Assembly: GCA_964200075.2 (NCBI GenBank)
Contig: CAXNAA020000005.1
Coordinates: 1-45,281, forward strand
Direction: 5' to 3'
DNA length: 45,281 nucleotides
DNA from: Sphacelaria rigidula
Lineage: Eukaryota
Shown: positions 1 through 45,281 of the stretch, in pieces
Position numbering within the stretch: position 1 is the first letter of the stretch
How the letters are laid out: every line of letters starts with the position of its first letter
Position numbers and translations under genes: made by a program
The notes under the pieces: model-generated
The model's database searches: none
Seen by the model: the letters and a program-made list of their open reading frames with translations, nothing else
What the model was told of the DNA's origin: nothing

Positions 1-127
1 ACGTAGTGAGAACGAACGAAGTGAATGAAGGGATAGGTTTAGGAACGGTAATTGAATATTATATGTGTGTAACATAGAATAATAGAAAGGTAAGAGAGTA
101 AACATAGCACGTAGTGAACGTAGTGAG
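1..127. repeat. 127-bp terminal direct repeat (circular-assembly overlap), copy 1
   Basis: Identical to 45155-45281. Confidence 0.97.
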
Positions 128-709
128 TTAGGGGGGGGTAGTATAAACTAGGTTTAGCAAATTGTTACATATGTATTATATATATATATTACCCCATATA
201 TATATGCTATATTCTTATCTCTTTATATCTATGTCAACTTCAGTTTAGCAAATTAATACATATCGTATCTTTAAGCTATTGTTAATAACTCTATATATTA
301 CTCTTATTCTAGCAATTTAATACATATTATATTATTATTATATATATATATCTTTAATAACACACAAATTTTAAATTAATGTTTGATATCTTTTCTATTA
401 TTGAATTAAAATCTTAATTGTTTTCATCTTAAATTCCGTTTATTGTATTAATTATAATTAATTTATCTTTTTTTTCTTTACTTCTTTCATTATTTATGTT
501 GAGGTAAATCTTTTTAAAAAATAAATAAAGTTATAGTATTGAAACCATATTAAATAGTTTAAGAGATTTATTTATTTTTTCTATTTGTAGTTAAGATTAT
601 TATATTATTAAAGTCTAATTTTTTCGTTTATTAAAGTATAAAATTGGATAAGAATATAAGTATAAATTTTGATAAGAATAGAATTTTATTTTCGTTAAAA
701 TATATTCAT

Positions 710-890
710 TTTTCGTTCACCAAGGTACCCCCCTTGATGAATTTTGTAAGGGCCCAAAAGCCGCAATTAACCGTTGTTTTGCTATAATAAAAAACCGCAC
801 TAGATTGCTGCTTTTTAAAAAAGTATAAAAAAAGTATAAAAAATAGTAAAAAATGCAATTTTAAAAAAGTGGGCGGTTAATTGCTGTAAA
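710..890 (+). repeat. Dispersed element copy 1: TTCACCAAGG-TACCCC-CCTTGATGAA core plus GCAATTAA/TAGATTGC/TTAATTGC boxes
   Basis: 710-744 is the exact reverse complement of 27534-27568; the ~790-820 stretch matches ~43612-43646 in reverse with one mismatch. Confidence 0.85.
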
Positions 891-1219
891 ATAGGAGTTA
901 AATTTAAAAATGTATTTAACTTTTCTTAAAACGGAAAATAACGCGGTATTGCCAGCATTTTTATTGTTTATGATTAGGTTCTATATCTTCTATTAAAGTA
1001 TTCAATTTGATCGTAAATATTCACTTTAAAAAGCATATTAAATATGAATTATTATTTAATTAATAGATTTTTAATTTATCTTTTTTCTTTTTTAGCTTCT
1101 TTTTTTATGTTAAATAAAATTCTTTTTGATACAAAAAGTGATGGACGAAAATTGAACTCTTTCAGGACATTCTATATTAATTAGAATGCCTTTTTCCACG
1201 TCTAGCCTTACAAAATTTA

Positions 1220-1914
1220 TTATATTTTTTCTATTACATCATTTACGATTTTCGATACCTCTACAACTGTCATCGGATCTATGTTTGGTATATTATCTTT
1301 CATATGGTTAATAAAAGACTGCATCACATGATCAGCATAATCGGTTTTAGCTAGCATTAATCGGTCTTCACTCAAAATCGTATTATTTATATTTTCAGGG
1401 AATGCCTTGCAAAATTTTTTTGTTAAATTTAATACGTCATATTTTATTTCTAAAATGGTGCGATATATCTCTTCCGGCGTCACATTTTCAATATTTAATA
1501 TTTCACTTTTATTTCCGTTCTCAACATTTAAATTTGTATTTTTATCTACCAAATTTGTATTGATCATTTGTCCCATCACAAAAGTGAATAAAAGTGAAAC
1601 TGAAATAAGAGCAAGTGCTTCGGTTCATGGAATATTATATATATAATCAAAAAGATAATCTGAAAAAGTTTGTTTTTTAGCAGTTTGAATTTTATTTAAT
1701 TCTGCCATTAAAATTTTAATTTGATTTTCTTGTTCTTTTAAAGCATTGAGCATTGCTCGATCGTTAAAAAATATTAAAAACAAGCTAGGCAAAAAAAGCC
1801 TATCAAAATGTATTGAACTTTCACCCAAAATGAATTAGTATTGATTTTACTGTTATCATTTCTTAGCGAGTTTTTATTTCTTGCCATATTTTTTCATTTG
1901 TATTGTTTTTTCAT
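1220..1914 (-). CDS. Orphan ORF, probable membrane protein; 5' part frameshifted or alternative start
   Basis: ORFs 1625-1828 and 1220-1579 fuse with TGA=Trp; an ATG frame from 1914/1887 joins only via a shift at the A7 run 1791-1797. Confidence 0.5.
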
Positions 1915-1985
1915 TTTTTTTTGTTTAATTTATCAAAACATAAAATTGTTTTGTGTTTAATTATTATAATAATTAAACATATTAC

Positions 1986-2057
1986 AGATACAAAAGAGAA
2001 TCGAACTCTTATTTCAGGATTTGCAATCCAATACATTAGCCGTTATGTTATTGTATC
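1986..2057 (-). tRNA. trnC: tRNA-Cys(GCA)
   Basis: Cloverleaf, anticodon loop TTGCAAA, GTTCGATTC T-arm. Confidence 0.93.
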
Positions 2058-2073
2058 ATTAAAAAATTATATT

Positions 2074-2157
2074 TTTTAGATGGGAATAGAACCCATATTT
2101 ATTCTTAAATGTAAATATGTAAAAATAAAAAAGCTATTTTAATTTTAGCATTTAAAA
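2074..2157 (-). ncRNA. tRNA-like t-element after rps11
   Basis: TGGG-TTCTATT-CCCA T-arm, GCTA/TAGC hairpin, no canonical anticodon arm. Confidence 0.5.
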
Positions 2158-2159
2158 TA

Positions 2160-3323
2160 TTATTTAAATACTCTCATTCTACGTCTTTTTTTTCTAACTT
2201 TTTTTGGTGCACGACAACCATTAAAAATCTTTTTTTCTACAACATTATATAAAATTTGTCTTCTTTTGAATTTATTTCTTAATAAACGAAGAACTTTTTT
2301 TCTTAATCTTCTTGGTGTATTAACGTTAATTATAATTCCTCCTTCTTTTTGTACAATTTCATATGGTTTTTTATTATTAACACTACCTTTTACAAAATTT
2401 CTTTTAGTTTGTTTTTTTGTAAAATTATTTCTTATGTTAAAATAAAATTTGTTTATGATTGATTCAAAAATATATCTCATTGTTTTTTTTGAAGCTTTGG
2501 TTTTATATTTTCCAGCAGAACAAGAATCAGTAGTTGAAATATTTTTGTTTATATCAGATAAATTACAAAAAACATTGTTTGGTTTTATAAGAATATTCAG
2601 TCTATGTTTAAAAATATTATGAGAATTAGGTATTAAAAATGCTCTAGATTTTTTAGTAACAAAACGTTTGCGATATAATAATTTTCTATTGCTTTTTTTT
2701 TGTCAACTCTTTATTCTTTTAATTTTTAAATTTGATTGTTTTTTTTCTTCCTCTTTTTGATTTAAATTTGTCATGGCATTAGCATTTTTATCATCTATAT
2801 TTTTTACAGAATCATTAGCTAATTTTTTAGATTTTTTAGTTCATTTAAGAAGAAGTGCTCTTTTAGAAAGATTTTCTTTAGTAAGAGTTGTTTTAATGTT
2901 TGCTTTTCTTATCAAAAATTGATTAATAAGAGCATTATTTTCAAAATCGTTGTCAGAATTAATATTTAAATTCTCATTTTTTTTAATAATATTTTTTAAT
3001 AATTTAATAAAAGTTGTCCTTTTTTGTTCTAAAATAGTATTATTGGTTAATAAATTTCTATTTTTTTCAGATTCTAATTTTAAAATACTATTAAAAAATT
3101 GTATTTTTTTCATGAAGAACATTGGTCTTTTTTTTCTTTTAAACTTTTTAAAATTTTTTCCTTTTTTTTTTAGAAAAGCTCTTTTTCTTTTAAAATTATT
3201 AAATTTTTTTTTATTTGCTTTTTTAGCATTATCTTTTCTCGCAGAATTCATTTTAGCAGAAGTTTTTTTAGCTATAATGTTGTCATTTTGAGTTGATATA
3301 TTTTTTTTTAATTTTTCAATCAT
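2160..3323 (-). CDS. rps11: Ribosomal protein S11 with long basic N-terminal extension (387 aa)
   Basis: One frame with TGA=Trp; NILIKPNNVFCNLSD, SAGKYKTKASKK and C-terminal FNGCRAPKKVRKKRR motifs; follows rps13. Confidence 0.85.
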
Positions 3324-3348
3324 AATTATTATTTTTCTAAACTAAAAA

Positions 3349-3651
3349 TTATCATAAATTATTTTTTTTAATAATTTTTGGTGTTGCATTTGTATGAGTT
3401 CTTTGTCCTCTTACGGGATAGTTTTTTCTATGTCTAGAACCTCTATAACTTTTAATATCTTTATAAAATTGTATATTATTTATAACATTATTAAAAAGAT
3501 CAATATTAGTTAAAGTATTTAAACAAGTGTGATTAAAATTAATTTTATGTGAACTTTTTAAAAAAGTTTGTTTAGCTTTTAAATTAATTCCGTGAATTTT
3601 TTTGAATTTATTTTCGGTTGGTTTTCCTAATCCGTATTTTTTTAAAAACAT
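3349..3651 (-). CDS. rps13: Ribosomal protein S13 (short N-terminus)
   Basis: [22 protein letters not shown] motif; ends TGA-TAA. Confidence 0.93.
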
Positions 3652-3779
3652 ATATTATTATTTAAGTAATTCTTAGTTTCTTTATATACCTCGAATTGTA
3701 AAAATATTTAACAAAAATCAAGTAAATCCTTATAAAAAGACAAAAGCAATTACAATTTTAATTATAAAAAGAAAAATAT

Positions 3780-3851
3780 TCTTTGGTAGCTCAGTGGTAG
3801 AGCAAAAGGCTGTTAACCTTCTGGTCGAGGGTTCGATTCCCTCCCAAGGAT
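3780..3851 (+). tRNA. trnN: tRNA-Asn(GUU)
   Basis: Cloverleaf, loop CTGTTAA. Confidence 0.95.
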
Positions 3852-3906
3852 ATAAATTATAAAAAAGTTAAAATTGTAATTAATTACAAAAAGAAAAGGG
3901 AAGAAT

Positions 3907-3978
3907 AAGTGTATAGCTTAATGGTAGAGCAGTGGACTTTTAATCCAAAAGTTCTGGGTTCGATTCCCAGTACACTTA
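3907..3978 (+). tRNA. trnK: tRNA-Lys(UUU)
   Basis: Cloverleaf, loop CTTTTAA. Confidence 0.95.
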
Positions 3979-3983
3979 CTTAA

Positions 3984-4057
3984 ACACCCTTAGCTCAACA
4001 GGCTAGAGCAATAACCTTCTAAGTTATAGGTTAAAGGTTCGATTCCTTTAGGGTGTA
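3984..4057 (+). tRNA. trnR: tRNA-Arg(UCU)
   Basis: Cloverleaf, loop CTTCTAA. Confidence 0.95.
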
Positions 4058-4062
4058 AAATC

Positions 4063-4134
4063 GTCTGAATAGCTCAGAGGTAGAGCAATGGACTGAAAAT
4101 CCATGGGTCAGTGGTTCAATTCCACTTTTAGACA
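4063..4134 (+). tRNA. trnF: tRNA-Phe(GAA)
   Basis: Cloverleaf, loop CTGAAAA. Confidence 0.95.
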
Positions 4135-4157
4135 CTAAAAAAAAAAGTAAAAAATAC

Positions 4158-4556
4158 ATGAATATAAAAACAGTTCAACTTCTTACTCAATTAAAAAATG
4201 CATCTCTAATCAATCAAGAAAGAATAGTTGCAGATTCAAATCATTTTGTTTTAAAATTGTTAAAAATTTTATATAAAGAAGGTTTAATATTATCATTTCA
4301 AATAAAAAGAAAACAAAATTTTCTAAATGAAACATCAGAAGCTCAAATTAATATTCGATATGTTCATAATAAACCAGTATTTAAAAATTTAAAGATAGTT
4401 TCATCACCTTCTTATAAAAAAATTGTTAGCTTAAAAAATATTAGTCGTATTGTAGCTAAAAAAAGATTTTTTCTTTTTTCAACTAATTTAGGATTGTTAA
4501 CATTAAATGAATGTAAAAAGCATCATGTAGGAGGAATATTACTTCTTGTTTGTTAA
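4158..4556 (+). CDS. rps8: Ribosomal protein S8
   Basis: LTQLKNA, ILYKEGLI, STNLGLLT...VGGILL motifs. Confidence 0.93.
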   Translation: MNIKTVQLLTQLKNASLINQERIVADSNHFVLKLLKILYKEGLILSFQIKRKQNFLNETSEAQINIRYVHNKPVFKNLKIVSSPSYKKIVSLKNISRIVAKKRFFLFSTNLGLLTLNECKKHHVGGILLLVC

Positions 4557-4571
4557 AAGAAAAATTAAAAT

Positions 4572-5111
4572 ATGGAAAATAAAAAAATAATTATACCAAA
4601 TAAAATATCTATTTCATTAGTAATAATTAAGAATATTAAATTTATAACAATAAAAAATGATGTTGAAACAAAATTTGTTTCTCTTCCATCTTTTATTCAG
4701 TTACAAAAAGCAGATAATATTTTAACATTAGTAAATAAAGAATTAACTATAGAGAAACTTTCGGCATATAATCAATTTGTAAATACTTTACAATTTGCAA
4801 TTAAAAATTTATCCACATCTTTTAATAAAAAAATATTTTTAAAAGGATTAGGTTTTCGTGCAAATATTCTTGAAGAGCTTGATATGGTTGAATTTAAAAT
4901 AGGATTTAGTCATTTGATTCAAATGAAAATACCTCAAGATATTACAATGAAAATCCGAAAAAGTTTTATTCATATTGAAGGAAAAGATAAAGTTTCTTTA
5001 GGAAATTTTGTAAATAAAATTATATACTTAAAATCTCCTGATTCTTATAAAGGAAAAGGGTTTTGATATAAGTATCAAAAAAAAACACTAAAAGTAGTTA
5101 AAAAAAAATAA
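4572..5111 (+). CDS. rpl6: Ribosomal protein L6
   Basis: LKGLGFRA, IGFSH, PDSYKGKG; reads through TGA to TAA, overlapping the next ATG (TAATG). Confidence 0.93.
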
Positions 5112-5713
5112 TGAGCAAACAACTAAGCACAATGTTAATCAAGCAATTAATTGATTTAGATTTTCCTTTTGTAAAAACTGAAAGAAAAGGGGAAATTTTA
5201 AATTCATCTGTATTGCGTATAAATTTAAAAGATAAAAATCAATTTCATATTTTAGACTTATTTAAATTAAATAGTAGTTTAAAACAATTTATCAGAATTT
5301 TATATTTATTAAAAAATCCAAAAGTTCCAACTGATTTTACTATATATATCTGATGTACAAACAAATATATTACAGAATTAATCGAACTTTTTCTTGTGGA
5401 ATATAAAATATCAAAATATTTTGTTATTTGTGATTATTTTCCATTAATAAGTTTAACTGAAACTAAAGATAAACAAAAATTCCTTTTTGTTTTAGGAGAT
5501 CCTTGAACAGAGAAATCATCACAAATGTTAGAATCTCGTGTTTTATATAATAAAATCTTTTTAGTAAGTAGTTTAAATTTTAAACAAGAACGTCCAAATT
5601 TAAACTTATATAAAATTCAAAATGATTTATCAGATTATAAAAAATTACTTGTTTTATTAATAATTATTGAAAGAATTATTGGTAATCCAAAAAATCATAA
5701 CTTAAAAAAATAG
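5111..5713 (+). CDS. rps2: Ribosomal protein S2 (divergent)
   Basis: Joined with TGA=Trp; HILDLFKLNSSLKQ resembles the S2 HIIDL motif; sits in the rps8-rpl6-rps2-rps4 order. Confidence 0.7.
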
Positions 5714-5719
5714 AAAATT

Positions 5720-6487
5720 ATGCGTTTTTTAAACAAATATAAAATTCATGGAAATTATACATCTGCCTCTAAAAAATTACCTTTAAGAATTCTTAAATTT
5801 AAACGTACAAAGTGAGCAAAAATAAAAATAAAAATTAGACAGATATTTAAAAGAAAAATTTCTAAATGATCAAAAAAGAATAAATTTTCTAATAAAAATA
5901 ATAAAAAATTCAATAAAAATTTAAATGAATTTAAAACAAACAAAAGAAAAAAACCGATTTATTTAGATTTATTACGTGTTAATGTTCTTCGTGGAAAATT
6001 CTTTTTAAATAAATATTATCTAACAAAACTCCAAACAAGAAAATATGTTTCAAGTTTGTATGATAATGCAATAACTATAAAAACTGATAAAAAACAAAAA
6101 TATAAAAGAAATCTACTTTGTTATAATATTGTAAAACCACTATTTCGTATTGATATTCTTTTATGATATTTAAATTTTTTTATTAGTTCATTTTCAGCTC
6201 GTCTTTTAATTAATAGTGGTTTTATATTTATTAATAATAAAAGAGTAAAACCAAATTATTGTGTTAAAAAAGGGGATATTATTTCATTTGATTTACCAGA
6301 AAATTGTAGTTCTTATTTAGAAGTTCAATCAAAATATCAAAGAATAAGAAAATTCTTTCCTTTTTTAGAATATGATTATTATACAAATACTTTTATTGTA
6401 TTAAAAGATTGAGAAGAACTAGAAAAAAATGATTTTGCATTATTATTTTCTGAAATTCGTAAATTTCAATATCTATCTAAAAAATAA
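5720..6487 (+). CDS. rps4: Ribosomal protein S4
   Basis: MRFLNKYK...RILKFKRTKW start and S4 domain FRIDILLW...ARLLINSGFIFINNKRV.PNY.VKKGDII; missing from the ORF track because of TGA codons. Confidence 0.9.
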
Positions 6488-6507
6488 AAATTATATAAAA
6501 TAAAATT

Positions 6508-7518
6508 ATGACTTTATCAATAAATTTAGACTTTTTATTAACTTGGTTAATTATCCCATTAATCAAAATTTTAATTATTATTGTTCCATTATTAATTTCA
6601 GTAGCTTATTTTACATTAGCAGAAAGAAAAATATTAGGAGCTATACAACGTAGAAGAGGACCCAATGTTGTTGGAGCTTTTGGATTATTACAACCATTAT
6701 CAGATGGATTTAAATTATTAGTAAAAGAAACTGTATTGCCAAGTAGTGCAAATAGATTAATTTTTATAATTTCACCAATGTTAACTTTTGTTATTAGTTT
6801 AATGGGTTGAGCAGTAATTCCATATGATAAATATTCAATTTTAGCTGAAATGAATATTGGTTTCTTATATCTATTTGCAATGTCTTCTTTAGGTGTTTAT
6901 GGAATTATTATGTCTGGATGATCTAGTAATTCAAAATATGCTTTTTTAGGAGCATTACGTTCGACAGCTCAAATGGTTTCATATGAAGTATCAATTGGTT
7001 TTATTATGATTACAATTGTAGTTTGTTGTGGATCATTTAATTTACAACAAATAATTGAAACTCAAAGAAATATTTGATTTGTAATACCATTTTTTCCTGT
7101 ATTTTTAATCTTTTTTACTTCCGCTTTAGCAGAAACCAATCGTCATCCGTTTGATTTACCTGAAGCAGAAGCAGAACTTGTTTCTGGATATAATGTTGAG
7201 TATTCTGCAATGGGATTTGCATTATTTTCATTAGGAGAATATGCTAATATGTTAATGATGAGTTCAATTAATGTTGTTCTATTTTTTGGAGGTTGATTAG
7301 CTCCAGTTTCTTTTTTAAATTTTCTTCCAGGATCTTTTTGATTTGGAGTTAAAATTTGTTTCTTTGTGTTTTTATTTATTTGAATGAGAGCAGCATTACC
7401 AAGATATCGTTATGATCAATTAATGGGTCTAGGATGAAAAGTTTTTTTACCTATCTCATTATCGTATTTAATGTTGACTTACAGTGTTTTAATTAATTTT
7501 AATTTATTACCTTATTAA
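6508..7518 (+). CDS. nad1: NADH dehydrogenase subunit 1
   Basis: [40 protein letters not shown]. Confidence 0.98.
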
Positions 7519-7526
7519 AAAAAGTT

Positions 7527-7823
7527 ATGAAATATAAAATCACTATAACATCAAGTTCACCAAATTCTTTAAATACATATATTAAGTTTTTAAAGTTATT
7601 ATTTAAAAATTGAAATATAGAACCACAATTATTTTATTTACCAACATCTACAAAAAAAATTGCTTTGCTTAAATCACCACATGTGAATAAGAAAGCTAAA
7701 GAGCATTTTGAAATTAGAACAGCTCGAAGAATTTTACAATTTCAAAGTTCTTTAGGTAATGAACGAATCTTAACTTTATTATCTAATAAACCAAATTCTG
7801 TTAATTTAAAATTTAATTATTAG
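7527..7823 (+). CDS. rps10: Ribosomal protein S10
   Basis: LPTSTKKIALLKSPHVNKKAKEHFEIR motif. Confidence 0.93.
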
Positions 7824-8025
7824 AATAAGCGGAGTTTGGGCTATTTTAAGAATTTAAAAATAAAAATTTAAGGTCGATTTTTATTTCAGAATGTAATTTA
7901 CATTTTTAATTATAAAAAGAGAAAATTTTAAAACAAATACAAAGAGGAAGAACTATTAAAAATATAGAAAAAGAACATTATTTGTTCGTCTATATGATAA
8001 GTATTCTCAAATAAAAATAAAAACT

Positions 8026-9015
8026 ATGTTCTTTTTACATTCAATGACTCAAAAAAAATTTTTAAATAAAGTTTTAGAAAAATTACTATATTTAAGTAGT
8101 TTAATTTCATCAATAAATCCAGAATCTGCGGGAACTCCAAAGACTTGAACTGCGTATTTATATAATGATATCTGATTAGGAATCTATAATGATCCTGTAA
8201 TTTATCCAGCTGTATTATTTTTTGGTACCGTTGGATTTTTTTTATTTCTTCAAGCAGTTAATTCAGGAGGAGGAGGTTCTGGAGGAGGTTTCGATAATTT
8301 TAATCTATCGGACAAATTATCTAGTGTTCCTGAAAATGTTACTATAATTAAGGAAACTAGTGCATCTTCTTTAATGTCTGACGCTGCTAATGTAATTAAT
8401 AATGTTATTACAACTCCAAAAGCAACTGAACAAGTATCGAGTGTTCTTAACGATGCGGTATCTGAGGTTGTGAGTAATGCAGAAAATATTGATACATTAA
8501 GTACTAGTATTTTAGAAACTGTGACTGAAGTTGCAGCAAATAATACTGGTATTTTAGAGAATTTTGCCACTGTAGATATACCTTCAGCTGGAAGTGTTTT
8601 TGTACTTGGTAGTATTTACAGTTTACTTACACCTGCCGTGAGTGCTGCGCTTCAAGCTTCACTGAGTGCTGTATCTACCACTCCAGTTCTTGAGTATGCT
8701 TTAGATCCTATGCCAAGTTCAAGTTTTATTATGGACCTGAGACGTAGTGGTCATTATGATCATGATTTTCTTAAAAATGTTAGTGTAACATTAAAGTCAT
8801 TAAGAATTGAGTATTTGATATTTGATATTAATCTTGAGATGGAATTAGTTCCAGGTCAATATTATTTTCCTTGAGATCTTAAATATTTTGAGGCCTTTAT
8901 AATAGGTATGTCTCCTAATCCTATAGATCCAGTGACAATTATATCAAGTCGAATAATGTTTCATTTACTAAGAAATCAAGGAGTAGTTGGTTTTATTATT
9001 AATCTCAACGAATAG
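8026..9015 (+). CDS. Orphan ORF329, predicted single-pass membrane protein
   Basis: 990-nt frame with TGA=Trp; hydrophobic segment, Gly linker, Ser/Thr/Val-rich stretch; paralogous to 33699-34421. Confidence 0.8.
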
Positions 9016-9084
9016 TTTTTATCTTTATTACAAGAATTTAATATTAAATATTAAATAACAACTGGGTTCGAATCCCATTAAAAA
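9016..9084 (+). ncRNA. tRNA-like t-element after ORF329
   Basis: TGGG-TTCGAAT-CCCA at 9063-9077; TTTTTA/TAAAAA acceptor-like pairing starting right after the stop. Confidence 0.55.
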
Positions 9085-9150
9085 TAACTCCCATGATTTC
9101 GGGTTTTACTACTTAATAACTAAAGTTGATAGAAAAAGATATTTTTATAA

Positions 9151-9384
<234 letters not shown>

Positions 9385-9470
9385 TAATTAAAAGAGTTAT
9401 AAGCAAACTCTCTTGCTTTTATTAAAAATTTTTAATTAGATTGATAAAATAAAAAATAAAAAAGATTAAA

Positions 9471-9552
9471 ATTATAATGGGAATTGAACCCAAAAACCTA
9501 AAATTAAATATTATCTAGGGTTTACAGCATATAAAATAATAAGCAATTATAT
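9471..9552 (-). ncRNA. tRNA-like t-element at the end of the rpl2 to orf184 block
   Basis: TGGG-TTCAATT-CCCA T-arm (9478-9492) plus an upstream AAACCCTAG/TTAGGTTT stem. Confidence 0.5.
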
Positions 9553-9667
9553 CCGTATTAATCCTCTTTATTTTTAGGTGTATTTCTTACTTTTTGTTTA
9601 TGTAAGAATTTATTATCCTCTTCTTTTATTAGAAGTATATAAGAGCATTATTTTTGTTTAAAATTAT

Positions 9668-10222
9668 TTAATTGTCCTTATTATTTTTTTGTTTTATTAC
9701 AAATAAAGTATTACATATTGTATAATTAATATTTATTGAATTAAATATTTCATTATTTTTTAAAATTCATAAGTCATTATTATTTTTAGGCATTTTTAAA
9801 AAGAATGATTTCATTTGAACAAATCATAAAGAAGTTTTTTTCTTAACTGTTAAATTAACAGAAGTTGCAATTTGTGAATTCTTTTCAAATGTTTTTAAAT
9901 GTATTGAACCAATGAATTTATTATTATCAATAGAAGTATCGCTTTTTTGTAATTTATTTATTGGATAATTCTTATTATTTTTCGGAGATTTAAAATTAAA
10001 AATAGTATTTGGTATTTTAATTGTTTTATTTTTAAAAGTTATTTCTTTCTCTTTTTTTACTTTTAATAAATCTGGAAGACTTATTTCTTTTTTTGCATTA
10101 AAAAGAGTATTTTTTTCTTTTTTTAGTATTAAATTTGATTGAATTGTTTGATAATTTTGTGCATTTAATAAATCGATTATTAAAGAAGCATTTATTTGTT
10201 TTCTAGCTAAGTTTAAATTCAT
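9668..10222 (-). CDS. Orphan ORF184 (Lys/Asn-rich)
   Basis: Frame extends through two TGA codons to TAA at 9668; starts 3 nt after the upstream ORF. Confidence 0.65.
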
Positions 10223-10225
10223 ATA

Positions 10226-11263
10226 TTATTTTTTACAAAGAAATATCGGTTTTTTAAGACATGATTTATTAGTAAATTGAATTCTTCTTCTTTTTAAAAA
10301 TCTTCTTTTTTTTATAAATTTATGTCTTTTTACGGGAGTAGTATAGTTTAAATCTTTTATTTCTAAAGGTAAAAGGTTATTTTTATTAGAAGAATAAAAA
10401 CTTAAAAAGTTTAATTTAATATTTGTTAATTGTTCTTTTAAATTTTCTATTAAATTCTTATTTGAAATTAAAATATCTTTCATATTAGAAATTTGATTTT
10501 TTGATAAATTAATTAAATTTTCATCGACTAGTAAGGCTTTAGTGTTATTTTCAATAATAAAATTTTTGATCTTATTGAATTTATTATTTAATCTATTATT
10601 AGTTTTATTTAATTTTCTTAATTCATTTTTTATAGGAAGTACTTTTTTTCTAAAATTACTTTTTAATAATTTTTGTTCAGAACTTTCTACTTTCGATGAT
10701 AATTCATACTTTTTTTTAGCTTTTTTATATTCTTTTTTTGGTAAAAAACCAAGAATATTAGAAACTCTAATAATAAAACCGCCTATAGCTGGTCTTACAA
10801 AAGTAATTGGTAAATTATCATTTGTATTAATATATTCAATTAAATTCTTTAATGAGTCTTTAGTTTTTATAATATTACTTTTTGGAGTAGATATTAATGG
10901 AACTTTAATTCTAATTTTATCTCAAAATTTATGTCTTAAAATATACTTATTAAGTTTTACAGATGCACCGATTTTGTTATTAGGTTTTATTTTTTTAAAC
11001 TTTTTCTTTTTTGTTTCGGTTGCTTTTAACTTATTAGATTTTTTTTTATTTAATTTTTTAAACTTAAATTTTTTGTAAATCTTTTTTTGTTTACTTTTAA
11101 GAATAATATCAGAAATAGTAGAATTATCATCAATTACTTTAATTCTTTTTTCATCTTCTACGAAATCTCTTATAAAACCTTTATAATAAATTTCTTTATT
11201 AATTGCTTTTAGATTATGTAAATTGTTTTCTTTAAAATTTCAAATAAATGTTTTTTTTGTCAT
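10226..11263 (-). CDS. ORF345, putative divergent ribosomal protein S1
   Basis: Single frame with TGA=Trp, 4 nt after rpl16; contains S1-like ITFVRPAIGGFIIRVSNILGFLPKKE. Confidence 0.65.
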
Positions 11264-11267
11264 AAAA

Positions 11268-11687
11268 TTATAATTTGTTTATTATTTTTGTTTTAATAGG
11301 AATTTTAAATTGAGCTAATTTAAGCGCTTTTAATCCAATTAAAGCATTTGGTGTATCTATTTCACATAGAACAGTTCCACTTCTTACTTTAAAAACTCAA
11401 CGATGAACATTTCCTTTTCCTTTCCCCATTCTTACTTCAAGTGGTTTTTTAGTAACTTGAGTATTAGGAAAAATGTTTATTTTAAGTTTTCCTTTCTTTT
11501 TTATTAATTTGTTTACTGTTTGTCTTAAAGCACTTATTTGTTTTGATGTCATATGACCTGTACTAACTGCTTTTAAACTTAGTTTTCCAAATATAGATGA
11601 ATTAAAGGTATATACTTTATTTATTGTATTTAGTTTTTTACCTTTTTGTTTTTTTCTAAATTTTCATTTTTTTGGTGTAAATAACAT
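11268..11687 (-). CDS. rpl16: Ribosomal protein L16
   Basis: PKKWKFRKKQKG, TKKPLEVRMGKGKG motifs. Confidence 0.96.
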
Positions 11688-11695
11688 AAATTAGT

Positions 11696-13171
11696 TTATT
11701 CTTTCTTTTTTGAAACTTTTGGTTCCTTAGTTATCTCTTTTTTTAATAACTTTTCATCTTTAGATTTAGATGATGCTTTTTTAACTATTTTATCTGCTTT
11801 TTTTACTTTAGTAGATTTAGAAGTTGCTTTCTTCTTTTTTGATTTAGTAACAATACTATTTGCTTTGTATTGTAAAATTACATTTTTAATTGCAAGATTT
11901 TTTGTTCCAACAAATTTTTTACTTTTTTTTAGCTTAATCGAAGTGTTTCTTGTAATAGAAGGACTTTTTTTTGGAATATAAAATTTTACATTATCTGCAT
12001 TTTCTTTAATTTCAATTAATTTACGTTTTAAAGCGGTAATTTTATTAATTGCTTTTAATTTTTTTACTTTATTCGCTTTAGTCATTCTTTTCTTCTTTTT
12101 TGCTAATAAAGGAACTTTCTCATTAGTTAAATCTATCTTTTTCTCCGCTTTTTTATTTTTTATTGCAGAAAAAAGCTTAGTATTTAATTTTTTTAAAAGT
12201 ATTTTAGTTTGTGGAAGAGATAACTTTTTATTTTGTTTTCAAGTTTTCTTTTTTAATTTTTTATTTTTACTATTATCTTTATCAATTTCTTTTTGAGTTT
12301 TAATATAATTTGCTCATAAAGAAAGTCCAAAACAACCATATAAAGTATTAATATGAATTTTACTTAAATCATTTTTTGAACATAAAGTTTGTATTCCAAT
12401 AGCACCTACAGAAAGTTTAAAAGAATTTGAACGTAATTTACCTTTGATTTTTCCATTTAGTAGTAATTTAATACCTTTTACTTTTGATCTTGGTAAACTA
12501 ATTACAACATTTAATACAGTTTTAATAAATGTAAAAAATTTACTATGTGATCTTTTAGGTAAAAAACGAAAAATAGTACCTATAATATTACAAAAAGTTT
12601 CAAGATTTATTTTTTTTGTAGCAAATAAAGAAGTTAATTTAATAAAATCATAAAATAAATTAAAACGTCTAGAAAAAAGAGGTTTTTTAAATTTTCTTAG
12701 TTCTTTATAAATAAGTAATTTTAAACCTAAAATTTCATGTTTGTTAATTAAATGAATTTTTACATTAACTAAATTACTTTTTAGCATTGTTTTTAAGACT
12801 TTAACAACAGTTTTATAGTTACCCTTTTTTTTTAAAATTGCTTTTTTTCTACCTTTATAAGTTCTTTTTAAAAAGTTACGTCTTCCTTTAGTTTGTTGTA
12901 AAGCAAGTTTTCTTTTTACTTGTTGAATATTTTTAACTTTTTTTTTGTATTTTGCAATTTTTTGAGTTTTGAAAAAAACATCTAATGCAACATTAGTATG
13001 TTCGTTAGATATTGTTGTTGTATGTGAAGTAATAATAACACCTTTTTTATCAAAACATTTTTTTAAAACATTGATAAAACTGGTAGTTTCTCACATTTGT
13101 TTTGCATTAAATGAAGTATTTAAATTTTCATTATTTTTTCTTAAAGTTAAAAGATTAGATTTTTGTCCCAT
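11696..13171 (-). CDS. rps3: Ribosomal protein S3 with ~200-aa Lys-rich C-terminal extension (491 aa)
   Basis: MGQKSNLLTLRK start, KGIKLLLNGKIKG, TLYGCFGLSLW; the frame continues to 11696. Confidence 0.9.
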
Positions 13172-13184
13172 AAATTATAATTTT

Positions 13185-13454
13185 TTATTTTTTTTTAGCT
13201 TTTGCTTTAATTTTGTTTTCTTTTTTTGTAAAAGTTTTTGTATATGCAAATTGTCCAAACTTAAATCCTACTTTTTCACGTGATATATATGATTTTATAA
13301 AGGTTTTACCATTATGAATATATACTGGTTGGCCAATAAGAGTAGCTGGAATAGCACTATTACGTGTTCATATTAATTTTTTATTTCTATTTAAAAACTT
13401 CTTATTTAATAAAAAGTTATAAATGAATTTTCCTTTTCAAATTGATCTTGTCAT
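13185..13454 (-). CDS. rps19: Ribosomal protein S19
   Basis: MTRSIWKGKF, IWTRNSAIP, IHNGK, VGFKFGQFAYTK. Confidence 0.96.
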
Positions 13455-13458
13455 AAAT

Positions 13459-14256
13459 TTATTTTCTTTTTCTTAAATGATATCCCGCTTTTGTAGGTAA
13501 TCCTCAAGGTGTAACAGGTGGTTTACCACCATTTGATCTACCACCATGTGGATGATCAACTGGATTCATTGCAATACCTCTAACAGTAGGTCTTTTACCT
13601 AATTTTCTATTAATTCCAGCTTTACCTATTATAGTAAGATTACTTTGGGTATTTGAAATTATACCAATTGTTGCATAATTATTAACACTAACTTCTATAA
13701 TTTTTTTTGAAGGAAGTTTTATTTTAGCTGTTTCAAAACCACGTTGAACAATTTGTCCATAAGTACCAGCAGATCTGATATATTTTGGTTTTATAGAATT
13801 TTTTAAAGTTAAATTATGAATTAATGTTCCAGTAGGTATATTATTTATTTTAGTTCTATAACCTAATTTTATATCTTCATTTATTTCATTCGATTCTTTT
13901 AATAATGTTCCGGGAAAAATAGAATCTGGGGCAGTATTAAAAAAAAATTTCTTTTTATTCAATTCAAAATTTAAATTAATAAAAGAATTTCTATTTGGAT
14001 CATAACAATTAGCAAGAACAAGAGAATTTGTTTCTTCATTTTTTTCTGTAGAAAATACATTTCTATATAAGTTTTTAACTCCACCTCCTTTATGTCAAAC
14101 TGTTATTCTACCATTAATAGAGCTTCTTCCGTTAGATTTTTTATTTTTAATTAGAATAGATTTAATAAGTTTATTATTTTTTGATAATAAGTTTTTTTGT
14201 ATTTTTACAATATGTCTAACACCATTTGATGTAGGTTTTAATCTTTTTAATTTCAT
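13459..14256 (-). CDS. rpl2: Ribosomal protein L2
   Basis: KPTSNGVRH, YDPNRNS, RPTVRGIAMNPVDHPHGG. Confidence 0.97.
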
Positions 14257-14287
14257 ATTTAATTTATAAAAGTATAATATACTAAAC

Positions 14288-14359
14288 ACACCCTTCGTCT
14301 AGCGGTTAGGACGTTGCCTTTTCACGGCAAAAATATGGGTTCGATTCCCATAGGGTGTA
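14288..14359 (+). tRNA. trnE: tRNA-Glu(UUC)
   Basis: Cloverleaf, loop TTTTCAC. Confidence 0.95.
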
Positions 14360-14408
14360 TAAAAAAATGCTTATTAATATATAAGTAAAACATCAAATAT
14401 ATAAAAAT

Positions 14409-15935
14409 ATGGATATTATTATTTTAAAATCATTTATACCTGAAATCTTTTTATCAATGTCAATATTATTTCAATTAATATATAATATCAAGATAATAAA
14501 TATATTTAAATATAATTTTCCTATTATAGATAAAGAAGTTTTTTATCAAACCTTTTTTATTTTAATAAGTTTATTTTTTATTTATAGTAATTTAAAAATA
14601 GAAGGGTACTTTTCTAACTTTCTATTTATAAATGATAAAAGTATTGTATATATGAAAATGGCAATGCTAATTGCTTGTTTTTTTATATTACATGTAATAT
14701 TACAAACTTTTATTTTACAATCTTTAAATTTCTTTGAATATTTTATTATATTTTTATTATCAATATTATCTTTATTGTTATTAATTAGCTCTTCTGATTT
14801 AATTTCTTTTTATTTAGTAATTGAAATGCAATCACTTTGTTTTTACATTTTAGCAAGTTTTAAACGAGATTCTTCTTTTTCTACTGAAGCCGGATTAAAA
14901 TATTTCATTTCTGGTGCTTTTATTTCTGGAGTTTTCTTATATGGAAGTAGTTTATTATATGGTTGTTTAGGTACTTTAAATTTTAATGCGTTAAGTTTAT
15001 TATTAGCTTTTCCTTTAGAGTCTTTTACCGAATTACATTTCTTTGTTTTTATTGGTTCTTTATGTGTAACTGCAACTTTATTATTTAAAATTGCTTGTGC
15101 ACCTTTCCATTTTTGAGCACCTGATGTTTATGAAGGATCACCATTAAGTTCTACTATTATATTTTCAGTAATACCAAAAATTTCAGTAGTTTACTTCTTT
15201 ATTAAATGAATTCTTGCTTTAGGAACCGCTATGGTTGATCTACAAGGATTACTATTATGATGTGGATTATTATCTGCACTAGTAGGAACTTTTTATGCTT
15301 TAAGCCAAAAAAGACTAAAAAAACTAATTATATATAGTTCAATCGCTCAAATAGGATTTATTGTTGCTGGTCTTTCTTTAAATACTTTAGGAGGAAATGT
15401 TGCAGTTTTATTCTTTCTTTTTATGTATGTTATTACATCTATCTTAATTTGAAGCCACTTCGCGTTATTTTATAACTTTCAAAGTCAAATTAATGAATTT
15501 GAAAATAAACCTTCTACCTCAATGTTTATTTCTAGTTTAACCAATTTTTTCCAATTTAATAAATTATGAGCATTCTCTTTTGTAATTATCTTTTTTTCAA
15601 TTGGAGGTATACCACCTTTAACTGGATTTCTATCAAAAATCTGAATTGTATCAGAAATAGTTAACACTAATAATAGTATTGCGGCGGCTTTATTAGTTAT
15701 CATAAGTGCAGCTTCTGTTTTTTATTATATCAGAATGATAAAAATGATGTACTTCGAACCCAAAAATATAGAAAAAAATTATGAAAAATTTCAAATTATT
15801 TTTCATACAGCGTTTTTAGATAATATTTATGTTATTTTTGCATTCTTATTATTCTTATTACTAATTATATTTTTTTGCCCAACCATGCCATTACTAGTTT
15901 GTCAATATTTAGTATTAACTATGTCTAGTTTTTAA
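14409..15935 (+). CDS. nad2: NADH dehydrogenase subunit 2
   Basis: STEAGLKYF, FKIACAPFHFWAPDVYEG, SIGGIPPLTGF. Confidence 0.97.
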
Positions 15936-15957
15936 TAAAAATATATATATATAAAAT

Positions 15958-16500
15958 ATGAAAACAAAAAATTTAATAAAAATGAATGAAGTTTTTCCAA
16001 TTATTAGATCTTTTTCTCCTGGAAATGAAGACACAATAATTGTATCTCATGCAAATCTATTATTTTCTTTAAAATGTTTAAAATTACATATTAATTATCA
16101 ATACAAATTATTATCTTGTATTTCTGGTGTTGATTTTATTAATTGTAAATACCGTTTTGGTGTTATTTATGATATTTTAAGTTTAACTAATAATAATAGA
16201 TTACGTGTTAAAGTATTTGTTAATGAAATAACTCCTGTTGATTCTGCTATAAATATTTATATTAATAGTAACTGATGAGAAAGAGAAATTTGAGATATGT
16301 ATGGAATTTATTTTAATAATAATCCAGACTTAAGAAGAATATTAACTGATTACGGTTTTGAAGGTTATCCAATGAGAAAGGATTTTCCTTTATCTGGTTA
16401 TATCGAATTGAGATATGATCAAGGTAAAAAAAGAATTGTATTAAAGCCTTTAGAGCTTCCTCAAGAATTTCGAACTTTTAATTTTGAAATGCCTTGATAG
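15958..16500 (+). CDS. nad9: NADH dehydrogenase subunit 9
   Basis: [34 protein letters not shown]; ends TGA-TAG. Confidence 0.97.
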
Positions 16501-16523
16501 TAATTAAAAAAAAAATAAAAAAT

Positions 16524-17720
16524 ATGATCTTAAAAAAAAGAGAACTTAATAAAGAATTAAAAAATTTTACTATTAATTTCGGTCCTCAACATCCAGCTGC
16601 TCATGGAGTTCTACGTTTAATCTTAGAATTAGATGGAGAAGTTGTAATTCGCGCTGATCCACATATCGGTTTATTACATAGAGGAACAGAAAAATTAATA
16701 GAATATAAAACTTATTTACAAGCATTGCCATATTTTGATAGATTAGATTATGTATCTATGATGGCACAAGAACATACTTATTCTTTAGCTGTAGAAAAAA
16801 TAGGTAATATCCAAGTTCCTTATCGTGCAAAAGTTATTCGTGTAATATTTGCTGAAATAACTCGTATTTTAAATCATCTACTTGCTGTTGGTTGTCATGC
16901 AATGGATGTTGGAGCTATGACCCCATTCTTATGAGCGTTTGAGGAACGTGAAAAATTAATGGAATTTTATGAGCGCGTTTCGGGTGCAAGAATGCATGCT
17001 GCTTATATTAGACCTGGAGGTGTAAGTGCAGATATACCTGCTGGGTTTTTAGATGATTTATATATCTTTATAGATCAATTTAATTTAAGAATTGATGAAA
17101 TTGAGGAAATGCTTACCGGTAACCGTATATGAAAAGAAAGATTAGTAGATATCGGGGTTGTAAGCGCTCAAAAAGCAGTAGATTGAGGATTTAGTGGTGT
17201 TATGTTACGTGGATCAGGAGTTCCTTGAGATCTTAGAAAATCACAACCATATGAAATCTATTCAGATATCAATTTTGATATTCCAGTAGGTAGTGAAGGA
17301 GATTGTTATGATCGTTATTTAGTAAGAATTGAAGAAATGCGTCAATCTTTAGTTATTCTTGAACAAGCTATTAATTTTATGACTCCTGGACCTATTAAAA
17401 CAAATGATTATAAAGTATGTGCACCTTCTCGTTTAGAAATGAAAAATTCTATGGAAACTGTAATACATCACTTTAAATTCTTTACCGAAGGTATTATTTT
17501 ACCAAAAGGAGAAACTTATACTGCTACTGAAGCACCTAAAGGAGAATTCGGAGTATATTTAATCTCTGATAATACCGAAAAACCCTATAGATGTAAAATT
17601 AAAGCACCCGGATTTGGTCATCTACAAGCTTTAAATGAAATGTCAAGAGGTCATATGATCGCTGATGTTGTTACTATAATAGGTACCCAAGATATTGTTT
17701 TTGGGGAAATAGACCGATAA
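16524..17720 (+). CDS. nad7: NADH dehydrogenase subunit 7
   Basis: [15 protein letters not shown] ... DIVFGEIDR. Confidence 0.98.
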
Positions 17721-17736
17721 AACCAAAACAAAATTT

Positions 17737-19476
17737 ATGAATTTACTTGATATTATTAATGATTTTGGGATATTTTCATTTATTACTATGGTAATAAAAA
17801 TATCTTTTCTAATCTTACCAATATATTTACAAAATATTTTTTTTTTAGCAACAACTACTTATATATTAATATTACTTTGAACTTTTTTAAAATGAGTATA
17901 TTTCCTTTATAATAGTCATCCTTATAACCGTATTATGTTTACAGCAGGAGCGATATTTATATTATCTGATATAATTATCAATCAAATAGAACATATCTAT
18001 TTATCTTATTTCTTCTTTATATTAATAGCCGGTATCTTATTATTAATTTTATGTAAAGATTTAAATGTATTACGTTATATATCATTTGTTGTATCAGGAA
18101 GTGTATTATTATTATCAATTAAATTATTAAAAGCATTTAATCCAAAATTAAAAATTTTTCAATCTAATATAGATGGAGAAATATCTACCAAATTCCAATC
18201 ATTTACTAATTATGAATGAGGTTTTGATTTTATCAATTTAGGCTACTCTTTTGGAATTGATGGATTATCTATCTATTTTATTGTATTAACTTGTTTATTA
18301 ATTTTTCTTTGTATTTTATTTATTTGAAATGATAAAAACTTTAAAGAATATGCATTAACTTTAATAATAATAGAATTATTCTTATTTATTATTTTTTCTG
18401 TTTTAGACCTTTTCCTTTTTTATATTTTCTTTGAAGCCATTTTAATACCTATGTATTTATTAATTGGGGTATGAGGTTCTAGAGAAAGAAAAATTCGTGC
18501 AGTATATTTATTCTTTTTTTATACTTTTTGTGGTTCTATTTTATTTCTTATTGCAATATTATACATTTATTCTATTACTGGAACCTTAAATTTAGAATAT
18601 TTATTAGCATTTAATTTTAGTATTACTGATCAAAAAATATTATGATTATGTTGTTTCTTATCTTTTGCCTCTAAAATACCAATGTTCCCTTTTCATATTT
18701 GATTGCCAGAAGCGCATGTTGAAGCACCTACTGTAGGTTCGGTTTTACTTGCTGGTATTTTATTAAAACTTGGTGTATATGGTTTCTTAAGATTTAGTAT
18801 TACTTTATTCCCTGATGCTTCTATTTTCTTTTCACCTTTTGTATATTTATTATCTATTATAGGTGTTTTATATGCTTCAATGAGTGCTATTAGACAAACT
18901 GATTTAAAAAGAATTATTGCTTATTCTTCTGTTGCCCATATGAATTTAGTAACCTTAGGTATCTTTTCTTTCAATGTTATTGGAATTGAAGGAGCAATTT
19001 TACAAAGTATTAGTCATGGTTTTGTTTCAGGAGGAATGTTCCTTTTAATTGGAGTTTTATATAATCGTTATCATTCAAGATTTTTATATTATTATGGAGG
19101 TTTAGTACAAATGATGCCGATATATGCAATCTTCTTCTTAATTTTTACTTTCGCAAATATTGCAATTCCTGGAACTAGTAGTTTCGTTGGTGAATTTTTA
19201 ATTTTAGCTGGAATTTTTAAAACTAATGTTGTTACCGCAATTATAAGTGCTTTAGGAGTTATTTTATGTGGTGCTTATTCTTTATGATTATATAATAGAG
19301 TTATATTTGGAAATTTAAAAATTGATTATACTATTAAATTTAAAGATATGGATTTAAAAGAATTTATTGTTTTAGCTCCGTTATTTGTATTGATCTTTGT
19401 TATGGGAATTTATCCTACACTTTTTTCTTCTTATATTAAAATATTCTCAGCTAGTTTATCTTTTGTAACAGTATAA
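17737..19476 (+). CDS. nad4: NADH dehydrogenase subunit 4 (possible N-terminal extension)
   Basis: GIDGLS, WLPEAHVEAPT, IIAYSSVAHM; open from ATG 17737, true start uncertain. Confidence 0.95.
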
Positions 19477-19485
19477 ATAAAATTT

Positions 19486-20100
19486 ATGAATGTTAAAAAT
19501 TATACCATGTCATCATCAAATTATTTATTAAATTATGATTTAATTAATAAATATAATATGAAAAATGTTTACAAATTTCCAAAAGTAAAAACATTAAGAT
19601 TAAAATTATACTCTGAAGATCTAAAAAAAGGTTTCATTAACACCATATCTAAAAATGAACTAGAAATTATGTATAGTAGAGTTTACCTTATATTATACGT
19701 TTTATTAAGCTTTTTTCCAAAAATTACAGTAAATACCAAAAGAATTTTTAAAAAAAGAGGTTCTAATTTAGATGATGATAGTTTATCTTTTGAAGTAACT
19801 ATCAGAAACAAAAAATACATTAATGCCTTTTTATACAAACTATCCGTAGAAACCGCATTTAGAAAAAAAAACATAGACAACCTTGCTCTATCTAAAATAT
19901 CAACACAACAGAATAGTATTTTTAGTTTAAATACTAATATCCCTTTATCTCAATTTTCTGAGGTTCACGAATTTTTTGAATTATTTTATAATGATGTTAA
20001 TCTAGATCATTTTCCTTTACGTTCAAATATTATATATACTAATATGATACATAATGTTAAAGTACAAAATTTATTAAAACATTCTTCTTTTTTTGGATAA
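19486..20100 (+). CDS. rpl5: Ribosomal protein L5 (divergent)
   Basis: YDLINKYNMKNVYKFPKVKTL N-terminal pattern and FEVTIRNK, typical of mitochondrial L5. Confidence 0.8.
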   Translation: MNVKNYTMSSSNYLLNYDLINKYNMKNVYKFPKVKTLRLKLYSEDLKKGFINTISKNELEIMYSRVYLILYVLLSFFPKITVNTKRIFKKRGSNLDDDSLSFEVTIRNKKYINAFLYKLSVETAFRKKNIDNLALSKISTQQNSIFSLNTNIPLSQFSEVHEFFELFYNDVNLDHFPLRSNIIYTNMIHNVKVQNLLKHSSFFG

Positions 20101-20118
20101 AATATATTGCAAATTTAA

Positions 20119-20290
20119 TTCATAAGGTACCCCCCTTTACTATTTTTTTAAAGAGAAAAACAAGCAATAAACAGCTGTTTTTAAAAACGAAAAAAGCAGG
20201 ATTAATCCCCGTTTTTTTATAAAAGAATAATTTTTGCTAATTTTATTAATTTTTTTATTAAAATAAAAAAAGAATGGTTAGTTGCTGTAA
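20119..20290 (+). repeat. Dispersed element copy 2: AAGG-TACCCC-CCTT plus boxes
   Basis: Core at 20124-20137; GCAATAAA at 20164, TTAGTTGC at 20278. Confidence 0.75.
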
Positions 20291-20341
20291 TTTAAGAAAA
20301 AAGTTACAAATGTAATTATTAAAAGAAAAAACTAAAATTTA

Positions 20342-20415
20342 GGGCTTTTAGTTTAAATTGGTAGAGCATACCGCTCATAACGGTACCTGTGTAGGTTCGA
20401 TCCCTGCAAAGCCCA
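20342..20415 (+). tRNA. trnI: tRNA with CAU anticodon, likely Ile(CAU, lysidine type)
   Basis: GGGCTT acceptor and CTCATAA loop; two other CAU tRNAs fit fMet and Met. Confidence 0.8.
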
Positions 20416-20426
20416 TAAAATTTTTT

Positions 20427-20499
20427 AGAACTATAGCCAAATGGTTAAGGCATTCGCTTTTGAAGCGAACATGTAGAGGTTCGATTCCTCTTAGTTCTG
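20427..20499 (+). tRNA. trnQ: tRNA-Gln(UUG)
   Basis: Cloverleaf, loop TTTTGAA. Confidence 0.93.
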
Positions 20500-20521
20500 G
20501 TAAACAATCAAAAAAGTTTTC

Positions 20522-20592
20522 GCGAATATAAATTAATGGTAGATTTTCTGCCTTCCAAGCAGACGGTATGAGTTCGAATCTCATTATTCGCA
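20522..20592 (+). tRNA. trnG: tRNA-Gly(UCC)
   Basis: Cloverleaf, loop CTTCCAA. Confidence 0.95.
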
Positions 20593-20610
20593 TAAATTGA
20601 ATATAAAAAG

Positions 20611-20683
20611 AGAAGGATAGCTCAATTGGTAGAGCACTGGTCTTCAAAACCATAGGCTGTGAGTTCGAGTCTCGCTCTTTCTG
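20611..20683 (+). tRNA. trnW: tRNA-Trp(UCA), reads UGA/UGG
   Basis: Loop CTTCAAA, G discriminator. Confidence 0.95.
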
Positions 20684-20730
20684 TAAAGTTTTTATTCTAT
20701 TATTATACTTTTTATTTAAATATATAAAAA

Positions 20731-20803
20731 GGGAATATATCTCAAGTGGTAGAGTAGATGCTTTGCATGCATAAGGTTATCGGTTCAAGTCCGATTATTT
20801 CCA
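20731..20803 (+). tRNA. trnA: tRNA-Ala(UGC)
   Basis: Loop TTTGCAT, G3:U70 pair. Confidence 0.93.
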
Positions 20804-20850
20804 TATTTTTATAAAATGGTAATATCATACCTTTTTGTTATATTAATATT

Positions 20851-22785
20851 ATGTTATTACTAATATTAGTTTTTCCTTTCTTAGGTTTTTTAAGTGGAAG
20901 TTTATTTGGGCGTTTTATTGGGTTAGGTATTTCATATATTACCACAATGTTCACCTTTTTTTCATTTTTAATCTCTTTTGGATTATTAGTGGAAATAGCA
21001 AGTACTGGAAATGTTTACTTTGTAAAAGTTTTAGACTGAATTCATATCGATTCTTTAGTTTTAGATTGAAATTTTTGTTTTGATAGTTTAACAGCAGTTA
21101 TGTTAGTAATTGTTACTTTTATCTCAACTTTAGTTCATTTATATTCTACTGAATATATGGAAAATGATCCTCATTTACCAAGATTCATGTCTTATTTATC
21201 TTTATTTACTTGTTTCATGTTAATCCTTGTAACTGCTAATAATTTTTTACAAATGTTCGTAGGTTGAGAAGGTGTTGGTGTTTCTTCTTATTTACTAATT
21301 AATTTCTGATTTACTAGAATACAAGCTAATAAAGCAGCTATAAAAGCAATGTTAATTAATAGAGTAGGAGATTTTGCATTATTATTAGCAATTTTTACTA
21401 TCTATTTTGTTTTTAATAGTCTTAATTATGATATTGTTTTTTCTTTAGCTTCTTTATCAGAAAATTCACGTATTATTTTTGGGAATTTTGAAATCCCAAC
21501 CATTGATTTAATATGTATCTTCTTATTTATAGGAGCTATGGGTAAATCAGCACAATTAGGTTTACATACTTGATTACCAGATGCAATGGAAGGACCCACT
21601 CCTGTATCTGCATTAATTCATGCTGCTACAATGGTTACAGCAGGAGTATTTCTTGTAAGTCGTTGTTCATATATCTTTGAATTTTCTCCATTCACATTAA
21701 ATATTATCATCTTAATTGGTTCAGCAACCGCATTTTTTGCTTCAACTACTGGATTATTTCAAAATGATATGAAAAAAGTAATTGCTTATTCTACTTGTAG
21801 TCAATTAGGGTATATGATTTTTGCTTGTGGACTATCAAGTTATGAAGTAGGTTTATTTCATTTATCTAATCATGCTTTTTTTAAAGCATTATTATTCTTA
21901 GGTGCTGGATCAGTAATTCATGCATTATCTGATGAGCAAGATATGCGTAAAATGGGAGGTGTTAGAAGAATACTTCCATTGTCTTATTCAATTATGTTAA
22001 TTGGTTCTTTTGCTTTAATGGGATTCCCATTTTTAGCTGGATTCTTTTCTAAAGATGTAATCTTAGAAATTAGTTATGGAACTTATACTATTTGTGGACA
22101 ATTTTCTTATATATTAGGAACATTAGCAGCATTTGCAACAGCTTTTTATTCAATAAGATTATTATATTTAGTATTCTTAGCAAACCCGAACAGTAATAAA
22201 AATGTTATTTTTAATGCGCATGAAGGAAGTATTAGAATGGCATTTCCTTTATTTATTTTATGTATATTAAGTATATTTGTAGGTTATCTTACTAAAGATT
22301 TATTTATTGGATTTGGTACCGATTATTGAGGTCCAGCATTATTTGTAAGTCCTTATAAATATGTTTTAAGTGATATTGAATTTTTAGATTTAAGATTTAA
22401 ACTTTTACCTTTAATTGTAACTTTATTAGGAGCTTCAAGTTCATTTTTATTATATAAATATGGATTAAAATCATATTATAATTTAAAACAAACTTCTTTA
22501 TTTATATTTTTTTATACATTTTTTAATAAAAAATGATACTTTGATAGAATTTATAATGAATTTATTTCTCAAAATGCATTAATTTCAAGTTATAATTATT
22601 TTTATAAAACAATTGATAGAGGATTAATCGAAAAAGTAGGACCATTTGGAATTGTTAATGCAGTAAAAAACACATCTACTGAAATTAAAAAATATCAAAC
22701 TGGAAATATTAGAAATTATTTAATTTATTTTGCAACTTTTATTTTTGTTATTATTATTTGTAAAAGAATTATTTTCTTTATTTAA
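20851..22785 (+). CDS. nad5: NADH dehydrogenase subunit 5
   Basis: [42 protein letters not shown]. Confidence 0.98.
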
Positions 22786-22803
22786 TTTTATTTCAAAAAC
22801 GAT

Positions 22804-22877
22804 GGTAAATATAGCTTAATTGGTAGAGTATCAAATTGTGGCTTTGATGGTTGTGGGTTCGAGTCCCATTATTTGCC
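22804..22877 (+). tRNA. trnH: tRNA-His(GUG)
   Basis: Loop TTGTGGC, encoded G-1. Confidence 0.93.
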
Positions 22878-22896
22878 TTATTTTTATCTTATCTCA

Positions 22897-22979
22897 GCTC
22901 AGTTGGCGAAAGTGGTAGACGCGACAGACTTAAAATTTGTTCTTGATAAGAGGTATTGGTTCAAGTCCGATACTGAGCA
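22897..22979 (+). tRNA. trnL: tRNA-Leu(UAA)
   Basis: Loop CTTAAAA, long variable arm. Confidence 0.95.
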
Positions 22980-23021
22980 GAAAATATTTTTATTTATTTT
23001 CATCCAAATTTAATTTAACTT

Positions 23022-23804
23022 ATGTTTTTTTTAAAAAATTTTATTACTTTTTGTGATGGTCCTGAACATTGACAAATTTTTCCACAAGATCCAGCAACCC
23101 CAATGATGGAAGGAATGATTGACTTCCATAATTATTTAGTTTTCTTTATTATTGCTATTGGTGTAGCTGTTTGTTGAGTTTTATTTATGGTACAATTTAG
23201 ATTTAATGTATCTTGACCTGACAGTAAAAAAATACAAAAATTTAATCATTCTAGTGTTTTAGAGATTATTTGAACAATTATTCCTGCAATTATTCTTGTT
23301 ATTATCGCTATCCCGTCTTTTGCTTTATTATATTCTTTAGATGAATTAATTGATCCAGCTATTACTGTTAAAATTATTGGACATCAATGATATTGAAGCT
23401 ATGAATTCTCTGATTATCATGTTTTAAGCGGAAGAGATGCTTTAAAATTTGATTGTTATATGATGAATGAAGATGAATTGCCAAAAAATGGTTGAGGGTT
23501 AAGATTATTAGAAACTCCTCATAAATTAATTTTACCAATTAATACTCATATTAGATTATTAATTACTTCAGCTGATGTTCTTCATAGTTGAGCTGTACCG
23601 TCTTTTGGTATTAAATTAGATGCTTGTCCAGGTAGATTAAGTCAAGCTTCTTTATTTATTAAAAGACCTGGGTTCTTCTATGGACAATGTAGTGAAATTT
23701 GTGGTGTAAATCATGCATTTATGCCGATTTCAATAAGATCAGTTCCTTATAGAACTTTTATGACTTGAGTTAACTATAAAGTTACTCATAGAGATAATTA
23801 TTAA
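23022..23804 (+). CDS. cox2: Cytochrome c oxidase subunit 2
   Basis: [40 protein letters not shown]. Confidence 0.98.
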
Positions 23805-23852
23805 TTTTTAATTACTAAAATTATCTTTAAATATTAGTTTTATTTAGATGGA

Positions 23853-23935
23853 GAAAGAATGGCTGAGTGGTTAAAAGCGATAGACTGTAAATCTATTAGA
23901 TATTTCTTACGTAGGTTCGAATCCTACTTCTTTCA
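23853..23935 (+). tRNA. trnY: tRNA-Tyr(GUA)
   Basis: Loop CTGTAAA, long variable arm. Confidence 0.95.
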
Positions 23936-23994
23936 TAAATTAAAAAAAAAGAAATGATATAAACAACCTTTCTTTTATTCTTATAATTATTTTT

Positions 23995-24381
23995 ATGATG
24001 GCATTCTTTTATAATGAAAATTTCTTTTATAATGAATCAATACGAATAGGTTTTTTACTTGTTTTTGCAATAGTTTTATCTGCTATTATAATCTTTTTAT
24101 CTTATTCTTTTAGTACTGCAGCTCCTGATAGTGAAAAAGTTTCGGCTTATGAATGTGGTTTTGATCCATATGAAGATGCTCGTAATGTATTCGATGTACG
24201 CTTTTATCTAGTAGCAATTCTATTCATTATTTTTGATCTTGAAGCTGTTTACTTCTTTCCTTGATGTGTTTCTTTTAGTTTATTAAATTTTGATGGTTTA
24301 TGAGGAATGATGGATTTTATCATTGAATTATTAATTGGATTTATTTATGCTTGAGAAGCTGGAGCATTAAATTGAGAATAA
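23995..24381 (+). CDS. nad3: NADH dehydrogenase subunit 3
   Basis: [25 protein letters not shown]. Confidence 0.98.
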
Positions 24382-24391
24382 TCTATAAATT

Positions 24392-24691
24392 ATGTTAGCG
24401 AAAAAAATAAAAGATTTAAAATTTAGAGAGCAATTTAAAAAATATGAAACTTTAAATACTTCGTTGAAATTTGTTTCTACTTATTATTTTAATAAAAATA
24501 ATACTTCAAATAAAACTACCGAATTTGTTAATTTAAAGCAAAAAAATTTTTCGAAAACTAAAATAGTAAGAAGATGTATTTTAACTAATCGCTCAAGAGG
24601 TTCAATCCGACCTTTTAACGTTTCACGTTCTAAATTAAGAGAACTTTTTCAATTTGGAATTGTTCCGGGATACAAAAAATCAGTGTGATAA
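24392..24691 (+). CDS. rps14: Ribosomal protein S14
   Basis: RRCILTNRSRG, VPGYKKSVW; ends TGA-TAA. Confidence 0.95.
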
Positions 24692-24731
24692 AATAAAAAT
24701 ACTGATATATATATAAACAAAAATAAAAAAT

Positions 24732-25115
24732 ATGATACAAATGGGAACATATTTAAACGTAATTGATAATTCTGGAGCAAAAGATATTTGTTGTATTAAA
24801 GTATCGAAAGGTTATAGAAGAAGATACGCAGTTATTGGAGATGTAATAACTGCTTCAATTAAAAACATACGAAAAAATAAAAAATTAACTACTAAAGTAC
24901 AAAAAGGAGATGTTGTTAAAGCATTAGTAGTTAGAACACGTTCTTCAAATGTTTCAAAATTAAATGAGCATTTAATCTTTAATGAAAATGGAGCTGTTTT
25001 AATTACCAAACAAAATAAACTTATTGGAACTAGAGTTTTTGGTGTTATACCAAAAAAATTAAAATATACCAAATTCTTAAGAATTACTTCTTTAAGTTCT
25101 GGAGTTGTGAAATAA
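24732..25115 (+). CDS. rpl14: Ribosomal protein L14
   Basis: MIQMGTYLNVIDNSGAK, GTRVFG. Confidence 0.97.
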   Translation: MIQMGTYLNVIDNSGAKDICCIKVSKGYRRRYAVIGDVITASIKNIRKNKKLTTKVQKGDVVKALVVRTRSSNVSKLNEHLIFNENGAVLITKQNKLIGTRVFGVIPKKLKYTKFLRITSLSSGVVK

Positions 25116-25130
25116 ATATTATTAAAAATT

Positions 25131-25511
25131 ATGGTAACAAAAAACCAATTAGTAGGAACTTATCCTCGTCAAAAAAAAATTAAAAAAGCAAAAACACCAG
25201 CTTTAGCTAATCAACCTTTTGTTAAAGGTGTTTGTGTAAGGGTATTTACAAGAAGCCCCAAAAAACCCAATTCAGCAGTAAGAAAAGTCGCTAAAGTAAA
25301 ATTATCAACAAAAAAAACTGTAGAATCGTATATTCCCGGAGAAGGACATAATTTAAGACAATTCTCAGTTGTTTTAATAAGAGGGGGAAGAATACCAGAT
25401 TTACCAGGAGTTAAATATAAATGTGTACGTGGAAAATATGATTTTTTAGGTTTAGCTACTAGAAAAACTGCCAGATCACGTTATGGAACTAAAAAAAATT
25501 TTAAAATGTAA
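25131..25511 (+). CDS. rps12: Ribosomal protein S12
   Basis: [26 protein letters not shown]. Confidence 0.99.
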
Positions 25512-25543
25512 AAAATTTTAAAGTTTAAGCTATAAAAATTCTT

Positions 25544-25616
25544 GAGGAAATAGCTCAATTGGTAGAGTATTGGCCTGTCACGCTAATGGTTGCGGGTTCG
25601 AACCCCGTTTTTCTCG
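25544..25616 (+). tRNA. trnD: tRNA-Asp(GUC)
   Basis: Loop CTGTCAC. Confidence 0.95.
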
Positions 25617-25718
25617 TTAATCAAAAATTAATTATTTATATAAAAATATAAATAAAAAAAATCTATTTTAGTACGTTGTTGTTTTTATATAAACATAAAT
25701 AAAAAAAAATTAAATTAT

Positions 25719-27200
<1,482 letters not shown>

Positions 27201-27246
27201 ATTATATTATTAAATATATTTATACCTTTTTAAAATGAATAAAAAA

Positions 27247-27310
27247 AATAGGTTTTATACATAGCATTAATCTTTATTTTATGTGTCCAGGTTCGATTCC
27301 TGGTTTTATT
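27247..27310 (+). ncRNA. tRNA-like t-element after cox1
   Basis: Perfect T-arm CCAGG-TTCGATT-CCTGG (27287-27303) with no D or anticodon arm. Confidence 0.55.
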
Positions 27311-27389
27311 CCTAATTGATATCTTTCCCGTATTTTATTCTTTTTGCTTTATATTTGAATAAAATTTTGTTGTTCTTTTGTTTACTATT

Positions 27390-27568
27390 TTTAAGCAATT
27401 AATCGCACACTTTTTTAAAATTGCATTTTTTACTATTTTTTATACTTTTTTTAATCTTTTTAAAAAAACCACAGTAGATTGCCGCTTTTTAAAAATAGAA
27501 AAAGGCGATTAATTGCTGCTTTAAGACTATGTGAAATTCATCAAGGGGGGTACCTTGGTGAACGAAAA
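27390..27568 (-). repeat. Dispersed element copy 3 (inverted copy of 710-890)
   Basis: TTCATCAAGG-GGGGTA-CCTTGGTGAA at 27537-27562; 27408-27450 is the reverse complement of ~829-871. Confidence 0.85.
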
Positions 27569-27903
27569 TAATCAAAATAATAGTATATTATATTATTAAC
27601 ATATATATAAATTGATATAATATAATTAGTTTCTTAACAGCATATTAAATATATTCGAATTAAGTGTATATATTAATTACGTTATTAACTATAATAGATA
27701 TATTTAATAATATTAGGATTCTATACACGACCTTTTTGTAACGAACTTATCTTTAGACGAATTTATTACATATGTATTATTTTGCTAATCTTTGCTGGAG
27801 CAATAGTGTTATAAATAATTATTGATAGTATCTAATATATATATCTTTAAGACTAATACTAAAAAGATATAAACTTATTTAAAAGGATTATAATATTAAT
27901 AGA

Positions 27904-28056
27904 GATTAATTGTAAAAATATATTATAATTCAAATTTTAATCATTTTATACAAAATTTAATATTTTAATAAAAGTCAACGATACATCCTGTGTTTTTAAA
28001 ATAAAAAACAGCAATCTATCGTCTATGTTTTTTTTATAAGGGGGTTACCTTGATGT
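27904..28056 (-). repeat. Dispersed element copy 4, left flank of ORF197
   Basis: 37-bp repeat 27904-27940, GCAATCTA at 28011, AAGG-GGGTTA-CCTT at 28038-28051. Confidence 0.75.
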
Positions 28057-28136
28057 GTAAACAAAAGAAAGAAGTAAAAGTTAAAAACACCAATAAAACG
28101 CTTTAAAACGAACAAATAAATTATTTATTTAAAATT

Positions 28137-28730
28137 ATGAAAATTATGTTTATCAACTTAATAATAAAAATAAAGATTACAAGAAACTTCCACACATCTG
28201 CTATACGTAATGCAGAAGATAAAACACAGGAAGAGACATATATGGAAAAGAAAAATCAAGAAATATATGAAAAGCTTCTTGATGAATTGGAACAAATGTC
28301 TTTATTTATCGAAGATAATGAATCTCTTAAAAAAAAAGTAAGCAACGACATTTCTCATAGCTTAAAAGGTGTAAGTATACAATTTGATGAGATGGAGCAA
28401 ATCATGCATTCAAATCTTTCACTTGAAGAAAAGCAAGATAGGCTCGAAAACTTAGAAACTTTACACTTTACTAAGGTGAATCGTGTTTCTCATGCTACTC
28501 CGAAACAATTTAAGACCTTATATGAGAATATAGAAAAATACTTTTACTTAAATTATAATGAGGAAAAAAAAACAACTAAAGAACAAAAAGATTTTCTTAT
28601 TATACTAAATCGTTATATATGTGTTATGAAAGAATTAAATTTAGATTTTTTTTCTTGTTTTATAATTACTTTATATCAAGCAATTTCAACTGCTTATATT
28701 GCTATTTATCGAGATCAATTTAGCGATTAA
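28137..28730 (+). CDS. Orphan ORF197, acidic/helical
   Basis: ATG-to-TAA frame, Glu/Lys-rich, no recognisable family. Confidence 0.7.
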   Translation: MKIMFINLIIKIKITRNFHTSAIRNAEDKTQEETYMEKKNQEIYEKLLDELEQMSLFIEDNESLKKKVSNDISHSLKGVSIQFDEMEQIMHSNLSLEEKQDRLENLETLHFTKVNRVSHATPKQFKTLYENIEKYFYLNYNEEKKTTKEQKDFLIILNRYICVMKELNLDFFSCFIITLYQAISTAYIAIYRDQFSD

Positions 28731-28884
28731 TTGCGAAAATATATTATAATTCAAATTTTAACTTTTTTACTCATTTTTTAATGTTTATAGAAAAAGGGGC
28801 AATCTACCCTTGTTTTATAAATAGTAAAACCCGCAATAAATGCTCATTTTTAATCTATTAAAATAAGAGTAAGGTAGGTACCTT
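28725..28884 (-). repeat. Dispersed element copy 5, right flank of ORF197
   Basis: 37-bp repeat 28725-28761, GCAATCTA 28799, GCAATAAA 28833, AAGG-TAGGTA-CCTT 28871-28884. Confidence 0.75.
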
Positions 28885-29099
28885 TGTAAAAAATTCTAAC
28901 TAAAATAAGAGGAGAAAAGAATCAACGTAAACTAAACAAAAAGGTAAAGAATAAAGAAAAGTATGTATAATATAATAAATATATTACTAGTATGGATCGT
29001 TTATTAATATAGTTCTTTTTGCTCAAAAATACCAACCATAGTATATAAAAGGATAAGAATACTAATAATATATTTTCTATTAATTTTACTAAAAGACTA

Positions 29100-29237
29100 A
29101 ATTTTATTTTTTACTATTTTTATATATTTTTTAACATTTAAACAAAAACCCGCGTATATACGCTATTTTTTAACATATTGAAACAGCGATAGATTGGGGC
29201 TTTTTGTTATTTTTATTTTTATCAAGGGGGTTACCTT
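29100..29237 (-). repeat. Dispersed element copy 6
   Basis: TAGATTGG at 29190, AAGG-GGGTTA-CCTT at 29224-29237; A/T tract resembles 27425-27460. Confidence 0.7.
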
Positions 29238-29278
29238 TTGTAATATTAAAGTGTTGTGTATTTATATATTTTTAAGTA

Positions 29279-29364
29279 AAGAGCCAATAGGATTCGAACC
29301 TACGGTACATATATTGTACTTCAAATTAGCAATCTGATACATTAAACCACTCTGTCATGACTCT
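29279..29364 (-). tRNA. trnS: tRNA-Ser(GCU)
   Basis: Loop TTGCTAA, long variable arm. Confidence 0.93.
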
Positions 29365-29389
29365 ATGTTAAAAAAGAAAGAAAAGAAAA

Positions 29390-29910
29390 GAAAAATTTTA
29401 TTCCAGCCACACGTTCCCGTACGACTACCTTGTTACGACTTCATCCCAGTCATAAGCTCTATAATAAGTAATAAACCCGAATCCAATATTAACTGTATTT
29501 ACTTTTAAAAAGATAAAAACAAATACTGTAAAAGAGTATACTAATTTCAAACAAAACTCACTTCCGGCATGTGACGGGCGGTGTGTGCAAAGTCTAGGTA
29601 CATTTTCACCGTAACGTGCTGATTTACGATTACTTGTGATTCCACCTTTATATAGACGAATTGCAGTCTATAATCCGAACACGAAAGATTTTAAAGATTT
29701 ACTCCAAATTGCTTTATTGTATAACTTTTTGTATTCATTCATTGTAGCACGTGTGTGGCCCAGTCCATAAGGGCCATAAGGGCTTGACGTGATTCTCATC
29801 TTCCTCTAGTATAAAAACACCAGCGGTCGTGTATAAGTGGATCTATTAATCTATAAGGTTAAAGATTACCAAAATACCCGAAGAGTTTCGCCCGTAAATG
29901 GAGTTAACCA

Positions 29911-29945
<35 letters not shown>

Positions 29946-30686
29946 ACACCTGTGCAATAATAGTATAAAAATAGCTTAATTTTCGTACTAACAATATAAT
30001 AACTATATTGATTTTATTTCATTCAAGGACTGGTAAGATTTCGCGCGTATTATCGCATTAAACCACATGCTCCACCACTTGTGTAGACCCCCGTCAATTC
30101 CTTTGAGTTCCAATCTTGCGACCGTACTCCCCAGGCGGAATGTTTAACGCGTTAGCTGTATACCGGAATAACCCAATATTAACATTCATCTTTGACAGCA
30201 TGGACTACCAGAATATCTAACCCTGTTTGCTACCCAAGCTTTCGTTCCTCAACGTCAGTTCTAACCCAGATAGTCGCCTTCGCCGCTGACATTCCTTTAT
30301 AGATCTATAGATTTTACTCTTCCCTATAAAATTCTACTATCCTCAATTATACTCAAGTATCAAAGTCATAAATGCAGAATTAAGAGATTATCCTAATATT
30401 TTACATTTATCAATAGATACCGCCTACAAACCCTTTACGCCCAATCATTTCGGATAACGCTTACTCCTTTCGTATTACCGCGGCTGCTGGCACGAAATTA
30501 GCCGGAGCTTCTTCTCTAATTAATGTCATTATCTTCATTAGCGAAATAACTTTACAGCCAATTTGCAATCGAATAAATCGAAATACAAATCTTTTTTGCT
30601 TTCCTCATTCACGCAATATTACTGGATCAGGCTTTCGCCCATTGTCCAAGATTCCACACTGCTGGCTTATAAAAGCCTGGACCTTA

Positions 30687-30723
<37 letters not shown>

Positions 30724-31010
30724 ACTAAAGATCTTGGGCTTGGTTAGCCATTACCTAACCAACTACCTAATCTTTCATAAAACCATTTTAAAGCGGTAAT
30801 TAACCTTTTGTTATCTAATATTTTCAATTTTAAATTGTTAAATAGTTATTTAAAAAACAACTAAATATTAACTTAAAACCAATTATCTCAGTCTTTAAAG
30901 CAAAGTCTTATGTATTACTCACCCGTGCGCCATGTCTATTAAACATTCGACTAGCATGTGTCAAGTATATTGCCAGCGTTCATCCGGAGCCAGGATCAAA
31001 CTCGCTTTAT
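29390..31010 (-). rRNA. rns: Small subunit rRNA
   Basis: GAGTTTGATCCTGGCTC, GTGCCAGCAGCCGCGGTAATAC, AAGTCGTAACAAGGTAG on the minus strand; ends approximate. Confidence 0.98.
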
Positions 31011-31083
31011 AACACAATTTTAATAATAAAATTTGATTATATTTTTATATATTTTTAATTTATAATATTTTTATTTTTTTTAA

Positions 31084-31156
31084 TGGCTCCAGTTGGATTC
31101 GCACCAACGACCCCTGGATTATGAGCCCAGTGAGATAACTGCTTCTCTACAGAACC
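31084..31156 (-). tRNA. trnM: tRNA-Met(CAU), likely initiator
   Basis: CTGGG-CTCATAA-TCCAG anticodon arm; atypical T-loop TGCGAAT. Confidence 0.85.
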
Positions 31157-31485
31157 AATCGGAAATAAAAAATTAAATCGAGTCAAAATACCTAAAATAA
31201 TTTTTAATTTCTTTTTTGATCATTGATATATTTGTTATAATTTTGATCATTTATATTATAACATCATTTTATTCTTTATATAATTACATTTGTAATCATT
31301 TTTTTGTTTTCCCTCAGATAACCTTGGGTTTTTAACAAACAAAAATAGTTTTAAATATTAATTTATTCTTTTTAGAAAATTTATATTTTATTCTTATATG
31401 TAATTTTTTCTTTATATAATTAAATTTGTAATAAAAAATCCAAATTAGCAGGATTAATCTTTGTTTTTAATATAAAAAAGGAAAA

Positions 31486-33516
31486 TTATTTAAAAGAATG
31501 ATTTAAACTTACAAAATAGTCAGAACTATCTTTCATAATGGCAGAATTTTTCATTGCTTTACCATAAGAATAAGTATTAGTTACAGTATATTTTGTTGGA
31601 TATTTTGATATAAAATTAATAGAATTAAAAAAATTAATATTTTTAGAATTTAAGAATCCAAAATTTTTATTTAAACTATCAAATAATCAAGGATTTTTTA
31701 CAATTTCATGTATAAAATCTAAATGATTAATTTTATTGCTTTTTATATTATGAATTTCTGAATTTTCAAAAGTTGATAATAAAATTTTTTGTAAACTTCT
31801 AGCATCAAAAAATTTAGTAAAAGTTTTGTTTGTTTTTTGTGGACGTTGTTCTAAATTTAGATAAACGTTTTCCTCTTCATATTCTGATAATATCGGAACA
31901 AGTGCTTTAATATCAGTTTTAAATTTAGATCAATGAGAATTAAATCAAAATACATTTTTATTAAGATTAAAAAATGATTTTCTTACATCTAATCTATCAT
32001 CAAGATTTAAACAAATAAGATTTTTTGAACTATCATATTTTCTTTTTTGAATAGATTTAACATTTAATAAAGATAAAGCTTCAGTATTAGCTGTTTCATT
32101 AATTTTAATAACTTTTACTGAATCAAAATATTCTTTTAAATAACCAGTAATAGATGATAAATGTAATCCTCTTTTTCTGACAGATTCACTCATTAATACT
32201 AAAGGCGATTCTGCATTTATAAAATTTTTAGCATGATCAAAATATTTACCTTCAAAAATTCTTAATGATTTAGTTAAATTTAAATTAATACATTTTGTTG
32301 CAATATTTGATAAATGATGTAAATCCATACTATAAAAAGATAATAAACTATTTTGTGAACGAACTCTTAAACGTACGTTTATAATTGAACATTCTACTTT
32401 TGGATTTAAAGAAAAAATTAATCCCATACTATCACAAGAATCAATAGAACTAATTTTATCAGTCGAACCTCAGTTATAAAGGTTATTATTTTGTATATTA
32501 CTATTTAAAGAATTAACATTTACATCTTTATTTAATCTTTCTAATTTTTTTAAAAGATTAATATTATCTAATCCAATATTTTCATTAATATTAAAGCTTA
32601 CATTTTTTTGTACTTCAACATTATCTAATTTTTTAAATAAATTTGTTCAACTAAATGATTTATGTTTTTCAACTGAATCTTTAAAATTAAATAAATGTTT
32701 TAATCTATTATTAAATCTAGAATCATAAGAGAAACGAGCTTTATCTGCTATATAGTGTCCATTAATATTTTCATTACTTTTTGGTAAAACTCTAAAGATT
32801 TCATTTTCTTTAAAGTGTACATATACATTAGAACCAGTACTATCTGAAATGTCAATAGTTTCATTTACGCGTAGTTCTCATGGTCTTGCTCTATAAGCAA
32901 AAGGTTTTGATGTTAAAGCACCTACTGGACATAAATCAATTACATTTCCAGAGATTTCTGAATCAAAGAAACTTGCTGAATAACCACCTATTTCTGTAGC
33001 TGATCCACGATTGAAAGTACCTAAAAATTCTACTCCAGCAATTTCTGAAGCAAATCTTACACATCTAGTACAATGAATACATCTGGTCATAATAGTTTGT
33101 ATTAAAGGACCACAATCTTTATCTTCAACACCACGTTTTTTTGAAAAAAATTTAGAATAATTACTTCCAAACATTTTAGTTTGATCTTGTAAATCACATT
33201 CTCCTGCTTGATCACAAATAGGACAATCTAAAGGATGGTTTAATAATAAAGCTTCTACAACCCCTTCTCTTGCTCTTTTAGCAAAAGGGCTATCGGTATA
33301 AACAACCATGTTCTCTGAAATTTCAGTTAAACAAGATGCTATCGGTTTTTCCATACCTTCAACTTCTACTAAACACATTCTACAATTTCCCGCTATAGAT
33401 AAAGTTTCATGATAACAAAATCTTGGAATTAATACTCCAAGACTTTTACAAGCATCTAGTATTGATATACCTGACTTAATTTCGAAATGTTGTCCATTAA
33501 CTACGATATTTAGCAT
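31486..33516 (-). CDS. nad11: NADH dehydrogenase subunit 11 (full-length, unsplit, 676 aa)
   Basis: IPRFCYH...[38 protein letters not shown]; fragments in one frame with TGA=Trp. Confidence 0.96.
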
Positions 33517-33580
33517 ATATAAAATCTAACATATTTTTTTTGTATTTAAACAAAATTTTTTATTTTTACTAGGATTTAAA

Positions 33581-33613
33581 TTAATTTTAAGGGCTTCGAA
33601 CCCTTAAAATTAA
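33581..33613 (-). ncRNA. 13-bp hairpin with T-loop (tRNA minihelix-like) between ORF240 and nad11
   Basis: TTAATTTTAAGGG-TTCGAAG-CCCTTAAAATTAA on the minus strand. Confidence 0.55.
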
Positions 33614-33698
33614 ATACCTGACATATTAAAAGATATTTAATTTGTATAACTTTATAAATAAAATTATACAACGACTTATAAAAGAAATAGAATGTATT

Positions 33699-34421
33699 TT
33701 ACATTCCACCTCATCCAGTTTTACCAACAACAACACAGAAAGTTTGTGCTGCATTAAAACATAGTGCAAAGAGATCTGCTGTAGAACTATCTGATATTAT
33801 ACCTACATTAATACTATTTTGTATAAACTCAACAGGCTTAGAAATACATAAATCACTACTACATATAAACCAACCAGAACCACTAATATCAACATTTGCA
33901 AACAATGCGTTTAAGCGATCTTCACCTAATGTAATGTGTGCATCTGCGGGTATACTACGTGTTAAAGCATCAAATTGCTCAAGAAATTTTTGTGTACTAA
34001 AAGGAGTAGGAATATCTTTAACAACAGCAATATTTTCAACAATAGGAAGACTACCATTACCAGGCATATTTTCACAAATGAGCCCATTTGAATTACCTCC
34101 TTGTCCATATCAAACATTGTTTCAAAATTTTTCTATTCCACCATTTTGTGCAATAATTCCTCCTACGCATACAATACCTAAACCTACACAAACAAAAGCT
34201 CCAACACGGTAAAAGGTTTCTGGATCATTATATACAGCGGCTGAACAATCATAAACATAATTACAATTATCAGCATACCATCCATATCAAGTTCTCGATG
34301 TTTGAATTTTAGTGGGATCTATTGAAGATATTAAAGTAGTAATAACAGGTAAAACACTCTTTAAATTAGTTTTAAATTTATTTGTTAAGTTGGGTACCCC
34401 TAAGTACTGGGTCTTTACCAT
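33699..34421 (-). CDS. Orphan ORF240, predicted membrane protein
   Basis: 723-nt frame with TGA=Trp; paralogous to 8026-9015; the ATG overlaps the cob 3' end by 44 nt. Confidence 0.8.
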
Positions 34422-35640
34422 AATTTAATAAAGAATTTTCCACAATTCCTATAAAAGGAATTAAAACAAGTAAATATAAGAAATAGAATATAGTTGCTAC
34501 CATACCTACTTCTACAAAAGGAGTTTCAACAGGTTTTTGTCCAATTCATCCTAAAATTAAGAAATCAGATACTAAAAATCAGAAAGAAAAAGCGTAAATA
34601 GGTCTAAATTCACCACTTCTAAATTTTGAAGTATTAATAAAAGGTAATAAAATTAAGATTAAAATAGCACTTATCATTGCGATAACTCCTCCTAACTTAT
34701 CAGGAATAGATCTTAAAATTGCATAAAATGGTAAAAAATATCATTCCGGCACAATATGAGCTGGAGTAACCATTGGATTTGCTGGGATATAATTATCAGG
34801 ATGTCCTAAAGTGTTTGGATAATAAACAACAATAGTAGAAAACGCTAATAATAAAACGAAGAAAGCGAATAAATCTTTTACATAGAAATAAGGATAAAAA
34901 GAAATAGTTTGTACATTAGTATTAGCACCTAAAGGGTTATTTGAACCATCTTTATGTAATAAACTTAAATGTATAATAACTAAACCAGCAATAACAAAAG
35001 GCATAAAGTAATGTAAACTAAAAAAACGATTTAAAGTTGCATTACCTACTGAAAAACCACCTCATAATCATTCAACGATAGAGTTACCAACTAAAGGAAT
35101 TGCAGAGAATAAATTGGTAATAACGGTTGCTCCTCAAAAACTCATTTGTCCTCAAGGAAGAACATATCCCATGAAAGCGGTAGCCATCATAATAAGAAAA
35201 ATGATAACACCACTGATTCATAATTTTTCTCTTGGATACATATAAGAACCATAATATAATCCTCTAAAGATATGACAATAAACAACAATAAAGAACATAG
35301 AAGCTCCATTTGCATGCATATATCTAATTAATCAACCATTATTTACATCACGCATAATATGTTCTACACTATTAAAAGCATAATCAATGTGCGGTGTATA
35401 ATGCATTGCTAATAAAATTCCACTGATAATTTGAATTACTAAACATAATCCAGCAGCAGAACCGAAACTTCATAAATAATTTAAATTAATAGGGGTAGGA
35501 TAATCAATAATATGAGAGCTAATAAAAGCTAAAATAGAATCTTTAACTCATCTAATACTAGAAATAATAAAATTCGATTGTATCATCGAATTGATAATCA
35601 AATTTTTCTCAACGAAAGTATTTTTGTTTGATAACAACAT
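34378..35640 (-). CDS. cob: Apocytochrome b
   Basis: [35 protein letters not shown]; start uncertain (~29 extra codons before RWVKD). Confidence 0.98.
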
Positions 35641-35738
35641 AATTATAATTTGTTTGTTTTTTAAGAACGCATCACTAAAAAGGATGGTAATATAAAAGTA
35701 GGGTAATAAAAAGAAATATAATTAAAACAGAATATTAA

Positions 35739-35969
35739 TTATAAAAAAAATGAAACTGCTTTATTATAAATAAATTTAGTTTTATTAGCAGTAGTTGATG
35801 AAGTTTTTGAGGTTACTCTTAAGCGATAAGATCTTAATTTAGATCTCATTTTCATAGCTTGAGATAAATTATTCACTAATAGTTTTAAATAAACTAAATA
35901 AAACGCACAGCTAAATAATGATAATCAAAAAATTTGTACGAAAAATGAAAAAAAATCGAATTGTGGCAT
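35739..35969 (-). CDS. atp8: ATP synthase subunit 8
   Basis: MPQFDFFSFFVQIFW start. Confidence 0.93.
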
Positions 35970-36017
35970 AAATTTTTAATTTTATCTATAATGTTTATAA
36001 AGGGTCTTTGTTTTCTT

Positions 36018-36335
36018 TTATCCTTTTAATACTGATGCTTGATCAATAAAGATTTTTCCTCTTATACGATAGTATAAAATTAATATTGCTAAACCAATTG
36101 CAGATTCTGCAGCAGCTATAGTTAATATAAATAAAGAAAAAATTTGACCATAAAAGTCATCTAAATATACGGAGAAAGTAACAAAGTTTAAGTTTACACT
36201 TAATAGTATCAATTCTATACACATTAAAATCAAAAGGATACTTTTTCTATTAAATAAAATCCCAAATATTCCTATTAAAAACAATAGGGTATTTGTTAAA
36301 AATTGAATATTATAAATACTTAAAAAATCTAACAT
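36018..36335 (-). CDS. nad4L: NADH dehydrogenase subunit 4L
   Basis: LMCIELILL, IAAAESAIGLA. Confidence 0.97.
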   Translation of the reverse strand: MLDFLSIYNIQFLTNTLLFLIGIFGILFNRKSILLILMCIELILLSVNLNFVTFSVYLDDFYGQIFSLFILTIAAAESAIGLAILILYYRIRGKIFIDQASVLKG

Positions 36336-36484
36336 AATTTTCTACTGTTTTTTATTTTCTATTTATAGCATAAAAAATGCTTTAAGAATAAATAAATAGA
36401 AATAAGATAATATTTATATTAATTCATAAAAGAATAATATAAATAAATTTTATTTTTAGTAAGAATAAACCTACTAATATTAAA

Positions 36485-36557
36485 TAGTGAAAACAGGACT
36501 CGAACCTGAAACCTACGGATTATGATTCCGCTACTCTACCAATTGAGCTATTTCACC
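36485..36557 (-). tRNA. trnM: tRNA-Met(CAU), likely elongator
   Basis: GCGGA-ATCATAA-TCCGT anticodon arm. Confidence 0.9.
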
Positions 36558-36639
36558 AAAAACGAAGAAAAGAGAACTTTTCCTAATTTTAAAAAATATA
36601 AAAGAAAGAATATAGATAATAAAAATAAAATAATTATAT

Positions 36640-37496
36640 GATTAGAAATAATAAGCTTAGAATCTTACGACTCGTACACGATCATTCTAGATTGTAGTAG
36701 TCTTCTACAATATTAAAAAACTGTTTTTAAAGTAAGTTTCTCACTTAGATGCATTCAGTGATTATCTTTTACAAACATAGCTACTCGACGATGCTTTTGA
36801 TAAAACAATCGATTCACCATTGGTTTACTAAATTCGATCCTCTCGTACTAGAATTTAAGCTTTTCAATTTTTAACATTTACAGCAGATAGGGACCAAACT
36901 GTCTCACGACGTTCTGAACCCAGCTCATGTACCACTTTAGTCGGCGAACAGCCGAACCCTTGGAACCTACTTCAGCTCCAGGATGTGATAAGCAGACATC
37001 GAGGTGCCAAACGGTCTCGTCGATGTGAGCTCTCAGAAACCATAAGCCTGTTATCCCCGGCGTACCTTTTATTCGTTGAGCGATGATTTTTCCACTCAAA
37101 ATCACCGGATCACTATGACCGACAAAAATTAATTCATCCCTGTTCGATATGTATATCTTACAGTCAAGCAAATATAAGCCATTACGCTCTTTAATAAATA
37201 TTTATTTGAATTTGCCTTATGTACACCTCCGTTACTCTTTGGGAGGTGACCGCCCCAGTCAAACTACCTCTCACAAGCTGTCTTTTTTTAAAAAAATTAA
37301 GTAAAATCGAAAAGGAAGGATGGTATTTCACTGACGCTTACGCTCCCATCTATACTACACAAAACTTTCAACTTTACAACTTTAGATCATAGTAAAGGTG
37401 CACGGGGTCTTCCCGTCTAACTGCAAAGAGCCCGCATCTTCACGGGCATTTCAAATTCACCAAGGATATGTTGGAGACAGTGGAGAAATCATTACA

Positions 37497-37543
<47 letters not shown>

Positions 37544-38841
37544 TGGACCGTCAGAGTTACAGCCGCCGTTTACTGGAGCTTAATTTTGATGCCTTAGCAT
37601 CTCTACGTAACCTTACAGCACCGGGCAGGTGTCAGTCTTTATACATCTTTTCTCAAATTAGCAAAGACCTGTGTTTTTGTTAAACAGTTGTTTCTCCCTC
37701 TTTAGTGCCAACGTATATAGGTTTCCCTTAATACGTCACTCCTTCTTCCGAAGTTACAGAGCAAATTTGCCGAGTTCCTTCAACATACTTATCTTGAACG
37801 CCTTAGTATATTCTACCCATCTACCTGTGTCGGTTTAAGGTACGGTCGTTTATTTTAATGCTATTTCCAGAAAACAATAGAATACTGTAATAAATCGTTA
37901 AATTACTAATATTTTTTTCATTTTGTCACATTAAAAAATCCCATCAACTTATACTTTTGTAATTTGTCTTAGGGACCGGTTAAACTTTTTTCGTCATCAT
38001 TAAATGTAGTAACGAAAACCTTAGATTTACGGCGACAGTGATTAAACACTGTTTCATGCTACTAATGCCAGTATACTCTCTTCGGATATCTTCAATGCTT
38101 TTTACAAAACATCTTCTAACGACCTACCGAATGTTCTGCTACCAAAATATCTACTGATTCGGTTGTAGGTTTAGCCTCTATACATTTTCGAAGCAAAAAG
38201 ACTAGATTAATGAGCTGTTACGCTTTCTCAAAAAGATGGCTGCTTCCAAGCCTACTTTATAATTGTCAAAATCTTTAAACATTCTTATCACTTAACCTAC
38301 AATTGAAGACCTTATCAAATAGTCTGGGCTGTTTCCCTCTTGACAAGAGACCTTCGCACCTATTGTCTGACTCCACAAAATACTAGAGCATATTCGAAGT
38401 TTTTCAAAACTTAGTAAGATCCGAGATCCCCCTTGCTTCAAAAGTGCTCTACCCTACTCTAGCTACAATTTGCAGGCTATACTAAAATATATTTCGCAGA
38501 AAACCAGCTATACCTGAGTTTGATTAGCCTTTCACTCCTAACCACAAATCATCCCAGTATTTTTCTACAGACACGGGTTCGGTCCTCCAAAACGTGTTTC
38601 CACAATTTTTTCAACCTGTTCATGGTTAGATCACTCAGCTTCGGGTCTTTTATTTACGACTTTAAATATTTCTTGATTCGAAATCAATTTTTTTGCGCAT
38701 ACTAATTTTAATTAAACTTGCCGTAAATAAAAAATCACTGGCCCATTATGCAAAAGGTACACTGTAACTTTTACCTTTCGGAAAGCGCCAATTGATTGGA
38801 GGCGTTATATTTTAGATTCTTATACACTCTAAAAAAGTTCT

Positions 38842-38879
<38 letters not shown>

Positions 38880-39235
38880 TATTAAAAATTTATAGGCTTG
38901 AGGGTAGATCCTCAATTATTAACAAATTTAACATAATCCGTTATTTATATTCTTAATTTCATTGTTATCTACGGGACTTTTCCCCTTTATAGTTTTCTTC
39001 AATTACAATTACATTAAAAAGCCATTCTCATTTTCGCTCGCCACTACTCACGAGTTCTCGGTTGATTTCTTTCTTTAGTTACTAAAATGTTTTACTTCAC
39101 TAAATTTCTTATTTTCACAAAATGAATTTCTTCTTAAGTTATTAGATTTCAACATATCTTCAAATCTACTTATTGCAATACACAACTCTTTTTTTTAATA
39201 CCTAGGCAGCCCTATAACGCCCTTCAAAAAATTAC
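36640..39235 (-). rRNA. rnl: Large subunit rRNA
   Basis: CTGGGTTCAGAACGTCGTGAGACAG, GGGATAACAGGCT, AGTACCGTGAGGGAAAGG, sarcin-ricin CTAGTACGAGAGG; no intron evident; ends approximate. Confidence 0.98.
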
Positions 39236-39345
39236 CATTAAAATTATGATAATAAAACAAACTTTTATTTGTTTTTATAACTACGTTTCCCGATTTCTCA
39301 GTATCTAGTAACCCTTTAAATAGATAACAATTGAATGCTTTTATG
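39236..39345 (-). rRNA. Candidate divergent or permuted 5S rRNA
   Basis: TAGATACTGAGAAATCGGGAAACGTAG resembles 5S domain gamma, followed by a closed AAAACAAA/TTTGTTTT hairpin. Confidence 0.5.
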
Positions 39346-39470
39346 TTTTCCTGTAACTCTTAAAGGAGAATTGTGATCCTCATCTAATAAAAGATGGGGA
39401 CCAGGATAAAACCATTTTTACATAGTTTTTCGTTTCAAAAAAAATTTCTCTTTAAAAAAAGAAAAAATAA

Positions 39471-40247
39471 TTAATGAAGATTAATAGAATCATTTAAATA
39501 GATACAAATTAATATACTAAAAACAAATGATTGAATTAATGCTACTCCTAATTCTAATCCAAATAAAGGAATTAAAATTAATAACGGTACATAATGTAAT
39601 AGAAATAATATTCCACTTTTTCCCATTAAAGTAAATGCAAATCCTGCAATAACTTTTAATAAGGTATGTCCTGCCATCATATTAGCGAATAGACGAATTG
39701 ATAAACTAATAGGTTTAAAAATATAAGAAATAAGCTCAATAGGTACTAGTAAAAATGCTAATACAACTGAAGTACCTGAAGGTAAAAACAGTGAAAAAAA
39801 ATGCATTCCATGAGTTCTAATACAAATAATGTTAATTCCTATAAATAAAGCTAAACTTAAACTTAAAGTCACAATTAAATGACTAGTTAATGTAAAACTA
39901 TATGGGATTAATCCAATTAAATTTAATGATAATAATAAAATAAATATCGAGAAAACTAATGGAAAAAAATATTGACTTTTTTTATCTTTAATATTTTCAG
40001 TAACTAATGATAAAATCATTTTATAAATAATCTCAAGCACTGCTTGTCAACGATTAGGTACAATAAAAAATGAACTATCATTTTCTTTAGTTAAACCAAA
40101 AAAAAATAATGAAGAAAGAAAAGCAATTAATAATAATATAATGGTTTCATTAGTTAAACTTAAATCTACGAAACCAAAATAAAATGAAAAAATAGGCAAT
40201 ACTTGAAATTGCTCTAATGGACTTGTAAATATTGTATTTAAATTCAT
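39471..40247 (-). CDS. atp6: ATP synthase subunit 6 (a)
   Basis: SPLEQF, PNRWQ, SLSIRLFANMMAGH. Confidence 0.98.
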
Positions 40248-40275
40248 AAGTTAATATTCTTTTTTTTTGTTCTAA

Positions 40276-41079
40276 TTAAGAACCTCATCAGTAAACTGTG
40301 ATAAATAAAAAAATTCACACAACATCAACAAAATGTCAATATCATGCTGCTGCTTCAAAACCAATATGATGTTCTCTGGTAAAATGATTTAGATATAATC
40401 TAAAAAAACATACGATTAAGAAAATTGTTCCTACAATAACATGAAATCCATGGAATCCAGTTGCCATATAAAAACAAGAACCATAAATACCGTCTGAAAT
40501 ACTAAATGGTGCAGTAACGTACTCAAATCCTTGAATTGCGGTAAATATTAATGCTAATACTACGGTTGCAATTAATCCTAAAGAAGCTTGGTATTTAGAA
40601 CCTAAAACGATTGAGTGATGTGCTCAAGTTACAGCTGCTCCTGAAGTTAATAATAAACAAGTATTTAATAATGGAAGTTGTCACGGATTTATTGGTGTAA
40701 TAAATGCAGGTGGTCAAACTCCTCCAATTGCGATACTTGGATTAAGACTTGAATGAAAAAATGCTCAGAAAAATGCAAAAAAAAACATAATTTCTGAAAC
40801 AATAAATAGGATTACTCCCATTCTTAAACCAGCTTGTACTGATTTAGTATGTTGACCTTCGAATGTTCCTTCTCTAATAATATCTCGTCATCAACAAAAC
40901 ATCATAAATAAGATCATACAAAATCCAAATGATAATAAAAAACCTCCTCCTGTGTAACCATGCATATAAGCTGCGGCACCAACGGTTAACATTAGTGCTG
41001 AAAAAGCTGAAATAATTGGTCATGGACTAGGATCTACTAAGTGAAAACTATGTTTTTGGTTATTTCTTTTTTGTAACAT
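40276..41079 (-). CDS. cox3: Cytochrome c oxidase subunit 3
   Basis: [29 protein letters not shown]. Confidence 0.98.
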
Positions 41080-41102
41080 AAATTTGTTTTGTATTTTTTA
41101 TA

Positions 41103-41175
41103 TAGGCCTAAGTAGATTTGAACTACTGACTTTACGCTTATCAGGCGTATACTCTAACCCCTGAGTTATAAGCCT
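41103..41175 (-). tRNA. trnI: tRNA-Ile(GAU)
   Basis: Loop CTGATAA. Confidence 0.95.
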
Positions 41176-41297
41176 TCGTTTACTTTTCTATAGAACCTAT
41201 TTATTTTTTTAATATAAAAACGCTTTTTAAAGCTTGATTGGCCAGTTTTATTAAAAATGACTTCTCTTTTTTGAATAATAGTTATTTTTTTAGTCAT
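41166..41297 (-). CDS. Small basic ORF43, possibly L31-like
   Basis: MTKKITIIQKREVIFNKTGQSSFKKRFY fills the rps7-trnI gap; its stop lies inside trnI. Confidence 0.35.
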   Translation of the reverse strand: MTKKITIIQKREVIFNKTGQSSFKKRFYIKKINRFYRKVNEGL

Positions 41298-41308
41298 ATT
41301 TTATTTTT

Positions 41309-41899
41309 TTATCATCTAAAGTGACTATTTGATCTATTTTCAAGTACCTCTTTTCTTATCTCTTTCCTTTTAGCAAGTGATAATGATTTTTTTGGATCAT
41401 ATAAAATATTTCACATCTCATTTAATAGCTTTTCTGAAAAATTAGTCTGTTTTTTATCTTCTTTTGCTCCAGCTAATATTCATTTAACTTTTAAAAAATG
41501 TTGACGTCTAGCTTTTACCGGAAATGGAATTAGATTTACTGTCTTTTTCTTCTTTTTACCTCAAGGAACTCTTTTTATTTCAACTCCATTATCTAATTTT
41601 GAAAAAGCTGCATTGAATAGGCTATATCCTCCTGTTGTTGCTTTTTTACTTTTTTTTAGGTCTTTAGATTGTTGTTTTTTTGAAACTTTTTTTACTTTTT
41701 TCCTTGGTCTAACTAAACTTACTTCACCTTCAGTAGTTTTTTCAACATAAACTCTTTGCTTTTCAGCAGTTTTGGCTGTTCTTTTTTTAGTTAATTTGAA
41801 AAGAGTTTCGGTTAGAATATTTCTAGCTGCTGTTTTATTTCCTTTTTTAATTAAGCTTCCTAAAAATCTAGTATAATTATTTTTACGTATTTTTTGCAT
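41309..41899 (-). CDS. rps7: Ribosomal protein S7
   Basis: FLGSLIKKGNKTAA...KWIL...LLNEMW...ENRSNSHFRW. Confidence 0.92.
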
Positions 41900-42053
41900 A
41901 TGGTTAAAAATAGAATTTTTTTCTTTTGAAAAAGAAAGTTTTTTACTCTTTATATAACTCTATTTGTAATTACATTTGTCAAATTTGCTCGTAAAATCGA
42001 GGTTTTTTCTTTTTTATTTACTTTTAATAAAAAAAAGAATTCTATTTATTTTA

Positions 42054-42138
42054 AGGATAAAAAGGGATTCGAACCCTTGGTACTTTTACATACACTAGTT
42101 TTCAAGACTAGAGCCTTAAACCACTCAGCCATTCATCC
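42054..42138 (-). tRNA. trnS: tRNA-Ser(UGA)
   Basis: Loop CTTGAAA, long variable arm. Confidence 0.95.
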
Positions 42139-42157
42139 TTACTTTTTTATTTTTATA

Positions 42158-42229
42158 TAAACAACAGTGGATTCGAACCACTAACTCCCTCGTTGTAAGC
42201 GAGATGCTCTACCATTGAACTAGTCATTT
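42158..42229 (-). tRNA. trnV: tRNA-Val(UAC)
   Basis: Loop CTTACAA; overlaps the nad6 stop by 2 nt. Confidence 0.9.
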
Positions 42230-42893
42230 AACTTTTATTTTTAAAAAAAGAAAGTGTATTATCGGTTCTTGCTAATTGTCTACTTACCATTTGACTTGTT
42301 TCACCGTTATTAAATCTTAAAGTTAAAACAATTGATCCAACTAATGCAATTAATAATATAATTCCGGCTAATAGAAATGCTACTAAATAATAATTAAACA
42401 ATACTTGTCCAAGTACATCAATATTATTTAAATTATCATATAATAAAATAAAGTCATTTCTTTTTTCAATAAGATCGGCATAACTATTAACAAATGCCAA
42501 TTTTTCTGGAAGAACAAAGAAACCAATATAACTTACACAAAGAAATAGAAAGATTTTAGAACTTAAGATAAATACTCTTTTACCAAAAGATACACGATCT
42601 TCTCTAATCTTTTTTTGATTAAGCATCATTATTACGAATAAAAATAATACTGCGATTGCTCCTACATAAATTATTATAAAAATTAATCCTAAAAATTCTG
42701 CATGAAATACAAATAACATTACAGCTGCATGACAAAATACTAGAATTAAATATAATACTGATACGATCGGATTAACTGAAATACACATATAAATTGCACA
42801 TAACACAACTCCAGCACATAAAAAAAAATGTAAAGTTGAAACTGTTAGCACATTATTTGATATTGTATTAATTATATCAAAAAAAAATGTCAT
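42228..42893 (-). CDS. nad6: NADH dehydrogenase subunit 6
   Basis: NPIVSVLYLIL, IYVGAIAVLFLFVIMML; ATG at 42893 (the upstream ORF-track extension runs through trnP). Confidence 0.96.
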   Translation of the reverse strand: MTFFFDIINTISNNVLTVSTLHFFLCAGVVLCAIYMCISVNPIVSVLYLILVFCHAAVMLFVFHAEFLGLIFIIIYVGAIAVLFLFVIMMLNQKKIREDRVSFGKRVFILSSKIFLFLCVSYIGFFVLPEKLAFVNSYADLIEKRNDFILLYDNLNNIDVLGQVLFNYYLVAFLLAGIILLIALVGSIVLTLRFNNGETSQMVSRQLARTDNTLSFFKNKS

Positions 42894-42919
42894 ATTTAAT
42901 AAGCAATTAAAAATTATTA

Positions 42920-42993
42920 TCGGAATAATGTGACTTGAACACATGACCCCCTGTTCCCAAAACAGATGCGCTACCAAACTACGCTATATCCCG
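42920..42993 (-). tRNA. trnP: tRNA-Pro(UGG)
   Basis: Loop TTTGGGA, CGG acceptor start. Confidence 0.95.
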
Positions 42994-42997
42994 AAAT

Positions 42998-43038
42998 TAT
43001 ATAAAGAAGAAAAAGATTTTACTTTTCTTCTTTATATA
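42998..43038. other. 16-bp-stem AT-rich hairpin between trnL and trnP
   Basis: TATATAAAGAAGAAAA ... TTTTCTTCTTTATATA. Confidence 0.5.
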
Positions 43039-43137
43039 CTTCGATTTGTAACTTTTTTATTAAAAAACAATTATAACTTCTGATAAAACAGGTTTTTATT
43101 TTTTATTTTAATACTTTTAAACTTTAATTTTTAATAT

Positions 43138-43213
43138 TGTCGAAGAGGGGACTCGAACCCCTATGGTTACTAGTTTCTAAGACTAGCGTGTCTACCAATT
43201 TCACCACCTCGAC
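43138..43213 (-). tRNA. trnL: tRNA-Leu(UAG) with short variable region
   Basis: Loop CTTAGAA; only 7 nt (TAACCAT) between anticodon and T stems. Confidence 0.9.
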
Positions 43214-43544
43214 GAAAAATAAAGAAATTTTTCTTTTTATAATAAGATTTATAAAAATTTTAGCTTTTTATTAAGGATAATCCAGCATATTGTATTTTTA
43301 TATATGAAAACAGTTTTGATTACACAAGAAATTACATTAAGATTAAAACAAAAAGAACAAAAAGATATAAAATCAATCCTTTATTAGTTAATTGAATGCT
43401 AATATTATATTCTAACTATACTTGTAACAAAATACTGAATTGAATAATACAAGTATAAAATAAACTTATTACATTATACTCGGATATACCGCTGTTTTTT
43501 AAATATTAAATTAATTTTTATATCTGCTTAAAAATAACTACAAT

Positions 43545-43722
43545 TTTACAGCAATCTACTGTGGCTTTTTTAAAAGTTTAAAAATTTAGCTTTTTTTTCA
43601 TTTTTTTTAATCTTTTTTAAAAAGCAGCAATCTAATGCGGTTTTTTAAAAGTACGAAGCAACGGTAGATTGCTGCTTTTGGACCCTTTGCATTTTGGGTA
43701 AGGTACCCCCCCTTGGTGAAAA
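43545..43722. repeat. Dispersed element copy 7
   Basis: GCAATCTA 43551 and 43627, TAGATTGC 43665, AAGG-TACCCCC-CCTTGGTGAA 43700-43720. Confidence 0.85.
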
Positions 43723-43794
43723 ATTTAAGATGTTTTTATAGCCTAAAAAAAATCACTAAAAAAAAGCAAAAATAAGCGTTTATTGCCAAGAAAT

Positions 43795-44280
43795 AAAAAA
43801 AGCAATTACAAATTTAATTAGATAAAGAATAAAATCTTAAAAAGCAAGCTTTGAATAAAATCAATTTTACATTTTATATAGATCAATCCTGATAAAATAG
43901 AAAACTGATTACAAATCAAAGTACATAAAGAAGAAAATGATATTAAAATTTATATAAATTTTCGATTAAAAATACGAAACAACGGATTATCTGCTGTTTT
44001 ATTAAATTTTAATTACAAATAGAGTTTATATAAAGAATGAAACCTTTCTTTTCAATATATTTGTTTGTTAAAAACTCTTTTATTAAGGGTAATTGCTAGA
44101 ATATCAAAAAAGCAATTACAAATAGAGTTATATAAAGAATAAAACCCTTTTAAAAAAGAGTAAAATCTTTTGAAAAAGAACTTTAAATAGTATTAAATTT
44201 ACGTTTTATATGGATTAATCCGGATAAAGTGAAAATTTGATTACGAATCAAGTTATATAATGAAGAAGATGATTATAATA
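43795..44280 (+). repeat. Degenerate ~150-bp direct repeats in the non-coding region
   Basis: AAAAAAGCAATTACAAAT at ~43796 and ~44106 with colinear similarity downstream; partial copy at 44011. Confidence 0.7.
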
Positions 44281-44329
44281 TTGTCTTTTTAAATCTTTAA
44301 AGTTAAAAATATTTTTCTGCATTTTTACA

Positions 44330-45281
44330 GAGTAAGAGCAAAGCAAGAGCAAAGCAATAGTCTTCGAGCAATGAAAGATGAGATAGTACAGGATAGTAAT
44401 GGAATAATGTGATTTGAATAGCGAGAAGACTTAGAACGTAGACTATACTACAAACTTATGGGCAACCACGAGGGAGAGTAACTTGGAATAGACTAGAACT
44501 GAAATGGAGGACTAGCAAACATGGAATTGAAGAATGAAATGGAATGTTGATAGGCATACATGTAAGGTATAGGCCATGGAAAGTGTAACGACTGATATGT
44601 AGCGAGTAGATCTGTAGACGTAACCGTAGTGTAACGGAGTTGTAGACGGAGACGTAGTATTCACTACGTACGAACGTGTAGTATGAACATAGTCTGAACG
44701 TAGTATGAACGTAAGTATGAAGCCTATATGAGGCGAAGGATGAATGAGAGGCGGCGATGAACTGAGTCTGAAACTATTAGACGAAGGATGAATGCGAAGC
44801 GAGGTGTAACGAGAGTCTGAGACTAGACGGTGGAGACGAGACTGGGAATCGGAGTGTAACGGAGAGGGACAGGGAGATGCAACCAATAGGCGAAAGAAGG
44901 AGTGAAAACGAAGATGAGAATGAAGACAAAGGCTAATAGATGAAGAGGAAGTGAAAGCGAAGGCGAACATGAAGACTGAGACGAATAGGCGAATACGGAG
45001 AGAATACGAAGTGAATACGAAGTGAGTACGTAGTGAATACGGAGACGGAGTCGAAAACGTAGTGTAACGGAGGTGTAGACGAAAGAGATACGTAATACTA
45101 TTACGAAGTATATGAATAATAGAAAGGTAAGAGAGTAAACATAGCACGTAGTGAACGTAGTGAGAACGAACGAAGTGAATGAAGGGATAGGTTTAGGAAC
45201 GGTAATTGAATATTATATGTGTGTAACATAGAATAATAGAAAGGTAAGAGAGTAAACATAGCACGTAGTGAACGTAGTGAG
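44330..45281 (+). repeat. Purine-skewed, GC-elevated microrepeat region ending in a 117-bp-period repeat
   Basis: GTGTAACGGAG x3, GTAGTATGAAC x2, several GAATACG; a 51-mer at 45114-45164 and 45231-45281. Confidence 0.8.

What the first reader, a model, noticed from the sequence alone, without database searches (positions are those of the whole stretch)
8026..9015. ORF329 and ORF240 are paralogous orphan membrane proteins hidden by TGA=Trp
Seen, after translating TGA as Trp: ORF329 reads LISSINPESAGTPKTW...IYNDP-[hydrophobic helix]-GGGGSGGG...VPENVTIIKE. ORF240 (33699-34421, minus) reads LISSIDPTKIQTSRTW...VYNDP-[hydrophobic helix]-GG..GQGGNSNG...IVENIAVVKD. The LISSIxPx4TxK/RTW block aligns without gaps and the motifs occur in the same order, while the C-terminal halves differ. 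Each is followed by a tRNA-like processing element. Inference: an expressed family with a conserved N-terminal anchor module and a variable cargo domain. I recognise no standard mitochondrial protein with this pattern.
Basis: partly seen in the sequence, partly recalled or inferred. Interest (0 to 1): 0.85.

Follow-up and report, generated by a model that had tools for sequence, protein, structure and literature searches.

The report
Paralogous lineage-specific mitochondrial membrane-protein genes
Two unassigned genes in a protist mitochondrial genome are real coding genes and old duplicates that share a membrane-anchored front end, and one has a relative in another organism, but their function is unknown and they match no described protein family.

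Summary
The window is a circular-mapping, AT-rich protist mitochondrial genome that reads TGA as Trp. ORF329 (8026-9015, +) and ORF240 (33699-34421, -) exist as described.

- **Real genes.** Both show the codon-position bias and codon usage of the 30 Pfam-assigned genes. Both are longer than chance ORFs.
- **Paralogy.** The N-terminal similarity is significant: BLASTP E 2e-6, 0 of 2000 shuffles, hhalign E 2e-6. They are reciprocal best hits among 648 six-frame ORFs. The signal lies mainly in the ~55 residues before one strong transmembrane helix. The C-terminal halves are not detectably related, and there is no DNA-level similarity, so the duplication is old.
- **Not strictly orphan.** An exhaustive HMMER search with ORF240 found one full-length homologue, P0004 (207 aa, 34% identity), from another assembly. 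It has the same start (MVK.QY.GV) and the same helix position.
- **No known family.** Pfam, PDB sequences, the Atlas and two AlphaFold runs (pLDDT 30-35) gave nothing.
- **Downstream elements.** Each gene is followed by a T-arm-like hairpin, but so are two other genes. Only the one after ORF329 resembles a cloverleaf, and it scores below threshold.

Verdict: new members of a known kind, lineage-specific mitochondrial membrane ORFs. Moderate interest.

The parts
8026..9015 (+). ORF329: 329-aa protein gene (table 4; 3 in-frame TGA=Trp; stop TAG)
   Evidence: Coding signature: GC1/GC2/GC3 0.43/0.37/0.14 and codon log-ratio 0.30 in frame, with the other five frames negative. Stop-to-stop length exceeds every ORF in 100+100 random sequences.
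8026..8355 (+). ORF329 N-terminal module (aa 1-110): basic amphipathic start, LISSINP...KTW, YNDP, helix, GGGGSGGG, VPENVTIIKE
   Evidence: Aligned to ORF240 aa 15-136.
8194..8256 (+). ORF329 predicted transmembrane helix (about aa 57-77)
   Evidence: Kyte-Doolittle 19-residue window peak 2.02 at aa 57-75.
7907..7920 (+). Core TAATTATAAAAAGA of a recurring oriented intergenic motif, 106 nt upstream of the ORF329 ATG; candidate promoter (inferred)
   Evidence: 10 core matches against 1.55 expected; the 25-nt form has 6 matches against 0.01 expected. Copies outside the control region point toward the downstream genes.
9015..9086 (+). Sub-threshold tRNA-like element abutting the ORF329 stop codon; T-arm GGGTTCGAATCCC at 9064-9076
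   Evidence: Rfam tRNA 17.6 bits against gathering score 29, E 0.86. Not called by ARAGORN. Motif scan.
33699..34421 (-). ORF240: 240-aa protein gene (table 4; 4 in-frame TGA, 2 TGG; stop TAA); its ATG lies 44 nt inside the 3' end of cob, in another frame
   Evidence: GC1/GC2/GC3 0.44/0.42/0.13 and codon log-ratio 0.26. The start is supported by P0004, which begins with the same MVK.QY.GV.
34014..34421 (-). ORF240 N-terminal module (aa 1-136)
   Evidence: Conserved in P0004 (38% identity over aa 1-114).
34149..34205 (-). ORF240 predicted transmembrane helix (aa 73-91)
   Evidence: Kyte-Doolittle peak 2.51. P0004 has its peak (2.23) at aa 70-88.
33579..33615 (-). Long palindromic hairpin with T-loop-like centre GGGTTCGAAGCCC (33591-33603), about 96 nt after the ORF240 stop and before nad11
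   Evidence: (spacer z-score -3.78, 0 of 200 shuffles fold as well). No tRNA match at E<=10.
1220..1828 (-). orf202: possible distant third member (unproven); single helix preceded by YLFDYIYNIP
   Evidence: Against ORF329: Smith-Waterman z 4.0, 4 of 2000 shuffles. Best non-family hhalign hit among 69 ORFs, but only E 0.0044 and probability 7.8%. Not similar to ORF240 or P0004. Weak coding signature.

Best explanation
ORF329 and ORF240 are genuine, translated-as-written (TGA=Trp) mitochondrial genes. They belong to a lineage-restricted protein family that arose by an old duplication inside the mitochondrial genome.

Shown:
- Both have the host genome's codon usage.
- They share a module of about 55-110 residues: a basic amphipathic start, L-I-S-S-I-x-P...T-x-(K/R)-T-W, Y-N-D-P, one strongly hydrophobic helix and a Gly-rich stretch.
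- Their C-terminal halves are unrelated.
- ORF240 has a full-length homologue in another organism.

Inferred:
- The products are single-pass inner-membrane proteins.
- The conserved pre-helix segment plus helix is the part that inserts into the membrane and docks to a partner.
- The acidic, variable C-terminal domains carry the specific activities.

The most likely role is a lineage-specific accessory or assembly subunit of a membrane complex (respiratory chain or ATP synthase). This is the usual fate of unassigned membrane ORFs in protist mitochondrial genomes. I rate that specific role at only about 0.25. The confidence below is for the statement that these are real, paralogous, lineage-specific membrane-protein genes.
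For: Coding:
- GC3 is 0.14 and 0.13 against GC1 of 0.43 and 0.44. The 30 assigned genes have GC3 of 0.05-0.15.
- In-frame codon log-ratio is 0.30 and 0.26. The assigned genes range from 0.13 to 0.76. All five other frames are negative.
- Chance ORFs of 240 codons or more appeared in 0 of 100 shuffles of the window and 1 of 100 random sequences of the ORFs' composition.

Paralogy: (tblastn E 1.7e-4).

Old duplication: the best blastn E between the two genes is 0.3. The conserved block has synonymous differences.

Conservation elsewhere (P0004):
- E 4.9e-7 against 1.84 billion representatives.
- BLASTP E 4e-11.
- Smith-Waterman z 23.8, 0 of 2000 shuffles.
- 34% identity over 250 alignment columns, reaching into the C-terminal half.
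- ORF329 against P0004: 4 of 2000 shuffles reach the score.

One strong hydrophobic window sits at the equivalent position in all three proteins: 2.02, 2.51 and 2.23.

The composition is not that of ribosomal proteins: K+R 4.8% in ORF329 and 5.9% in ORF240.

Precedent:
- Eustigmatophyte orfX/Y/Z, with orfZ having two predicted transmembrane regions and no homologues even by HHpred (PMC4824035, passages read).
- Six and four unmatched ORFs in two bicosoecid mitochondrial genomes (PMC6723347, section 3.6 read).
Against: - No transcript or peptide evidence was obtained.
- Only one outside homologue exists, for ORF240 only. It comes from a 3.8-kb contig whose DNA I could not fetch, so dN/dS and synteny are unknown.
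- BLASTP of ORF329 against P0004 is not significant (E 7.8 for the homologous segment).
- Flanking charges do not fix the topology: there are 0-1 K/R within 15 residues on either side of the helix.
- Both AlphaFold models are uninformative (pLDDT 34.8 and 30.2). 'Domain' and 'single-pass' therefore rest on hydropathy alone.
- ORF329 has a second hydrophobic window at aa 191-209 (1.79).
- The proposed role has no direct support.
Confidence: 0.72

Rival explanations
1. They are extremely diverged copies of a standard mitochondrion-encoded membrane protein that is otherwise missing from this genome. Candidates are a Tat component (tatA/tatB-like), ATP synthase subunit b (atp4/ymf39), or another small single-helix subunit, duplicated and extended.
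For: No tatC or tatA was recognised among the ORFs scanned. Fast-evolving genes are common here: the rps11-like orf387, a 491-aa rps3, and several K-rich ORFs without Pfam hits. A single helix plus a soluble tail is the architecture of subunit b and of TatA/B (recalled).
Against: No Pfam match at E<=10 for ORF329 or ORF240, nor at E<=5 for P0004. No PDB sequence match by single sequence or by profile. The helix starts at residue 57-73, after a conserved segment of about 55 residues, not at the N-terminus as in TatA. That paper gives stramenopile TatA as 52-55 residues with the helix close to the N-terminus (PMC4824035). These proteins are 207-329 aa.
Confidence: 0.13
2. They are non-essential or selfish ORFs, such as remnants of a mobile element or chimeric ORFs like those behind plant cytoplasmic male sterility. 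They would be kept open by chance or by weak selection, with no role in the organelle.
For: There is no known function and a very narrow distribution. The C-termini are variable. A possible decaying third copy, orf202, has a weaker coding signature.
Against: Codon usage is fully adapted to the genome. ORF240 is conserved end to end at 34% identity in another organism, with the same start and helix. No flanking repeats or plasmid-type polymerase genes appeared in the repeat scan or the ORF annotation. Long open frames are very unlikely by chance.
Confidence: 0.1
3. The two ORFs are not related. The shared motifs are chance or composition-driven similarity between two hydrophobic, Gly-rich proteins.
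For: The helix-plus-linker segment alone is only marginal (71 of 2000 shuffles). The C-terminal halves are not similar (269 of 2000).
Against: The pre-helix segment alone gives z 8.3, with 0 of 2000 shuffles reaching the score. They are reciprocal best hits among 648 ORFs. hhalign E is 2.1e-6. Scores against 17 other membrane proteins of the window are 20-58 against 89 for the pair.
Confidence: 0.03

Closest known systems
Lineage-specific conserved mitochondrial ORFs of eustigmatophytes (orfX, orfY, orfZ; PMC4824035, passages read)
   Same: Both are mitochondrion-encoded and conserved only within a narrow lineage. Neither has a homologue, even by sensitive profile tools. orfZ is predicted to be an inner-membrane protein from its transmembrane regions. 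In both cases the origin is open: de novo, transferred, or drastically diverged.
   Different: No sequence relation was tested or claimed. orfZ has two predicted helices; these have one strong helix. The eustigmatophyte ORFs are not reported, in the passages I read, as paralogues of each other. Here two copies with different C-termini sit in one genome.
Unmatched hypothetical ORFs of bicosoecid mitochondrial genomes (Cafileria marina six, Cafeteria four; PMC6723347, section 3.6 read)
   Same: The genome type is similar: about 43 kb, AT-rich, table 4 with a UGA-reading tRNA. The gene set covers respiratory complexes, ATP synthase and ribosomal proteins only. Several ORFs have no BLAST orthologue.
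   Different: I could not compare sequences, as none of those genomes was available to the tools. This window has an unsplit 676-aa nad11 with the molybdopterin domain. Whether the organism is a bicosoecid is unknown.
TatA/TatB and ATP synthase subunit b (single-helix, mitochondrion-encoded membrane proteins)
   Same: One membrane helix followed by a soluble, partly helical tail. All are encoded in some protist mitochondrial genomes (recalled).
   Different: No Pfam or PDB match. A conserved segment of about 55 residues precedes the helix. The proteins are much longer than TatA.
tRNA-like 't-elements' and tRNA punctuation as mRNA 3' processing signals in mitochondria (recalled)
   Same: A T-arm-like hairpin (GGGTTCGAAnCCC) lies 49 and about 96 nt after the two stop codons. 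The one after ORF329 can be drawn as a weak cloverleaf that starts at the stop codon.
   Different: Below the Rfam threshold (17.6 against 29 bits) and not called by ARAGORN. The ORF240 element is a plain long hairpin. The motif also follows orf387 and orf184. Processing was not tested.

Membership tests
Lineage-specific unassigned mitochondrial ORFs (real genes without a known family) | Lies in a mitochondrial genome and carries that genome's coding signature | tested here: met
   (gene content and rRNAs). (GC3 0.13-0.14; codon log-ratio 0.26-0.30, within the range of the assigned genes)..
Lineage-specific unassigned mitochondrial ORFs (real genes without a known family) | No match to any curated family or solved structure | tested here: met
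   Pfam at E<=10: only noise for ORF329 (DUF4634 0.067, Prominin 0.19) and none for ORF240. Pfam at E<=5: none for P0004. PDB sequences: ORF240 and its profile only, best E 0.83. ORF329 was not searched against PDB.
Lineage-specific unassigned mitochondrial ORFs (real genes without a known family) | Conserved in at least one related organism | tested here: inconclusive
   Met for ORF240 (P0004). Not shown for ORF329. Its only outside search was word-seeded, and the same kind of search missed P0004 for ORF240.
Paralogous pair (common origin of ORF329 and ORF240) | Sequence similarity beyond composition, with each the other's best match in the genome | tested here: met
TatA/TatB (Pfam MttA_Hcf106) | Short protein with the helix at the extreme N-terminus followed by an amphipathic helix; profile match | tested here: not met
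   No Pfam hit. The helix is at aa 57-75 and 73-91. Lengths are 329 and 240 aa.
ATP synthase subunit b / atp4 (ymf39) | Profile match to the subunit b families | tested here: not met
   No Pfam hit at E<=10. No PDB hit.
tRNA-like 3' processing element | Cloverleaf that scores as tRNA-like, and evidence of cleavage there | tested here: inconclusive
   ORF329 element: 17.6 bits, below the gathering score of 29. ORF240 element: no tRNA match.
Integral membrane protein | Hydrophobic helix of about 19 or more residues | tested here: met
   Kyte-Doolittle 19-residue peaks of 2.02, 2.51 and 2.23 at equivalent positions in ORF329, ORF240 and P0004. No dedicated topology predictor was available.

The most novel reading that the evidence does not exclude
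A mitochondrion-encoded modular protein family. One conserved N-terminal insertion-and-docking module (pre-helix segment plus helix plus Gly linker) has been duplicated inside the organelle genome and joined to unrelated C-terminal domains. This gives two, or possibly three with orf202, different membrane-tethered proteins. ORF329 would be expressed from its own promoter-like motif and trimmed at a tRNA-like element. If so, domain shuffling and neofunctionalisation are creating new organelle-encoded subunits in a free-living protist lineage.
Probability: 0.15. Interest if true: 0.6.

Novelty: new member of a known kind. Interest (0 to 1): 0.35.

Why it matters
Mitochondrial genomes almost never gain genes, and duplicated protein genes that then diverge are rare in them. 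A verified pair of paralogous, membrane-anchored, lineage-specific genes with one outside orthologue is a small but clean case for two questions: how organelle genomes acquire new proteins, and what the many unassigned ORFs of protist mitochondria do.

In practice, both ORFs are invisible or fragmented unless TGA is read as Trp, so they are easily lost in automated annotation. The finding changes no general picture unless the proteins are located in a defined complex.

Tried and rejected
- **Word-seeded homologue searches.** ORF329 and ORF240 gave none at E<=0.01. The ORF240+P0004 profile found only P0004 itself. This search type missed P0004 for ORF240, so its blanks are weak.
- **Exhaustive HMMER search with ORF240.** 2 hits. 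P0003 (2981 aa, 26 repeat stretches, bacterial-looking repeat protein) was rejected as repeat-summed noise.
- **Related loci.** ORF240 or its profile against viral, metagenome and prokaryote-genome contigs gave no confirmed relative.
- **Cytochrome b as bait.**
  - It returned 75 IMG/VR loci and 80 prokaryote-collection loci at 52-65% identity.
  - The named ones are almost all alphaproteobacterial, so none is a close relative of this genome.
  - None holds a family member.
  - The one E 0.012 hit, in L066, was read and rejected.
- **Structure.** AlphaFold on ORF240 alone gave pLDDT 34.8, and with P0004 gave 30.2. No fold search was run because the models are meaningless.
- **ESM Atlas.** With P0004, recognition was 1846 (below 2300), the best hits were unnamed clusters at 0.90, and there was no lead.
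- **No whole genome held**. No earlier notes. One look-up failed.
- **AT-rich motif 5' of the hairpins.** Not above chance: 22 matches against 15 expected.
- **Topology from charges.** Undecided.
- **Paper searches.** Searches for the ORF names, the genome length and the stramenopile gene set did not find this genome in print. The Ancyromonas genome (PMC10749196, abstract and outline read) differs: 41,889 bp, with sdh2 and sdh3. Supplements were not seen.
- **Complex prediction.** Not used, as there is no candidate partner.

Full report
**What the window is**

- The 45,281-base window is a mitochondrial genome. Its first 127 bases repeat exactly at its end (1-127 = 45155-45281), so it maps as a circle of about 45.15 kb.
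- GC content is 20-33%.
- It has bacterial-type large and small rRNA genes and 23 tRNA genes. One tRNA has anticodon UCA (20611-20683).
- Read with table 4, 30 ORFs match Pfam families:
  - nad1-7, nad4L, nad9, an unsplit 676-aa nad11
  - cob, cox1-3, atp6, atp8, atp9
  - rpl2, rpl6, rpl14, rpl16
  - rps3, rps4, rps7, rps8, rps10, rps12, rps13, rps14, rps19
- These 30 genes hold 114 in-frame TGA and 2 TGG. Pfam matches run straight across the TGA codons; COX1, for example, covers residues 23-469 with 13 TGA. TGA=Trp is therefore secure.
- The gene order rps8-rpl6-(orf200)-rps4 and the missing trnT recall stramenopiles. That is recalled knowledge, not a test. I could not name the organism.

**The observation**

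- The block LISSINPESAGTPKTW / LISSIDPTKIQTSRTW aligns without gaps.
- The later landmarks follow in the same order: YNDP, a hydrophobic helix, a Gly-rich stretch, then (V/I)-(P/V)-EN-(V/I)...K-(E/D).

**Are they genes?**

- GC by codon position is 0.43/0.37/0.14 for ORF329 and 0.44/0.42/0.13 for ORF240. The assigned genes have GC3 of 0.05-0.15.
- The per-codon log-ratio against a table built from the 30 assigned genes is 0.30 and 0.26 in frame. The assigned genes range from 0.13 to 0.76. All five other frames are negative.
- orf211 (44512-45147) has no such signature. orf202 and orf197 have only a weak one.
- Open frames of 240 codons or more arose in 0 of 100 shuffles of the window and in 1 of 100 random 45-kb sequences with the ORFs' composition. 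The largest were 228 and 241 codons. ORF329 is open for 351 codons.

**Are they paralogues?**

| Test | Result |
|---|---|
| BLASTP | E 2e-6, 35 of 124 identical, 26 gap positions |
| Smith-Waterman, full length | 89 against 34.7 +/- 5.5; 0 of 2000 shuffles |
| phmmer among 648 six-frame ORFs | each is the other's best hit, E 5.5e-4 and 2e-4 |
| tblastn | E 1.7e-4 |
| hhalign, ORF240+P0004 profile vs ORF329 | probability 89%, E 2.1e-6, 63 columns |

By segment:

| Segment | z | Shuffles reaching the score |
|---|---|---|
| Pre-helix ~55-67 residues | 8.3 | 0 of 2000 |
| Helix plus linker | 2.2 | 71 of 2000 |
| Short post-Gly block | 3.7 | 13 of 2000 |
| C-terminal halves | 1.2 | 269 of 2000 |

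- There is no DNA-level similarity (best blastn E 0.3).
- The conserved block differs at synonymous sites.
- The duplication is therefore old, and the likeness is kept at the protein level.

**Relatives elsewhere**

- Word-seeded searches found nothing for either protein.
- The one exhaustive HMMER job, run with ORF240, gave two hits among 1.84 billion representatives.
- P0003 is a 2981-aa repeat protein matched in 26 stretches. I reject it as noise.
- P0004 (207 aa) comes from a single 3,777-bp assembled contig with no name. It is a true homologue:
  - E 4.9e-7 for the whole library.
  - BLASTP E 4e-11.
  - Smith-Waterman z 23.8, 0 of 2000 shuffles.
  - 34% identity over 250 alignment columns, including the C-terminal half.
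  - tblastn to the ORF240 locus E 1.1e-12.
- P0004 begins MVKNQYPGV against MVKTQYLGV in ORF240. This supports the ATG at 34421, which lies 44 nt inside the end of cob in another frame.
- P0004 is ORF240's orthologue, not ORF329's. BLASTP to ORF329 is not significant. Shuffle tests still link them: 4 of 2000 full length and 3 of 2000 for the N-terminal parts.
- Further scans with ORF240 or the two-sequence profile found nothing.
- Cytochrome b used as bait returned 155 loci at 52-65% identity. The named ones are almost all alphaproteobacterial, and none contains a family member. No close relative of this genome was within reach.
- ORF329 itself never had an exhaustive search. Its blank is therefore weak.

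**What the proteins look like**

- All three proteins have one strong hydrophobic window at the equivalent place: 57-75, 73-91 and 70-88, with Kyte-Doolittle 2.02, 2.51 and 2.23.
- ORF329 has a second, weaker window at 191-209 (1.79).
- The parts before the helix are roughly neutral. The parts after it are acidic: K+R against D+E of 11/27, 7/14 and 4/8.
- The 15 residues flanking the helix carry almost no positive charge, so the orientation is undecided.
- The composition is unlike the Lys-rich ribosomal proteins of this genome.
- No Pfam family, PDB sequence or Atlas cluster gives a lead.
- The two AlphaFold models are unusable, with pLDDT 34.8 and 30.2.

**Surroundings**

- GGGTTCRANNCCC occurs 12 times within one mismatch, against 0.11 expected. 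Eight of the sites lie in annotated tRNA genes.
- The other four all lie in spacers just downstream of a protein gene on the same strand:

| Upstream gene | Element | Strand |
|---|---|---|
| ORF329 | 9064-9076 | + |
| ORF240 | 33591-33603 | - |
| orf184 | 9479-9491 | - |
| rps11-like orf387 | 2082-2094 | - |

- Only the ORF329 element gives a cloverleaf-like Rfam tRNA match. It spans 9015-9086 and starts at the stop codon, at 17.6 bits against a threshold of 29.
- The ORF240 element is a long perfect hairpin (spacer z -3.78) with no tRNA match.
- 'tRNA-like processing element' is therefore a fair lead, but it is neither specific to the pair nor demonstrated.
- Separately, the 25-nt motif ATTACAAATTTAATTATAWAAAGAA occurs 6 times against 0.01 expected.
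- Four of those copies point toward the next genes on their strand. The other two lie in the control region. The motif's core lies 106 nt upstream of ORF329 (7907-7920). I read it as a candidate promoter, by inference only.

**How it most likely works**

- Shown: two real paralogous genes, with a conserved N-terminal module that includes one hydrophobic helix, divergent C-termini, and an outside orthologue for one of them.
- Inferred: they are single-pass inner-membrane proteins. The conserved front end inserts into the membrane and docks, and the variable acidic tail does the specific job.
- The most likely role is a lineage-specific accessory or assembly subunit of a respiratory or ATP synthase complex. 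I put that at about 0.25.
- Rivals: a drastically diverged standard gene (0.13), a non-functional or selfish ORF (0.10), and chance similarity (0.03).

**Comparison with what is known**

- The closest described things are other lineage-specific mitochondrial ORFs:
  - Eustigmatophyte orfX/Y/Z. OrfZ is predicted to be membrane-bound and has no homologue even by HHpred (PMC4824035, passages read).
  - The unmatched ORFs of bicosoecid genomes (PMC6723347, section 3.6 read).
- In both respects these two genes are the same sort of thing.
- What differs here is that two copies with different C-termini coexist in one genome.
- Paper searches for the ORF names, the genome length and the gene set found no description of this genome or family. 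Supplements were closed and were not seen.

**Verdict**

Expression is untested, and 'orphan' is now qualified.
- This is a new member of a known kind, of moderate interest.

Noticed in passing
window 1-127 and 45155-45281; also 77-127, 45114-45164, 45231-45281: The window's ends are identical over 127 nt, and a 51-nt unit recurs at 117-nt spacing. The genome therefore maps as a circle of about 45.15 kb, or it ends in a short tandem repeat.
   Followed up: partly
window 43214-45281 and 1-1219: About 3.3 kb of non-coding DNA spans the junction. It includes a 43%-GC island (44512-45147, 'orf211', with no coding signature) full of short tandem repeats (44679-45084). This is probably the control region.
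   Followed up: no
window 3749-3773, 20303-20327, 43805-43829, 44115-44139 (+); 31272-31296, 31408-31432 (-); core at 7907-7920 (+) and 43232-43245 (-): The 25-nt motif ATTACAAATTTAATTATAWAAAGAA occurs 6 times against 0.01 expected. Outside the control region it points toward the downstream tRNA/gene clusters on each strand. This makes it a candidate mitochondrial promoter.
   Followed up: partly
window 2082-2094 (-) and 9479-9491 (-): Two more T-arm-like hairpins lie outside tRNA genes, downstream of the rps11-like orf387 and of orf184. They may be tRNA remnants or 3' processing signals.
   Followed up: partly
window 1220-1828 (-), orf202: An unassigned ORF with one strong helix (aa 71-89) preceded by YLFDYIYNIP. 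It shows weak similarity to ORF329 only (4 of 2000 shuffles; hhalign E 0.0044, probability 7.8%) and a weak coding signature (GC3 0.22). It may be a decaying or distant third family member.
   Followed up: partly
window 27201-29278, orf197 at 28137-28730 (+): A 2.1-kb spacer lies between cox1 and trnS/rns. It holds a 197-aa charged ORF with a weak coding signature and no Pfam match. The spacer shares inverted repeats with the 700-950 region (35 nt at 100%, 138 nt at 80%) and with 43486-43687.
   Followed up: no
window 2160-3323 (-), 5111-5713 (+), 9668-11263 (-), 11696-13171 (-), 19486-20100 (+): These are very diverged or extended ribosomal-protein-like genes. orf387 ends like rps11, and orf204 begins like rpl5 (both motifs recalled). 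orf200 sits where rps2 is expected. orf345 and orf184 are Lys-rich ORFs after rpl16. rps3 is 491 aa. None except rps3 has a Pfam hit.
   Followed up: partly
whole window: No tatC or tatA was recognised among the ORFs of 60 aa or more that were scanned. nad11 is unsplit and keeps the molybdopterin domain. PMC6723347 states that most stramenopiles have a split nad11.
   Followed up: no
loci L001-L155: The window's cytochrome b is 52-65% identical to the cytochrome b of many alphaproteobacterial MAG contigs and of IMG/VR 'viral' contigs. Cytochrome b therefore cannot serve as bait for relatives of this mitochondrion in these collections.
   Followed up: yes

Follow-up and report, generated by a model that had tools for sequence, protein, structure and literature searches.

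Dispersed palindromic repeats of mitochondrial genomes are usually short, numerous and without known function; those treated in PMC2800124 and PMC13582874 are for the most part short, at 15-84 bp, or occur in dozens of copies, and a 181-bp repeat is described there from the mitogenome of Plocamiomonas (PMC13582874). The Helentron-type HINE/DINE-1 elements are described as having palindromic sub-terminal inverted repeats of 12-15 bp, a short 3' palindrome, a 3' repeat 38-60 bp from the end and T-rich flanks, with no target duplication according to the same account (PMC4067079). The attC sites of integrons are bounded by an RYYYAAC inverse core and a GTTRRRY core in the definition of PMC3053210, the dif/pdif site of 28 bp consists of two 11-bp arms and a 6-bp spacer (PMC6449649), pdif modules are reported to be flanked by inversely oriented sites (PMC13141974), and in the Tn3-family res sites treated in bioRxiv 10.1101/2021.12.07.471667 one protein has three related sites over 114 bp. 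Here we describe a ~170-bp non-coding module, made up of box 1, a 48-bp T-rich linker, box 2, box 3 and a hairpin core, that is present in seven copies in a mitochondrial genome, in both orientations and only between genes, with four copies head-to-tail in the gap between cox1 and trnS. Judged on sequence, it looks more like a self-copying element or a replication-origin-like site than an integron.

The window, by which is meant the whole stretch of 45,281 nucleotides that was analysed, is a complete circular-mapping mitochondrial genome with a 127-bp overlap of its ends. It contains rns, rnl, 23 tRNAs and the protist protein set, translated with code 4, and is of the stramenopile type, with TGA read as tryptophan (TGA 117 versus TGG 2). 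Both trnT and atp1 are absent from the mitogenome, nad11 is intact, and by comparison with the gene contents given in PMC11528492 and PMC4824035 the genome fits a stramenopile, and probably an ochrophyte such as a chrysophyte. The gap of interest is 2.1 kb long and lies where cox1 (+, end 27200) and trnS (-, end 29279) converge; between 92 and 95% of the words of 25700-31000 were found in four runs of one study, a measure of word content that is silent on variation.

A number of other features of this genome deserve mention. After cox1, at 27242-27311 (+), there is a decayed tRNA-like sequence in which the T-arm and acceptor stem are intact (Rfam tRNA E 0.086), and among the tRNAs of the mitogenome none was found that would read the 87 CGN codons. 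Long lysine-rich extensions are seen in an rps11-like ORF (387 aa) and in rps3 (491 aa; 2160-3323, 11696-13171 and 9668-11263 listed jointly), and ORF184 and ORF345, which follow rpl16, have no assignment to a known gene. ORF329 (8026-9015, +) and ORF240 (33699-34421, -) are N-terminal paralogues (28% over 124 aa, E 2e-6); the paralogous part includes a hydrophobic stretch, the C-termini are unrelated, and the layout recalls that of the plasmid-linked family of Leucomyxa as described in PMC11528492. ORF240 interrupts the cob-nad11 adjacency seen in four other loci (L012, L030, L048 and L088). Finally, one strand of 44330-45281 and 1-140 is strongly purine-rich with short tandem repeats, and this stretch, whose length may be collapsed because the assembly closes within a repeat, ends at ~131-138 in eight consecutive G, similar to the left half of the module core.

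The coordinates of the modules and of the features associated with them are collected in Table 1. Each box is a 28-bp pseudo-palindrome consisting of an A-tract, GC-richer arms around ATYWA and a T-tract, and with box centres set from the central motif the three lie 142, 66 and 32 bp before the core. The centre-to-centre spacings are 76/34/39 in A, C, D and F, 76/34/40 in E and G and 76/33/28 in B, where the distance from box 3 to the core is 11 bp below that of the others. Pairwise identity of the modules is 52-80%, with all 21 pairs at z 2.9-15.5 against a background maximum of 2.8 (n=132), and only 4 arm bases are conserved across the cores. When a profile from the 21 boxes is run on the genome, 19 of its 21 best sites are boxes of the set, a result that is circular by construction, and box 1 is decayed in both B and D. 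No eighth full copy was found with a profile of the seven modules run against the genome; an isolated box centred at 31456, like box 2 of F, stands beside a promoter-like motif and is without a core.

Table 1. Modules, orphan reading frames, 37-bp repeat copies and promoter-like motifs of the window.
Feature	Position	Strand	Details
Module A	27385..27568	+	boxes 27387-27414, 27463-27490, 27497-27524; core 27543-27556
Module B	27894..28051	+	boxes 27894-27921, 27970-27997, 28003-28030; core 28038-28051
37-bp repeat copy 1	27904..27940	+	box 1 and linker start of module B
ORF197	28137..28730	+	orphan; stop codon at centre of module C box 1
Module C	28715..28884	+	boxes 28715-28742, 28791-28818, 28825-28852; core 28871-28884, degenerate spacer TAGGTA
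37-bp repeat copy 2	28725..28761	+	in module C
Module D	29068..29237	+	decayed box 1 29068-29095; boxes 29144-29171, 29178-29205; core 29224-29237
Module E	710..894	-	boxes 865-892, 789-816, 755-782; core 722-735; weak extra box centred 949
ORF202	1220..1828	-	second orphan; upstream of module E, same orientation
Module F	20124..20293	-	boxes 20266-20293, 20190-20217, 20156-20183; core 20124-20137
Module G	43543..43714	+	boxes 43543-43570, 43619-43646, 43653-43680; core 43700-43714; extra box centred 43487
Promoter-like motif	3746-3777, 7894-7925, 20300-20331	+	
Promoter-like motif	3705-3674, 31299-31268, 31435-31404, 41973-41942, 43055-43024, 43258-43227	-	
Promoter-like motif	43802-44268	+	4 copies; fifth, with one extra base, at about 44013

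The original prediction for this locus was of a cassette-like array of four sites in the same orientation, with ORF197 bracketed by duplicated repeat-box-core modules. The four gap cores, AAGG-N6-CCTT, do start 495, 833 and 353 bp apart with the G-rich spacer always on the + strand, and they far exceed expectation, with four in the gap against a shuffled mean of 0.005 (maximum 1 in 200 shuffles) and six in the whole window against 0.585 expected from shuffles. The 37-bp direct repeat is as described, with 2 mismatches between its copies and the stop of ORF197 (TAA, 28728-30) in the second; the core starts 98 and 110 bp after the repeat end (~100-110 had been given), and ORF197 lies between the two modules, B and C. 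The repeat is no more than the stretch that two module copies have best conserved. Whilst the module recognised at two cores is real at both, all four cores carry one upstream, and the array, real in itself, belongs to a family of seven members, three of them outside the gap, each by itself, and two of those on the - strand. The GCAATCTA box is indeed present in both modules around ORF197 but not at equivalent positions, corresponding to box 3 of the left module, at 107 bp from the start of the repeat, and to box 2 of the right one, at 74 bp. A dif-like look inside the 37-bp repeat was dropped, as it agrees at about 6/11 positions by eye and is missing from five copies.

The same prediction had named plain tandem duplication as its refuting test, and none of 30 flank comparisons among the gap copies is above background, with all 6 module pairs above it; over all seven modules 5/105 flank comparisons exceed 2.8. 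Similarity of the gap copies thus ends at the module ends, which argues against duplication of whole units. Whilst B and C are closest to each other in box 1 (71%) and linker (75%), as might be expected of a neutral unit that was duplicated in tandem and is now decaying, the DNA between modules is unrelated, three further copies are found at other loci (two on the opposite strand) and the spacing is conserved, so that this explanation is scarcely credible. Nor do the remaining intervals look like the two empty or decayed cassettes that had been proposed, as they have no start-to-stop ORF of at least 60 aa, are 18-21% G+C and are mutually dissimilar.

There are points of likeness to attC arrays as set out in PMC3053210, namely direct sites, an ORF directly upstream of an imperfect inverted repeat, and divergent sequence with kept structure. 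A gene stands directly upstream in one of the three intervals (ORF197), box 1 tends to pair with box 3, and A-D are direct. However, against the same account the module has no integrase, a fixed length, a core outside the long inverted repeat and copies dispersed in both orientations. Neither GTTRRRY nor RYYYAAC was found in any of the seven modules on either strand from -160 to +30 of the core, and with the defining motifs absent from 7/7 and no integrase in the mitogenome an integron cassette array was rejected. The inverted arms around an asymmetric 6-bp spacer recall the Xer dif/pdif sites of PMC6449649 and PMC13141974, but the four gap cores are direct, each with ~150 bp of accessory boxes, where the pdif arrangement of PMC13141974 needs inverse sites, and a pdif array was rejected for this reason; by eye the core arms are unlike the XerD arm of Table 2 in PMC2410131. 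The Tn3-family res sites, as treated in bioRxiv 10.1101/2021.12.07.471667, are similar in having a terminal site and several dyads at conserved spacing over 100-170 bp. The module has four sub-sites over ~170 bp with a core unrelated to the boxes, and there is no resolvase in the mitogenome, so a res site was also rejected. The site-DNA-site architecture of the original prediction therefore survives and its integron and pdif labels fail (motifs absent, sites direct, no recombinase-like ORF); the array is more structured than first described, and a cassette picture is possible.

ORF197 is far longer than chance allows, its longest stop-free stretch being 207 codons against a maximum of 131 in 500 shuffles. 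Its codon index of 0.53 and GC3 of 0.21 compare with 0.62-0.81 and 0.05-0.15 (37 other genes scored), the sole gene that resembles it in codon usage is ORF202 (index 0.50, GC3 0.22), and by this measure ORF197 looks foreign. No homologues of ORF197 were found among 63 candidates, nor any match at E<=0.001 in 1.84 billion representatives, any usable Atlas match, any Pfam family or any among 36 candidate stretches in viral contigs. ORF197 and ORF202 share no similarity (E 0.16), and ORF202 has no homologue among 170 candidates. Single-sequence AlphaFold2 predicts ORF197 to be all-helical with low confidence (mean pLDDT 42). Its N-terminus (28137-28220) is basic and contains RNFHTS, which looks like the cleavage motif of mitochondrial presequences and is unexpected in a protein encoded in the mitochondrion itself. 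A promoter-like motif is absent in front of ORF197 and from the gap, so the module is probably not a promoter and ORF197 would need read-through from cox1.

It could be that such a gene is carried by site-specific recombination, in which a recombinase of tyrosine or serine type would make its crossover at the core, the boxes being accessory sites (res- or cer-like); a cassette would then be an ORF and its downstream module, and crossover between the B and C cores would release an 833-bp circle. This is an unlikely reading, although ORF197 looks foreign, is without a promoter-like motif and has its end within box 1 of module C, and the three dyads are at fixed spacing with B short by about one helical turn. 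In A and E 9/11 arm positions pair around the asymmetric 6-bp spacer, comparable to the 11-6-11 layout of dif in PMC6449649, but only 4-7/11 do so in the other five copies, and the spacer of G is flipped and, at 7 bp, one base longer. Furthermore the spacers around ORF197 differ at 3/6 positions (GGGTTA versus TAGGTA), whereas the pdif events observed in PMC13141974 use identical spacers, the same-orientation pairs E/F and D/G bracket essential genes, and ORF240 and ORF329, likewise unassigned, have no adjoining module. Tyrosine recombinase genes are reported in PMC2410131 from an ochrophyte plastid and two green-lineage mitogenomes, yet no recombinase-like, Rep/helicase or transposase-like ORF was found in this mitogenome (9 ORFs versus Pfam), nor any other credible ORF of at least 80 aa outside its annotated genes; an enzyme may be encoded elsewhere. 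A broader gene-capture system, in which a fixed-geometry module and a trans-acting nicking or recombination enzyme would move the module and the adjacent ORF197 or ORF202 in and out, so that the gap would be an active array of cassettes from which an 833-bp circle can be excised, we consider improbable, and none of that sort is described from a stramenopile mitochondrion in the literature searched, the scope of which excluded most subscription journals.

The copies show several signs of change. E is the closest relative of A, with 82% identity over 186 bp (linker 94%, core region 97%), and the two are recently related. Box 2 is flipped in place in A relative to E and G, the identity of A and E there being 68% forward and 89% reversed. 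Module F, which sits between rpl5 and trnM, has an A-rich linker that matches the linker of A at 57% reversed over 60 bp and 27% forward over 48 bp, a weak sign that it may be inverted relative to A. The closest partner varies along the module, for E being A in linker and core and G in box 2, with B and C paired in box 1, and these shifts suggest conversion between copies. From this we infer that the boxes form hairpins at times, with their orientation unconstrained and their spacing constrained. No consistent flanking duplication was found at the modules, the flanks being AT-rich anyway.

The reading that we put forward, tentatively and with the odds still somewhat against it, is that the module is a non-autonomous self-copying element with the anatomy of the rolling-circle, Helentron-type non-autonomous elements, and that ORF197 is a passenger. 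The dyad boxes, in their fixed geometry, would be bound by a trans-acting protein whose gene lies outside the mitogenome, in the nucleus, a plasmid or a virus; boxes 1 and 3 would act as sub-terminal inverted repeats and the core as terminal hairpin. Copies would persist where tolerated, and the array would arise by repeated insertion plus recombination or conversion between copies. ORF197 would be a foreign passenger, brought in with a copy or trapped between two, for which integron-type machinery would be unneeded. This reading draws on the sharp module ends, at which likeness stops even between the recent copies A and E, and on the position of both foreign-looking ORFs, each upstream of a module in the same orientation. 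It draws too on the pairing of box 1 with its own reversed box 3, at 66 matches versus 56 by chance pairing (34/5040 permutations, p 0.007); of 14 positions 13 match in A, 12 in G, 11 in E, 9 in C and F, 7 in B and 5 in D. RNAalifold also pairs the two boxes, with a covariation energy of only -0.28 kcal/mol. Like the HINE of PMC4067079 the module is short, non-coding and dispersed with pseudo-palindromic repeats of ~14 bp, its box 3 ends about 40-50 bp before the end shared by A and E, and the core arms are 4-10 bp long. The HINE of that account differ in being nuclear, in having an autonomous Rep/helicase partner and in forming families by at least 11 identical repeat bases, whereas the module is mitochondrial, with seven divergent copies, an extra internal box and no partner in the mitogenome.

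Several observations count against a self-copying element. Helentrons have been described from nuclear genomes, box 2 is without counterpart in the HINE description of PMC4067079, and the mitogenome has no Rep/helicase or transposase-like ORF. The distance of 76 bp between boxes 1 and 2 in 7/7 copies would fit continuing selection on each copy, whereas neutral dead copies should gain indels, and conversion among copies already in place could just as well have produced the boundaries of A and E. The covariation of boxes 1 and 3 comes mainly from A, E and G, and for C and E another module's box 3 fits better.

Absence of the module from other loci is a further part of the case for self-copying: in 88 fetched loci, of which the cox1 stretches were the best 80 of 592, there was no match better than E 0.06. 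These best 80 metagenome stretches reach no more than 84-88% identity in Cox1 and represent small portions of their genomes; the comparison shows lineage restriction at best, and such relatives are too distant to bear on variation between strains. No empty site is known, a point against a self-copying element. In the four closest long cox1 loci among those listed, searched over 10 kb downstream, the module was not found and other genes follow shortly after cox1. Five viral and five prokaryote-genome pattern matches cover the core region only, and BLAST against plasmids and phages gave pieces of at most 38 bases, with a best E of 0.01 among the matches listed; all of these are at chance level. 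Two other mitogenome loci (L074, 20740-20753, and L020, 311-324) have an intergenic AAGG-GGGTAC-CCTT with nearby dyads, which is probably chance, since 6 occurrences of the loose core in 522,156 bases compare with 8.4 expected and the DNA upstream has z <=2.8.

In yeast-type mitochondrial origins an adjacent promoter primes replication. The module could likewise be a host cis-element comparable to yeast ori/rep, where a nucleus-encoded protein would bind the boxes and replication would start or be primed at the G-rich core, extra copies being kept for a replication advantage and recombination between direct copies integrating or freeing circles, for example ORF197 with one module. We hold this to be possible if rather unlikely. 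It would fit the fixed spacing at such low identity, and modules E and G bound the largest non-coding region, inverted relative to each other, and each has a further box 70 bp before box 1, weak in the case of E. PMC9054137 gives eight homologous origins for yeast, with 3-4 GC clusters in each, and reports hybrids formed by recombination between neighbours; the seven copies, the AT-rich genome and the four GC-richer sub-sites in each copy agree with this, but the module is shorter than the Saccharomyces ori/rep of that account, its boxes are dyads and its gap copies are without an adjacent promoter-like motif.

The motif in question is a separate 32-bp sequence, TTACAAAT-N4-TTATATAAAGAA, with 13 strong copies scoring at least 21.9, where shuffled genomes give 0-1 sites at >=14 with a profile built on the same motif sites. 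Nine of the 13 are 3-247 bp upstream of genes in sense orientation (trnN, rps13, ORF329, two trnM, rps7, trnP and trnL), the other four are in the large non-coding region, and it is likely to be the mitochondrial promoter; sigma-70-type promoters number 17 versus 18.7 expected. It adjoins F and stands near G, pointing away from the module, but the best score near the gap copies is 5.0, and in the large non-coding region there are a separate promoter-like cluster and a G-run, which does not favour an origin at the modules. Nor does the GC skew at four-fold sites, which is -0.12 to 0.0 in all gene blocks and shows no replication signal; as it is flat, the GC-skew turning points merely follow the coding strand, and an origin/terminus argument from them was rejected. 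Phasing of the T-tracts at 10 bp, as in bent DNA, is not significant either (p 0.1-0.5).

Transcription may be ended by a bound protein, as in mTERF-like logic, and the modules could be terminators or barriers of this sort. Four tandem copies would stop read-through from rns-trnS before cox1, F would end the nad2-rpl5 unit where a new promoter follows, and the non-coding region would be insulated by E and G. Such a role seems quite improbable. It would suit the cores of D and F, 41 bp past the 3' end of trnS(gcu) and 23 bp past that of a gene respectively, the promoter-like motif and then a tRNA after F and G, the lack of a module in any divergent gap, and the A-/T-tracts flanking the boxes, with 4 terminator-like matches in the gap versus 0.3 expected, 3 of them on box 2 of C. 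However, the convergent atp9/orf184 gap is without a module, B, D and F have weak folding z-scores, and the foreign-looking ORF inside the array is left unexplained; orientation is weak evidence here, as a module placed between convergent genes meets a transcript whichever way it points.

Whichever reading is preferred, the module can safely be filed as an unusually structured new variant of the repetitive hairpin-forming elements of mitogenomes. It shares with the hairpin and double-hairpin repeats of PMC2800124 and PMC13582874 that it is lineage-restricted, intergenic, palindrome-rich and without known adaptive function, and differs from those treated there in its four distinct sub-sites, fixed spacing and few, strongly diverged copies. 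That four sub-sites are kept at near-exact spacing despite the loss of up to half of the identity implies a multi-protein DNA complex. Little is known of the cis-elements that serve replication and recombination in the mitochondria of protists, so that with either leading reading, self-copying element or origin-like site, footprinting and origin mapping have a definite object. Should the module mobilise orphan genes, the ORFs of ochrophyte mitogenomes that lack an explanation would gain a mechanism and a link to mitochondrial plasmids such as the pLPM described in PMC11528492.
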